A stretch of DNA of 54,647 nucleotides from Asterionella formosa (Eukaryota). Below are positions 1 through 54,647 of the stretch, in pieces. The translations under genes were made by a program, and so were the position numbers. Each line of letters opens with the position of its first letter. The first letter of the stretch is position 1. Location of the stretch: the NCBI GenBank assembly GCA_002256025.1, contig NKIB01013620.1:1-54647 (forward strand), read 5' to 3'. The notes beneath the pieces were generated by a model. It was not told where the DNA came from. It did not search any database and worked only from the letters and a program-made list of their open reading frames with translations.

Positions 1-74
1 AAAAGAGAGAGAGTATAAGTGTGAGTTCTTGTAAGTGAATACCACAAATTCAAACCCAAAGCAGGTATTCTTAC

Positions 75-1343
75 CAAGGATGAGGGTCTCATATCCCACA
101 CACATGAGATGCCAGCGGAGGTCCAGACTAGCAGAAAGGGCAGGGGCACTAAAGACTCGTAATACAAAGAGGAACATAGCATCGCCAAAAAAGGCACCTG
201 TCCACATCATTTTGGCCTTGATTGTGCCACTTCCGTCACTTCCCAAGCGGATAAAAAAGCAAGATACAAACTTGTACATACACATGATTAAAATGTGCAT
301 GGCCATCCACTGAGCAATGTATTGATGCCCAACATACAATGATGCGGCTACACCTTGGTCCGCAGCTTCCTCACTTCCTTCAGGAGGAGAATGGAAAAAT
401 GCTCCGGTCCATTCCAAGTAGATGGCATCACGCGGAGGGAACGGCAAAATGAAGCCAGGGAAGAAAAAATCTCTTCCGGCAATTACGGAGATGACACCAG
501 ACACAACCATGACTGTGCGGGCCACAATTCTGCTGGGGATGGATTTCTCTGTTTTTCCCTCTGTCATCGCGATAGCAGGACCCCGAGACCTGCCTTTGTG
601 CCCAACCAGGTAGAACAGAATGACTGCTGTTTCAAGCAAAAGGGCCCCCATCATAAGTCTGAATATCATTTCAGCACCAGCGTTCAGGAGATCATCCATG
701 TGATATCCCATGAAGACAAGCACAATAATGTTGGCAACTACGGAAGTAAGTAGTAGAGGACGGAAATGGCCGCACTTCCATTGTGCACCATAAGGATGGA
801 ACAAGATTGGAATAAGAGTCTGCAAGTGAGTACCCATCAATGCAAGCCCAGCAACTTTGCGCACAAAGAATCCTCCCATGTCATTGTCGTCGGTCGTCAC
901 TGACTGAACAGCACTGAATCCTCCCTGAGTCGACTTCCATCCCTTGAGATCTTCGAACCATTCCATCGACTTGGTAAATTCCTGCAAGGGGGAGACAGCA
1001 GCCGTGAGTTGTCAGTGATGCCAAAACATGCACGGGTTTCTGACTGTACACCATTAAAATTTGAAACACCGGAACCAACAAATGAACATACCATGTATGC
1101 AGCATCAGACTCCCCAAGAATAATCTTTCCAGTGGCCAACAAGTCTCGCATGCCCAAAACGAACATTACACCAGAACACAATAGAATAGTTACCACAAGG
1201 GGAAACGGAGGAAGGTGGTCAGCCACAACAGCGGCTTTCTCCTGTGCTTTCCGACTTGCATCATCAGGCCCATCAATTTTGTCGTTCTTGCCCCTGCGAG
1301 GTTCCTTGACAGTAACCTTTCTTTCTTTGCGTTTAGCCGACAT
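75..1343 (-). CDS. Multi-pass membrane protein of unknown function, 3'-incomplete (exons 1343-1092 and 981-75; the next intron runs off the window start)
   Basis: ATG at 1343. GT donor at 1091 (ATG|GTATGT) and CAG acceptor at 982. Exon 2 reads open for ~300 codons (EFTKSMEWFEDLKGW...DLRWHLMCVGYETLIL) with several hydrophobic segments, then G|GTAAGA at 74 and a pyrimidine tract at the window edge. Exon 2 is absent from the ORF track. Confidence 0.8.
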
Positions 1344-1579
1344 GGTGAACAGAAAATCCGTTACGAATAAAATGACAACGTATTTTACACCGGTATACCA
1401 TCAGGGCGATGGATATTTGCTTTTATTCCTAACGCAGAACCCTGCCAGGTACCTAGTTAGTTAGTACGATATTCTACGGCTCCCCACCGATCAAATTTCA
1501 AATGCATTGGCGTTTCAATGCTGTTAATTAATGTTATGGACGGTTTTACTGGAATCCTTCTCAAGAAACAAGACTTTGA

Positions 1580-1691
1580 GGAATCGTTCGACTAAAAGAA
1601 TTATTCTACCGGACTTCTACATATGTACCCCCTTTTACAGAAAATATGTCCACATGGGCGCGGAATCGTTCGACTACAAGAATTATTCTAC
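1580..1691. repeat. 30-bp direct repeat (1580-1609, 1662-1691) in a divergent promoter
   Basis: GGAATCGTTCGACTA[A/C]AAGAATTATTCTAC occurs twice, with one mismatch. Confidence 0.9.
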
Positions 1692-2304
1692 GTTCGCATA
1701 TGCACCTCTGTTACAGTACCTGGTACCTGGTACCGGTACCTCGTACCGGGATGTGCATGGCCGCGGGGATGAATCAATCCTCAAGCAAAGCAATTAGCGA
1801 GGCGACGTGGCCAAAAGGACCCGAAAATAAGTGCGCACGTTGGTTCTGAAGCCAAAACAAGCTCTGGTCCTATCAACATCATATAAAGAAACCAAGCTTA
1901 CCAAACGTCGCAATAAGCAATTCAGCAATCGATTATCGTCCTGTAGCAACTGGAGCAGGAGGAAGGCGCCTCAATCATCAACAAAAGCATTTGATATCGA
2001 TTTATCGAGGTAAGCAAAAGAAAGAAGGAAAGGACACGGCGGAAATAGCGATGATAGTTTCCCATGGCCAGGATGTGAACTTACTGGCTGCTGGGGATGA
2101 CGAGGATCGAATAAAGAATCGCACTACTGCCCCCTTTCCGTATTATTCTACTTGCGATTGTTTTAGTGTTCTCATAAGTCTTTGTGGTAAAATGTAATTG
2201 GCCACTATCGCTTTGCCACGTCATACTAGGTGTATCATATGACAGGCACTAATGCAATTGAATTCTCGTTTTTTGCGGACGTTGCAGCGAAGCACAGCAA
2301 GCAA

Positions 2305-4116
2305 ATGGAAGACCAGAAAACAAATACAGAGGCAGTAGTGATAGACGTTGAAGAGAATAGAAGTCCCTCGGAAGATCCAGACGAGCTAGCCTTAAGTCCG
2401 CTATCAAGTGAACGAGACCAAGGATCTGACGATCAATTTCCTCGGAATTTAGCGAAGGGGAGGCCAAACAATTCATTAAGTGGCAGTGTTCATTCATGTG
2501 GTGTGAACGGAGGTGCAAGCGATCACAACTCAGACAATTCGGAACTAAACGGTCTCGACAACAGTTATTTCGGGTTCAATTTTGATACTGAAGAAGGAAT
2601 GATGAAATATTCAAATATGAACTCAGAGGAAGACCAAAAGAATGAATCTGAAAATGGGAGCATAGACGGTGACGTGGACAGCAATAACGGCAGCATTCAG
2701 CCTGACATGTCGCACGCTGAAGCTGCTGCAGCCGCTGTTGCAAATTTGCAATCAATTGTTAATTCGTTCAACTCTGATGGTACGTTGTCATTATGCTTTT
2801 TGCAGGTTAATGTTATGTTGAAGTGATGTTATTCATTTCCGTTTTGGTTCAAATCATGCTAACGCCCCTTTGTCATTTGTAGGGAGAAAGCGATCGGCAG
2901 ATTCACAACAATCTAATCAAATAGGAGAGGGTTCTGAGTATTCCGGTCCCACGTCTTCCGAGATGAGGTATGAGAATGAAATCTCTTTATCTACTGAGAT
3001 GAGCGATTCTGAAGACCGGCCGAGAAAGAGAGGCAAGAAACACCTTGACGAAAATAAGCGTGAAGAGCGAAACGCAAGAGAAAAAGAGAGAAGTTTCAGA
3101 ATCTCAAGACAGATCAATGAACTGAGGAACCTTTTGTCAACGGGAGGCGTAATTGTACCGAAAGGCACCAAGAGCTCTGTACTTACCGAAGCTGCGAATT
3201 ACATTCGTATTCTTCAACAGCACCAATACCGCTCTGAAATGTACGTCCTTTTTCAAATTTCCAATTCTACTCACATTAGTGGAAACTAACTATTCTATCA
3301 TTGCAGTGACCGGCATCAATTAGTTCAGCAGATGCAGATGATTGGAGGTGGAGCGCTAGGACCCAAAGCTGCACAGGCTGTACGACATGTTGCCGCGCAG
3401 AATGGTGTGTGGTCCTTAGGCAATTTCGGAGGAGTTCCTCCAAAGTCAGCAATGCAGTTCTACCAAGGCCCCGCCGTTACCAGTGGAACCCCCTCCCCAG
3501 AGCAAGCTACATCGCAACCACATGAAGTTGCGCACGATCCACTTTCGACCAAAATTGCCGAGCACGACTACCGTTTCGTTTTCAACTCCTGCTCTGTGGG
3601 AATGGTCAGTGCTGTCTTACTTTGTATGTACGTTTCTTGTATGCGCAACAATTTCTCTAACTTTCTCTCAAATTTGAAAAGGCGATTGCTTCTATGGGAG
3701 GAGCATTCATTGATTGCAACCAGTTATTCTGTTCGCTTTCAAACTTTTCAAAACAAGAAGTTTGCTCAATGACCATTTTCAACCTCACCAGCCGACAAGA
3801 CCTGCAGCATGCCTTTGACTTGATTAGTCAAATGATTTCTCCGCCTACTGAAGGAATGCCACGAGGGTCATCGAAGCCTTGTGTGCTCCGGGGTGCCATG
3901 AAAAGCCGAGAAGATATTGGGCTAAATGTTGCACTCATCAGGGGCGATGATGGAATAGCCAAGTGTTTTTGCGTAACTCTGATCCAGAATCCAGAATCTC
4001 CTTTTGATCAATCAAAACCAGTTCCAGCAACCCTGGACCTGGTCAACTCGTCAATTACAGCTCTGAAGAACGAAGAGGGCAACTTGAATTCATCCCCGGC
4101 ATACACAACAGGATGA
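2305..4116 (+). CDS. bHLH-PAS transcription factor (exons 2305-2779, 2883-3240, 3307-3604, 3682-4116)
   Basis: bHLH: KREERNAREKERSFRISRQINELRNLL...KSSVLTEAANYIRILQ. PAS-like: YRFVFNSCSVGM|AIASMGGAFIDCNQLFCSLSNFSKQEV. Three GT-AG introns keep the frame. The start codon is uncertain. Confidence 0.88.
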
Positions 4117-4599
4117 TTTCGCAGATCTGTACGCCCCGGAATCGGCATACCGTTAACGTGTGAGAGGCAGGAAGGGGCTCCGATAATGTGCCTTTTGCTG
4201 TCTATCGAATGTGGGAGAAGGCAATTTGTTAGAGCACTGAATATTACTACATGAGTTTTCCTTTTGGTTTGACGACACATGTCACGGGTGGCAAGCAACA
4301 CTATGTTCTACATGTGTTTGTGTTGAAATGACCTTTTACCTATCCTGAACCTACTTGTTGAATTAGATATGCTAGTCTAAGTGGTTAGTTTACAGTTCAC
4401 TTACAATCTGAAATGGATGAAGCTAGATGAGATGGTTCCCTTGTAGACTGATTTCCTTTCAGTGATGTAATGCTTTTTTCTGCTACGGTATATCAACCCA
4501 TTCACTGATTAATGGAGCAGCCTGTCGCAATTCAATCAATGGAATTTTCACCTTGGCACCAGACAAAGACTCTCATTTCATAGCACGAGAAGTCATGGA

Positions 4600-5094
4600 N
4601 NNNNNNNNNNNNNNNNNNNNNNNNNNNNNNNNNNNNNNNNNNNNNNNNNNNNNNNNNNNNNNNNNNNNNNNNNNNNNNNNNNNNNNNNNNNNNNNNNNNN
4701 NNNNNNNNNNNNNNNNNNNNNNNNNNNNNNNNNNNNNNNNNNNNNNNNNNNNNNNNNNNNNNNNNNNNNNNNNNNNNNNNNNNNNNNNNNNNNNNNNNNN
4801 NNNNNNNNNNNNNNNNNNNNNNNNNNNNNNNNNNNNNNNNNNNNNNNNNNNNNNNNNNNNNNNNNNNNNNNNNNNNNNNNNNNNNNNNNNNNNNNNNNNN
4901 NNNNNNNNNNNNNNNNNNNNNNNNNNNNNNNNNNNNNNNNNNNNNNNNNNNNNNNNNNNNNNNNNNNNNNNNNNNNNNNNNNNNNNNNNNNNNNNNNNNN
5001 NNNNNNNNNNNNNNNNNNNNNNNNNNNNNNNNNNNNNNNNNNNNNNNNNNNNNNNNNNNNNNNNNNNNNNNNNNNNNNNNNNNNNNNNNNNNNN
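4600..5094. other. Assembly gap (495 N)
   Basis: Run of N. Confidence 1.
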
Positions 5095-5450
5095 CGTTGT
5101 GGTATCTATGTGCGAACTAACGTCATCCCCTCTGATAGGGCCTCATCACGTAAGAGTATACTCGTCAATAACAAATTCATGCAGTGATGCATGCTCTATC
5201 AATTCTTTATGTATTTAGATTATATCGGTAGCTAATGGTGTAGAAGACTTACCAGTCAACGAGCGATGTGACACGTGTCCTGCAGTATCATTCTTCATCG
5301 ACAGCTTCAGTGTGCTCCTGTGAAATTGAATAAAAAATTTGAGACTTGAAATGTAACTTTGTTTAATGGAAAAGTGATTACTTTCAATCCTTGTTACAGA
5401 GTATGCCGACATCGCATCATCCGACTACTGTTCCTTCTAGCTGCGCAGCA

Positions 5451-6750
5451 CTACGAACGCATCTTTTGACAAATTTCGACCGCCCTGGAGAATTTATAGA
5501 GCGTGTTGACGAGGGCTGCTAACTCTACGCGATGTACTTGATTTAGGTCAGCTCCTTCGCCATTACTTCCAACGAGAAGCTGGAATGCCGTTGACAGACC
5601 CATAATTGCGATTTTCCCATGAAGCCGGCATTTGGTGCATTGAACACAGTTCATGATTCGTAGTAGCGCACGAGCTCGCATTCTCGCTTCCCAGAGTGCT
5701 TCCATGGAGTAGGAATCTTTGACGGCATGGTCGTGAAGCTTCTTAGATGCCATGCCTACCGCGGTGTCATCAAGCAGACCAGCTGCGAGAACAACACGAA
5801 GCTCGTCTGCAGCATCGGCTCCGATCTTTCCAGAGTCGCAATCTTGTTGCAAGCGAGTCCTTGCCTTGGAAGCGGCTGCAAGCAACAACATATAGCAAAA
5901 GTACAAGTTCTCCATAGCCAATGGCACCTCACCCCGTAGACCGAGGCGTCGCTCAAACTCTACTGTAGGATCTGTCCATGCCTCCTCATCAGAGAAGCCC
6001 TCGCCCCTTTCGATCTTGGCTTGAATCCCTCGTACTATCTGTGTCGAGATCATAGCGTGCAGACCTGATACTGCTTTGTTGAAGTCGGCCTTCCAATGAT
6101 CGTCGTCGTAGCCATATCCTTCAAAGGCGATTCTTTCGTGAATAAAGTTCCAAACCTAGGATCAGTCATAGCCAGTGTAGTCCTCCGGGAACTGAGTAGT
6201 ATCATAGTAGTCATCAGTGGGCATGTCCCATCGAGCCCAACCATCTAAATCAAATGCGTGCTCATTCTTATCCACGGCCTTGATGTTTGCAGGAACCTGA
6301 ATGAGGTGCCAGAAAGCAGGGGTACATGGGTAAGCAGCTGAAAGCTATGGAGCTTGCCTACAAACAGATCACAACCAATTTGTCACTTACTTCATCGTCG
6401 TCGACAGGATAAATCTCACAAGTCTCGCTGTAGCATTCAAAGAGCTCTTGCGGCATATATTCACAACTTGCCAACATGTCAACACTGTACAAACTGAACG
6501 AAGGTTGTTCGCGGAGTTTGTGTAAGTGCTTATAGAAATCATGATTCTGAGCATCAATGGCGGCAATTCCTGGTTGCAGATCTGGATTAGTTGATACGTG
6601 TGCAGCACTCAAAGAAATCTTTGAAAACGAAGGCTTTGGTCTGAGCTTCGCGGCTGTCATTTGGGTGAAACTTGGCGAGTGGAAAGCTTCCGTGGCCCCC
6701 ACATGGAGAACGGCAGCTATAAAGACATTGCAGCACCTTCTAATCTTCAT
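5451..6750 (-). CDS. ERO1: ERO1-like thiol oxidase with bipartite plastid-type presequence; interrupted as sequenced by two in-frame stops (exons 6750-6391 and 6296-5451)
   Basis: C-terminal IMNCVQCTKCRLHGK (ERO1 CxxCxxC), PEDYTGY and VSGLHAMIS motifs. GT-AG intron at 6390-6297. In-frame TGA at 6164-6162 and TAG at 6158-6156. Confidence 0.85.
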
Positions 6751-7109
6751 TTCAAAGCACAACTCTGTATGCCTGCAAGTTTGTACTCGATCGTAGCTAT
6801 GATGGGAACTGTTCTTGCCAATTAGAAACCAATAGCGGTACCGGTACCGGTGGTATGATTGGACATCGAAATATATCCAAATGACGATGGTGGTGTCAGT
6901 GTCTGCATGTGAGTGATTTTGTCGTGCGTGCGTTGCTTCTTTTGTTTTTGTTTTTAAGATGAATCATACGATTGAGATTTGCTTCCCGTCCGACCCCACG
7001 GCACAGCCAGGAGATGGTATTACCGGTACTACTTCTTGGTATAAGTACCTGGTAATCTTTGTATTGGTAGTCCGCTGGTACAAGATGCCACGCCCTCAAG
7101 AAAAGGATT

Positions 7110-9068
7110 ATGAAAGCAATCCCCACCCTAGCTATCGTCTTGCTTTTCGATGAGAACTGTGGGTGTCTAAGTAATTATTGGTTTCCTTTAAGTAATTTTT
7201 AATTTAGGGGCAATATGGGGCACAATGGATTTTTCGGCAGTCAATTTTAGGTTTGAGCAGCAGGGACCATCGAGCAACGTCAGCAGTAGAATTTTCATGG
7301 GAAGAAGTTTGGATACATCAAAATGCATGGACCTCCGAATATACCAGTACCGGTATATGCATGAAAAATAGTAGCACAAGAATGATTGTAACAAGCTTCG
7401 AAAATTCGATATGATGTTGTTAAGAAACCAAAGTATCAAACGGAAAACGAAAGGTAAGGCGAGAAAATAACAAGCAAGGAGTAGAATAAAAAGTGAAAAA
7501 GAATGAGTCAGTGGAAATATTGTGTGAAAATTTGTCAACGCATTTTAATCAAAAATTGTCAACTCACACTTTTTTGTCCTTGCAACGAAATTTCAGAAAT
7601 TTTCAGATTGGGCCTGGAGGAGCAGAAAGCGGTGCCTGAATGGACTTAGAGGCAGTTCTGGTTTCTGTATTGATTTGGACTTGCGATTGCGGAGGTGTTG
7701 GAGGAGCAACAGCTTGATAGTGGAGGTTTGGTGCTGGCAGTGCAGACTTCTGGTACTATCTGGCAGGAGGAGGAGCAGGATGGCTGCGTCGAAACTTTAC
7801 TGGCTGATGAGGGCGTTTGTGGCTTGGAAAATTGAGCAGGACAGGTTTGAGTAGGTTGATAGGGAGCAATGGAGTGATATGTTGTTGGTGCTGGCAAGAT
7901 ATGTTGCTGACATTGTTTGCAACCTGAAGACTTTGCAATCTTCGTGTGAGTTTCGATAAAAGTGGCTTGCTAGTGTTGGGAAACAGGAAAAGAATAATGG
8001 TAGTGTGTGTTTATTACAATTATAGTTAAATTTTAACAGCTGATCATGTCTGACGAAAATACTGGTTCAATGATGAGATGGAAGTCTAACTTTGACCTAC
8101 CATAATGTTTCAAGTTTTGATTCCCAAAGACTCATTGAGGTCGCTTCTGAACAATCATTAATTTATTTATCACTACATATCACATCTAGAGAAGGAGTTG
8201 ACCGGAAAGGCTATCGGAAATCAACGGAAAGGGGAACCGAAATTTTGGCACCACCATGATGAAGCAAGCAAAATGCAAAGATAAGAATCACATGAGAAGT
8301 CGAATTATCAAACAACCAGCAAGCCAGATCCATTTAATGAAGAGTCAGTACTACTTGAGACATCAATGACCAGATTTTGTATACATCGGAGCATGCTGGA
8401 AGATAGCAGTGATAGTGGAATTGCCAAAGACACTTAACAGAAACCATCATTTCGTGCCTTCATGTAGCTCCTCCTACTACTCTTGTCCAATTTCGGGAGT
8501 CGATCTTCCTTAAGTAAACGGCAGTTAATTGAGGGGCTATAGATATCAGTAATCAAAATTCCCTTAAATAAACGGCAGTCGATTTCCGCAATAAAATCTA
8601 GGGGCTATTGAAAATATTGAAGGTAGTTTGGCAGTCCAAAAGCGGAGCATATGAAATATCTAAAATCTGTTTTATATGATGGGCAATTGCAGGATTGAGT
8701 AATCCAAAAACTGTGCATATGAATATACAATATATTGTTTTATATGAAGAAGGGCAATTGGCTAGTTCGCATCCAACATACAAACTATCTAAAATAGGTT
8801 TTCAATGTTAACTGAAAGGGCAATGTAGTGGCGAAAAGTGCGCTGATAGCTTGTTTGTGAATGGCCTCGTACTAGTTAAGACCCTACTCAGGAGGAGTCT
8901 GCCTAGTACTCGTAATCTTGTGTACTTGGCTTGGGAGGCCTTGCTGGTTGACCTTCTCGAAGCGCCGGGGGCGCCACTTGTTTGGTCAACCTACTCACGC
9001 CTCCCAAGCCTCAAACACAAGAATACTTGCAGGCAGTCTCCATCCTCGGTTGTATCTTACCTTCAGTA
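7110..9068. mobile_element. Decayed long-TIR non-autonomous DNA element, copy A, with terminal rod hairpin (8878-9058)
   Basis: 7235-7570 matches 31530-31845 directly. 7110-7240 is the reverse complement of 33485-33585. 8845-9068 matches 33562-33777. No intact ORF. Confidence 0.65.
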
Positions 9069-9439
9069 CGGAGTGACACCAAGTCAAATGGTGATATGTG
9101 TCAAGAACAATGACGCTGCAGCACTGGTCCCTAACTGATCTTTTCATTTTTCGTTGGGAATCACTTCATTTGAAAATTTATCAGCAACAGTAACTCGATT
9201 TGAACTTTTCCATTGTCCATATAAAAATGTATCACTACTAATTTGTATGAAAGTGTATCATGGTGTAACACAGATCTTCAATGGCAACAGGCCAGCATAG
9301 ATCATTTGCGCATCTCTCCAGATAATATTAATGGTCAATCTTTTTTTTAAATATATATATAATATTGCTAATCATAAACCAGGCCACAATGATTACAGTT
9401 AATGTAGTGTTGAATGTATATAAAAGATTTAATTATATA

Positions 9440-10050
9440 CCGTATCCTTCATTGTCCTGGACCCCCCAATGTACACTGCCGTGACTGAATTTGACTGATT
9501 TTACTTAAGGGGGGGTCCAGGACAATGAATAGATTTCCCCAATACTGGACCTAAGTAGAATTCATGAGTTCTACAGGATCGCGCACATTTTTCTAATATG
9601 TATTAATATGACAATTATTTCTGTCTTCTGAAAAATGAGAGAGTTCTTCACCTCGCAAGAATTCGCGACTTCATGTTGTTACCGGCGGTCTCAATTTTCG
9701 TTGTCATTATGAGTGTTATTACTTTACTTCTTTTACGATTGTATTTTCCATGTCGTTCTTAATACAGGCAGCAATTAGCAAAGCATCGTTCTCTATTTTC
9801 GTGGAGATAATTCGTATTTTCGTCATGGTCAAGGTTGCGACAACATTATGAAGGATTCTCCAGCTGCTCACAACCACTACCTGTCTTCTCTTGTGTTTCG
9901 CAAAACCGTATCTAAATAAAAAAAATACTAGTGCCTACGAGGACAAAAGAATTTTAGCACCTTACTTTGTCTATGACAAGAAAATTATTGGGTGTTTGGT
10001 TCCACCTCAAGAAAAATTTACAGGGGGGTCCAGGACAATGAAGTATATGG
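9440..10050. mobile_element. pogo/Tc1-mariner-type MITE with TA target duplication
   Basis: TA|CCGTATCCTTCATTGTCCTGGACCCCCC ... GGGGGGTCCAGGACAATGAAGTATATGG|TA, a 28-bp TIR with 2 mismatches. A CCGTA terminus with a TA TSD is typical of pogo-like elements. An extra internal TIR copy lies at 9509-9530. Confidence 0.8.
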
Positions 10051-10239
10051 TACAAGTGTCAACAAGGGTTCCCTGGTTTATAGGTGGTACTACTTTATAC
10101 TTTTTGAAGTGACATTATAATATAGTGGAAGAAGAAAATTTTATAGTACGTTTTATTGAACCTCAACAAATCTAATAGAGTTTGTGAAGTTGCACTAGGG
10201 CCCAAATGTGCCTCAAAGGAATTTCGAGTGAGGGCGAGT

Positions 10240-10690
10240 CCACTGAGGGACTCTAAGTAGGGGTTGCAGTTTTGAGGTAAAACAACTGTAGAGATGGTGA
10301 GCGAGAACAAGGAGCACATTATGAGGCTCCTAGTGTTTTGGAATCATGTGTAGAACAGTGTAGGTATTGGACAGCAGAGTGGAAGGCCAGCAATCAAGAA
10401 ATGGAAAGCAAATTTGAAAATTGCAAGGCCAAAGTGGGATTTTTTTAAGTAGTACTAAGAGTCCAAGAATTCAATAAGCGATGAGGAATGTAGGCTGAGG
10501 AATACATGATAAGAGAGCAAGGGTGAAGGGTCTTGGCTAGGAGAAACAACCGTAGAGATAGAGTGTGAGGAGCACAGTACAGGACTATTTAAAAGGTTTT
10601 GGAATGTTTTCGAACAATCAAGGAGACAGAGATCAGAGAAGCAAGAACAAGGCCAATCAAGATGTAGAGTCCAATTTAAACTTCTTGGTC
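10240..10690. repeat. Degenerate ~264-bp tandem duplication
   Basis: AAACAAC[T/C]GTAGAGAT...AGGAGCACA...GTTTTGGAAT...CAATCAAGA...CAAATTT occurs at ~10280 and ~10544. Confidence 0.65.
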
Positions 10691-11463
10691 ACTTGGAACA
10701 ATTGTGAACTGAGAATCCTGGGCAATTTCCAGAATTAGTGTTGCGATTTAGGATAATTTGATGTATTTGGAAGATTAGCGGTGAGGGAATAGGGAGCGTC
10801 ATATAAGGGATGTGAAGAGGGGCGATTAAGGGTGTGACGCTTGACGTCTGCGCCAGGGCAAGCTTGATCTAGTTGAGTCTTGAGTGTTTCTGGCTGTTGT
10901 TTGGAGCATAGGGAAGGTGAGATGGTGAAATCTTCGACATCCACAGGAAAGTCGCTTTCAGGCGGGGCACAGGGGGGAGCAGTGCTGGCGAAACGCGCCA
11001 TTGCGGAGCAGCATAGAAGCGGCCGTAGGCCGATTACTATAATAATTCAATTGATATTAGTCAGGTAACCCTTAAGTTTAAAGTTGCGTTATTGAAAAAG
11101 TAGTGACATTATAATATATATATATATATATTGAATTAAATGAATCAAAAGGTGCCGAAATCAGAATTCGAAAAAAATCAGCACCATGACTAAAACTCAT
11201 AATTCTATAAAAAAATTTAGGAATGATTGGAATCAACCATTGGTTATATCTACAATCTATTTGGTCCCTGCTGTTTTTTTCCAGAGATACAGAAATCAAG
11301 AATAGAAAGCTTAAGGACACAATTTCAACAGACTTTATAGAATTAGCCGGCCAAGAAGCGCCATAAGACAAGAAACAACATCAGGCAGACTGTGGAGAGT
11401 CCGAAGACAAGAATTGAGTGAACCTGAATACTCAGAGTCTGAAGAACTCGAAAAATGCGCAAA

Positions 11464-12385
11464 ATGGGCGGCAAAGGAAGGTTTACCACCAAGAAGGCTC
11501 ATGTCAAAAGCAAATTCCAAGCGAAGGGAGGGAGCAATAATGCATCGCATACCAACAAGAAGTCTATTAATGACTACAACTATTACCTTGGATTGGTGTA
11601 GCAAGCATCTGACTACGAAACCACTACAGAGTACTTGATTAACTATATCAAGAAAGTGTTCGACTATAGCAACCTTATAGGAACCGCTCTCTAGTTACTA
11701 GAACCAACAATTATATTGACATGGAAGACAAGAATGCAGGTGAGCTCTTCAACTACAGATGAAGATTGCGCTGCAGAGAATCGCCGATATTAAATCGAAT
11801 TTAAGGCGATTATGACGCCTACAGCAAGAGGGTGCAGACCTACAAAAACAATAATACCAAGGCATACGCATTGCTCTGGGAGAGATTCAACAAGGCCGAA
11901 AAATAAGATTGAAGCAAGATCAGATTAAATTAAAATCAATACTACTACACCAATAACTTTGCTCGTTGCAATTACAGAACATGCACTAAATAATCAGGAG
12001 CATCGATATTCAATGTCAATCATTTTAGATGCAATGAGAACGCTTTTGACCACAAAGCAGGAGAGGGGAGGAGAGAGTCCAAAAGATTATACAAAGTGGT
12101 TTTGTGTGGTATGAGTTGTGCTCAGCCAAGTCCCACATTGGGGCACCTATTATAAGTTTTTGAAGCCATGGATGGGTATGACAAGATGGATACCAAGCTG
12201 CAAGATAAATTTCTTGAACATTCTTTCAGTCAATTCCTGGCCTACTTATACCTTGACAATGCAAATAAGGCCAAAAACAGATCAATTCTGACCAGGCTTA
12301 ATACTCAACAGTTGCATGGCAATGATTAATACCCGAAGAGTATCACCAAGTCAAACGATATTCTCAGTAATCATTTATTCAATGT
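11464..12385 (+). mobile_element. Degenerate Ty1/Copia (diatom CoDi-like) gag relic
   Basis: Translates, with stops and frameshifts, as KKSINDYNYYLG..*QASDYETTTEYLINYIKKVF, NNTKAYALLWER..KIEARSD, HRYSMSIILDAMRTLLTTKQ and YPKSITKSNDILSNH. These motifs were recognised from diatom Copia gag. Confidence 0.8.
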
Positions 12386-12919
12386 AGCAGATAAGTCAGG
12401 TGATCATCATTTTAGATTGGATCATACAAATAAGATGGCTTATATTTGCAGATTCCAGTACCCTGCTCCAAGTGGTTTAGATAAGCAATGGTGGATCTTT
12501 GCTTGCTCTCTGAATGAAATGCAAGGTTTCTGCCTCCACAGCACAATTTTCTTCAACCGGAATTATGTCCAGTAAATAGTATCAAACTCATTCCAACAAA
12601 AAGGTCAAATACATACAAAATGCATTCTCACAAGAATCCAATATTCAACTTGCACGAAAAATATGAATTGGAAAAGGTTGATCTTGCTTTGTGACATCAG
12701 ATAGCAACAATTTTATCAATTATTGTATAGTTAAGGCAGGTGGGGAGACAAAGGAGAAAAGCAGTCATTAAAACATGGCGCGAACTTCCAGTGATGAGCC
12801 CATTGTTTATTTTGTTGAAGATGATGTTGATGTCTACAACAACAACCACGACAGCAGACCATCCTATGTGTGTGTAGTTACCCCTAAATTTCCTGCTTCA
12901 ATATCTTCGCATTAAAATT

Positions 12920-14709
12920 TCATGTCATATTTTCCTTGACTTGTCCTAACTGATTCACAGCATTGCCAGAAGGTCCAACAACCGGGGAAATTAGCTTTGT
13001 CGCTAATGTGTCAAATAGCGTCATGCAATGCACCATGTGTGCACAAGAAATTATTCCTGAATCCCACAAATTGAACAAATGGAGCACTAGTTCGCGGCGA
13101 AGGTTACAGTTTACCATGTCTTTGATATGGCTATGAATGAAATCAACGCATTTCTGAGGAACGACAAAATCAGGAATCAATGAATGGGATATCATAAATC
13201 GGTTCCACATCTTCAAAAAATTCTTCTCGTCAGGAGATACATCCTCCTCGACAAATTCTTCAAGTAGCTGTAGAAAGAGCGGAAACTTGAGTCAAAATGG
13301 CATTTCATGTGTTTTACACTAAAAGGTAATTTCCTTGAAACTTACCTCCTCCCCCATACGGTGAAGCCATTCGTCGTCTGGTTCTTCATCGCTATCATAA
13401 CACCACTCTCCAACAAGCATGGGTGCAATAGGACGAGAGTGGAAATACTGTCGCAAGGGAACATCGTCGCTTGGTACAAATGCTTTCATGATCGAAGGCT
13501 TGGCTCCAATATCCTGAAGGAGGCGGATCTTCTTCTTTCTCGTTGGAAGATCGAGTGTAGCAGCTTTTCTCGCTTGCCTCTGCACGATCGGAACTGTGGC
13601 AATGTCAGGAGCTTTCTGACCCCGTCGATTAAACATGAAATCGCGAGAGATATCGTTTGCTTCGTCCAGGTACGGTTTTCTTCGGACAGCAATGTGAAGC
13701 TGGAAATGATTTTAAAAGATAGTCGTTCAGCGTTTTCAGCGTTTTACTCCCGCAAATTTTAAATTTCGATATGTAACTTACCGTTCCATCTTCACTCCTG
13801 GCTGCTTCAAATAACAACCGCTTTCCGTGGAACAACGTACAATGCATCAGTATTCCCGAGTCAGTCCCCTGGAATAGGAAATAGTTAGCAAGGCTGAGTC
13901 GTTGTATCCAAAGCGTTCAATTTTTTACTAGGTTGCAATACACTTACCCCATCAAAGTAGCAGAAAGGGCACCGTCTATGGCCAACCGCAGTTTCATCTG
14001 GTCCTTCAACAATTGCTGTCGGGAGGCCATTACTGTCATGGTATATATAATGAAAGAACATGTTCATATTTGTTCGCATATTTCCGGTCTGATCTGTGGG
14101 GTCGTTGTGAAATGAGGGAGCTGTCAAAATTTTCATATGGTCTTGTATCGAAGGTGCGTCGTCAGAACACGATGTCGATAGAGGCGACATGGGAATCCGA
14201 GGAGTTAGCATGACGTCGTCCAACTCTGCTTCCACATCCCCAGTCGATACAGAAACCATCGCACCATTGGCGGCATCGCGACTAGTAATTTCTTGGTTTT
14301 CCTTTTTCATTGATCCGTTCTCTAATGCTCTTTTCGTTTCGTTTGGCATGGTCATCGTTTCCTCCTCGACGACATTGTTTCGACATTTCCTAATTTTCGT
14401 CGGGCGTGACTCCAAGAAGACAGGATTGAAATTCTTGATGCGATATTTGAAGCATTGAAAAAGTAAATCTATCTTTTTCTTACTCTTCGCTTTCTTGGTT
14501 TTTGAAATATCTAGTGTGCGCTTCCTTTTTCGAGACGACAACGTTCCGGATTGGACGTACGTTAAATTACGTCGCTTGAATGGCATGTCGTGACAAGGTT
14601 TCTTGACTGCTGTATTGTTCTTGTCTTGGAAAAACCATCGAACTTCCAATTGTTTCCCTAAATTGGCTGCCCCGCCAAAAGTCTGTAGTTTATTGAGTCG
14701 GAATTGCAT
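12920..14709 (-). CDS. SUZ12: Polycomb SUZ12-like VEFS-box protein (exons 14709-13948, 13868-13782, 13699-13346, 13267-12920)
   Basis: C2H2 finger CPFC...LMHCTLFH is completed across intron 1. VEFS box: RQYFHS...DSDEEPDDEWL...EKNFLKMWNRFM...LHLFNLWDSGII. Three phase-0 GTAAG..CAG introns. The 5' end is uncertain; a further donor at 14781 is probably in the UTR. Confidence 0.85.
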
Positions 14710-15323
14710 GAAAATGAAACTGAGCCACTTCCTTTCAACATTATACGGTCCACAAAAGGTATTTCAGCAATTCTAACTTACCTTATCGAATTTTTCCATA
14801 CCTGATTGTGACAGATCCTTTTCAGATCGTACGGTACTTCAGATCTCAAAACACAAAGGGATGGAACGTTTCCTTAACCGAGCGAGAACTGGTAGAGTGA
14901 GAGTCACCTTTTGCCTGATTTAATTGCGGTCTCGGCATGTCGACAAATGCATCATTGGCAGTCATTGAATATATTTTACATACAGGTATCATAGCTATTC
15001 ATGTAAAAGTAAATGTAATATTTTGATGACGCTGATGTTTTTGTTCTTATTGCCCATGCATCAGTATGACATCAGTCAGTATACCATCTACCGGTATGTA
15101 CCAGTACCGAAAGTATACCGGTACCCTATATATTAGAAGAAATACCTATGCTGGTAAGCAAATTAATATTTAATAAATATTCATACCGGAATACTAAAAT
15201 GAACTGGTATGTAACGAAATTCATGCTTGGTTTGACTCCACCGACCAATCTCCACATGCAGATTGGATCGTTGTGGCGGGTATTTTGGTTCTCGTTGACA
15301 CAAACGGTACATTCGACACAACC

Positions 15324-16425
15324 ATGGCCTCGCTGGGCGCAAGAGTTGTTCTCGCAGTCTCTAAGGCTGCTAGAAGTGCAGGGTGAGTTGTAATGGGTCA
15401 TGAAACTGCTTAACGAAATGAAACACAAGCAAGAAATCACCTGAAACATCTGGTACTGATTTAGTTTCAACAAGAACAACTACAACTCATCTTGTTGCTT
15501 GCCAACTTGTCACAGTGCGGCTATGGATAACTTGGGGGCTAAACTGGAGGTTGCCAAGTACTCAGAGAAATTGGTGCCGTCGACGAGATTTGTTGCAGTT
15601 GATGGAGTTGCCCCAGTGCTTTCATCAGCGGCCACTTTTGTAGCCCCTTCCGCATCGCTGATCGGTGATGTTACCATGGGGAACAAATCTAGGTAAGGCA
15701 GCAAAGGGGTTAAGCGTTATTACTCAAGCGGATGCATTTCTCACAAAATTATTCTACTTGATAGTGTATGGTACGGTGCCGTTGTTCGCGGTGATGTCAA
15801 CAAGGTTACTATTGGAGACCAAACTGCCATTAGGGAGCGCGCCGTGGTTCACGTGGCAAAGATTCAGGGCGATTTTGCCACCAAAATCGGAGACAATGTC
15901 ACCGTTGGACCTTGCGCTATTATTCATGCATGCACACTGCATGACTCCGTGATGGTGGGTGCGTCCGCTCAAGTGCTGGATGGAGCTGTTGTGGAATCAA
16001 ACTCCATCGTTGCCCCTGGTGCCATTGTCACACCTGGTACAACCGTGAAGGGAGGAGAGTACTGGGCCGGGTCACCAGCTAGGAAAGTTCGTGACTTGAC
16101 TCCAGAGGAGATCGCCTCCATTGTACATTCGGCCACCGATTTGGCCGACCTTGCTATGATGCATGCGGTCGAGAATGCCAAGGATTACAAGCAAGTTATT
16201 GCCGATGAAGAAGCTCGTATCGATAAGTTTATGCGCAATGACGACTACATGCAACCAAACCAGGGAGATCCGGACGATTTCCTTGGTCAAGGTGCTCCTG
16301 GACGCATTTTCAACACGGTTCTCTCTAATCCTGTGGAAGGTATCAAGTTTAGACAGAAGCAAGCAGAAGAAACCGCTGCCAAGGTGGCAGCATTGGAGAA
16401 AGCGAAAAAGAACGACGCATTTTAG
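15324..16425 (+). CDS. Gamma carbonic anhydrase-like protein, probably a mitochondrial complex I subunit (exons 15324-15382, 15516-15692, 15765-16425)
   Basis: FVAPSASLIGDV..SSVWYGAVVRGDVN, hexapeptide repeats and WAGSPARKVRDL. The N-terminus MASLGARVVLAVSKAARSAG resembles a mitochondrial presequence. Both introns are frame-consistent. Confidence 0.9.
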
Positions 16426-17015
16426 ACTGAAAATGACAATAATAGTAGTTGTGGAACTGACAGTATTAAATTCTTCCTAACTACGAGTGACAAATTATTG
16501 TAGATCTAGTGGTGCAGTTGGGATGAGGGCTGAATCAAGTTCTTACAGGTTTTTTCGAACCATTGTACCGGTTGTTACTGAGGTGGGAACAAAATGCTAC
16601 AAGCGAGTTTTCACGCTGTCCCTCCAATGCCCGCCTGCCATAACAACGAGCTATCTACGACAAATTCCAAGTCTTCACTAAGGGACGTTACATGGAACCC
16701 ATTGATCAGTGTGTAGGTATCAAAAACAAATGGAGAAACCGAGGGACGAACAAGGAATCACACCTTCTGAACGATGCGCAATTGGATATATGTCAAAGCC
16801 CTAATGTTACGCAATGCTCTGCTCTCAATACGGTCACGATCCGTCTTGGTGGCATGTTCATCGCCGTTTCGCTACTCTTCTCAGAATTCCAAACCTGTCA
16901 TTCCACTTCAATAATATCCGTCGACCCCTCGTGAACACTTCGCTATGCAACCCCTTTTTATGCGCGCATCATTCCTATGTTGGATGCAGCAGCATGGGAT
17001 TAGAGGGTCGACAAA

Positions 17016-17543
17016 TTATTTTCGCACAATACCAAATTGGTTCTTGTATTCCTCACGTGCAGATCTTTCCAGTTCCGGATCAACGAGTCCACTTTGAGGA
17101 TCAGTTCCCAAGGCACGACGGAACAAGAGAATATGGGGCTCGGGGCTGACATGGAGAGATATCGTATTAAATGTGTTAGGGAAGTCCAAGTTTACAAAAT
17201 ACAAGTACCGGTAGTTGCATATAGAAAACATTTTGAACCAGAAAAGCGTACCGATGAATAGCGTAATGTGCCCACCCACGAGACTGCTGGACACCGATGC
17301 CGCGCCACTCTGCTTCGGACAAGAGTCGACTCTTTGGCAAGGTCTTCGCTAAGTCTTTTGGAAGAATGACATGACTTCATCACGGGAAATTAGAAGCGGT
17401 GTGTCAGTGAACAGGTCCGCACAGAGTCGCAAACAATCCTTCTCTCGCCGCTCATATTAGCACTGGTTCCTTCCAACTCACCGGTATTCGTTAGCGTCAT
17501 CTGCATACTTTTCACTGTATTCGATACGGGAAGTGCTGGTCAT
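17016..17543 (-). CDS. CKS1: Cyclin-dependent kinase regulatory subunit CKS1/suc1 (exons 17543-17482, 17374-17252, 17145-17016)
   Basis: Spliced translation: [75 protein letters not shown]..., the canonical CKS signature. Two phase-2 GT-AG introns. Confidence 0.97.
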
Positions 17544-18349
17544 GGTAAACAAGAGAACAGAGAAGAAGGAATGATGCAGGAAGCAAAGTCAACAAAAAAC
17601 CTTTTTTGTCGTTAAACATATATTTCAGGTGTTTCTTCGTTCGATGCGATTTGAATCGCAAGTCGTTCTGTTTTCTTGATGGTGATCCTCAACACATATA
17701 ATGTGTACGGGTATGTATACCGACATATTTACCGTACATTATACATAGGGTTTTGTCTCTTTGTCTGAGTGATCATTGTGAAGTACCGTACCGTAGTACC
17801 GGTCTGGTACTTCCAGATTTTCGATGTACGACGTAGCAGTAAGAAAAATACCTTCTGGTAGAATTTTTACTCCTCAGAGGACTACAGGTACATAAGATAC
17901 ATACACTATATTCAAATGATTGTTGTCGAAGCAATAACTAGACTACCGGTACCGGTACCGTTTACGGTATTATCAATGCATAATACCCGGGCGGTACACC
18001 TGGTAGCTACTTAGTACGGATGTCTACCGGTCTTGTTTTATTTAGGGAGGATGTCTTGTACACAAGAACATAAAAAGTATGTATGCATACCTGCTTGGCG
18101 TACCTGTACATACTGGTATACTCCATATGATTTTACCTCTGTGTTCATGACAAAGCAGAATACCGGTAGTACGGTAATAAAATAATGAGATTGATTCGTT
18201 GACGTGATCTATTTCCAATGACTTCACTGCATGGACCAAAGAATCAACCACCATTTGTCGGCCTCTCCTGTTCGCCTCCTACTTCGCCCCCTATACAGCA
18301 ATCATTTTCTAATCGTAAGCTACTCACTGCTTAAATCGCCAAACATAAG

Positions 18350-19490
18350 ATGCTGTCTAAACTTACTGAACTCGCCGAGGGATTGCTTCGACCAGTCTTG
18401 ATTCTGATCTGTGGAATGCTGTTGTTCAATCTTCCCACCCTACTTTACAAAGTCCGCTTGACTCTTCGGGGCATCCTCTACTTGCTATTTTGCAATGACA
18501 AATCATGGAAGAAACCCAAGGATCCAAGTATCACCTTTGATCCTCTTATCAAGGGTAACGATAGTAGAATTCAACGAAAGACTCTATATTTTGTTAGACA
18601 TGGTGAATCGACGTGGAATGACACATTTAACAAAGGAAAGCACCGGTCTGTGGCTGTATTTGTCATTGGATTTATACCTGGATTAATCAAGGCTGCACTG
18701 TATGAGTTGTACTTGCTCTTGAGTGGCAAAATGGACAGGTATGTTTGTATGTTGCACGACGAAGGATCAGCTTTCGAATGTTTTGGATCTAACGCTTAAA
18801 ATATATCCATCCAGTTGGTTCTATGATGCACCTCTTTCTTATTTGGGCCTTGGTCAGGTGGAGGATTTGGGAAAATTCTTGAAGAAGGCTCCGTCCAAGG
18901 ATGCTGAGGGTGCCATTATTGCGGTTTTGAGAGCCGACCCTGACGCTCCAAAAAGCAAGATTCTATGTTCATCGCTTCGCCGTGCGCTGTCTACAATGGC
19001 AGCTGGATTTCAGGATCGTCTGGCGCAACACCCAGAAGAAAAGATTTTGGTGGTTCCCTCGCTGCAAGAAATTAGTCGCAATCCAGACACGCTTTCCATT
19101 ACTCCTGCCCATACACAAGTGACAGCGAGCTGGATTGACAAGTCAAGCAAGCTTTGCAACTTTCAGAGTATTTTTTCCAATCAAGTGGACATGTCGTTGC
19201 ACACTGGAAACAAGGAGATTACCACAAACGGGTTGAAGCGGATGGATGCGTTCTGTGATGTTGTGTTCCGACAAAACGAAAATCACGTCATTGTTGGAGG
19301 CCACTCTATCTATTTTCGTTCCTTTTTCCGAACCTTCATGCCATACACGGAAGATCACGCGGCTAAGTCGAAAAAGATTGTCAACTGTGGAGTGGTGGCT
19401 TTGGATTTACTCAAGTTCAAGAATGAACATGGCAAGACGTATTACATGATTGATCCCAAAACAGTTAACGTAGTTTACGGTGGCTTCTGA
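18350..19490 (+). CDS. Histidine phosphatase / phosphoglycerate-mutase superfamily protein with N-terminal membrane anchor (exons 18350-18738, 18815-19490)
   Basis: LYFVRHGESTWN, DAPLS..G..Q, SSLRRALST, LQE and VGGHS motifs. GT-AG intron at 18739-18814. Confidence 0.88.
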
Positions 19491-19584
19491 AAATGTAGTA
19501 CGGCTACAGTACAATGTGCAGAAGTTTATGGATTAATGTATTTATGTAATAACCCTGTGTCCTGTAACCATCGTTATCAGTGCG

Positions 19585-20088
19585 TTATTTCTTTTCTTCG
19601 ATCCAAATTCCTCCGTGAGAGTCTGACAGACCGTGTCCATGTTCTATCGTTTCTTGAAGTGTCTTTCTGCGCAAGACTCTGTTCTTTTGAAGCTCCACTG
19701 GGAGTGGGTCGACCCCTACGAGTCGCTGTTGCTGAGCATTTTGAAGTGTCCTTTGGTATTCCGTCAACTCATCCGGAATCTCCTTTTTGCCCACACCGAA
19801 AATGGGATGAAGGTTGTGCACTTCGTTCTGACCAGTGACTGATGCCATGATAAAGGAACCCATGGCTCCACCACCCAAGAATGCAAACATGGCCGTGTTA
19901 CGATTGAGACTTCCTTTAAACATTCCTCTGTTTTGTGCCATCTTGGCAAGGGAATGAACCAAAAAGCACCCAATTGATCCATACCCCATACCTTTAAATG
20001 AACTGGTCCAGATATCTCGCCTCACATCAGCAATGATTAACTTCTCTTCCTTCGACAAGGTCGACGGGGGCGTCATAGATCGTGACAT
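19585..20088 (-). CDS. Hypothetical small membrane protein (two hydrophobic, Gly-rich segments)
   Basis: Open frame with gene-like composition; ATG at 20088 (or 20076); convergent with the phosphatase gene. Confidence 0.7.
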   Translation of the reverse strand: MSRSMTPPSTLSKEEKLIIADVRRDIWTSSFKGMGYGSIGCFLVHSLAKMAQNRGMFKGSLNRNTAMFAFLGGGAMGSFIMASVTGQNEVHNLHPIFGVGKKEIPDELTEYQRTLQNAQQQRLVGVDPLPVELQKNRVLRRKTLQETIEHGHGLSDSHGGIWIEEKK

Positions 20089-21499
20089 GAGAGGGTGAAG
20101 TGTCGTTGTACCTTCTTTACAATGGCCCGTGCTGGACAACAGCAATATATAGATTCAGATTTGTCGTTTGGTGATTCAAGAATTGTTCAGATCTCTACCG
20201 TTCTTTTAATAGAGAGAGAAATTATCAGTTTTCTCGTCTATTCGGTAGGAGGGATTGACAGCAAGAACGTGGGAACGTTGAGCTGTTGTTGAACGATTGA
20301 TGTGTCAACATGCATACCGATTATCTACTCTAAAATGTAGAATTTCGACTACCAGGTACCGCTATGTAGTATGCATGATACTCCTGTCCTCTTGATGTAC
20401 AGGTACTGGTAGTCGTGTTAGCTCCCTTCAGTTCTTGCAAGCGAGGATGCAAACGAAGACGAAGCAGAACCATGGGTTCGCGTGGAGCCATACCGGTAGA
20501 GTAAGGGTAGGAGGAGGACCAGGATACCGGTACCAGGAGTATGTAACAAATATACACGTGCGCATTTGCGTACATGATACTTGATACTCCAGTACAGGTA
20601 CCAGTAATAATCTGCATTGAACCTCTGACAGTATAAAAAAACATTTTGTTAAAAAAAAATCATTTATTTTCTATTTCTTATTAAGCTCTAGAATGAATCT
20701 TGAGCATGTACCGGATGGAGTCATACTGTTAGGGCATGCCCTTCGGCTGATGCTAACAGCTCCCGAAATACAAAGATCGAAAATTGCGAAGCTTTCATGG
20801 CAAAATCTTCGACCTTTGTTTTCGGGAAATTTTATGGCCACCTTACCATCCTGTAGATTAAATAGTACATCAATCCATATGTCAAATGGCCAATCTTGTG
20901 AATTGATATTAATTTCCTACATTAAAATTGGTAGTCTCATTCATAGGAATATTATAGGAATTAATGATAATGAAAATCATCAACACTCGCTCAACATTGC
21001 CATCATGGTAAATTCTCAGTATACCTCGGGAGAACTGTTATGTGTTGTCCTGCGAGGTTCTTTTGTGATATGCAGGCAACCAGTACAAACCACCTGTAGG
21101 ATTATCGCAACATTTGCACATTTCCTTGATCTGAAGTTGTGTGGTTCGATTCCCGAAATTCTTTTTAGAAGCAATTTGTTGGGTTCGTCTCCCTCACTCC
21201 TTACCGTCACGCACAGTCTTGCCTGGTGTGCAAGAAATAGTTAGTTGCCCCTCAAGCAACAAGCAGATTGTGCCGCATTCCTAGTACTAGGCGGTCGGAG
21301 TTCCCCCCCCCCCTAATGCTGCAGCTAAGACGATCACCTTTTGCAAAAGGTGGTTGGGACTCACCTACACTAACAAAACTAGAAGAGAAGCACAGCCAGG
21401 TTTTGTCAGCAGGTAGTAGCACAATGGAATACTTGCCTAGAAATAGGGGAGTACAAATGGGCTATAAAACAGATTTTCATTTAATAACTTTGCCATAAT

Positions 21500-22150
21500 A
21501 CTTAAATTGTTTCCTAGGTATGTGAGCATAAATGACCAGTAGCCTAGTTATAACTCAAATAATTTGTCCTGTTCAAAGTTAACAAAGAAGTCTTCAGCGG
21601 CATACTTGCTGAGATCCAAGACTTTTATAATTCGTTATCTATTTTCTCTATCCCCATCAGCAGCAGCAATTGTTGCTTTGACACCTGCTTGTAGATTTGT
21701 GGGTTTGGCATTGCTTTGAACACAGCTCACACTCTAGAAAGCTATTTCGACTCACTTATGGTCAGCTTCATGGCTGCAGTCCAACAGTTTCAAGGTTTTC
21801 TCAGGGTCATCTAGTAACTGGTGGACTTGTCGATGCTACACAGTATTGGCAGTCCCTTCTAATTCTTTGGCTGCATAAAGCTCTGCCCCCATACTTTGTT
21901 TAGCTTCTCTATGTCTTTAATGGCAGCTTGATCTTCCTAGATTTACAATCCTCACAATCCCTCTCAAGAAGCTGCCATTGCAGCTTCATATGCTTTCAAT
22001 CTACTTGAGATACCAGTGGAAGGTTGCTTGATTGCATTGCCAATTATGCATCGTCACTGTGACATTGGGGGTCAACCGGGTGATCCCAGCTTTCTGTTCA
22101 AGGCTGATTCCTTTCTGCAATTTTTGCTAGACAGCCATGTCATTACAATT
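21500..22150 (-). pseudogene. Decayed coding relic of unknown origin (probably TE-derived)
   Basis: A long protein-like frame is broken by stops (ELEGTANTV*HRQVHQLLDDPEKTLKLL...IIKVLDLSKYAAEDFFVNFEQDKLFEL) in a CpG-poor block. Confidence 0.35.
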
Positions 22151-22847
22151 ACCATGGAATCCCTTTCTTTATAATATTTTAACTTTAACAAGTACTATAT
22201 GGTAAAAGAAGCAAAGGAGGCAGAGGAGCTGAGGACAATGTTAACTTCATTAAAATTAAATAGAAATATTGGTTCAGAAAATAGTCATTCATTATTAGCA
22301 TAAAGAAAGAGTCATTGTTAGATGTTCAGAATAACTGGTATATATTTGAGCATACCAGGCAGTAAGTACAACGGTACAACCACGAGAAATATAATCTCAC
22401 AGTAACCTGAAACCGGTACTTTTCACCTTGTACGTAGGAGTTCATGAGGGCCACATATCAGACGTCAGCAGCGCGATTGGGTATTGTTGTTTGTGCTTCC
22501 TTATCCTCGCCAAAGGAGCCCGAAGCAAGGCCAAGGCCAATTTCATTTTCGGGATTGAACTGGTGACTCACAAATTAAGGACCCGGGTGTTGCGTCACAA
22601 CCGCAGGTGATGATCTGTTCGTCATCAGCCGCCAGCTGCATGGATCCTAAGCAAGCAGGCAGAAAAGAATAAAACGGTGGTGCTGCTGGCATGTGGAACT
22701 TGTGATTCACCCACCATAAATAATAAGAAAACAGTCGAAGAATTGTCGTCTAGACGTAGCAATCGTCCTCAATATTCGAATAGTAACCTGGTATACCTCT
22801 TTCTGTTTACACGTCGAGCTGAACAAATTCAGCAAGACATAAAGAAA

Positions 22848-25800
22848 ATGAAACAATCCGGTTCCAACTCTCCGAAATGGCGCAATGTTCTGACATTGGT
22901 AACGTACATTGCTTTCAGTCGACGTTGGAATACCGAAGCCCTGCAGCTTCATACAACGTTAACGTTTGCTGGTTTGAAAGCACAACGACAAGCAGCAAGA
23001 ATCTCACGAGTCCCTTCCTGGTTGCTTCCTCAGACAGTTCTGCCACCGCCGCCACGAGCTCGCAAACTAACCAACCTCGCTGGTTCAGAAAGTCATTTGG
23101 ACGAACCGGAAGGCCAAAACGACGAAGACTTCCCCATGGAGTTTCTTGCGGAACTGAAAGAGAACAACTTATCTGACGGCAAGCGGAAACGAGATCAACT
23201 CAAGTCATCGTGGGATTCTTATACAAACGAAGTAAGACCCAACTCAAGAATGGAAAATCCGATGGACAGTGCAAACCCCGAGGATGACAACGAATGGTTC
23301 GATGTCGCGCGGAACGAAATTAAGGATAAGTACGAAGGCATTCGCAAGAAAGTGCGGAAGGAGCTGGCTGATTCAAGGCAAGCTGATCCAGATAATATGC
23401 CTGATACTGCCGAAGGAATGGTCGACACTGTGCTCCGACAAGAGATGGAGACTGTCATTAGGGAGACCCGATCAGAGATGGAACTGGACCGTTATCGACA
23501 ATTGGAACTGGATGAGTTGAGCGCAGTTGAAAACCTTGATCTAAAAAGCCTTGAAGAAGACAAGAAAGTCGCCAGATTGGTTCAAGAGAGCAAAGATGAA
23601 TTTGATCGGCAGTCTCGATCACAGGCAGAAATTGACGATTTTATGAATTATCAAAAGGAAAGACTGCGAAGCGCTGTCGAAGGCGGCGAAGATGATTCCA
23701 ATATTGTGGCCCCAACAGGTGACCTCGACTCATGGGCGTTGGACCGTATGGAAGATATGCTTTCAAACAATGCAGGCAACTCAGTACTGGAAGCAAGTGT
23801 CACTGACCTTCGCTCGCGAATAAGAAGGGCAAAAAATGACAACTCATTCAAGCCTGATTCGTATCAAGACTGGCAAATGTATAGGTCGATTTCCCAGGAT
23901 ATGAAAAACCGAACCAATGGCGTCGCTGCTAATGCTGATGATGTACTTGATCAACTCAAATCATGGAAAGCATACTTGGCTATGGAACAAGCATACCGTC
24001 AGCAAGTCGGCTTGACACCAAAACAGAAAATGCCGTTTGACTGGAGTCAAGCCAATTTGCAACAGCCTTCAGCAGCGCAATTAATATCTGCCGAGGAAGA
24101 GAAAAGAAATCCAGATACTTATCGTGCAGAAATCAACCGCGAAGCTGTCAAGGCCATGGAGAGTCTATTGCAGAAGAGACGGGGAGCACCTGGGAGTGAG
24201 GAGTTCGCGAAGCGAATAGAATCGCTAAAAGCCACCCTGGAATCGACAAACTATGTGGACAGGGTTTTAACAAAAGAAAGAAAAGTCACGTCAGGTCCAG
24301 TCGATGTTAGTGACGTGTTTGGGGTAATCGGAACACTAAAGACTGCACCGAAAAAGAAGAAGAGAACAATGGAAGAATTCAGCAAGTTCCCGGGGCCAGA
24401 GAAGAAAGAGAAATCTAACAAAGGAGCAGGTGTCAAGGACAACGTTCAACGACAACCTGAGGACGCTGATGGTTTTGTCGACGACTACGAGCCAATAGTG
24501 CCAACAACTTACGTCGAACCTCCCCTTCCGTCCCCTGAAAGACCGAAGAGTATGTTCTTTGATTCGCCTGATTCAGACGATGTTGCTGTCGATAAGAAAT
24601 CTTCAGCTCCCAAGACTCCATTCTTCGAAGAAGTAGATCGAAGTGACGAAAAACTGGGTACACTTGACGAGCAAAAACTTCGCAATATGTATCGTAAAGC
24701 TGGAGCTAGATCAGAAGAGGAACAAGACCGAATCCGGACGGGATGGGAAGAATTCCAGGCGTACGAAGCCTCAAAACGTGATCTCTCGGGTTTTTCAGAT
24801 AAAAACATGTCCGATAACTCAACTGCATCTGCCGATCTTGGATACAATATATCAGACGTTCTCAAAGAGGACGGTGACATTGATGCTGAAAAAATCATTG
24901 CCGCTATTCGTGCCCGGCGACCAAAACCATCATTAGCGAGTGGAAACAATGCAAATACGTCGACTATACAAGAACCTGAGTCATTGGCTGCATCTCTTGA
25001 TGCAATTACAAGCAATGAAATGTCTCCCTTGCAACCTGTTGAAAATTCCAAAGAAGACTTACGACAAATTATTTCTACGAATTCTGAAACCGACTCTTTG
25101 CCTTTGGCGATAAGCTTAGTTTCAGATCAGGAGATTGATGAGCCAGAATGTTCCTCTCAAGAAAAAGAAATACGAGGTGAAGCCGAGCTAGATGAACAAG
25201 ACAGATTGCCAGATGTTCTGAACTATGACCAAGCTATCAAGGAGCCTAAACTGGAAAGAAAAGGAAAATTCACAAGTGAAAATTTCAAGCGGCCTCCTCA
25301 ATTCGAAAGTTTATTTGAGCAGTCTGAAGGTGCTGATGAGAACAGTAGAGATGAAAAATTGACGAATGAAGATTCCGTTGACTCTACCTCCTTCAAAAAT
25401 TCAGTGGACGGCGATGAAAAGCCATCGCATCTGAAGCCTGTTGTTGACAAGGGACGTGTGGAAAGTGCCAAATTGTCGTTTGAAGATTTCGGACTTCCAA
25501 CGCGTCCACTAGTATTGGAACAGTCTCCTAACAGTAACAACAAGGTTGAGGTGAACGAGGCGGGTACTCGATTTGCAAAGAAATCTTTTGTCAAGCGTCA
25601 AGAAAAGGAATATTTGAAACCAGACGATCTTGTAGAACTACCTCCTACACATGCGCCGAATGGGAAAGCGCTTGGAGGTTTCCTAGGCGACGAAGCCTTT
25701 GACGATATCCCAGTCCCTCGAAAGGCAAATCCAGATGATATGGCGCGTCGAAAGGAAGAATTTGAACGCCTTCGTGCGCTACAAGAGAAGAGACGAGCAG

Positions 25801-27713
25801 GGTTAGATTTAACAGATGTCATTGGTAGTCGGACTCGTGGTGAAGACTTCAAGAAGAATTCGATGGAGGACTATTTTTTCCCTATTCGCAACTCGGATGC
25901 TGACCTTTCCAGCTTTCGGGCGCGAAAATCAACCTTGTTGGAGAGGCCACTATTGAACGTAGTGGATGTAAACAACCTGATGGATCTTAAGGACTCGCTT
26001 GAGGGCGATGGACTTTCTCGTTATATTCCTCCAATCAGTAAGCCATTCCGTGAGTTTGGAGTCATCTTCAGATTGGAAGGAGTTCTTGTTGATATAACTG
26101 GCCTTCAGAACATGGCGTGGACGAGGGTTGCGGAAATGCACAATTTCGAATCTCCGCTTGTGGAAGATGTCAGATTGGCTACTGTTGTCAAACCTGAATT
26201 CGCTGTTCAACGAATATTCTATTGGTCGAATGATATGGAAGTTTGTCGCGAAGTGGCTGAAAGTCACTCGAAAGTTATCAAAGATCTCGTTATTGATATG
26301 CTTAGAAATGACAAGAACATGATTGGGCATTCTTCTACATCATCGACATCAATGAGTAAATCCGCTCAGAGTATTGGTGATGAAATGTTAACGCGAAGTG
26401 GCGAAAATGAGAAGAGCACGCTTACTGTCAATGCTCTACAGAAAGTTCATCACCAAGCGTGGAGGGAGGTAGCTGTGGAGCGCGGTTTCAAGCCTCCTTC
26501 GTTTGATGATGCTGTTGCCGCTATGGCAATCAATGATCCTGCATACATTATACGCGAGTGGTTCAAGTGGTCAACTGACATGTATGTTATTCAAGAGATT
26601 AGTCAGTCTTACCGTGAAATGGTATTAAAGATAGTCGGCGAGAAAACTGGAGTGAAGATTGATTCAACACAAAAAAGGAAGGGTCGCGGTTTTTTACCAG
26701 CTATGGTGGACCCATCTCTTTGGAGGGAACAAAATCAAGGAAGTGTTGACGAGATCGAAGCTCGCGCCAGGAAGGAGTTGCTGATCAAGCTGGCAAAAGA
26801 TGCATGGTTTATTCTTGCTCGCACACATGGGTTCCCGAAGCCACAAAAGGGGCTGATTTCGCAAGCTTTGAGGGTTGGTCCTGATGAAGCCGTCATGACT
26901 GTCTTTGGCTGGGCCAAAAACGCAAGGGAGAAGCTTGATCTGGTCAGGTCGTACTATGAAATCTTCAACGGGAAACTTGACAGATCAAAATTACGCCAGG
27001 GAAGTTCAGTAAGTTCTAAAGCACCGGACGCTGAACTTACCCCTGTGCAGGTCATTGATGGTGCTGTGAAGTGGGTATCGTCGCTTGTTAATGTTGAAAT
27101 GTCATGTGGCATTGTATCGTTTTTGGAACGAGACGTTGTCGACATGATCCTGAAGCAAACTGGTTTTTCTCATCTGATTTCATCGGACAAAATCATTACC
27201 GCTTCGGACATTTACAGTCGCGATGATCAACAGTTGCTTGGAGCGGCTATCCGATTAGAACGAAAACCTGACCATTGCATTCTAATTGATTCAACACCAG
27301 AAATGTGTGTTACAGCTCGTGAAATGGAAATGAAGAGTGTTGCTATGCCGGGTATCTACCGGTTGTTTGAACTCGTTGCTGCAGACACAACTGCAAGGGA
27401 CTTCGACACCTTGACTCCCACAAGTATACGACGACTCTTCGCAGAGCGCGAGAATCAAGAACCTTTGCTCCTCTCTGAAGTCGTCAGGCCAATCAAGAGA
27501 AGGAAGGTGAAGACCCGGTTCGTCGATGAAAACGATCGTGAGTGGGATAGCGATGAATACTTCGATGAATATGGAAACTATGGCGAAAGTACAGACAGCG
27601 AGGACCGTAAAAACTACGATAAATTGGAAGATACCTTTGAAAACGCAAAATCACCAGACGATGAAGGTGGAGTTGCATTCGATGATGAGTTCAAGGGCTG
27701 GTTGTTTCAATAG
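22848..27713 (+). CDS. Very large intronless HAD-superfamily (CbbY/PYRP2-like) protein with a long acidic/coiled N-terminal region, probably plastid-targeted
   Basis: Frame of ~1620 aa from the ATG at 22848. C-terminal HAD fold: FGVIFRLEGVLVD...AW..VA..., LERKPDHCILIDSTP, MKSVA, FELVAAD. The N-terminus is hydrophobic, followed by TEA-L. Confidence 0.82.
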   Translation: MKQSGSNSPKWRNVLTLVTYIAFSRRWNTEALQLHTTLTFAGLKAQRQAARISRVPSWLLPQTVLPPPPRARKLTNLAGSESHLDEPEGQNDEDFPMEFLAELKENNLSDGKRKRDQLKSSWDSYTNEVRPNSRMENPMDSANPEDDNEWFDVARNEIKDKYEGIRKKVRKELADSRQADPDNMPDTAEGMVDTVLRQEMETVIRETRSEMELDRYRQLELDELSAVENLDLKSLEEDKKVARLVQESKDEFDRQSRSQAEIDDFMNYQKERLRSAVEGGEDDSNIVAPTGDLDSWALDRMEDMLSNNAGNSVLEASVTDLRSRIRRAKNDNSFKPDSYQDWQMYRSISQDMKNRTNGVAANADDVLDQLKSWKAYLAMEQAYRQQVGLTPKQKMPFDWSQANLQQPSAAQLISAEEEKRNPDTYRAEINREAVKAMESLLQKRRGAPGSEEFAKRIESLKATLESTNYVDRVLTKERKVTSGPVDVSDVFGVIGTLKTAPKKKKRTMEEFSKFPGPEKKEKSNKGAGVKDNVQRQPEDADGFVDDYEPIVPTTYVEPPLPSPERPKSMFFDSPDSDDVAVDKKSSAPKTPFFEEVDRSDEKLGTLDEQKLRNMYRKAGARSEEEQDRIRTGWEEFQAYEASKRDLSGFSDKNMSDNSTASADLGYNISDVLKEDGDIDAEKIIAAIRARRPKPSLASGNNANTSTIQEPESLAASLDAITSNEMSPLQPVENSKEDLRQIISTNSETDSLPLAISLVSDQEIDEPECSSQEKEIRGEAELDEQDRLPDVLNYDQAIKEPKLERKGKFTSENFKRPPQFESLFEQSEGADENSRDEKLTNEDSVDSTSFKNSVDGDEKPSHLKPVVDKGRVESAKLSFEDFGLPTRPLVLEQSPNSNNKVEVNEAGTRFAKKSFVKRQEKEYLKPDDLVELPPTHAPNGKALGGFLGDEAFDDIPVPRKANPDDMARRKEEFERLRALQEKRRAGLDLTDVIGSRTRGEDFKKNSMEDYFFPIRNSDADLSSFRARKSTLLERPLLNVVDVNNLMDLKDSLEGDGLSRYIPPISKPFREFGVIFRLEGVLVDITGLQNMAWTRVAEMHNFESPLVEDVRLATVVKPEFAVQRIFYWSNDMEVCREVAESHSKVIKDLVIDMLRNDKNMIGHSSTSSTSMSKSAQSIGDEMLTRSGENEKSTLTVNALQKVHHQAWREVAVERGFKPPSFDDAVAAMAINDPAYIIREWFKWSTDMYVIQEISQSYREMVLKIVGEKTGVKIDSTQKRKGRGFLPAMVDPSLWREQNQGSVDEIEARARKELLIKLAKDAWFILARTHGFPKPQKGLISQALRVGPDEAVMTVFGWAKNAREKLDLVRSYYEIFNGKLDRSKLRQGSSVSSKAPDAELTPVQVIDGAVKWVSSLVNVEMSCGIVSFLERDVVDMILKQTGFSHLISSDKIITASDIYSRDDQQLLGAAIRLERKPDHCILIDSTPEMCVTAREMEMKSVAMPGIYRLFELVAADTTARDFDTLTPTSIRRLFAERENQEPLLLSEVVRPIKRRKVKTRFVDENDREWDSDEYFDEYGNYGESTDSEDRKNYDKLEDTFENAKSPDDEGGVAFDDEFKGWLFQ

Positions 27714-27883
27714 AATTTTAATAGAATATATACGTCTGTATAGTTAAACGCAATTTTGATGAAGAATATATAATCACTTTCGGATCAAATATTGTGCATA
27801 CATTTCGCAAGGAGAACGAGGGAATGGCTCTGGGTTTAATGACGCGGGTTCGTGCTCCAGTCGTTTGGCTATAATGAAAAAAA

Positions 27884-28523
27884 TTACAATCCCCCATGAT
27901 TGATGAAATGGGATGTCATAGTATTCAGGTATCCTCCCTGGAGTGCCCACATCCATTCTTGAAGAGTTAAGGCCTCACGAGCTTCACCCCCAAAGTTGTG
28001 GGTACCAACAAGGCCAGCCATGACCATTGCAATGGCAACGGCACTAGCCAATTGAACATTCGACTCTGAGAGCAAGGCGGAAGCTTCACTCGAAGCCCGT
28101 CGCGCCGCACTGGATGAGATAGAAAAGAAATAGATGGGATAAGAATGTAGTTTGTGATGCAATGTGATAAGGGAAGGGGCAAAGAACGTACGTGCGCGAT
28201 CCATTCACTTTGGCCCGAAGGTTGGCAACGATCTCGGCCACAACGTCCTGCTCTTCACAAACAGCGTGACTCGATAAAGTACCAGCGGCGCAGCCAGACT
28301 GAACATGAAGAACATCGTGAAGATATCCCTCAGCTTCTTCAACGGAGCACGAATCTGAAAAGGCACATTCTTGAGCCCTGTGCATCAAATAGATTGCGTC
28401 GTCTTCTGTAGCAACCGCGAAGGCGTTCAATGCCGATCGACTTCGAACTAACGATGGAAGTGTGCTGAAGGCAGCACTGGAAGACACGCATAGAGCAGCG
28501 AGAGTAACCGTGAAGGAGATCAT
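27884..28523 (-). CDS. Small plastid-targeted protein with a Cys-containing domain and C-terminal TM (exons 28523-28192, 28109-27884)
   Basis: Signal peptide plus SSSAA-F cleavage motif. AQECAFSDSCSVEEA...SGCAAGTL...C. The phase-2 GT-AG intron 28191-28110 joins two ORF-track ORFs. Confidence 0.85.
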
Positions 28524-29884
28524 TGTGCTTTCGCTTGTAGGATTTATGATGTTGAGACAAGATGAACAACAAACTGTATGGAAATTTTGAAAGGACGAAC
28601 GCAGCAGAAGATTCGTGCAGATGATTACGAATCGTACATGGTGTCACCTACTGTTGGGAAGCCCTGCCGAACCCTCCTCTTATTGACCATAGTAATTCGA
28701 CATTCGAAGCGTGACGCGAATGTTCCCTAGAGTTCTCGTTGGTCGGGCTTCAGTCGTCATCACTTTAAGACAGCTGCTGAATAATAAGTACCGTATGGTA
28801 TGCGTAGTGGACAACATAGGTTATCATATGTTCATCCCTGCTTCCTTCGTATCGCTCACATTTTGCTGTGAAGGAGACTTTGTTCCCTGCCTTTTACCGG
28901 TACTCCGCCCAGTGTCAAGAACATTACTTCGAGTCACGAGGACTGTGGACTCGATTATAATCCAACAAGTCGAATCATGCATTGCCACACCAATCAGCTG
29001 ACTGGCTAACAAGATCAACAATTGAAAACTTCCATGAAAATCGAATTTTAGTTTGGTAATTGGAAATTCAAAGAGATTCTCAGAATTGCTTTGTGGAATG
29101 CAAAAATTTATGAAAAGGAAACATTTAGTTTAGCTTATAAATTTAGAATTATCAATTGAGAAAACAGTGGGTTAATTGACTGGAAAGTCAAATAGCAGAG
29201 AGACTAGAAGCGAGAAGTAAGTGGTGTACTCCAAGAAGTACGTACTAGAGAGTAATACTAGCATGTACGAATCTACGTAAAGAATACACCCACAGGAAGG
29301 AGTAGGTACGAAGCTTTAACACTCCAGCAAGGCCCGATAGCACACGTTTTATGTGCACTTATTCACTTTCGACTCACTCCCAATTACTCGTCCCATGCCT
29401 ACCGGATGAAAAAGGCTGGCTTTCGATTCCAAGCTCTTGTAGATAAATTTCAATAATGGAAAATAATCATTCATTAAATGCAAGTCGTGTTCTGATCAAA
29501 GAAATCGTGTTCACCTACTACAAGTACTGGTAATGGTATTCAGCAACTGGACGACAGTTTGCTTATATGGTTCACCAATCAGTAACGTCTAGTCGTAGTC
29601 TGCAAATTCTAGTCATTGTCAGCAATTTCTAATTGTTGTCAGAAGATTTCTCGCTGTATATAGTTACCAACTGGATCAGTAATTGTGAACAAAAGAGTCG
29701 TTTTGAAAATGTCAACGCACATAGCGTGCAGGTTGCTCGTTTTCTGTTCATCGATTCACATACGAGAAAAAGGCAGGGGTACACCCCCAAAAATTGTCTA
29801 ACCCCTAAATTTTGCTCCACTCCGTTATCCTTTAAATAATTGTTTACATAGACGTTAAGCCGTTACTCGTTTTATTGTCAAAAT

Positions 29885-30425
29885 GAGCTTGAAGTCAGCA
29901 GTCAGCGATTTCATGCCAGCAGTCAGCAATTTTTTCAAAATTTCAGCGAATCAAGTCAGCAGTCAGTAGTTAGCAAGTTGAAGTCAGCATTTTTACGATG
30001 ATACCGGTACATAATGGTAGCAATATGAAGAAGTAGATACTGTAGCAATGATTTTTTAGGCATCTATGTCTATTTCACAGTTTATTATCATGTACGGAGT
30101 ACCAGGTACGTCTATGTTACTCCCGATATTATGAACGTAGAAGGCATCGCTTTTAGTATCCCAACAACAAAAAGATGTGTTTCCATCGTTATTTAAATAT
30201 GAAAAGTAAACACGATTTGTACACTGGTACCGGTAGTTGGTCTCTTCCTGTGTACAAAGTAGCTTTCTTGACGTCAGCATGTTGAAGTTAGCAGTCTGCG
30301 ACTGCATGTCAGTAGTCAGCAAATGAAGTCAGCAGTCAGCGAATATTTCAAATTTTCAGCAAATCAAGTCAGCAGTTAACAACAAGAAGTCCGCAGTCAG
30401 CAAGTTGAAGTTGGTAGTCAGCGAT
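29885..30425. repeat. Two clusters of AGTCAGC/GTCAGCA heptamer repeats (29885-29990, 30270-30425)
   Basis: Repeated (A)AGTCAGCAGTCAGC units. The two clusters are also duplicates of each other (TTCAAA.TTTCAGC.AATCAAGTCAGCAGT). Confidence 0.85.
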
Positions 30426-31119
30426 TCTGCTGTGAAAGATGGCAGCGCTTTTCCGTTTGAAACTTTATAACGGTTACAGGTAGTATAAATAAATGGAAAT
30501 ATTTTGAGATTTTTCATCATATCTTAATTGGTGAGCCAGTCGGACGTCCAATGAAGTAGGTTGAAACCGCTACCTGGAATTTTTAGTATATAGTGCGCGC
30601 AATTCGCTGATTACCGGACCTTCCAGGCGCTCACAATGACTAGTACACCACAATCAACCACTACCCCTTGATAGTCTTGCCAATACTATGAACACACATA
30701 ACATTATATCTGTATACATGGTCACAGTCATTATCACGCCTGATGCAAGCAACAACAGCCTACCAGGGTACCAGGTACCACTATATTTACAATGATATCA
30801 TACCACATACCACATATCACTTACAAGTATGGCTGGGATATATGATATGCTCAGGGTACCCGAAGTAGCCTTTGTAGATGCTAGTGTCCAATTATTTAGC
30901 CTAGATGTTGCGATTTGTACCTATACATAAAACACTAAAGTGTAGTTGGTACAGCATTCCGTACATAAATAATAGAATGAAGAATAAGAAGATAATGTGT
31001 GTATTTTGCTCATACATCAATCAATCATTGTACTGACACAGTACCTGCTGGGGGTACTCGAAATGGCTATTTGAGTTGAAGCAGAATGGGCTAAAGTTTA
31101 ACAAAACAAGAAGATAAAT

Positions 31120-31420
31120 AACTTAATTCACATCCTTTGCTCCGATTATTCGTGTTATTCTTGTGGTAGTAGTCTTCTTTGTTTTGTGATAACTGTAAAA
31201 GTGTCAAAGATGCTCGTAACACATTTTAAAAATTGGGCATCTCTAATTAACATCAAAAATAAACCATTGGCGACTTCAATTTTCATTATCAATATCAGAG
31301 TAATTAGGATAATTCCTTTATGATTGTATCGCCTTTGTTGTTATTGATATATATGTCAAATAGCAAAGCATCGTTCTCATTTTTCATAAAGATATTTAGT
31401 TTCTTCGTCATCATAATGAA
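31120..31420 (+). repeat. Dispersed repeat related to the interior of the 9440-10050 MITE and to 50320-50740
   Basis: Shared blocks ATTATTCGTG, GCATCTCTAATTA, GCGACTTCAATTTTC and TAGCAAAGCATCGTTCTC. Confidence 0.75.
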
Positions 31421-31427
31421 GGCTGAG

Positions 31428-31553
31428 ATGACATGATGCACTATTTGCTCTCCAGCCGCTCTTCGGCAGACAATTTTAGGTTTGAGCAGGATGACATGAT
31501 GCACTATTTGCTCTCCAACCGCTCTTCGACAGTCAATTTTAGGTTTGAGCAGG
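31428..31553 (+). repeat. 63-bp tandem duplication at the left edge of long-TIR element copy B
   Basis: ATGACATGATGCACTATTTGCTCTCCA[G/A]CCGCTCTTCG[G/A]CAG[A/T]CAATTTTAGGTTTGAGCAGG, twice. Confidence 0.92.
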
Positions 31554-33777
31554 GACCATCGAGAAACGTAAGGAGCAGAATTTTCATGCGAAAGCAGCCA
31601 CATCAAAAATGGAGGGAGCCCCAAATATGCATGAAAAATAGTCACACAAGAATGATTGTAACAAGCATCAAAAAATTCGAGATAATGTTTTTAAGCAACC
31701 AAAGTATGAAACGGAAATCAAAAGGTAAGACGCAACAATTATAAGCAGGGAGTAGAATAAATAGTGAAAAAGAAATTGAGTTAGAGGAAAACTCGTGTGA
31801 AAAATCGCCAATACATGTACATCAACAATTGTCAACTTACACTTCGCTCGTTCACGTCGTCGAAGTGAAAAAATGAAATGTTCAATCAGGCCAGCAGGCG
31901 AAGCAGCAACCAATAGTTAAAGCGGCTCGGGAGGCAATGGTGCTGGAATAACTATGACTTGCGGTGGTTGTGGAGGAAGCAAGTAGCGCCGGCATGATTG
32001 TAAACTTTGGTGGCGTCGGCGTGGTGTGAAAGTTAATATATTGTAGGAGGAGAAAGATGACCAGCCCGGCGGATGGCTCAAGTTTCAAGGAACGGGATCA
32101 AGATCATCATCATGGTGGAAAATGTGATTGTACGCAGTGATGGAGTCAATTTAAACAATCACAGTAGGGTTCACTCAAAAAAAATTAAATTGAGATGACA
32201 ATCAACCTGACTTGTCAATTTCGTTGGGTGTGGTGTGGTGTGGTGTGGTTTGGTGTGGAGTCGTGTGTGCTGGAACATGGCTGGTACATTGCAAGTCGTG
32301 TCGTTGGCGTGAATGATGTAGATCATAATGGCTCCAATATTGTTTTGGAAATCATTGAGTTGCTGCTTTGGCTGGTGGATTGTTCCGACTGGCGATTCTT
32401 GTTCGACAGTGTGAACAGAAGTAAATTACAAAAGGTATTGAGTTTCAGAGAAGATGAATGGATGCAAGCATACGCAACAATCAACAGAACGTACCACTGT
32501 CTGGGAATCGTTTTGAGGCATTAGGAACATTGCAGCTATAGCTGGAAGGAACAAATGTGATGCTGGCTCCTTGGATATTGGATTGTGAGTACGATATACA
32601 TAGTCGAGATGTTTCATGTGGAAAACAAAATAGTCTGATTATTGGTATTACCGTGATTCACATAAAATCGACCAAACAACAATCAGCAGAGCATATCGCT
32701 TCCATCCTTGTTTGTCGTTCCACACTGTTGGTTAGATTCAATTTTATCTATCTACATGAGAAACAATGTATTTATCGATGACTACTCTTTGACGACGTAT
32801 TATTGTTGATCATATTTGTTGATTTGTATAGTCGTTTATCATGATGTCAAGAATATTGCCACCAAGCAATGCTTTTCTTGTACTAACGCGCTTTGCTACA
32901 TTTCTACTACGAGTTTATATCACAAGCTACATAAATACTCAGCTACAGGGAGTCAATAGTGCTGGAGCTTCCTGATGATCACAATCAATCAGAACGGATT
33001 GGAATGAAATGGTCAGGGCTGCTGTGCCATTTGATGGGAGGAACAACTGTGGGCGGAAGGACTGCAAGCAACTTGAGTCAGGCTACTACAGCGATGTTCA
33101 TGGTTGCATCAACCACATCATCTACACTTCATCACGATGCAGATTTCAATTGGGTTGAGCTTTTTTCTTCTTATCTGTTTCATTTTGCTCTTTGATCATG
33201 GTGTGATGGAAAGTCATTGTTGCCTGGTGTGTAAGTGCTACAATGCATACATCTCAATTGAAACTCCTATTTTTCACTTCATTTCTAACCCAAAACATTG
33301 TTTTCTATTTCTCATTTGATGCTACTTATTACATCGCATTTCATACTTTGGTTGCTCCAAACATCATGTTCAATTTTCATTGATGTTGCATGTTACAATC
33401 ATTCTCGTGTGTTTTACGCTTGTTGTACCCTTTCTATGTATTTTACCGTTATTCTGGCTGTTATGCTAAAATCGGTAATTTTAATGCCGAAAAAACTGAT
33501 ATGCCCCATATTGCCCCTAAATAAAATCTACTTAAGAAATTTCTTAGAACCTAAAAACGACGATAGCTGGAGCGGGAATTGCCTAGTGAAGACCCTACTG
33601 GGGAGGAGTCTGCCTACTCATAATTTTGTGTACCCGACTTGGGAGGCCCTCGCAGGTTGACCTTCTCGCAGCGCCGGGAGCGCCACTCGTTCGGTCAACC
33701 TACTCGCGCCTTCCAAGCCTCGAACACAAGAATACTCGCAGGCAGTCTCCACCCTCGGTTGTGTCTTACCTTCAGTA
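31465..33777. mobile_element. Long-TIR non-autonomous DNA element, copy B, ending in a rod hairpin (33589-33767) and CTTACCTTCAG|TA
   Basis: 31640-31800 is the inverted match of 33260-33410 (e.g. GCAACCAAAGTATGAAA / TTTCATACTTTGGTTGC; AGAATGATTGTAACA / TGTTACAATCATTCT). Homologous to copy A. Confidence 0.7.
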
Positions 33778-35353
33778 ATACCAGGTCGGAGTACCTGGTA
33801 CCAGGTGCACAAGTTTCCGGTAAATCTAAAACCGCTAAATCGATCGCTTCCCGAGCATGAGAAAAACACATAGAGTTTACCAACATGACAATCAAGAGCC
33901 TGATCCTTCGTGGATAAAGCAGTTGTGAACAACATGAACGAGAATCACGGTACTGAAACTGGCAATTCGAGCTTAGGGACGCCTCCGCTAGATCCCGTTA
34001 TTGTTCAGCTAGAAGAGAGCGACGCACTAGAGGAGCTTTTGAGACGGGAAACCTTGAGACATTTGGCCGCTGCATGGGCAGCACATCGACGTGTGTTAAT
34101 GGCGTGCCTTCCATTGCATCGCCCTATTGCTTCCCCAAAGGGAAAGCCAAAAAGGACACGGGACGATCAAGGAGGCTGCCACCATGAGGGGCGTGGAAAT
34201 ATTTAGAACTGGAATAGTGCAGCATTTGTGTTGGTGTCCGATGTAAGATATGACAAGAATCAGGATCAAGACTGAGCGGCTGCAGTAAGTACGTCGAATA
34301 GCTGAAAGATGATGTACCATGGAAAACAGCTTTTAGCCATGGACACGAATTCAAATCTCAAAGGAGTTTATCCATTGCATGAAAGCCTTTTGGGGCCTGA
34401 ATGATTCTAATTATCAGCATACCTTTTGCCTAGGATCAATAGGGACGTCAATTGATATGTAGCCTAGGTTGGACATTAAAATGAGTTCTTCGCAAAAGTA
34501 TTTTTAGTTTGCTTGACGCCAACAAGGAGTATTGGCGCTTAATTTTGGAATGTAGTACGAATACATGGTGGGTATGTGATTTGGCATGAATACCTTTTTG
34601 TTCAAGACAGGAAGTTGTGAGGGGAAGGCAGATGGCAAATTGTAATAATGGGACTTAGGAATGAGGGCTGATTGGAGTACCTTAATAGAGCCAGAAGCTA
34701 TGGTGTGTCTATTTAACAAGTGGAATACTTTTTTACTTTTTTCGAATCTTGGGTACAAGGGGATGTCGAAGGGAGCTGATCTACATACAGGTACTTAGTT
34801 ATGAGACATAGTCGAATGAGTCGATTTTTGATGTACCAAGCCCTCATCAACCACGCATTATTACTCTGACAGTAATGAGCCAGACAATATAAGCTATTCA
34901 GAAGACCAATAGTTTGAATAAAATGATCAATGATTATAAACCTATGATCAGTAAGTGTGAGTTAGACATGGGTCTATCTATGAATGTGTGTTCCTAAATG
35001 GAAAGGGTTTCCAATTGTGAAAGCTCCATGTAGCAACTCAATACAGTATTTTGTTTGTAACCCTATGAATAGCTTGAGCTAGAGGTTCAAATGCAGGAAG
35101 CTCAATAAACATGAATGTAGTGACTCACATACCGTACTACCGGTAGCTACGGTATATGAAATATGCATGATTATTTTATATGGATTAATAGTATGTACAC
35201 ATGTACATACCACATTTACGTAGACTACCGGTATACCGGTACCGCTAGTCCAATCTAAGTTATCGCAGTGGTTCGTTCATGATACTGCAGCTCTATGGCT
35301 TACGCTGGACACATACCTTTCGCTCTTGGCTAATAAATAGCGCAGTACATAAG

Positions 35354-37177
35354 ATGGCCGACTATCAATCTCTTCCACAACACTTTGGAAGAGGAGGAGG
35401 AGGAGGAGGAGGAGGACGCGGAAATTCGAATGCAAGTGGTGGAAGGACCAGTAGAGGCAGAGGGAGAGGCCGTGGGCCAATGACTCAAAACAATTCCAAT
35501 CAACACAATGATGGTCGTCTAGGAGGCCGAGGGCGAAGTGGTGGGCGTTATAGGGGTGGAAGAGGGAGTGAACATAGAGGTCGCTCGGATGGTACCAGGG
35601 GTACAGCTCTTGACGACGCAATCGAAGAACTTGGTATCAAAACGGACAAGTCCATGTGCATTGCCATTGAAGGCTGCTGTCACGGGGAACTTGACGCAAT
35701 CTACGATCGCATTCGTCGTCACGAAGATGCTACGGAAAGCAAGGTGGACCTGCTACTTTGCTGCGGAGATTTTCAGTCGCTCCGAAACACGGCAGATTAT
35801 CATTCTCTAGCTGTACCTCCGAAGTATCGATCCATGGGATCGTTCTACAAATATTATTCGGGAGAAAAGGAAACGCCCGTTTTGACGATTTTCATTGGTG
35901 GCAATCATGAAGCATCTCAACCTTTACAAGAATTGTACTATGGTGGATGGGTTGCTCCTAAGATTTACTACCTTGGGGCGGCTGGTGTAGTCAATGTAGG
36001 TGGTGTTCGAATTGGTGGGATTAGCGGAATTTACAAGTCTCATGATTTCACTCAAGGCCGATTTGAACGGCCGCCTTATGACAATTCGACCATGAGATCT
36101 GTATACCATGTTCGCAACATAGATGTATTCCGTATGAAATGCCTCTCTCAAGGTCCTGATATTATGATAAGTCATGATTGGCCCCAAGGTATCGAGCAAT
36201 TCGGTAACACTAAGGAGTTGCTAAGAAGGAAGCCATTCTTTCGCGACGAAGTGGAGCGTAACGACTTGGGGAGTCCTTGTAACCGCGAACTGTTAGACAC
36301 TCTGAAACCGAAATGGTGGTTTTCGGCTCATCTTCATGTCAAATTCATGGCAACTGTGAGGCATAATCCAGAGCATCTTACTACCACTACTGTTGCCTCT
36401 GCACTTGTACCATCACAACTTGTGCCCATTATCAAGCCAGCGCTTCCAACGAAGAAAGACGAGCCGGAACAAAAATTATTTTCGAAAAATGAAGTCAACG
36501 AGTATACCGAAACCACTGTTGAAGCAACTCAATTTTACGCCATTGAGTCGACTGATAAGTGCAATAGCGACGACCTAACTGATCAAATGACTCGATTCCT
36601 TTCCCTCGATAAATGTCTGCCTCGAAGACAATTCTTGTCCATCCTTCACATTACCTCGACGAAACCAAAAGATGTGATGGAGTATGACTTGGAGTGGTTG
36701 GCTATTTTGCAGAAGTCACATGAGTTGACCGTGATCGAGCACAAGAGGGTCAACATGCCTAACGAGCTTATCAAGATTTCCCAAGGTGATTTGGAGGCAA
36801 TCCGAAGTCAGCTTGGTAACCGAGGGCTTTCCATTCCAAACAACTTTTGTGTCACTGTTCCTCCTCATGACCTTCGAGATCGATTCTTACCGCCGATTCC
36901 TTTCATGGGTAATCCTCAAAGCGACGAACTCTTGAATTTACTAGGCCTGAGGCACATCGTGACTGTACCGTTTGAAAACGAAGTGCCCCTTGTGGATGAT
37001 AACGAAATCGATTTAGACGACGGCGATGACGACGACGAAATCAATTTACCTGCTGGCCATGAAGCTCATATGGGTAATTGTGAAACTCACTTGGATGACG
37101 ACGAGAAGGAGATCGATGTTGACAAATCCGTGATGAATGAAAAGACTTTAAAGAAGCCTAGACTCGATGGGATATAA
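35354..37177 (+). CDS. DBR1: RNA lariat debranching enzyme with N-terminal RGG extension
   Basis: IAIEGCCHGELD, CCGDFQSLRN, IGGNHEAS, SHDWPQGI, WFSAHLHVKF, TRFLSLDKCLPRRQFL, YDLEWLAIL and NPQ motifs; single exon. Confidence 0.96.
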   Translation: MADYQSLPQHFGRGGGGGGGGRGNSNASGGRTSRGRGRGRGPMTQNNSNQHNDGRLGGRGRSGGRYRGGRGSEHRGRSDGTRGTALDDAIEELGIKTDKSMCIAIEGCCHGELDAIYDRIRRHEDATESKVDLLLCCGDFQSLRNTADYHSLAVPPKYRSMGSFYKYYSGEKETPVLTIFIGGNHEASQPLQELYYGGWVAPKIYYLGAAGVVNVGGVRIGGISGIYKSHDFTQGRFERPPYDNSTMRSVYHVRNIDVFRMKCLSQGPDIMISHDWPQGIEQFGNTKELLRRKPFFRDEVERNDLGSPCNRELLDTLKPKWWFSAHLHVKFMATVRHNPEHLTTTTVASALVPSQLVPIIKPALPTKKDEPEQKLFSKNEVNEYTETTVEATQFYAIESTDKCNSDDLTDQMTRFLSLDKCLPRRQFLSILHITSTKPKDVMEYDLEWLAILQKSHELTVIEHKRVNMPNELIKISQGDLEAIRSQLGNRGLSIPNNFCVTVPPHDLRDRFLPPIPFMGNPQSDELLNLLGLRHIVTVPFENEVPLVDDNEIDLDDGDDDDEINLPAGHEAHMGNCETHLDDDEKEIDVDKSVMNEKTLKKPRLDGI

Positions 37178-37289
37178 TTTGAATTTGAGTAAGTGGTTGA
37201 ATAACTTTCAGTAACAAAGTTCCCAAAAGGGACAATGGGTGATAAAATGACGTCATAACCAGAAGCAGAAAAGCTTCCCGACTGTGTAC

Positions 37290-37560
37290 CTTTGCCAATG
37301 CTATTTCAGCTCTGAAGCAAAACCCTTTTGAATATTGCATCAATAATTGATTCATTTCCACAGAGTCTTCACAGCTGCTCCTTCTCCAGGGCGTTGCGAA
37401 GCAAATATGACTTCCAGATCGCTTGGAGAAGATTTGCCAAATTTGCCAGCAAATTCAGTGCCAACGGGGCCTGCCAGCTGAATCACAAAATCACAGCTAA
37501 GGCATCAGTTCCTAAGATAGTCTGGTTCAAATCATCCCACAGGTATTTATGCCTCTTTTA
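37290..37560 (-). pseudogene. Decayed exon-like fragment with TGA stops
   Basis: After a CAG acceptor-like site the frame reads KYLWDDLNQTILGTDALAVIL*FSWQAPLALNLL...EKEQL*RLCGNESIIDAIFKRVLLQS*. The internal stops are TGA, consistent with CGA>TGA decay. Confidence 0.35.
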
Positions 37561-40500
37561 AGCTGATACCGGTAATCGAGAAAAAGCAAGAAATGTATTG
37601 CATATTTTAATCATTTCCTCAACATAAAAGTATGCTACGGTAACTAGATATATGAATAATTAACCACTGTTATACCACGGAATGACGTTTTCAAATTTTT
37701 GTCCTAGCAGTGACAAAGCAATCCGCTGAAATGCTTGCCTGACAAATTGCAGAATGGTGAGCAGGAGTATGAGATAGGCTGAATGCGCCTTTTGATAGGT
37801 CTTTGCATTATACAAGGATTCGACGACCTACATACGAGGAACGGACGACAAAAAAATGAGTTACAATACATACCGTATACCAGTACATAGTTGAAAAATC
37901 CTATTTTTACACAAGCAGGCAATCGAAGAGCGAATGTACTGGTACCTGGTACCTGGTACCAGGTACCAGTAGCCCCGGTAGGTAGTTTTGCTTTGCTACT
38001 GGTAAATGCTGGTAAACCCGTACTGTTGGGTACTACCGGAAAGAATCGAGTACTGGTACTGGTAACAGGGTACCTGGTACCGACATATTCTAAACTACCG
38101 GTAGCTAACCTAGTAGCGATACCTGGTATACTACCAGCAAGTTGCGATATTTGTGCTCAAACGTTTAGTTATCTTGATCACATATTAGTTGATCAGCTAT
38201 GATTTTTACAGGAAAATTTCAATCTGGTTAATTGCTGGTGGTTCTTCACAGGCTATCTTTGTAGAGGAATTTTTATGCCTGACATGGAACTTGATGTACC
38301 ATGTAGACAACAGATAATAGTTTCTTTACTAAACAATTGATTTGGAGTGTTGAAAATCTGGGTATTCGCTTCTCTCATATGAAGAATGATTAGGATGGAT
38401 CAAAAACTACAAGCCCAGGTAGCTAAGTGTACACAAATCCTGAAGACTTCGCTGTGTAGCCAGTCACTGCTTTGTTGCGTACATGCATGAGTGTTTACCC
38501 AGATGATCTCCAAAAATCCTTAAGGGCCCATATTTTCATGTGTAAATTAAGAGGATTGTTTAGAAAAATACTCAAGCGAACTTTCACGAAGCAAGAGGGG
38601 AACTTTCATAGCTATGACATTGATGAAATACTACAAGGCACCCATAGCAAATGAAAAGGTGCAACAGCTTTTGCCTCCAGTGGATTTTCAGCAAACTCAT
38701 CAAGTGATGCCATTAACAACTGAAGGGTTGGATTCTAACTAGTTAGCTTCAGAGATGTTTATATGCTGTATGAGAAAGCAGACTACCATTATGTTGCTAG
38801 CATTTCAGCAGGCTTCCCAATACTCTCAGCTTGGTTTGCTGTTTCTGAACCAAATTTTTGGGTAAAATGATCATGTGATGATTGTGTCATACATGATCAG
38901 CTAATTATTCATGGAAAGGTTCTTGCTGTCCTATGGGTCCTGTTTGGTGATGTCGTGCTTTATCCACAAGTTGTTCTTGCTTTTCTAGTTGAATGAGTTG
39001 ATCTTGCTTGTTTCATGCATCACATCGAGAATCCACAAAAACTCAGGAAGTGAAATTCATTATCAATGCATTTAGCAGTAGTGTATACATGAAATGAAAT
39101 CTCAGAATTTTCAGATTAGGTTGTTGTTCATCAATTGAAAATATTTGTTGCAATTACATGTACATACATTCCTCCATGCATGTCGCTCACCTTGCTGCCA
39201 TAGACTAGTAGAGCAAATGAGAGGGGAAATTTTTTCAAATAAGTCCTAAATTGCTGAGAGATTTGGAAAAAAATTCAATGATTAAACTTATGCTGGTTGA
39301 CTAGTTTCAAAAATTCGATTGGTGGCCATCACTTAAAGAATTATTGGGCAAAAGTTCCTTGGGTTGAGAAACCCCTGTATGACTAGACAAGAAGCAGCAA
39401 CAAGGAATTATACAGCATCAAGGCCAACAATCAAGCCCAACAACTCTCAACAATCAAAAATCATCATCCTGATTGTTCTTGCATCCTAACTGGCTGGGGT
39501 TCCGCTTTGCACTGCAGCTTTTGCTTACTGCTTATGGCATAGCAAATATGGGAGGACCGAGATGAGAGGATTAAAATTGGTGTGTTGAATTTTCTATGTA
39601 GACAATCACAACATCAGTTTTGAGAATGGCAAAAGGAAAAATACTGATGCTGCAAATAGTGAGGAGCAAGCTGTTGGATGGAAGGATGCATAAGAGATTT
39701 CTAGTATAGAGACGAAGATAATGAAAAGATAGGATGGTTGAGCGAAAAATCGAAACCTCCTGCAATCTTTAATTACAAGAGAAAATGTCTATGTTGATCT
39801 TGAGCAATGTGAGGGCTGCCTTGGTATTTCACCTGTAACTGCTTAAGGGAGGAATAGTGGAACAGCACTGTTTTTAGACAAATGCAAGCAAAGTGAGAGA
39901 AAGTTTGGAAACAGTTATGATAACTTCTAGTAATGCAATCATATTCCATACATTGATTGTGATCAAATGATGGTTATTGCCATATTTTTGCAAGGTAATG
40001 AAGCATCAGCAAACTTGCAAGAAGTTTAAAGGTTCATTCACTTTCTATCTATATATTTGAAGAATAACCTTCATATTTTTGTACATCTGCATATATTGCT
40101 GTGCTAGCTACCCTGCAATATATGCATTCAATTAATAGGAGAAGTGTCCTTGCTATATATGTACTGCCACATCACTTGATTTGTGCCCCCCAGTTTAGTC
40201 GTTGCTAAAGTTTGCTAGCTATTTACGAGCTATTGCATGGTACCAGGTATAGGCTACCCGGCACCTGTATTACCGGTACCAGGGGTACCAGTACACACAA
40301 TGCCATTTGATGATTGCACTACATACCGGTAGTACAAGTAGCTACCTGTTACTGTATACGACCTCGGAATTGTAGGTGCCATACGTCACACATGAGCATG
40401 GTACCACTGGTACTTGCGCATACGCACATGGGCGGTATAACACGTATTATGATGTGATATTTATTGTCTACAGCATACCGGTGTATGCATTACAGTGTTA

Positions 40501-41049
40501 AATTCTTCTGCAGTCTGACTGCAATGCTAGCTCTTTCTAGACAAGCTCAGTGTATTAAAACCTTCTGTTCTAATCCCACCCTATTTTGAGCTTATTTTAT
40601 CTATCTTGTAATTGTTCACATGACCAATCATTAAGGTTCTCTTCCCAAATTTGTATATAGATATTCATTGTGTTGTTAGACATACAATTCTCAACTGACA
40701 ACTCAACTCCACTGACTTAGTACAACAATTGTGAATATTCAATGCTATCTGCATTGCATTTATACCTTTCCTTCATTGAAATATTGATTACTTAGAACAT
40801 TCTCCATTCGAATATTTACCTTGGTTAGCTGATATAGTTCTTGGCAATCGATGCTGTTCAAATTCTCACAGCATTTCAATACGGGATTTTGGCTGGAATA
40901 TTATTCAAGGTTGATAAGTTCGACTTAAATAATATGCACGCAGTACTAAATCTTGACATTATTACAGTTGAGGGACACTTTCCAACTTTAATGCAAGAAC
41001 AACATTTTGTGAAGGTATAAATTACATGTTACGTAAACTATCTGTCAAC

Positions 41050-41122
41050 GGGGGATTAGCTCAGTTGGCAGAGCGCGTGCTTAGCATGCACGAGGTCGCC
41101 GGTTCGATTCCGGCATTCTCCA
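41050..41122 (+). tRNA. tRNA-Ala (AGC)
   Basis: Full cloverleaf: acceptor GGGGGAT/ATTCTCC with G3.U70, anticodon arm CGTGC-TTAGCAT-GCACG, T-loop GGTTCGATTCC, discriminator A, and an oligo-T Pol III terminator immediately downstream. Confidence 0.98.
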
Positions 41123-41478
41123 TAATTTTTTTTCACTATTAATGCATGTTCTGGCCAAATCATTTTGGTCAACTGTTTCCTATTTGCTACTCCCCAAATA
41201 TTAGTAATCCACAAAAAATTCTCTGTTGCTAGTGAAACAAAGGTTTTCCACCGGATACTACTCTGGTATTTGGTGCATCCTATTAACAGCAATGGAAATC
41301 TTCGCATTTATTTTTCTACAATGATGCTTCAAGATGAAGAAATGGCGTTGAGTTTAAAAATACCTTGTCCTGTGCTCTGTAAATGCAACAGTGATCAACC
41401 GTGCCCCTTCACATATAACCTAAATTTCTTAATTATTGAAATGATTGTTTTCTCGGCAATTTTAGGTTTCAAAACAGC

Positions 41479-42369
41479 TCAGAGTTTCGAGACAAGATTC
41501 GTACCTTCCATGTCATGAATTCCACTTGAAGTTTTATACCAAGTCGTTGCTTCCATAAATGTTCCACTACACTTTGCTATCCATGCAGGGTATTCGTGTT
41601 CTAGTAAAATAGAGTGATTTGTAGTCCCTGCATTTTGCCCTGCAAGGCTGACCTTTGGACTGACACGCAAGACCAGCATGCTTGGAATAGTTCGGTAACC
41701 AGTCAAATCGTGACTATCTGCCAGGGACAGTACAAGAAACGGAATGGTATCGGAAGGGCACATGAAAATGTTTGAACTTTCTCCAAATGAAACGGCAACA
41801 ACTCCGTGTAGTCTTGTGTCATTGGACGATGTAATGTCTTTCAGATGGGCTGAGCAATCACTATCAGCGAACAAGTAGAGCGGTACGTTTGGTCGGGTGC
41901 AATTGAATATTCTTGCCACGGATTGTTGAAACGATGATTGACTGGATAGATCTGGTTCTGCAACCACCCAACCCTTATCAATAAGTGAATCAATGAGCAC
42001 ATCTACGTGTTCGCCTTTGTGGTCCTTTCGCAGAACAATAACAACAGGAATGTCAACGCTACTACTCTGCAGACTAGAATCTGCATTGTAGCTCCACGTC
42101 ACCCCGCCCTCCTTTTTCGAGTCTACATCCCGTGTCTTCCCTCGATGCACATACGTTTGACGAAGCGCTCGAAGAAAGACGGTGCTTAGCAGTGAACACA
42201 AAGCCTCGTTTGTTGGTGTCTGTTGGGTGTAGACAATAGGGAAAAGTTCTTCCCGCCAGTCTTGTCGAATTCGCCGAAACTTGTTTTCCAAAAGGAAAAG
42301 AAGCAGCCATTTGTCCAGATGAAGCGACGAGTTCATCAACGCTGATGCAATACTACTACCGGTACTCAT
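41479..42369 (-). CDS. Hypothetical protein, possibly a degenerate alpha/beta-hydrolase-like fold
   Basis: 296-codon open frame from ATG, with a beta-alpha pattern (PVVIVL, LIDKGWVVAEPDL, PLYLFADS, LHGVVAVS, PFLVL). No clear catalytic motif. Confidence 0.65.
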   Translation of the reverse strand: MSTGSSIASALMNSSLHLDKWLLLFLLENKFRRIRQDWREELFPIVYTQQTPTNEALCSLLSTVFLRALRQTYVHRGKTRDVDSKKEGGVTWSYNADSSLQSSSVDIPVVIVLRKDHKGEHVDVLIDSLIDKGWVVAEPDLSSQSSFQQSVARIFNCTRPNVPLYLFADSDCSAHLKDITSSNDTRLHGVVAVSFGESSNIFMCPSDTIPFLVLSLADSHDLTGYRTIPSMLVLRVSPKVSLAGQNAGTTNHSILLEHEYPAWIAKCSGTFMEATTWYKTSSGIHDMEGTNLVSKL

Positions 42370-42954
42370 TTCTTCCTTTTGTTTCCAATGTCAGCGTGTG
42401 TATGGTAAACTGTAAGCAAATGTCACAGAATAACATAGTAGTACCTGGTACCAGCTACCTGGTACCCTGTTACCAGGAGCTGTATTACGTTTCCAGGTAC
42501 GTATTTTGTCAAAATCTTTGCCTTACGAAATAGTAAGTACCTATAGGTACCGTTTCCCGTATATTATCTGGTACAGTAACAGGTACCGGTACTCGGTACC
42601 AGGTACTGAGCGTATGCATGTAAAATGGTCGGCAGTAACGTTGTTTGACGGCGGTAATAATATGATGTCGTAGATTCTCCGTTCCGATGATGATGCATAT
42701 ATTATATGCACCCATTATGTTGGTAGATACTCCGGAGTCCGTACATACGATATGTCTAAATATTCCGCCACCTCGACAAGAATACGATAACGCCCATGCA
42801 TCTCTCAAAAACGAAGCCTGATTACCGTTCGCAACCGGTAATACAGAAATGAACTTTGACTTACGAAATGATCATGTGGGGCCCACTGTGACACTGGCTG
42901 TCATAATTGTTTTTATTCGTTCGATCTACCGGTAGTTATTTTTCCGAATCCAAA

Positions 42955-44634
42955 ATGCGGCGCTTTGGTCTTTGCGTACAACTGGCATCGGAGCGGATAA
43001 ACGATTGCTCGAGTTGTGAATTCAGCGAGGTACTCGCATCCAGCAAAGGTCCTCAAGAATCGTTCTTTGTTGCCAACGTGGTCGATTTTTCGATTTCATT
43101 TGAAGGTCAGCCTACTGACAATGACAATAATATCATGGCTCTGGTGGTACTTGTGTCTCCAGCACTCATCGATTCTGCTCTTTCGGAGTTAAACTTATCA
43201 AGCCAGCAATGCTGGGTAGAAGAAACTCTGGAAGGGATTGGCATTGCTGATAATATCTTGGGAAGGATACACCCACTAATCCGACGTCGGCTCAAAATTA
43301 AGGGAATCTTCGTGGCGTCCGGTGAACCTGGCTTTCCGAGGAGGAATCCGGCTGATCTAGTCCTCTTGGACCCATCTTCGATCTCGGAAGGATCGATAGA
43401 GGATTTGTTCTTGGATTTGAATGGGGAAGCCTTGTCTTCGCATCCTTGCTGTGTTCTCAAGATGCTGGCAATATCCAAACTTGAATCCTCCAACAAACCG
43501 GTACCAGACACTGGTCCCGCCTTTCGTATACCTCCGTGCCCAGTCTGCCTACACAGAATCGATCCATGGAACTTTTCACAACCCAGGCCTCACAATCACC
43601 AGCGATGCTCCACATTCTGTCCAGTCCCAAATGAGATATCTTGCGACTCCTGCATAAACGAGCGCTTCCTACGGGTATGGGACTCACCTTCCCTTTGCCC
43701 TGCTTGTCATGTGATTCAAACTCTTTGGAAAAAACCATACATCGGAGACAACTTATTTTGCAATAGATGCGCCAAGCAAGAAACGCTATGGGTGTGCTTG
43801 ACATGTGGCTTTGTTGGATGCGGGTGGTACTCACAGAAACATGCAGCAGAACATTTCGATGAAAGCAAGCATCCATTCTCACTTGAGCTGGCTACACTTC
43901 GCATATGGAACTATGCAAGTGGTAAATTTGCGCATCGTACTGATATACTAGAGTGTGCATCGATTCGAAAATATCATCCTTTGTCAGATCCCTATTTGTC
44001 ATTTGCTCAAGTCCAGATAGAGGATCAAGTCAATGTGGGTTTCGCCAAGGCAAAATACGAATATGAAGGGACATTTGCCACGCTTCCATCGGAGTCTCCA
44101 AAGAAAGCCACCATGATTGGGGAGGAGTACGAAGCTCTACTTCAAAGTGCGCTGGAGGATCAGGCACAGCACTACGAAGGCGAGATCAGTCGGTTGCGGG
44201 CCGAGCTGACTGCAGAGCAAATTGACCGCGACAAAATGACACAAGAAGAAATGCAACAAATTGAAAGGTTGGACTCTAATATTATAAGGCTCCGTTCTGA
44301 TATTGATCATGTGGCGCGAAAACTTTTGGAGGCACAGGCACAAGAAGCTGGGCATAAAGCAGTACTGCAGAGGCTACTTCAAGAACAAGGGGTAGCCGAG
44401 AAGCTTTTGGAAAAAATAAAAGAAGAGACGACAAAGGAACACGAGGCTGGAAGAGTTAAAGTCGAGGAGCTCGAGCAACAAGTTGCAGATCTAAGTGGCA
44501 ACCTCCGAATGCGAGACAGAATCTCAAAGGATGAAGAATTGAACAAAGCTCACATTTTTGGCACAACTACTTCGCCCAAACCAAGCTCAACAAAGTGGGG
44601 TGGAAGAAAGGGTAAACGGTCTATTCGAAAATGA
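42955..44634 (+). CDS. BRAP: BRAP2/IMP/ETP1-like E3 ligase (RING + ZnF-UBP + coiled coil)
   Basis: CPVCLHRID...W....CPAC RING with an insertion. ZnF-UBP: CNRC...LWVCLTCGFVGCG.Y..KHAAEHF...HPFSLEL...RIWNY...FAHR. EYEALLQSALEDQAQHYE and a coiled coil ending LEQQVADL. Confidence 0.88.
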   Translation: MRRFGLCVQLASERINDCSSCEFSEVLASSKGPQESFFVANVVDFSISFEGQPTDNDNNIMALVVLVSPALIDSALSELNLSSQQCWVEETLEGIGIADNILGRIHPLIRRRLKIKGIFVASGEPGFPRRNPADLVLLDPSSISEGSIEDLFLDLNGEALSSHPCCVLKMLAISKLESSNKPVPDTGPAFRIPPCPVCLHRIDPWNFSQPRPHNHQRCSTFCPVPNEISCDSCINERFLRVWDSPSLCPACHVIQTLWKKPYIGDNLFCNRCAKQETLWVCLTCGFVGCGWYSQKHAAEHFDESKHPFSLELATLRIWNYASGKFAHRTDILECASIRKYHPLSDPYLSFAQVQIEDQVNVGFAKAKYEYEGTFATLPSESPKKATMIGEEYEALLQSALEDQAQHYEGEISRLRAELTAEQIDRDKMTQEEMQQIERLDSNIIRLRSDIDHVARKLLEAQAQEAGHKAVLQRLLQEQGVAEKLLEKIKEETTKEHEAGRVKVEELEQQVADLSGNLRMRDRISKDEELNKAHIFGTTTSPKPSSTKWGGRKGKRSIRK

Positions 44635-45379
44635 GTTGACAGAGGCGAATGTCAGGTTGTGTTGTACAATTGCTTCATGTAGGGAGATATTGATTCAGTT
44701 GCTCCATTTCCTTCCTATAGGTGTGCCCAGCCTTTCGTTCCTTCATCTGATTTGTGCTTATTAAAGAATATAGTATCCTTGGTTTTAGATTGATGACATA
44801 CCCCAAACTCCAGCAAACTCTCTTGCTATCTCATTCCTTGAAATAAAGCGATGGTAAAGAGTCACTTTCGCAATGTTAACTCCATTGCTCAAAATATTTA
44901 TGTATTCGTGGGACTGCAATAAAACGAACTGCCTAAAACCCAGTCCAAACCTGACAACACTATCATTGTTTCTATGTAGCTTCAGCAGTACTTATTCTGG
45001 GCCATAAAAATGAATTTTGCATGAAGTTGAAAGTTCATCATTGTTTCATGTTCGGAAGATACCACGTTGGTATTAGGAATAAATACAAAGTTGAGTATCA
45101 ACACAAATTGGTGCCTTTTGTCATTGCAATCTGATACTGCCTCGAATTATTTTAGATGACTTATCTGACATTAAATATTATAATTTTTAACAGTTAAATT
45201 TTCATAGCAATAAATCATCTTGTTTGTTATGCCTTCTGTTGTTCACTATGTATGTAGTAACATTGAGATGCATTAAGTTCACCATCATTGGTTCCTGACC
45301 ATGTCGGCTTTTTTCTCATTTCACTCCTGATGACAATGACACGATCATCACATTGCCACTGTTAGCACCTTGTGATCCA

Positions 45380-45760
45380 TCAGTAAATAAGACATCATTG
45401 TTTAGTGAAAGCTTGACTGTTGATTAGTTCAGATGAAGAAGTGGCAACATCCGGCGCCAGGCACTAAAGCATCCATTGTCAAGTCCATTTTGGACTTTGC
45501 TCAAAAGCATGCATGATGATGCTCTCCTCACATTGTATTCCAGCAGTTCATTCCTTGTCTGCAAACTTGTTATCGTGTTCTGATGCTACACATTCCCACT
45601 CATGTGATCTGATTGGTAGATGATTCAAAACACTCTCTATCATGTACTCATTGTTGCTTGATCCTAATTTGCTATCCCTGACTCTGCAGGTTGCAGCAGG
45701 CCCTTGGAAATGTTTGTGGTCTAACTCATCTGCTATTGCTGCCAATACCTTTAGGATGAT
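45380..45760 (-). pseudogene. Decayed DUF6818-like relic
   Basis: LNHLPIRSHEWECVASEH...F followed by a broken C..PDV resembles the LP.G..EW..VA..H motif of DUF6818 proteins. Recognised from memory only. Confidence 0.4.
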
Positions 45761-46296
45761 TGATGTGTCTATGTATATATTTTCTTGGGCAAGAGCAAGC
45801 CATTTCTGGTATGAGCAGCAAGTCTTGAAATAATATTCTTGGAATTTGTATGGCGTCATTCATGCCTAAAAACATGGGTATATATATATTATTTTGCAAT
45901 GTTATTTATACCAACTGTAAATAAATTTGGTCATGCAGCACAATTGCAAATTTTGGGGTTATGGGTACAACAATTTATATTACCCGGTACCGATATTAAA
46001 AAATGCTTTTTTTTTTCGAAGCAAGCTCACAAAGCACAGGGTACCGCATTTTATTGTATGCAGGAAGGTTAGTACCAGGGTACCGTAAACGAATTTAGCC
46101 TCACATCTGGAGGAGGATATCGACGACTCAGTCAAAGTTTTTTTATTTGAGAGTAAATAATAACAACAGCATTGACACGGCCATCTGTTACACCCTCAGT
46201 CTCACCTTTATCTTAATTGATATTGTCTTGTTAATTGAGTGTATTAAGCGATTGTAAAGTCTAGGATTTATTCTTCGTGTTATAAGATTTCAAACG

Positions 46297-48893
46297 ATGC
46301 TGGAAGAAGGACTGATGAAAACGACGTTTCCGCCCGGAGATGCTGCCCTTGCTATGCTCTCCTTTGTTCGGTTTGAGCTACCAGAGGGAGGTGCAAGTGC
46401 TGAGGAACGCTTCTTGAGGCTCTTCTCGCTGTTGAATGACCGAATATTTGGACCTATTTCAAGTCGTGAGGAGCAATTCCGCCATGAAATTGGGGGCTGG
46501 TTTTCCTTTCAGAACAGATGGGACCGGCCATCGTCGTCGCGGTCAAAAAACAGCGGAGCGCACACGAGTCATGGGGGGAAACAGTTATCAATTGACTTAG
46601 ATCCAGTTGTTCAGCTACTTTGTGGAATTGAAGCCCTCGTAGCCAAAGACAAGCTACCAACCATGATTGAAGCCATTTCGTTGGAAGCAGAGCACAGACC
46701 TGGTGTGCACTTTCAGTTCCCCTTTGAAGCCCTGCCACAGCCGACACAGAACATGGTGCTAGCCATGATACAGTCTAGTATCGACGGAAAGCCGGTTGAC
46801 AGCCGGAGTAGAACCAATTGTGAGCGACTCTTCCAAGAAGTGCTGCGGGTCCCCCCGAAGGAGCAACATGAGCTTCGACGCTACCAAGCATCCAAAATAC
46901 AGCAGAAGCAGGACTGTAATCGACCCTTAACCATGAGCCCTGTTTCAAGAGTCGTTTCTCCGTTTCAGAATATCACAAACTCTTCGCCAGGGAAGAAACA
47001 GGATGAACTCAAGATTCCTCAAATAATGCTGACAATGCTAGAGGTATACTTCGTGACTTTTATCAGATATGCACTTGCTGCTCCTAAGCCTGCTTCGCCT
47101 CAACCCCAGGGTATCGCTTCCAAGAGTACAACGCATCGATCAATGCCATACGGCGAACAAGTCTACGTCCACCTATTTAAATGTTATTTGCTGCATTTTT
47201 TCCCTCACACCGAAGTGCGAAAGGATTTCATTGGTTTTACTCCGCTTCATCGTGATTCGGAAATGTTCTTGCGTACTGTACTTGAGTTTTGGTTTGCTTG
47301 TGATATGTCTTTCACATCGATAACGAAATCATTGGCTTTACTTCAAGATCGCCGAGGAATGGATACGTCCCTCGACCTCAGTACCATATTCGACCTCATG
47401 ATCGTCAACTACGATCCTCCTCTACCGATCGTGCAGACATCGATTCGTAGTCTGGTTATTCATTTACTGAAAAATCCTGATATCACTCTTGGAGTTAACG
47501 ATTGTATGGAAGTTGCAGAAAGGTTTTCAGCAGGAGAAAACAGTGGTGCACCTCCGGTTTTACCCTGGTGCCTGAACCCGTCCCTTACAGTTTTACAGCA
47601 AACCTTTTACAACTACATCACTGCAACCTTTCGTCATGCACCAATTCATGTTGCGGCTTCTCCGTTCTTTACCGCATTGGACACGTGGCTAATTTGGTTG
47701 GAGCCCTGGAATGTCGAATTTAGTAAGTTTGTTGTGTTGGACTTCGTTTCCCCTCGCACCTCCTGATCTAACCCGAGCCCGTAGGACGAAAGAACTCAAT
47801 TAACACGTCGGAGAACTCGGCCGTCAAGGCAAGGAAAATGTTGGCCAACACTGTGGCCAATATTTCTCATGGCCAGCAAAAGATTGATCACATTCCTGTG
47901 CTCATTCTTCCCAAGAGCAAATCTAGTAGCCGATTCACTAGAAAATGGGAACCGTATATAGCTGCAAATCTTCATTTTTATACCGCACCTCTCGCTATTT
48001 TTCTCCGACGAGCTTCCGAATTGGATTTTTCGTCGACCGACTTTGCCCGATCATTCTGTTTGGTGCAACGGGTATTCCGTGTCTATTCTCCTGAAGTTGT
48101 AAATGCGATTAATTCCTTGCTTGCCGGCGGTGGAAGTCACGCTCTTTCTAGTTTGGTTGCATCCCATAATCACCATCTTGCTGACTTTTCCCCTGCACAT
48201 TTGGGGCAGTTATCGCTTTCTTCACTTTGTAAAGATACGCGAAATCTTCTGGAGGAAATATACTCTCAGTACACCAAGAAAGTCAGCGAGCGTGACATTT
48301 TTGACCGCATGGAGGTGAGGATTGAAAGGTTACTTGCATGTGTTGGATTGTTGCCAACGATAAGTGGGGAAGAGCGAGACATTCAGATTCTTGTTGAGAA
48401 AGCCAGGATGATCGTGAATCTTCCTCATGACTATAATGTTGTTCCAGACCCTACCAAACATTTGTTAGGTAGAGTAAGAGTAGGCGAAAGTTCGCAGCTC
48501 GAACGCGACAAAGATGGTATGCTCACCGAGAGAGGGCGAACTCGGCTAATGGCGGGAGAGGTTACTTGCACTCCTATAGATGCTATGCTATTTGGAGACA
48601 GAATGCGGTCAAAGCCGAAAAGCCATGAGATTGCCATGCTTGTCCCCTGGACCATTTATGCTTCAGACTGGATAAATGTCAAACTTGGCCTAGATGACCA
48701 ACACAAGAAACGCGCTGTGGCCAAGAGCACAGAAAATCCAAGCGACTCAGTGCTAGAGGCTTTGTTGGAAGAAGGCAGAACAAGTCGAAAATACTGGATT
48801 CGTGTGAACCTACGATTTCTGGCTGACTACAGAAATGTATTTCTCATTTGGGTTGCAACATGGGGCCTAAGAAAATATTTGGACTGGCACTGA
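46297..48893 (+). CDS. SMPD4: Sphingomyelin phosphodiesterase 4 (nSMase3/SMPD4)-like protein (exons 46297-47722, 47785-48893)
   Basis: LEVYFVTF, FLRTVLEFW, LDTWLIWLEPW, WEPYIAANLHFYT, KSHEIAMLV...SDWIN and NLRFLADYRN plus a C-terminal TM. A 62-nt GT-AG intron joins the two ORFs in frame. Confidence 0.75.
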
Positions 48894-49592
48894 TATTTTC
48901 AAAAATTATTTACTTCATTGTCAGTAGCCATCAGATTCTGGGAGAATATGCACAGTCCAACCAATGGATTCAAATGTGGTGTAGTATTAGGTATGTGCAT
49001 ACTGGTAGGCCCTTCTATATATGGCACTGGTGCTACATAAAGAAATTGAAATACATAATGACCATCACAATTATATGTTGAGATGTTCCAGATCTCCTTG
49101 ATAACACTTGCATGCACAGTACTAGTTCTCCACTAGCTAGAAGTTTGACAACACTTTATTCTGCTTTTAGTCAATGTTTGATTACTTCTTCTTACAATCT
49201 TGCCAAATTATACTTGGTCTTACCAAATTGATTTGCTTAATAAATTTTACTTTCTTGGTCTTGTTCGTCACCTCACTTCACTCTTTCTCATTGCACAATT
49301 GTTGATTCCAATCATTTCAGTCTTATGAGCTAATCTTGCATGTTGGACTCCATCTGTAGGAATTGCTATTCTCTTTATGAATCCCCCTTTATTGATTCTG
49401 TTGTACACCAGAGGATGGCATCTGCTGCTGTTGAAGCGGAAACTGTTTATGTGCATACCCCTGTATTTGATTGTTGAGTAGTACTGCAATTGGAGTACAT
49501 AAAACATCATATATACTGGTATAGCATTCAGTAGGTAGACTGCACCATATCAGCTACATACATCTATACAAATAAAATTATTCTACTATCTA

Positions 49593-50031
49593 TGTAGAGT
49601 TAAATACCAATTTATACCTCTCCAGAATTTTGGTTCCCACATGACTTTTCTAGTCACTGGCCAACCTGCCCATTGTGGATACTCCACCACTACAACTAAC
49701 TTCCTGTCTCTTAACAGTCCTGCCAGGACTGTTGTTTCTCCTCTATTACTAGTTTCCTGTACCACAACAGTCCTGTCCGTTGTGGTTACTCCCCTATCAA
49801 CAAGTTCCGGTCCCACAACAGTCATGTCCATTGTGGTAACTCCAATTTAATAGTTTCCTGTCTCTCCAACTTGACTGTTGTCAACTGGCGACAACTCCTA
49901 GCTTCTACTTTTATCATTTAACATTTAGCTCACTTTATTCCGAAACATAGAGTCTACAAGCCTTCATTTAAGTTACAATTCTTCAATTATCTACAGTTTC
50001 CATAACACTTTCAAGTTGTAGTAGCTATACA
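49593..50031. mobile_element. Possible solo LTR
   Basis: TGTAGAGTTA...TAGCTATACA (TG..CA, imperfect inverted ends), internal triple repeat CCTG[C/T]CC[A/G]TTGTGG..ACTCC, and AATAAA on the minus strand. No matching TSD. Confidence 0.4.
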
Positions 50032-50319
50032 GATACCATTGGAGTACCTGGTACCTGGAAGTTGTTTTAATTTTATTTCTTCATGTTGTTCATTCCCAAA
50101 ACCAACAGGTATTTCCTGACTTAGGAGGAGCCATTAAGAAATCAAAGTTTGAAACTTCTAATGGCTTCGCCAGCTGGCCGAAATAAACACAAAAGGGCAA
50201 ATTCGATATTTTCAGATAATTCAGTAGCTTCGATAGCATACTTCATGTTGCTTTGTCGGCTTCCAGCACTATATAAATTGCCAATTTGGAACCAATGAAT
50301 TCTCAGTGGATAAAAAACT

Positions 50320-50880
50320 TATTTCACATCTTTTGCTTCAATTATTCGTGATATTGTTTTAGTTTTAGTCTTATTTGTTGTGTACCTACTGTGAAAGAGT
50401 CGATGCTGCTTGTAAATTCATTGTTTTAAAAATCGTGCATCTCTAATTACATAAAATATGTGCCATCAGCGACTTCAGATTTCCTTGTCAATATTAGTGA
50501 TTTAGAATAATTCTTTTATGATTGCTCATAACATCATTCTCGTTTTGAATTGTGAATCGCTAATTTACATGAAAAAATGTGCCATCAGCGACTTCAATTT
50601 TCAGGTTTTTTTAAATATTAGTGTTATTGCAATAATTCTTATATGATAGTACTGATTATGCTGTGCTTAACTGATATATGTTCCAAATAGGAAAGCTTCA
50701 TTCTCAATTTTTGTGGATATACTCGCTATTTTCATCATACCAAAATGATACCTTTTTTGACCCCTCCAAAAAGGTATCAGTGATACTGGCAAATTCAGGC
50801 AAGTATCATTGCCATTGTCACCGATAAAATAACCCGAAAATATGCATTCAGGGGCACTTATTTTTAATAACATAGGTATA
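50320..50880 (+). mobile_element. MITE-like repeat (same family as 31120-31420) with an internal ~118-bp duplication and small hairpins
   Basis: TGTGCCATCAGCGACTTCA occurs twice. Hairpin TGATACCTTTTT..AAAAAGGTATCA at 50746-50779. Homology to 31120-31420 and 9640-9830. Confidence 0.6.
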
Positions 50881-51796
50881 TATATTATTTTATTAGTATG
50901 GTGTGTGTATCAAAGCAACACCATGCAAATCATTCTGGTGGCATCAGAAAGAAACTAATATCTGTCTTGATTCTTCTTGACAACCGCCCAGCCACTGGGG
51001 GCTTTCATCGGCTGTGCCATCGTTTGACTTTAATAATGTATTATTGCAACAGATCAGTCATTAGATTCTCCCTGAGTATAGCCAGCACAGCAGGTAACAT
51101 ACATGCTTACTACATTTTATTCTTATTTCATTTTCAACCTGCATTGTTATTTCATTGTCTGCTTATACATCAGAGGACTGTTTAAATTCGCATTACACAT
51201 GACGAAGCTAGCAAAATCCGGCAGTATCGTATTTGTACCCATAGACAGTGGTGGTACCAGCAAGTTGCGGCAAAATTGCTGAAATGACGATTTGGACATC
51301 TCGGATATATACCCCTATAGATCCAATGCTAAAATATAGTCTGGCAGCTCGGATAACGTTTATTTGTCATTCGTGGCATGATTGTTTTGAATACAATTAT
51401 GCTAGAATCCGAATTGCCAGGAACTATTTTTAGGTCGCTCTCATTCCCCCAATCTCAATCCCGGGAAGTTTTACTGGAGAGCTAGATTCCGTCGGTGTCA
51501 CAAGCGCGCACAGAGCAATCAAAGAATATGTTTGTCGACCCCCGCCAAAGAGTGTACCGGTACATGTTCCGGAATAAATATGGCGGACATGATGCATGTC
51601 GGTACCGGCATGTATAATATACCGGTACGGTACCAGGTACCAGTACCGGTACTCTCTGCTTTCATCCTTTCATACTGTTTACTGTATGCCGTACATATTG
51701 ACTATTCATAATAGTCTACCAGACCTGGTACCGTACGTAGAGCTGACATGGAGCACCCGGAGTGAACATAAAAATGTAAGTACCGTACACAAGAAC

Positions 51797-52741
51797 ATGG
51801 TGGGCAAAAAGCAAATGGTCATGGCCCCGTCCGAAAACAATGTGATGATCACCATGGTGGCCATCCTTGGGACGATGTTGGCGATATTGGCTGGCCTCGT
51901 GACCATTCAGACCCCCCAAAACGGATCCGATTCGAGGTTTCTGCCTTCTCCGAACCACCAGCCATCCAAATACGCATACGAAATGTTCGCCTTGGCTTAC
52001 ACTCCAATTTGGATCTTTTGTTTTGGCGTCATTATCGTGGGGCAGATGTACGAAAGATTTGACGCGTTTGCATACAATGCTGTTTGTGGGGGACTTGCTC
52101 TTCCATTGGTTCTCCAGCCAATTTTCTTTCCGTCCGCCGGCTTTGGTTCTCCGGACGAAAGCCGATCGCTTTTCAAACGATTTTCAACGAAAGCGAATTT
52201 ATGGATTGCCATCTACTCATTTATCGGAAATTACTGGTATACACATTATTTCTTCACGGTGTTGAAAGCGAAATACACCATGCCAGCAGTCAGACTTAAC
52301 AACGTTCCTATTTGTATGTTCTTCGCAACTCATTTTTACTTTTCTACCTATCATGTGTTTTCCAATATTTTACTTCGAAAAGTCATCACAAGCTATGAAG
52401 CTGGAGTGAGACGAACCGTGTTGTTTGTGGGGGTCGTCACTGTATTTTCCTACTTTACCGCATTCATGGAAACTTTGACAATTTCATCATTTCCTTACTA
52501 TTCCTTTGAAGACCAAGACATGGCTTATACAATTGGATCCGCCTTCTACGCCATTTATTTTTTGGTCAGTTTTCCTGCCTTCTTCTTCTTTGACGATGAC
52601 GTGGATTTTAAGAGTGCAAAGCCCATGTCTATTCTGGACACTGTTGTCTCCAGTTGTGGTTATGGAATGATGATCTTGTGCTTTTTAGACTTTGTCCGTT
52701 TGTACCTTGCGATTCCCCTCACTATTGAGCTATCAACATAA
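51797..52741 (+). CDS. CPI1: Cycloeucalenol cycloisomerase (cyclopropyl sterol isomerase)
   Basis: YTPIWI, KANLWIAIYSFIGNYWYTHYFF.VLKA.YT.P..RLNNVPI, THFYF..YH and TAFMETLTISSFPYYSFED..MAYTIGSAFYAIYFLVSFP; multi-pass membrane protein. Confidence 0.93.
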   Translation: MVGKKQMVMAPSENNVMITMVAILGTMLAILAGLVTIQTPQNGSDSRFLPSPNHQPSKYAYEMFALAYTPIWIFCFGVIIVGQMYERFDAFAYNAVCGGLALPLVLQPIFFPSAGFGSPDESRSLFKRFSTKANLWIAIYSFIGNYWYTHYFFTVLKAKYTMPAVRLNNVPICMFFATHFYFSTYHVFSNILLRKVITSYEAGVRRTVLFVGVVTVFSYFTAFMETLTISSFPYYSFEDQDMAYTIGSAFYAIYFLVSFPAFFFFDDDVDFKSAKPMSILDTVVSSCGYGMMILCFLDFVRLYLAIPLTIELST

Positions 52742-52823
52742 AAAGAAATTTCACAGTCCTTGCTCGTCACAAAGTCAACGTGGTTCTCCAATAAATATGT
52801 TGCCCACTAATTATTCACACTTC

Positions 52824-53756
52824 CTAGTTGTTTTCGCGTGCTTCATTCGCAGCTATTTGCTCCTCCAGTATCTGCTGCATTGCCAGTTGCTCCTCGTGTC
52901 CACCATCGCCTCCAAAGCCCATGGCAATTGCAGCTTGCCGCTGCCGCTTAAGCTCTCGGCGTTGCTCTAAATTGCCCCTGCGAGCCTTTTTGCCGGACTT
53001 TCGCGATTGCGGTCTCACAGCACGTTCATCTTCCTCGTCGTCTTCTTCCTCATCCTCTATGCGTGCCGGCATAGGATGCCTTCTAACGGGTGCTTCATTG
53101 CGTCGATCGTCCGCTCCTGCAAAGCCCATAGCCCCAACTCCCATGGCACCACCAACATGTTGCTGCACCAACGCCTCCACGTCAACGCTACCCATGATAC
53201 TTTGAAATCCTCTGTTGAAGACGGAGTATGCGGATATTCTGTCCCTGTTCTCATTGTTACCAAGACCAATTGTAAAGATTGCAACCAAGGCACTTAGAAT
53301 CAATACTAGCGGTCCAGCATCCAAGGCCCTTTTGGAAAGAATAAAACAAAGAAAATCAAAAATAACAAAACCTGTGAGCTCCAGCCGAACTGTAAACGAT
53401 GCGCACCATATATAGCTTAGCTGTTGCAGACTAATATTTGAATTGACTTACTCGTGAATATAGCGAATGGCGTAGCAATAGGTCAGTGCTCCTCCCACTA
53501 TCATCCAGCCCTGACTAGACATGCGTAGCAGAAACTCCCAGAAGGCTCGGGCTGCGGTCGGAAAAGTTTCGGTCAAGATGTGTCGAGCTTTGATTCCATA
53601 CTGATGCATATATGCTCTCCAGGCCCCAGCATCTACTGACGCGAAACGAATGGGTTGCAATTCATAGCAAACAGCGCGCATGTAGGCCATTTTCGAAGCT
53701 CCTGGGCGACGCGCTTCATCCCACAGCGCTCTAGATCGTTTGTATCCTGGAGGCAT
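52824..53756 (-). CDS. SAYSD1: SAYSvFN-domain membrane protein (exons 53756-53452, 53328-52824)
   Basis: A hydrophobic hairpin followed by ISAYSVFNRGFQSIMGS. The phase-2 GTAAG..AAG intron 53451-53329 joins two ORF-track ORFs. Confidence 0.85.
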
Positions 53757-53997
53757 TTTTCTCGCTTGCAGAGACTTTAAGTGACAGGTGGGAATGTTAA
53801 TGGGCAAAAGCAAAGAACGAATGTTGGCCAAAAGACATCAATGGTGACAGGAACAAGATTCATATGAACACTTGTGCTTTTTTTTTTTTTATACGCGGTA
53901 CCTGGTAGCACCGTAGATAGAAATGATGCATACCACTACGTACCTGTATATATAATTGCACATACCTATATTTTTACTGGCCTCGACTTCGACGACT

Positions 53998-54135
53998 TAC
54001 AGAAGGTAAGACACGACCAAAGGCGGGTGGTGGAGACAGAGGTGCCTGCGAGTATACAGGTGTGTTAAAAGCTTTGTACTCCTTCCTGCGGGCTGGGTTT
54101 CTTTCGGTAGACTCTCACGTGCTAGAAGTACTACC
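53998..54135 (-). repeat. Third, partial copy of the hairpin-element terminus fused to a copy of the 29250-29322 repeat
   Basis: TA|CAGAAGGTAAGACACGACC...GTGGAGAC...TGCCTGCGAGTAT...TGTGTT is the reverse complement of 33720-33777. 54060-54135 is the reverse complement of 29250-29322. Confidence 0.8.
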
Positions 54136-54647
54136 TGGTACCATAGGTCGGTGATTTTATACTGCAGTTAACTGCGAGCCATTTTTTGGCTTCCAGCAGT
54201 ATACCAGTTATACTTCTACTAACGTGAGGCAGTATGGTATTGGGGAGTCCCACCAGTTATTATTACAGTTACTTTATTCCAATCCAACAGTATACTGGTA
54301 TACTGATACTGGTAAATATTACGTACAGTATACTGATCAAGAACAATGCGAGCAATGCGCCCGTACGCGAAAATTGGGCCCTCCTAGGTTTACTTGATGA
54401 TTATAAATTATCAAGATAGGGCTATGCTTAGCATGGTTAATCATACAAGACATAATGTAATCAGGTAATAGAAATGTTGTCCTTTCGAAGATATTGATAC
54501 TATCTTATATCATAATACCTTCTGGTGACCTGAAATTGGTGGTTGTCATATAGGTAACAAGAAAAAAATTGCTATTGATGCTATCATAATATATTCAAAA
54601 GTAGTTCCCCCAGTGAGTTAATCTGTAAATTATCTTGAAAAAGTCTC

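Follow-up and report, generated by a model that had tools for sequence, protein, structure and literature searches.

The hairpins of MITEs are usually viewed as an accidental by-product of two inverted ends. In the 54.6-kb stretch of DNA analysed here, referred to as the window, a preliminary description based on the letters alone had reported a rod-like minus-strand hairpin of about 180 nt, in which CGAG faces CGAG at regular intervals. This locus raises the question of what kind of sequence carries such a structure, and whether the facing CGAG boxes were built into it or arose by decay of a palindrome. According to our analysis, 33583-33777 is probably a decaying copy of a non-autonomous foldback or MITE-type DNA transposon of about 190 bp in the nuclear genome of a freshwater diatom.

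The host is a eukaryote, with a freshwater diatom as the most likely candidate. Genes in the window include those for DBR1, ERO1, zf-UBP and VEFS-box proteins and for a tRNA-Ala(AGC), and for DBR1 diatoms accounted for seven of the eight organism-named matches among 120 listed (44-54% identity). The sequencing runs containing the region are labelled as algae or as freshwater or lake metagenomes. Pfam searches with 13 + 48 ORFs revealed no transposase or other mobility gene in the window, and Rfam at gathering score returned only the tRNA from the whole window.

Copies, boundaries and abundance of the repeat

Two full copies and one partial copy are present in the window (Table 1), and a profile of copies A and B run across the window by nhmmer gave nothing further. 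The second full copy, previously placed at about 8878-9068, was recovered with slightly wider limits as copy A. A third copy had been reported at 53998-54072; copy C is indeed a partial relative, matching model positions 1-66 only (nhmmer E 1.6e-6), and it does not fold into a hairpin (z 0.38). The sequence TACWGAAGGTAAGA occurs exactly three times, with about 0.8 occurrences expected by chance even if two mismatches are tolerated. The element is 195-197 bp long, below the upper limit of about 800 bp for MITEs, and copies A and B differ by 20 substitutions and two indels. At four of the seven places where CGAG is present in copy B it is gone from copy A, via CpG transitions or a deletion. Dispersed copies are not maintained after insertion, and their boxes are lost through CpG transitions.

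Table 1. Coordinates of the repeat copies and of the structural features of copy B in the window.
Feature	Position	Strand	Remarks
Copy A, full copy	8872-9068	-	87.9% identical to copy B over 198 columns; CGAG kept at 3 places
Copy B, foldback element	33583-33777	-	TA at 33777-33776; end ...CACTAG; homology to copy A; nhmmer model 1-198
Arm 1 (minus-strand 5′ arm)	33680-33775	-	First letters CTGAAGGTAAGA
Arm 1 CGAG boxes	33757, 33738, 33722, 33706, 33689	-	Motif positions
Apical loop TCCCG	33675-33679	-	C at 33679 in the family majority
Arm 2	33586-33674	-	CGAG at 33668 and 33652
Arm 2 decayed boxes	33634 (CGGG), 33620 (TGAG)	-	CGAG at both in the family majority
TA after ...CTTCAC	33584-33585	-	Putative other half of a TA target-site duplication; same layout in copy A
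Copy C, diverged relative	53998-54077	+	5′ terminus and outer arm 1 in common; no hairpin

The flanks of copies A and B are unrelated (scores 13 and 22, inside the shuffle ranges with maxima of 25 and 27), and therefore the hairpin is the entire repeat in both copies and not, as had been proposed, the terminus of a larger mobile element. The element is a long inverted repeat that starts with C(T/A)GAAGGTAAGA, ends with ...GTCTT(C/A)AC and has TA on either side. The junction described earlier was reproduced, since TA precedes C(T/A)GAAGG in 3/3 copies, and TA also follows ...CTT(C/A)AC in both full copies. If the end is instead set at ...CTAG, TA is found on both sides in copy A only (1/2). Loose ends with low agreement (0.52-0.56) start at 33775 and 33777 and thereby mark the boundary. 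Among the RNA contigs listed, matching stops at 33775 in eight and at 33777 in six. Because some of these copies stop at 33775 and not at 33777, the TA may not be universal across copies. Neither an empty site nor a polymorphic insertion was seen, the copy B locus being occupied in X1, in X2 and in the contig that gave the protein P0001; mobility and the TA duplication are thus inferred from two to three copies. Duplications of 8 bp (hAT-like) or 3 bp were ruled out, as the flanks of A and B have only TA in common. A SINE was also considered; of Pol III A/B boxes and a tRNA-derived head, only the partial B-box-like GTTCGAGGC is present, and ARAGORN finds nothing there.

The repeat occurs in high copy number. 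In DNA contigs of X1, the hairpin had a summed depth of 228,009-751,254 compared to 878 for the unique flank; in the DNA contigs of the organism it reached about 80-690 times the single-copy depth, spread over more than 100 contigs, where summed contig depth is not to be equated with copy number. The summed depth of arm 1 is about 3-7 times that of arm 2, and the full hairpin may be a minority derivative of a more common element in which only arm 1 is present. Deletion variants were seen among the contigs. ORFs across the element are artefacts of reading frame that match no Pfam family, and a search by these spurious translations found only two database relatives among four candidates, too few for statistics. 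One of them (P0001) derives from this very locus in a different assembly. The other (P0002) represents a further copy that has lost apical sequence by deletion and whose amino acids are identical across four arm-1 CGAG codons. The terminus pattern matched 106 loci in metagenomes, none of which resembled the hairpin or any other part of the window by blastn (0/106), indicating chance matches.

Strand-specific fold and founding sequence

The rod itself was borne out by the folding analysis. For the minus strand, 231 nt around the hairpin gave an RNA MFE of -114.8 kcal/mol (z -7.51), which was equalled by none of 200 shuffles, while the plus strand of the region folds more weakly (-94.5, z -3.72). 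With DNA parameters, the 197-nt element reached -44.5 (z -5.17) on the minus and -37.7 (z -3.64) on the plus strand. The arms of copy B align in register along the arm-by-arm layout and form a rod of about 95 bp that is paired over its whole length, with 64 Watson-Crick and six G.T pairs among 101 aligned columns.

The minus strand of copy B contains seven CGAG and no CTCG motifs, although both occur in the window at the same background of 2.3 per kb, and this is the highest CGAG count per 200 nt anywhere in the window. The boxes are spaced by 19, 16, 16, 17, 21 and 16 nt. Three clean tandem G.A/A.G sites are each bracketed by a C-G and a G-C pair; at a further site CGAG opposes CGGG, at another its partner is TGAG, and the outermost site is imperfect, with GA opposite CA as had been noted before. 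The other non-Watson-Crick pairs of copy B are A.A (4), T.T (3), G.G (2), C.C (1), G.T (6), A.C (3) and C.T (2). The earlier statement that G.T wobbles work on this strand only thus holds as a bias but not as an absolute rule. Purine.purine mismatches exceed pyrimidine.pyrimidine mismatches by 15 to 5 (binomial p 0.04). CGAG blocks in DNA, consisting of G:C and sheared G:A pairs, are described as giving stable hairpins (Novotny, Plavec, Kocman 2023, PMC10085684).

The family majority was taken from the best-supported rows, beyond which there are 168 further rows; two full copies were read letter by letter. In the best-supported rows, five listed hairpin letters deviate from this majority (33620, 33625, 33634, 33679, 33712). 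The majority letters were found in 49-110 distinct contigs. Four of the five rebuild a pair or turn TGAG or CGGG into CGAG, and the fifth lies in the loop; all five either improve the fold or give back CGAG. The majority version has four clean tandem G.A sites with 68 Watson-Crick and five G.T pairs, and introducing its letters shifted the RNA MFE of the minus strand from -101.9 to -118.5, compared to -94.7 for the plus strand. Because the majority letters restore pairs or CGAG, the self-opposed boxes belong to the founding sequence, though not necessarily every box is conserved across the family.

This agrees with the earlier suggestion that the hairpin is not a decayed perfect palindrome. 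Mismatches between the arms are mainly of the transversion type (20, versus six of the transition type), whereas substitutions between copies A and B are mainly transitions (16, seven of them in CpG context, versus four transversions), and the two spectra differ (Fisher p 2.5e-4). When palindrome decay was simulated at three transversion shares, at least two tandem G.A sites appeared in 0, 0.00075 and 0.004 of 100,000 runs; four were observed. Ordinary palindrome decay does not explain the evenly spaced, self-facing CGAG boxes. As far as the searches could be run, neither a perfectly palindromic consensus nor a loss of the register nor a match to an Rfam family was found, all in favour of the preliminary description.

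Proposed origin and alternative explanations

The proposed transposon is unusual in that CGAG stands opposite CGAG every 16-19 nt in the founding sequence of the family and not in this copy alone. One strand can thereby form a continuous rod of G:C and sheared G.A pairs, while the opposite strand is burdened with destabilising C.T/T.C loops. The element would have moved by cut-and-paste with duplication of TA, and the lineage of active copies may have been selected on one strand in a single-stranded form, either as a read-through transcript or as a strand exposed in replication or transposition. The effect would be to combine a stable rod with the avoidance of any long perfect duplex, the longest unbroken helix being 12 bp. 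The strand-specific non-Watson-Crick blocks in the founding sequence suggest that the single-stranded form mattered for spread or survival. If so, the family would be a tractable case for asking whether palindromic transposons work via folded single strands, would make it possible to address how they dodge palindrome instability or RNA silencing, and could show whether sheared G.A CGAG blocks play a biological role beyond the test tube. Should the pattern be no more than an accident frozen into a single master copy, the family would be an ordinary new diatom repeat. The previous designation as the best candidate for an undescribed system is too strong, since a length of about 190 bp, a whole-length inverted repeat, TA flanks and high copy number make up the known foldback or Stowaway-like MITE architecture. 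At the level of titles and abstracts, the literature on GA/sheared hairpin transposons, introner structure and diatom MITEs does not describe the element, and a text search for its 12-nt terminus returned unrelated papers only.

It is also conceivable, but unlikely, that the rod itself is the substrate of transposition, in line with the preliminary description. Excision or copying would then release one strand as ssDNA, and the rod with its two-fold symmetric CGAG blocks would be recognised by a hairpin-binding enzyme of Helitron/HUH-like or unknown kind. Such an origin would fit the strand asymmetry, which is about 20 kcal/mol for RNA and 7 kcal/mol for DNA, the purine.purine excess and the presence of self-opposed boxes in the family majority; moreover, both full copies have CTAG at the 3′ end, and copy A is flanked by A on one side and T on the other in a Helitron-like manner. 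On the other hand, the 5′ end is CT or CA instead of TC, the letter after copy B is G and not T, the element is an inverted repeat over its whole length, and TA fits both sides in 2/2 copies. No Rep/helicase gene was seen in the window, and an element-specific circular or fold-back junction was absent among the listed joints. A further reading, in which two-fold symmetric CGAG/CGAG blocks at intervals of 16 nt, or about 1.5 helical turns, dock a dimeric protein onto an active single-stranded rod of a eukaryotic mobile element, is comparably doubtful. If true, it would imply either a mobility or packaging mechanism undescribed for nuclear transposons or a stable fold evading duplex-sensing defences; no enzyme, ssDNA/RNA intermediate or recognition protein was seen in the window and contig data.

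Distinctly improbable is an introner, i.e. a transposon shaped for being spliced out, where RNA selection on the sense strand makes a rod that brings the splice sites together. Splice-like motifs are found on both strands, with AAG/GTAAGA at the 5′ end and TCTTCACTAG/ at the 3′ end of the minus strand and TA/GTGAAG ... CTTACCTTCAG/ on the plus strand (slashes denote the borders). The single definable host intron, that of ERO1, uses GAA/GTAAGT ... TTCAG/, and introners with TIRs and TSDs are described as common in algae, with one case reported from a diatom (PMC9860276, PMC12130899). However, none of the three copies in the window falls within a recognisable coding exon, and removal would leave +5 nt (minus strand) or +2 nt (plus strand), which is not frame-neutral. 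In addition, other copies are present unspliced in RNA contigs of two runs (four of the eight rows listed for X8 and two of the eight listed for X10), and no RNA joint across the element occurs among the 15 joints listed out of 49.

It is very unlikely that the copies are not a transposon but a family of genes for hairpin RNAs or of loci giving rise to small RNAs, the rod being the functional product. The strong minus-strand fold and the occurrence of copies in RNA libraries would be expected for such genes; at the copy B locus, RNA contigs cover 33907-34464 and leave the hairpin itself uncovered, where missing cover proves nothing. Against it, no Rfam family matches the hairpin, either at gathering score or with the limit set to E<=10, the two weak matches obtained at this limit in 33000-34400 both lying outside it. 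Furthermore, copies decay freely via CpG transitions, amount to hundreds of copy equivalents and include deletion variants, and strand, ends and processing of a product are beyond what RNA contigs can show. Finally, random decay of a once-perfect palindrome with a coincidental G.A register was rejected as extremely improbable, because, although single copies do decay, the majority letters give back CGAG and not CTCG, the mismatch spectrum is opposite to the mutation spectrum, and four tandem sites were never approached in simulations at realistic transversion shares.

Comparison with known systems

Folded-DNA substrates of bacteria (attC sites, REP/RAYT hairpins, IS200/IS605 ends and other HUH substrates) call for a prokaryotic host with a cognate integrase or HUH gene. 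As the host is a eukaryote, a resemblance to them cannot be a membership, and a 21-nt core pattern gave no matches in viral and prokaryote genome collections. A hairpin telomere, which would lie at the end of a linear replicon, was excluded, since the element is found at internal positions and is dispersed, three sites being in the window and many elsewhere. Helitrons start with TC, end with CTRR, insert between A and T and lack a TIR. The element shares with them the strand asymmetry and a hairpin next to CTAG at the 3′ end, but its own 5′ end is not TC, it is an inverted repeat over its whole length, and the A/T site applies to one of two copies only.

Palindromic MITEs flanked by TA, such as plant Stowaway, Fusarium mimp and human MADE1, are derived from Tc1/mariner/pogo elements and use a transposase provided in trans from elsewhere. 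The element is like these families in its size range (about 80-250 bp), in consisting essentially of two inverted arms flanked by TA, and in its high copy number, non-coding nature and location in or near transcripts. It differs in its terminal sequence, which is not known from these families, and in having no known transposase partner. Also, its arms fall short of near-perfect complementarity, being interrupted every 16-19 nt by CGAG boxes that oppose each other and by like-with-like mismatches that favour one strand. Algal introners as outlined by Gozashti et al. 2022 (PMC9860276) and in PMC12130899 are likewise short, high-copy elements of aquatic protists with TIRs and TSDs and with GT...AG near the ends, whereas no copy of the element was seen within a coding exon or spliced, and its candidate excision is not frame-neutral. 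The CGAG blocks presented in PMC10085684 share the CGAG facing CGAG with G:C and sheared G:A pairs in thermally stable hairpins; there, they are consecutive in a short promoter repeat, while here they stand singly, 12-15 Watson-Crick pairs apart, in a dispersed mobile element.

Genomic setting and copies of the element

The window encodes a lariat-debranching enzyme (DBR1), ERO1, a zf-UBP protein, a VEFS-box protein, an HLH protein and a tRNA-Ala. Since the ERO1 gene has a 94-nt GT-AG intron, the window is nuclear eukaryotic DNA. The best 120 relatives of DBR1 included eight with an organism name. Seven of these are diatoms (44–54% identity), and the eighth, a copepod record, matches over 40% of the query. 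Public runs containing the region were labeled as algae, freshwater or lake-water metagenomes (20 rows, 13 studies). The host is probably a freshwater diatom. Using Pfam, no transposase or other mobility gene was found in the window (13 + 48 ORFs). The reading frame of ERO1 contains a TGA and a TAG two codons apart in an otherwise conserved stretch (...YTGYD-stop-S-stop-VWNF...). Pseudogenisation, an error of assembly or a very short interruption that escaped recognition could account for this; the long ORFs elsewhere speak against a changed genetic code.

Positions of the element copies and of further features in the window
Feature	Positions	Strand	Remark
Scaffold gap	4600–5094		495 N, just downstream of ERO1 gene
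In-frame stops in ERO1	6155–6173	minus	TGA, TAG
Copy A	8872–9068		full copy
CAGCAGTCAGCA-rich direct repeats	29917–30416		413 nt apart
63-nt unit	31427–31552		two tandem copies, 95% identical
Most abundant repeat of the aligned region	33322–33408		175 nt from hairpin
Copy B	33583–33777	minus	full copy
Arm 2 of copy B	33586–33674	minus
Loop of copy B	33675–33679	minus
Arm 1 of copy B	33680–33775	minus	5′ arm
Unique flank	33844–34713		depth 878 in X1
High-copy repeat	34800–35150		directly upstream of DBR1 start codon (35279)
GGTACC-centred palindromes	37932–38090, 33779–33807, 54128–54150		ACCTGGTACCAGGT and variants, in clusters
tRNA-Ala	41050–41122		anticodon AGC, eukaryote-type isoacceptor
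Copy C	53998–54077	plus	partial relative

Copies A and B are 87.9% identical, while copy C matches them just over the terminus and the outer part of arm 1 (nhmmer model positions 1–66, E 1.6e-6) and lacks the hairpin fold (z 0.38). The junction that the preliminary description had claimed for all three was confirmed, with the 14-nt TACWGAAGGTAAGA being exact in each. Its view of the hairpin as the terminus of a larger element does not hold for copies A and B: their flanks are unrelated (local alignment scores 13 and 22, inside the shuffle ranges), so that here the hairpin is the whole element. A TA precedes C(T/A)GAAGG in three of three copies and follows ...CTT(C/A)AC in both full copies; with the end placed at ...CTAG instead, TA is present on both sides in copy A only. 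Contigs of two DNA runs (X1, X2) and two RNA runs (X8, X10) were aligned to 32800–35400 at 80% likeness. Those aligned to copy B gave loose ends starting at 33775 and 33777, and their low agreement (0.52–0.56) indicates that other copies diverge exactly at these positions.

Fold of copy B and abundance of the family

On the minus strand (33777–33583), copy B reads TA-CTGAAGGTAAGAC...GTCTTCAC-TA-G and folds as a single rod. For a 231-nt stretch with copy B, the RNA MFE was −114.8 kcal/mol on this strand (z −7.51; none of 200 shuffles as good) and −94.5 on the plus strand (z −3.72). With DNA parameters, the 197-nt element reached −44.5 (z −5.17) versus −37.7 (z −3.64) for the other strand. Arm-by-arm layouts agree with the previously claimed register of opposed GA dinucleotides: the inner sites are tandem G.A/A.G mismatches between a C-G and a G-C pair, with CGAG facing CGGG at one site, TGAG as one partner and an imperfect outermost site. 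The minus strand of copy B carries seven CGAG (gaps of 19, 16, 16, 17, 21 and 16 nt), a count unmatched by any other 200-nt stretch in the window, and no CTCG, versus a background of about 2.3 per kb for each motif.

Summed X1 depth in the hairpin bins reached 228,009 and 751,254; summed depth does not equal copy number, and at single positions the hairpin amounts to about 80–690 single-copy equivalents. In both DNA runs, arm 1 plus loop showed a 3–7-fold higher summed depth than arm 2. Of the two arms, copy C and P0002, a translated further copy on another contig, contain just arm 1. A commoner element with the arm 1 sequence as one terminus may thus have given rise to the full hairpin. Both sides of the hairpin (32800–33582 and 34800–35150) belong to other repeat families of different depths, placing it in an island of nested repeats. 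The repeat at 33322–33408, a different family, has a summed X1 depth of about 3.9 million versus 878 for single-copy sequence, several-fold above the hairpin; that at 34800–35150 (X1 depth up to 652,379) is also abundant in X10 RNA contigs. Immediately beside the TA of copy B, one GGTACC-centred palindrome forms an 8-bp stem, and another lies after copy C; these palindromes may represent an additional repeat family or a favored target. Pieces of 7233–7571 recur at 31525–31844, so the surroundings of copies A and B have other repeat fragments in common.

Five sites were listed at which most family contigs differ from copy B (plus-strand letters 33620 A>G, 33625 T>C, 33634 C>T, 33679 A>G and 33712 T>C; 90–100% of the depth in X1 and X2), the majority letters being borne by 49–110 distinct contigs. 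On the minus strand, two of these letters yield CGAG in place of TGAG and CGGG, another two re-establish Watson-Crick pairing, and one falls in the loop. The resulting majority version has four clean tandem G.A sites and a lower RNA MFE than copy B on both strands (minus, −118.5 versus −101.9; plus, −94.7 versus −81.6). P0002 is identical in amino acids across the four arm-1 CGAG codons and agrees with the majority (G) at the site corresponding to 33712. Judged from these sequences, the CGAG boxes belong to the element family, whose majority is known at the listed positions only (168 further variant rows exist).

Origin of the mismatches and decay of individual copies

Non-Watson-Crick oppositions in the majority version comprise G.A (10), G.T (5), A.A (4), T.T (3), and G.G, C.C, C.T and A.C (one each). 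Thus, arm-arm mismatches are of transversion type in 20 and of transition type in 6 cases, whereas copies A and B differ by 16 transitions (7 in CpG context) and 4 transversions (Fisher p 2.5e-4). Purine.purine mismatches outnumber pyrimidine.pyrimidine ones by 15 to 5 (p 0.04). When a perfect palindrome was mutated in silico to the same mismatch number (100,000 runs), with the transversion share set to 0.20, 0.67 and 1.0, at least two tandem G.A sites arose in fractions of 0, 0.00075 and 0.004 of the runs, versus the four sites observed. Spectrum and simulation together exclude random decay of a perfect palindrome, as the preliminary description had held.

Inserted copies decay freely. Copy A retains CGAG at two of the seven places of copy B (positions 21 and 110), the others reading CAAG, TGAG, TGAG, CAAG and, after a deletion, C-AAG; one additional CGAG where copy B has TGAG brings its total to three. 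CpG observed/expected is 0.53 in copy A, 0.84 in copy B and 0.80 in the window, and the same CpG transitions appear in a diverged copy recorded as the loose end of an RNA contig (X8 at 33724). The departures of copy B from the majority are pair-breaking and not compensatory. Any selection acted on the master lineage and not on inserted copies.

Nature of the element

The element is most likely a foldback, MITE-like non-autonomous DNA transposon: about 190 bp long, an inverted repeat over its whole length, apparently located between TAs and devoid of coding capacity, with hundreds of copy equivalents, deletion variants (aligned contigs; P0002) and presence inside transcripts. Its unusual trait is a palindromic body with direct-orientation punctuation. 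A transposase binding double-stranded DNA fails to explain this pattern, since inverted sites would serve it equally; self-opposed CGAG boxes and like-with-like mismatches are sensible only for a folded single strand. Experiments have shown that CGAG blocks in DNA, which combine G:C with sheared G:A pairs, are stable (PMC10085684). As self-opposed boxes fit a folded single strand only, we favor a transposon whose master copy would have been shaped as a single strand, on the minus side; in the stable rod that results, no uninterrupted helix exceeds 12 bp. Candidate purposes are tolerance of a long palindrome, escape of read-through transcripts from duplex-sensing silencing, or a role in the transposition intermediate.

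A role of the rod as ssDNA substrate for an enzyme that recognises hairpins would fit the strand bias of the fold, the CTAG end and the A|T flanks in copy A, but is unlikely given a 5′ end other than TC, the G after copy B and the TA fitting both sides in both full copies. An introner is quite unlikely: GT...AG occurs at or near the ends in both orientations (AAG before GTAAGA...CACTAG; TA before GTGAAG...CCTTCAG) and the host ERO1 intron is GTAAGT...CAG, yet none of the three window copies lies in a recognisable exon, excision would leave +5 or +2 nt, and other copies are unspliced in RNA contigs (4 of 8 listed X8 rows, 2 of 8 listed X10 rows). A hairpin-RNA gene family is very unlikely, as no Rfam family matched the hairpin and its copies decay freely.

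Viral and prokaryote collections gave no match to the element, none of 106 loci from a metagenome scan was related to the window (blastn), and the protein collection contained only two translated copies. No published description was found in the literature searched; the element might already be included in a repeat library that accompanies a diatom genome paper. The observation of the preliminary description is confirmed and its interpretation partly supported: the case against a decayed palindrome stands, and the element is most likely of a known kind, a palindromic MITE, with a real strand-specific design. Closest in form are presumably the Tc1/mariner-derived palindromic MITEs.
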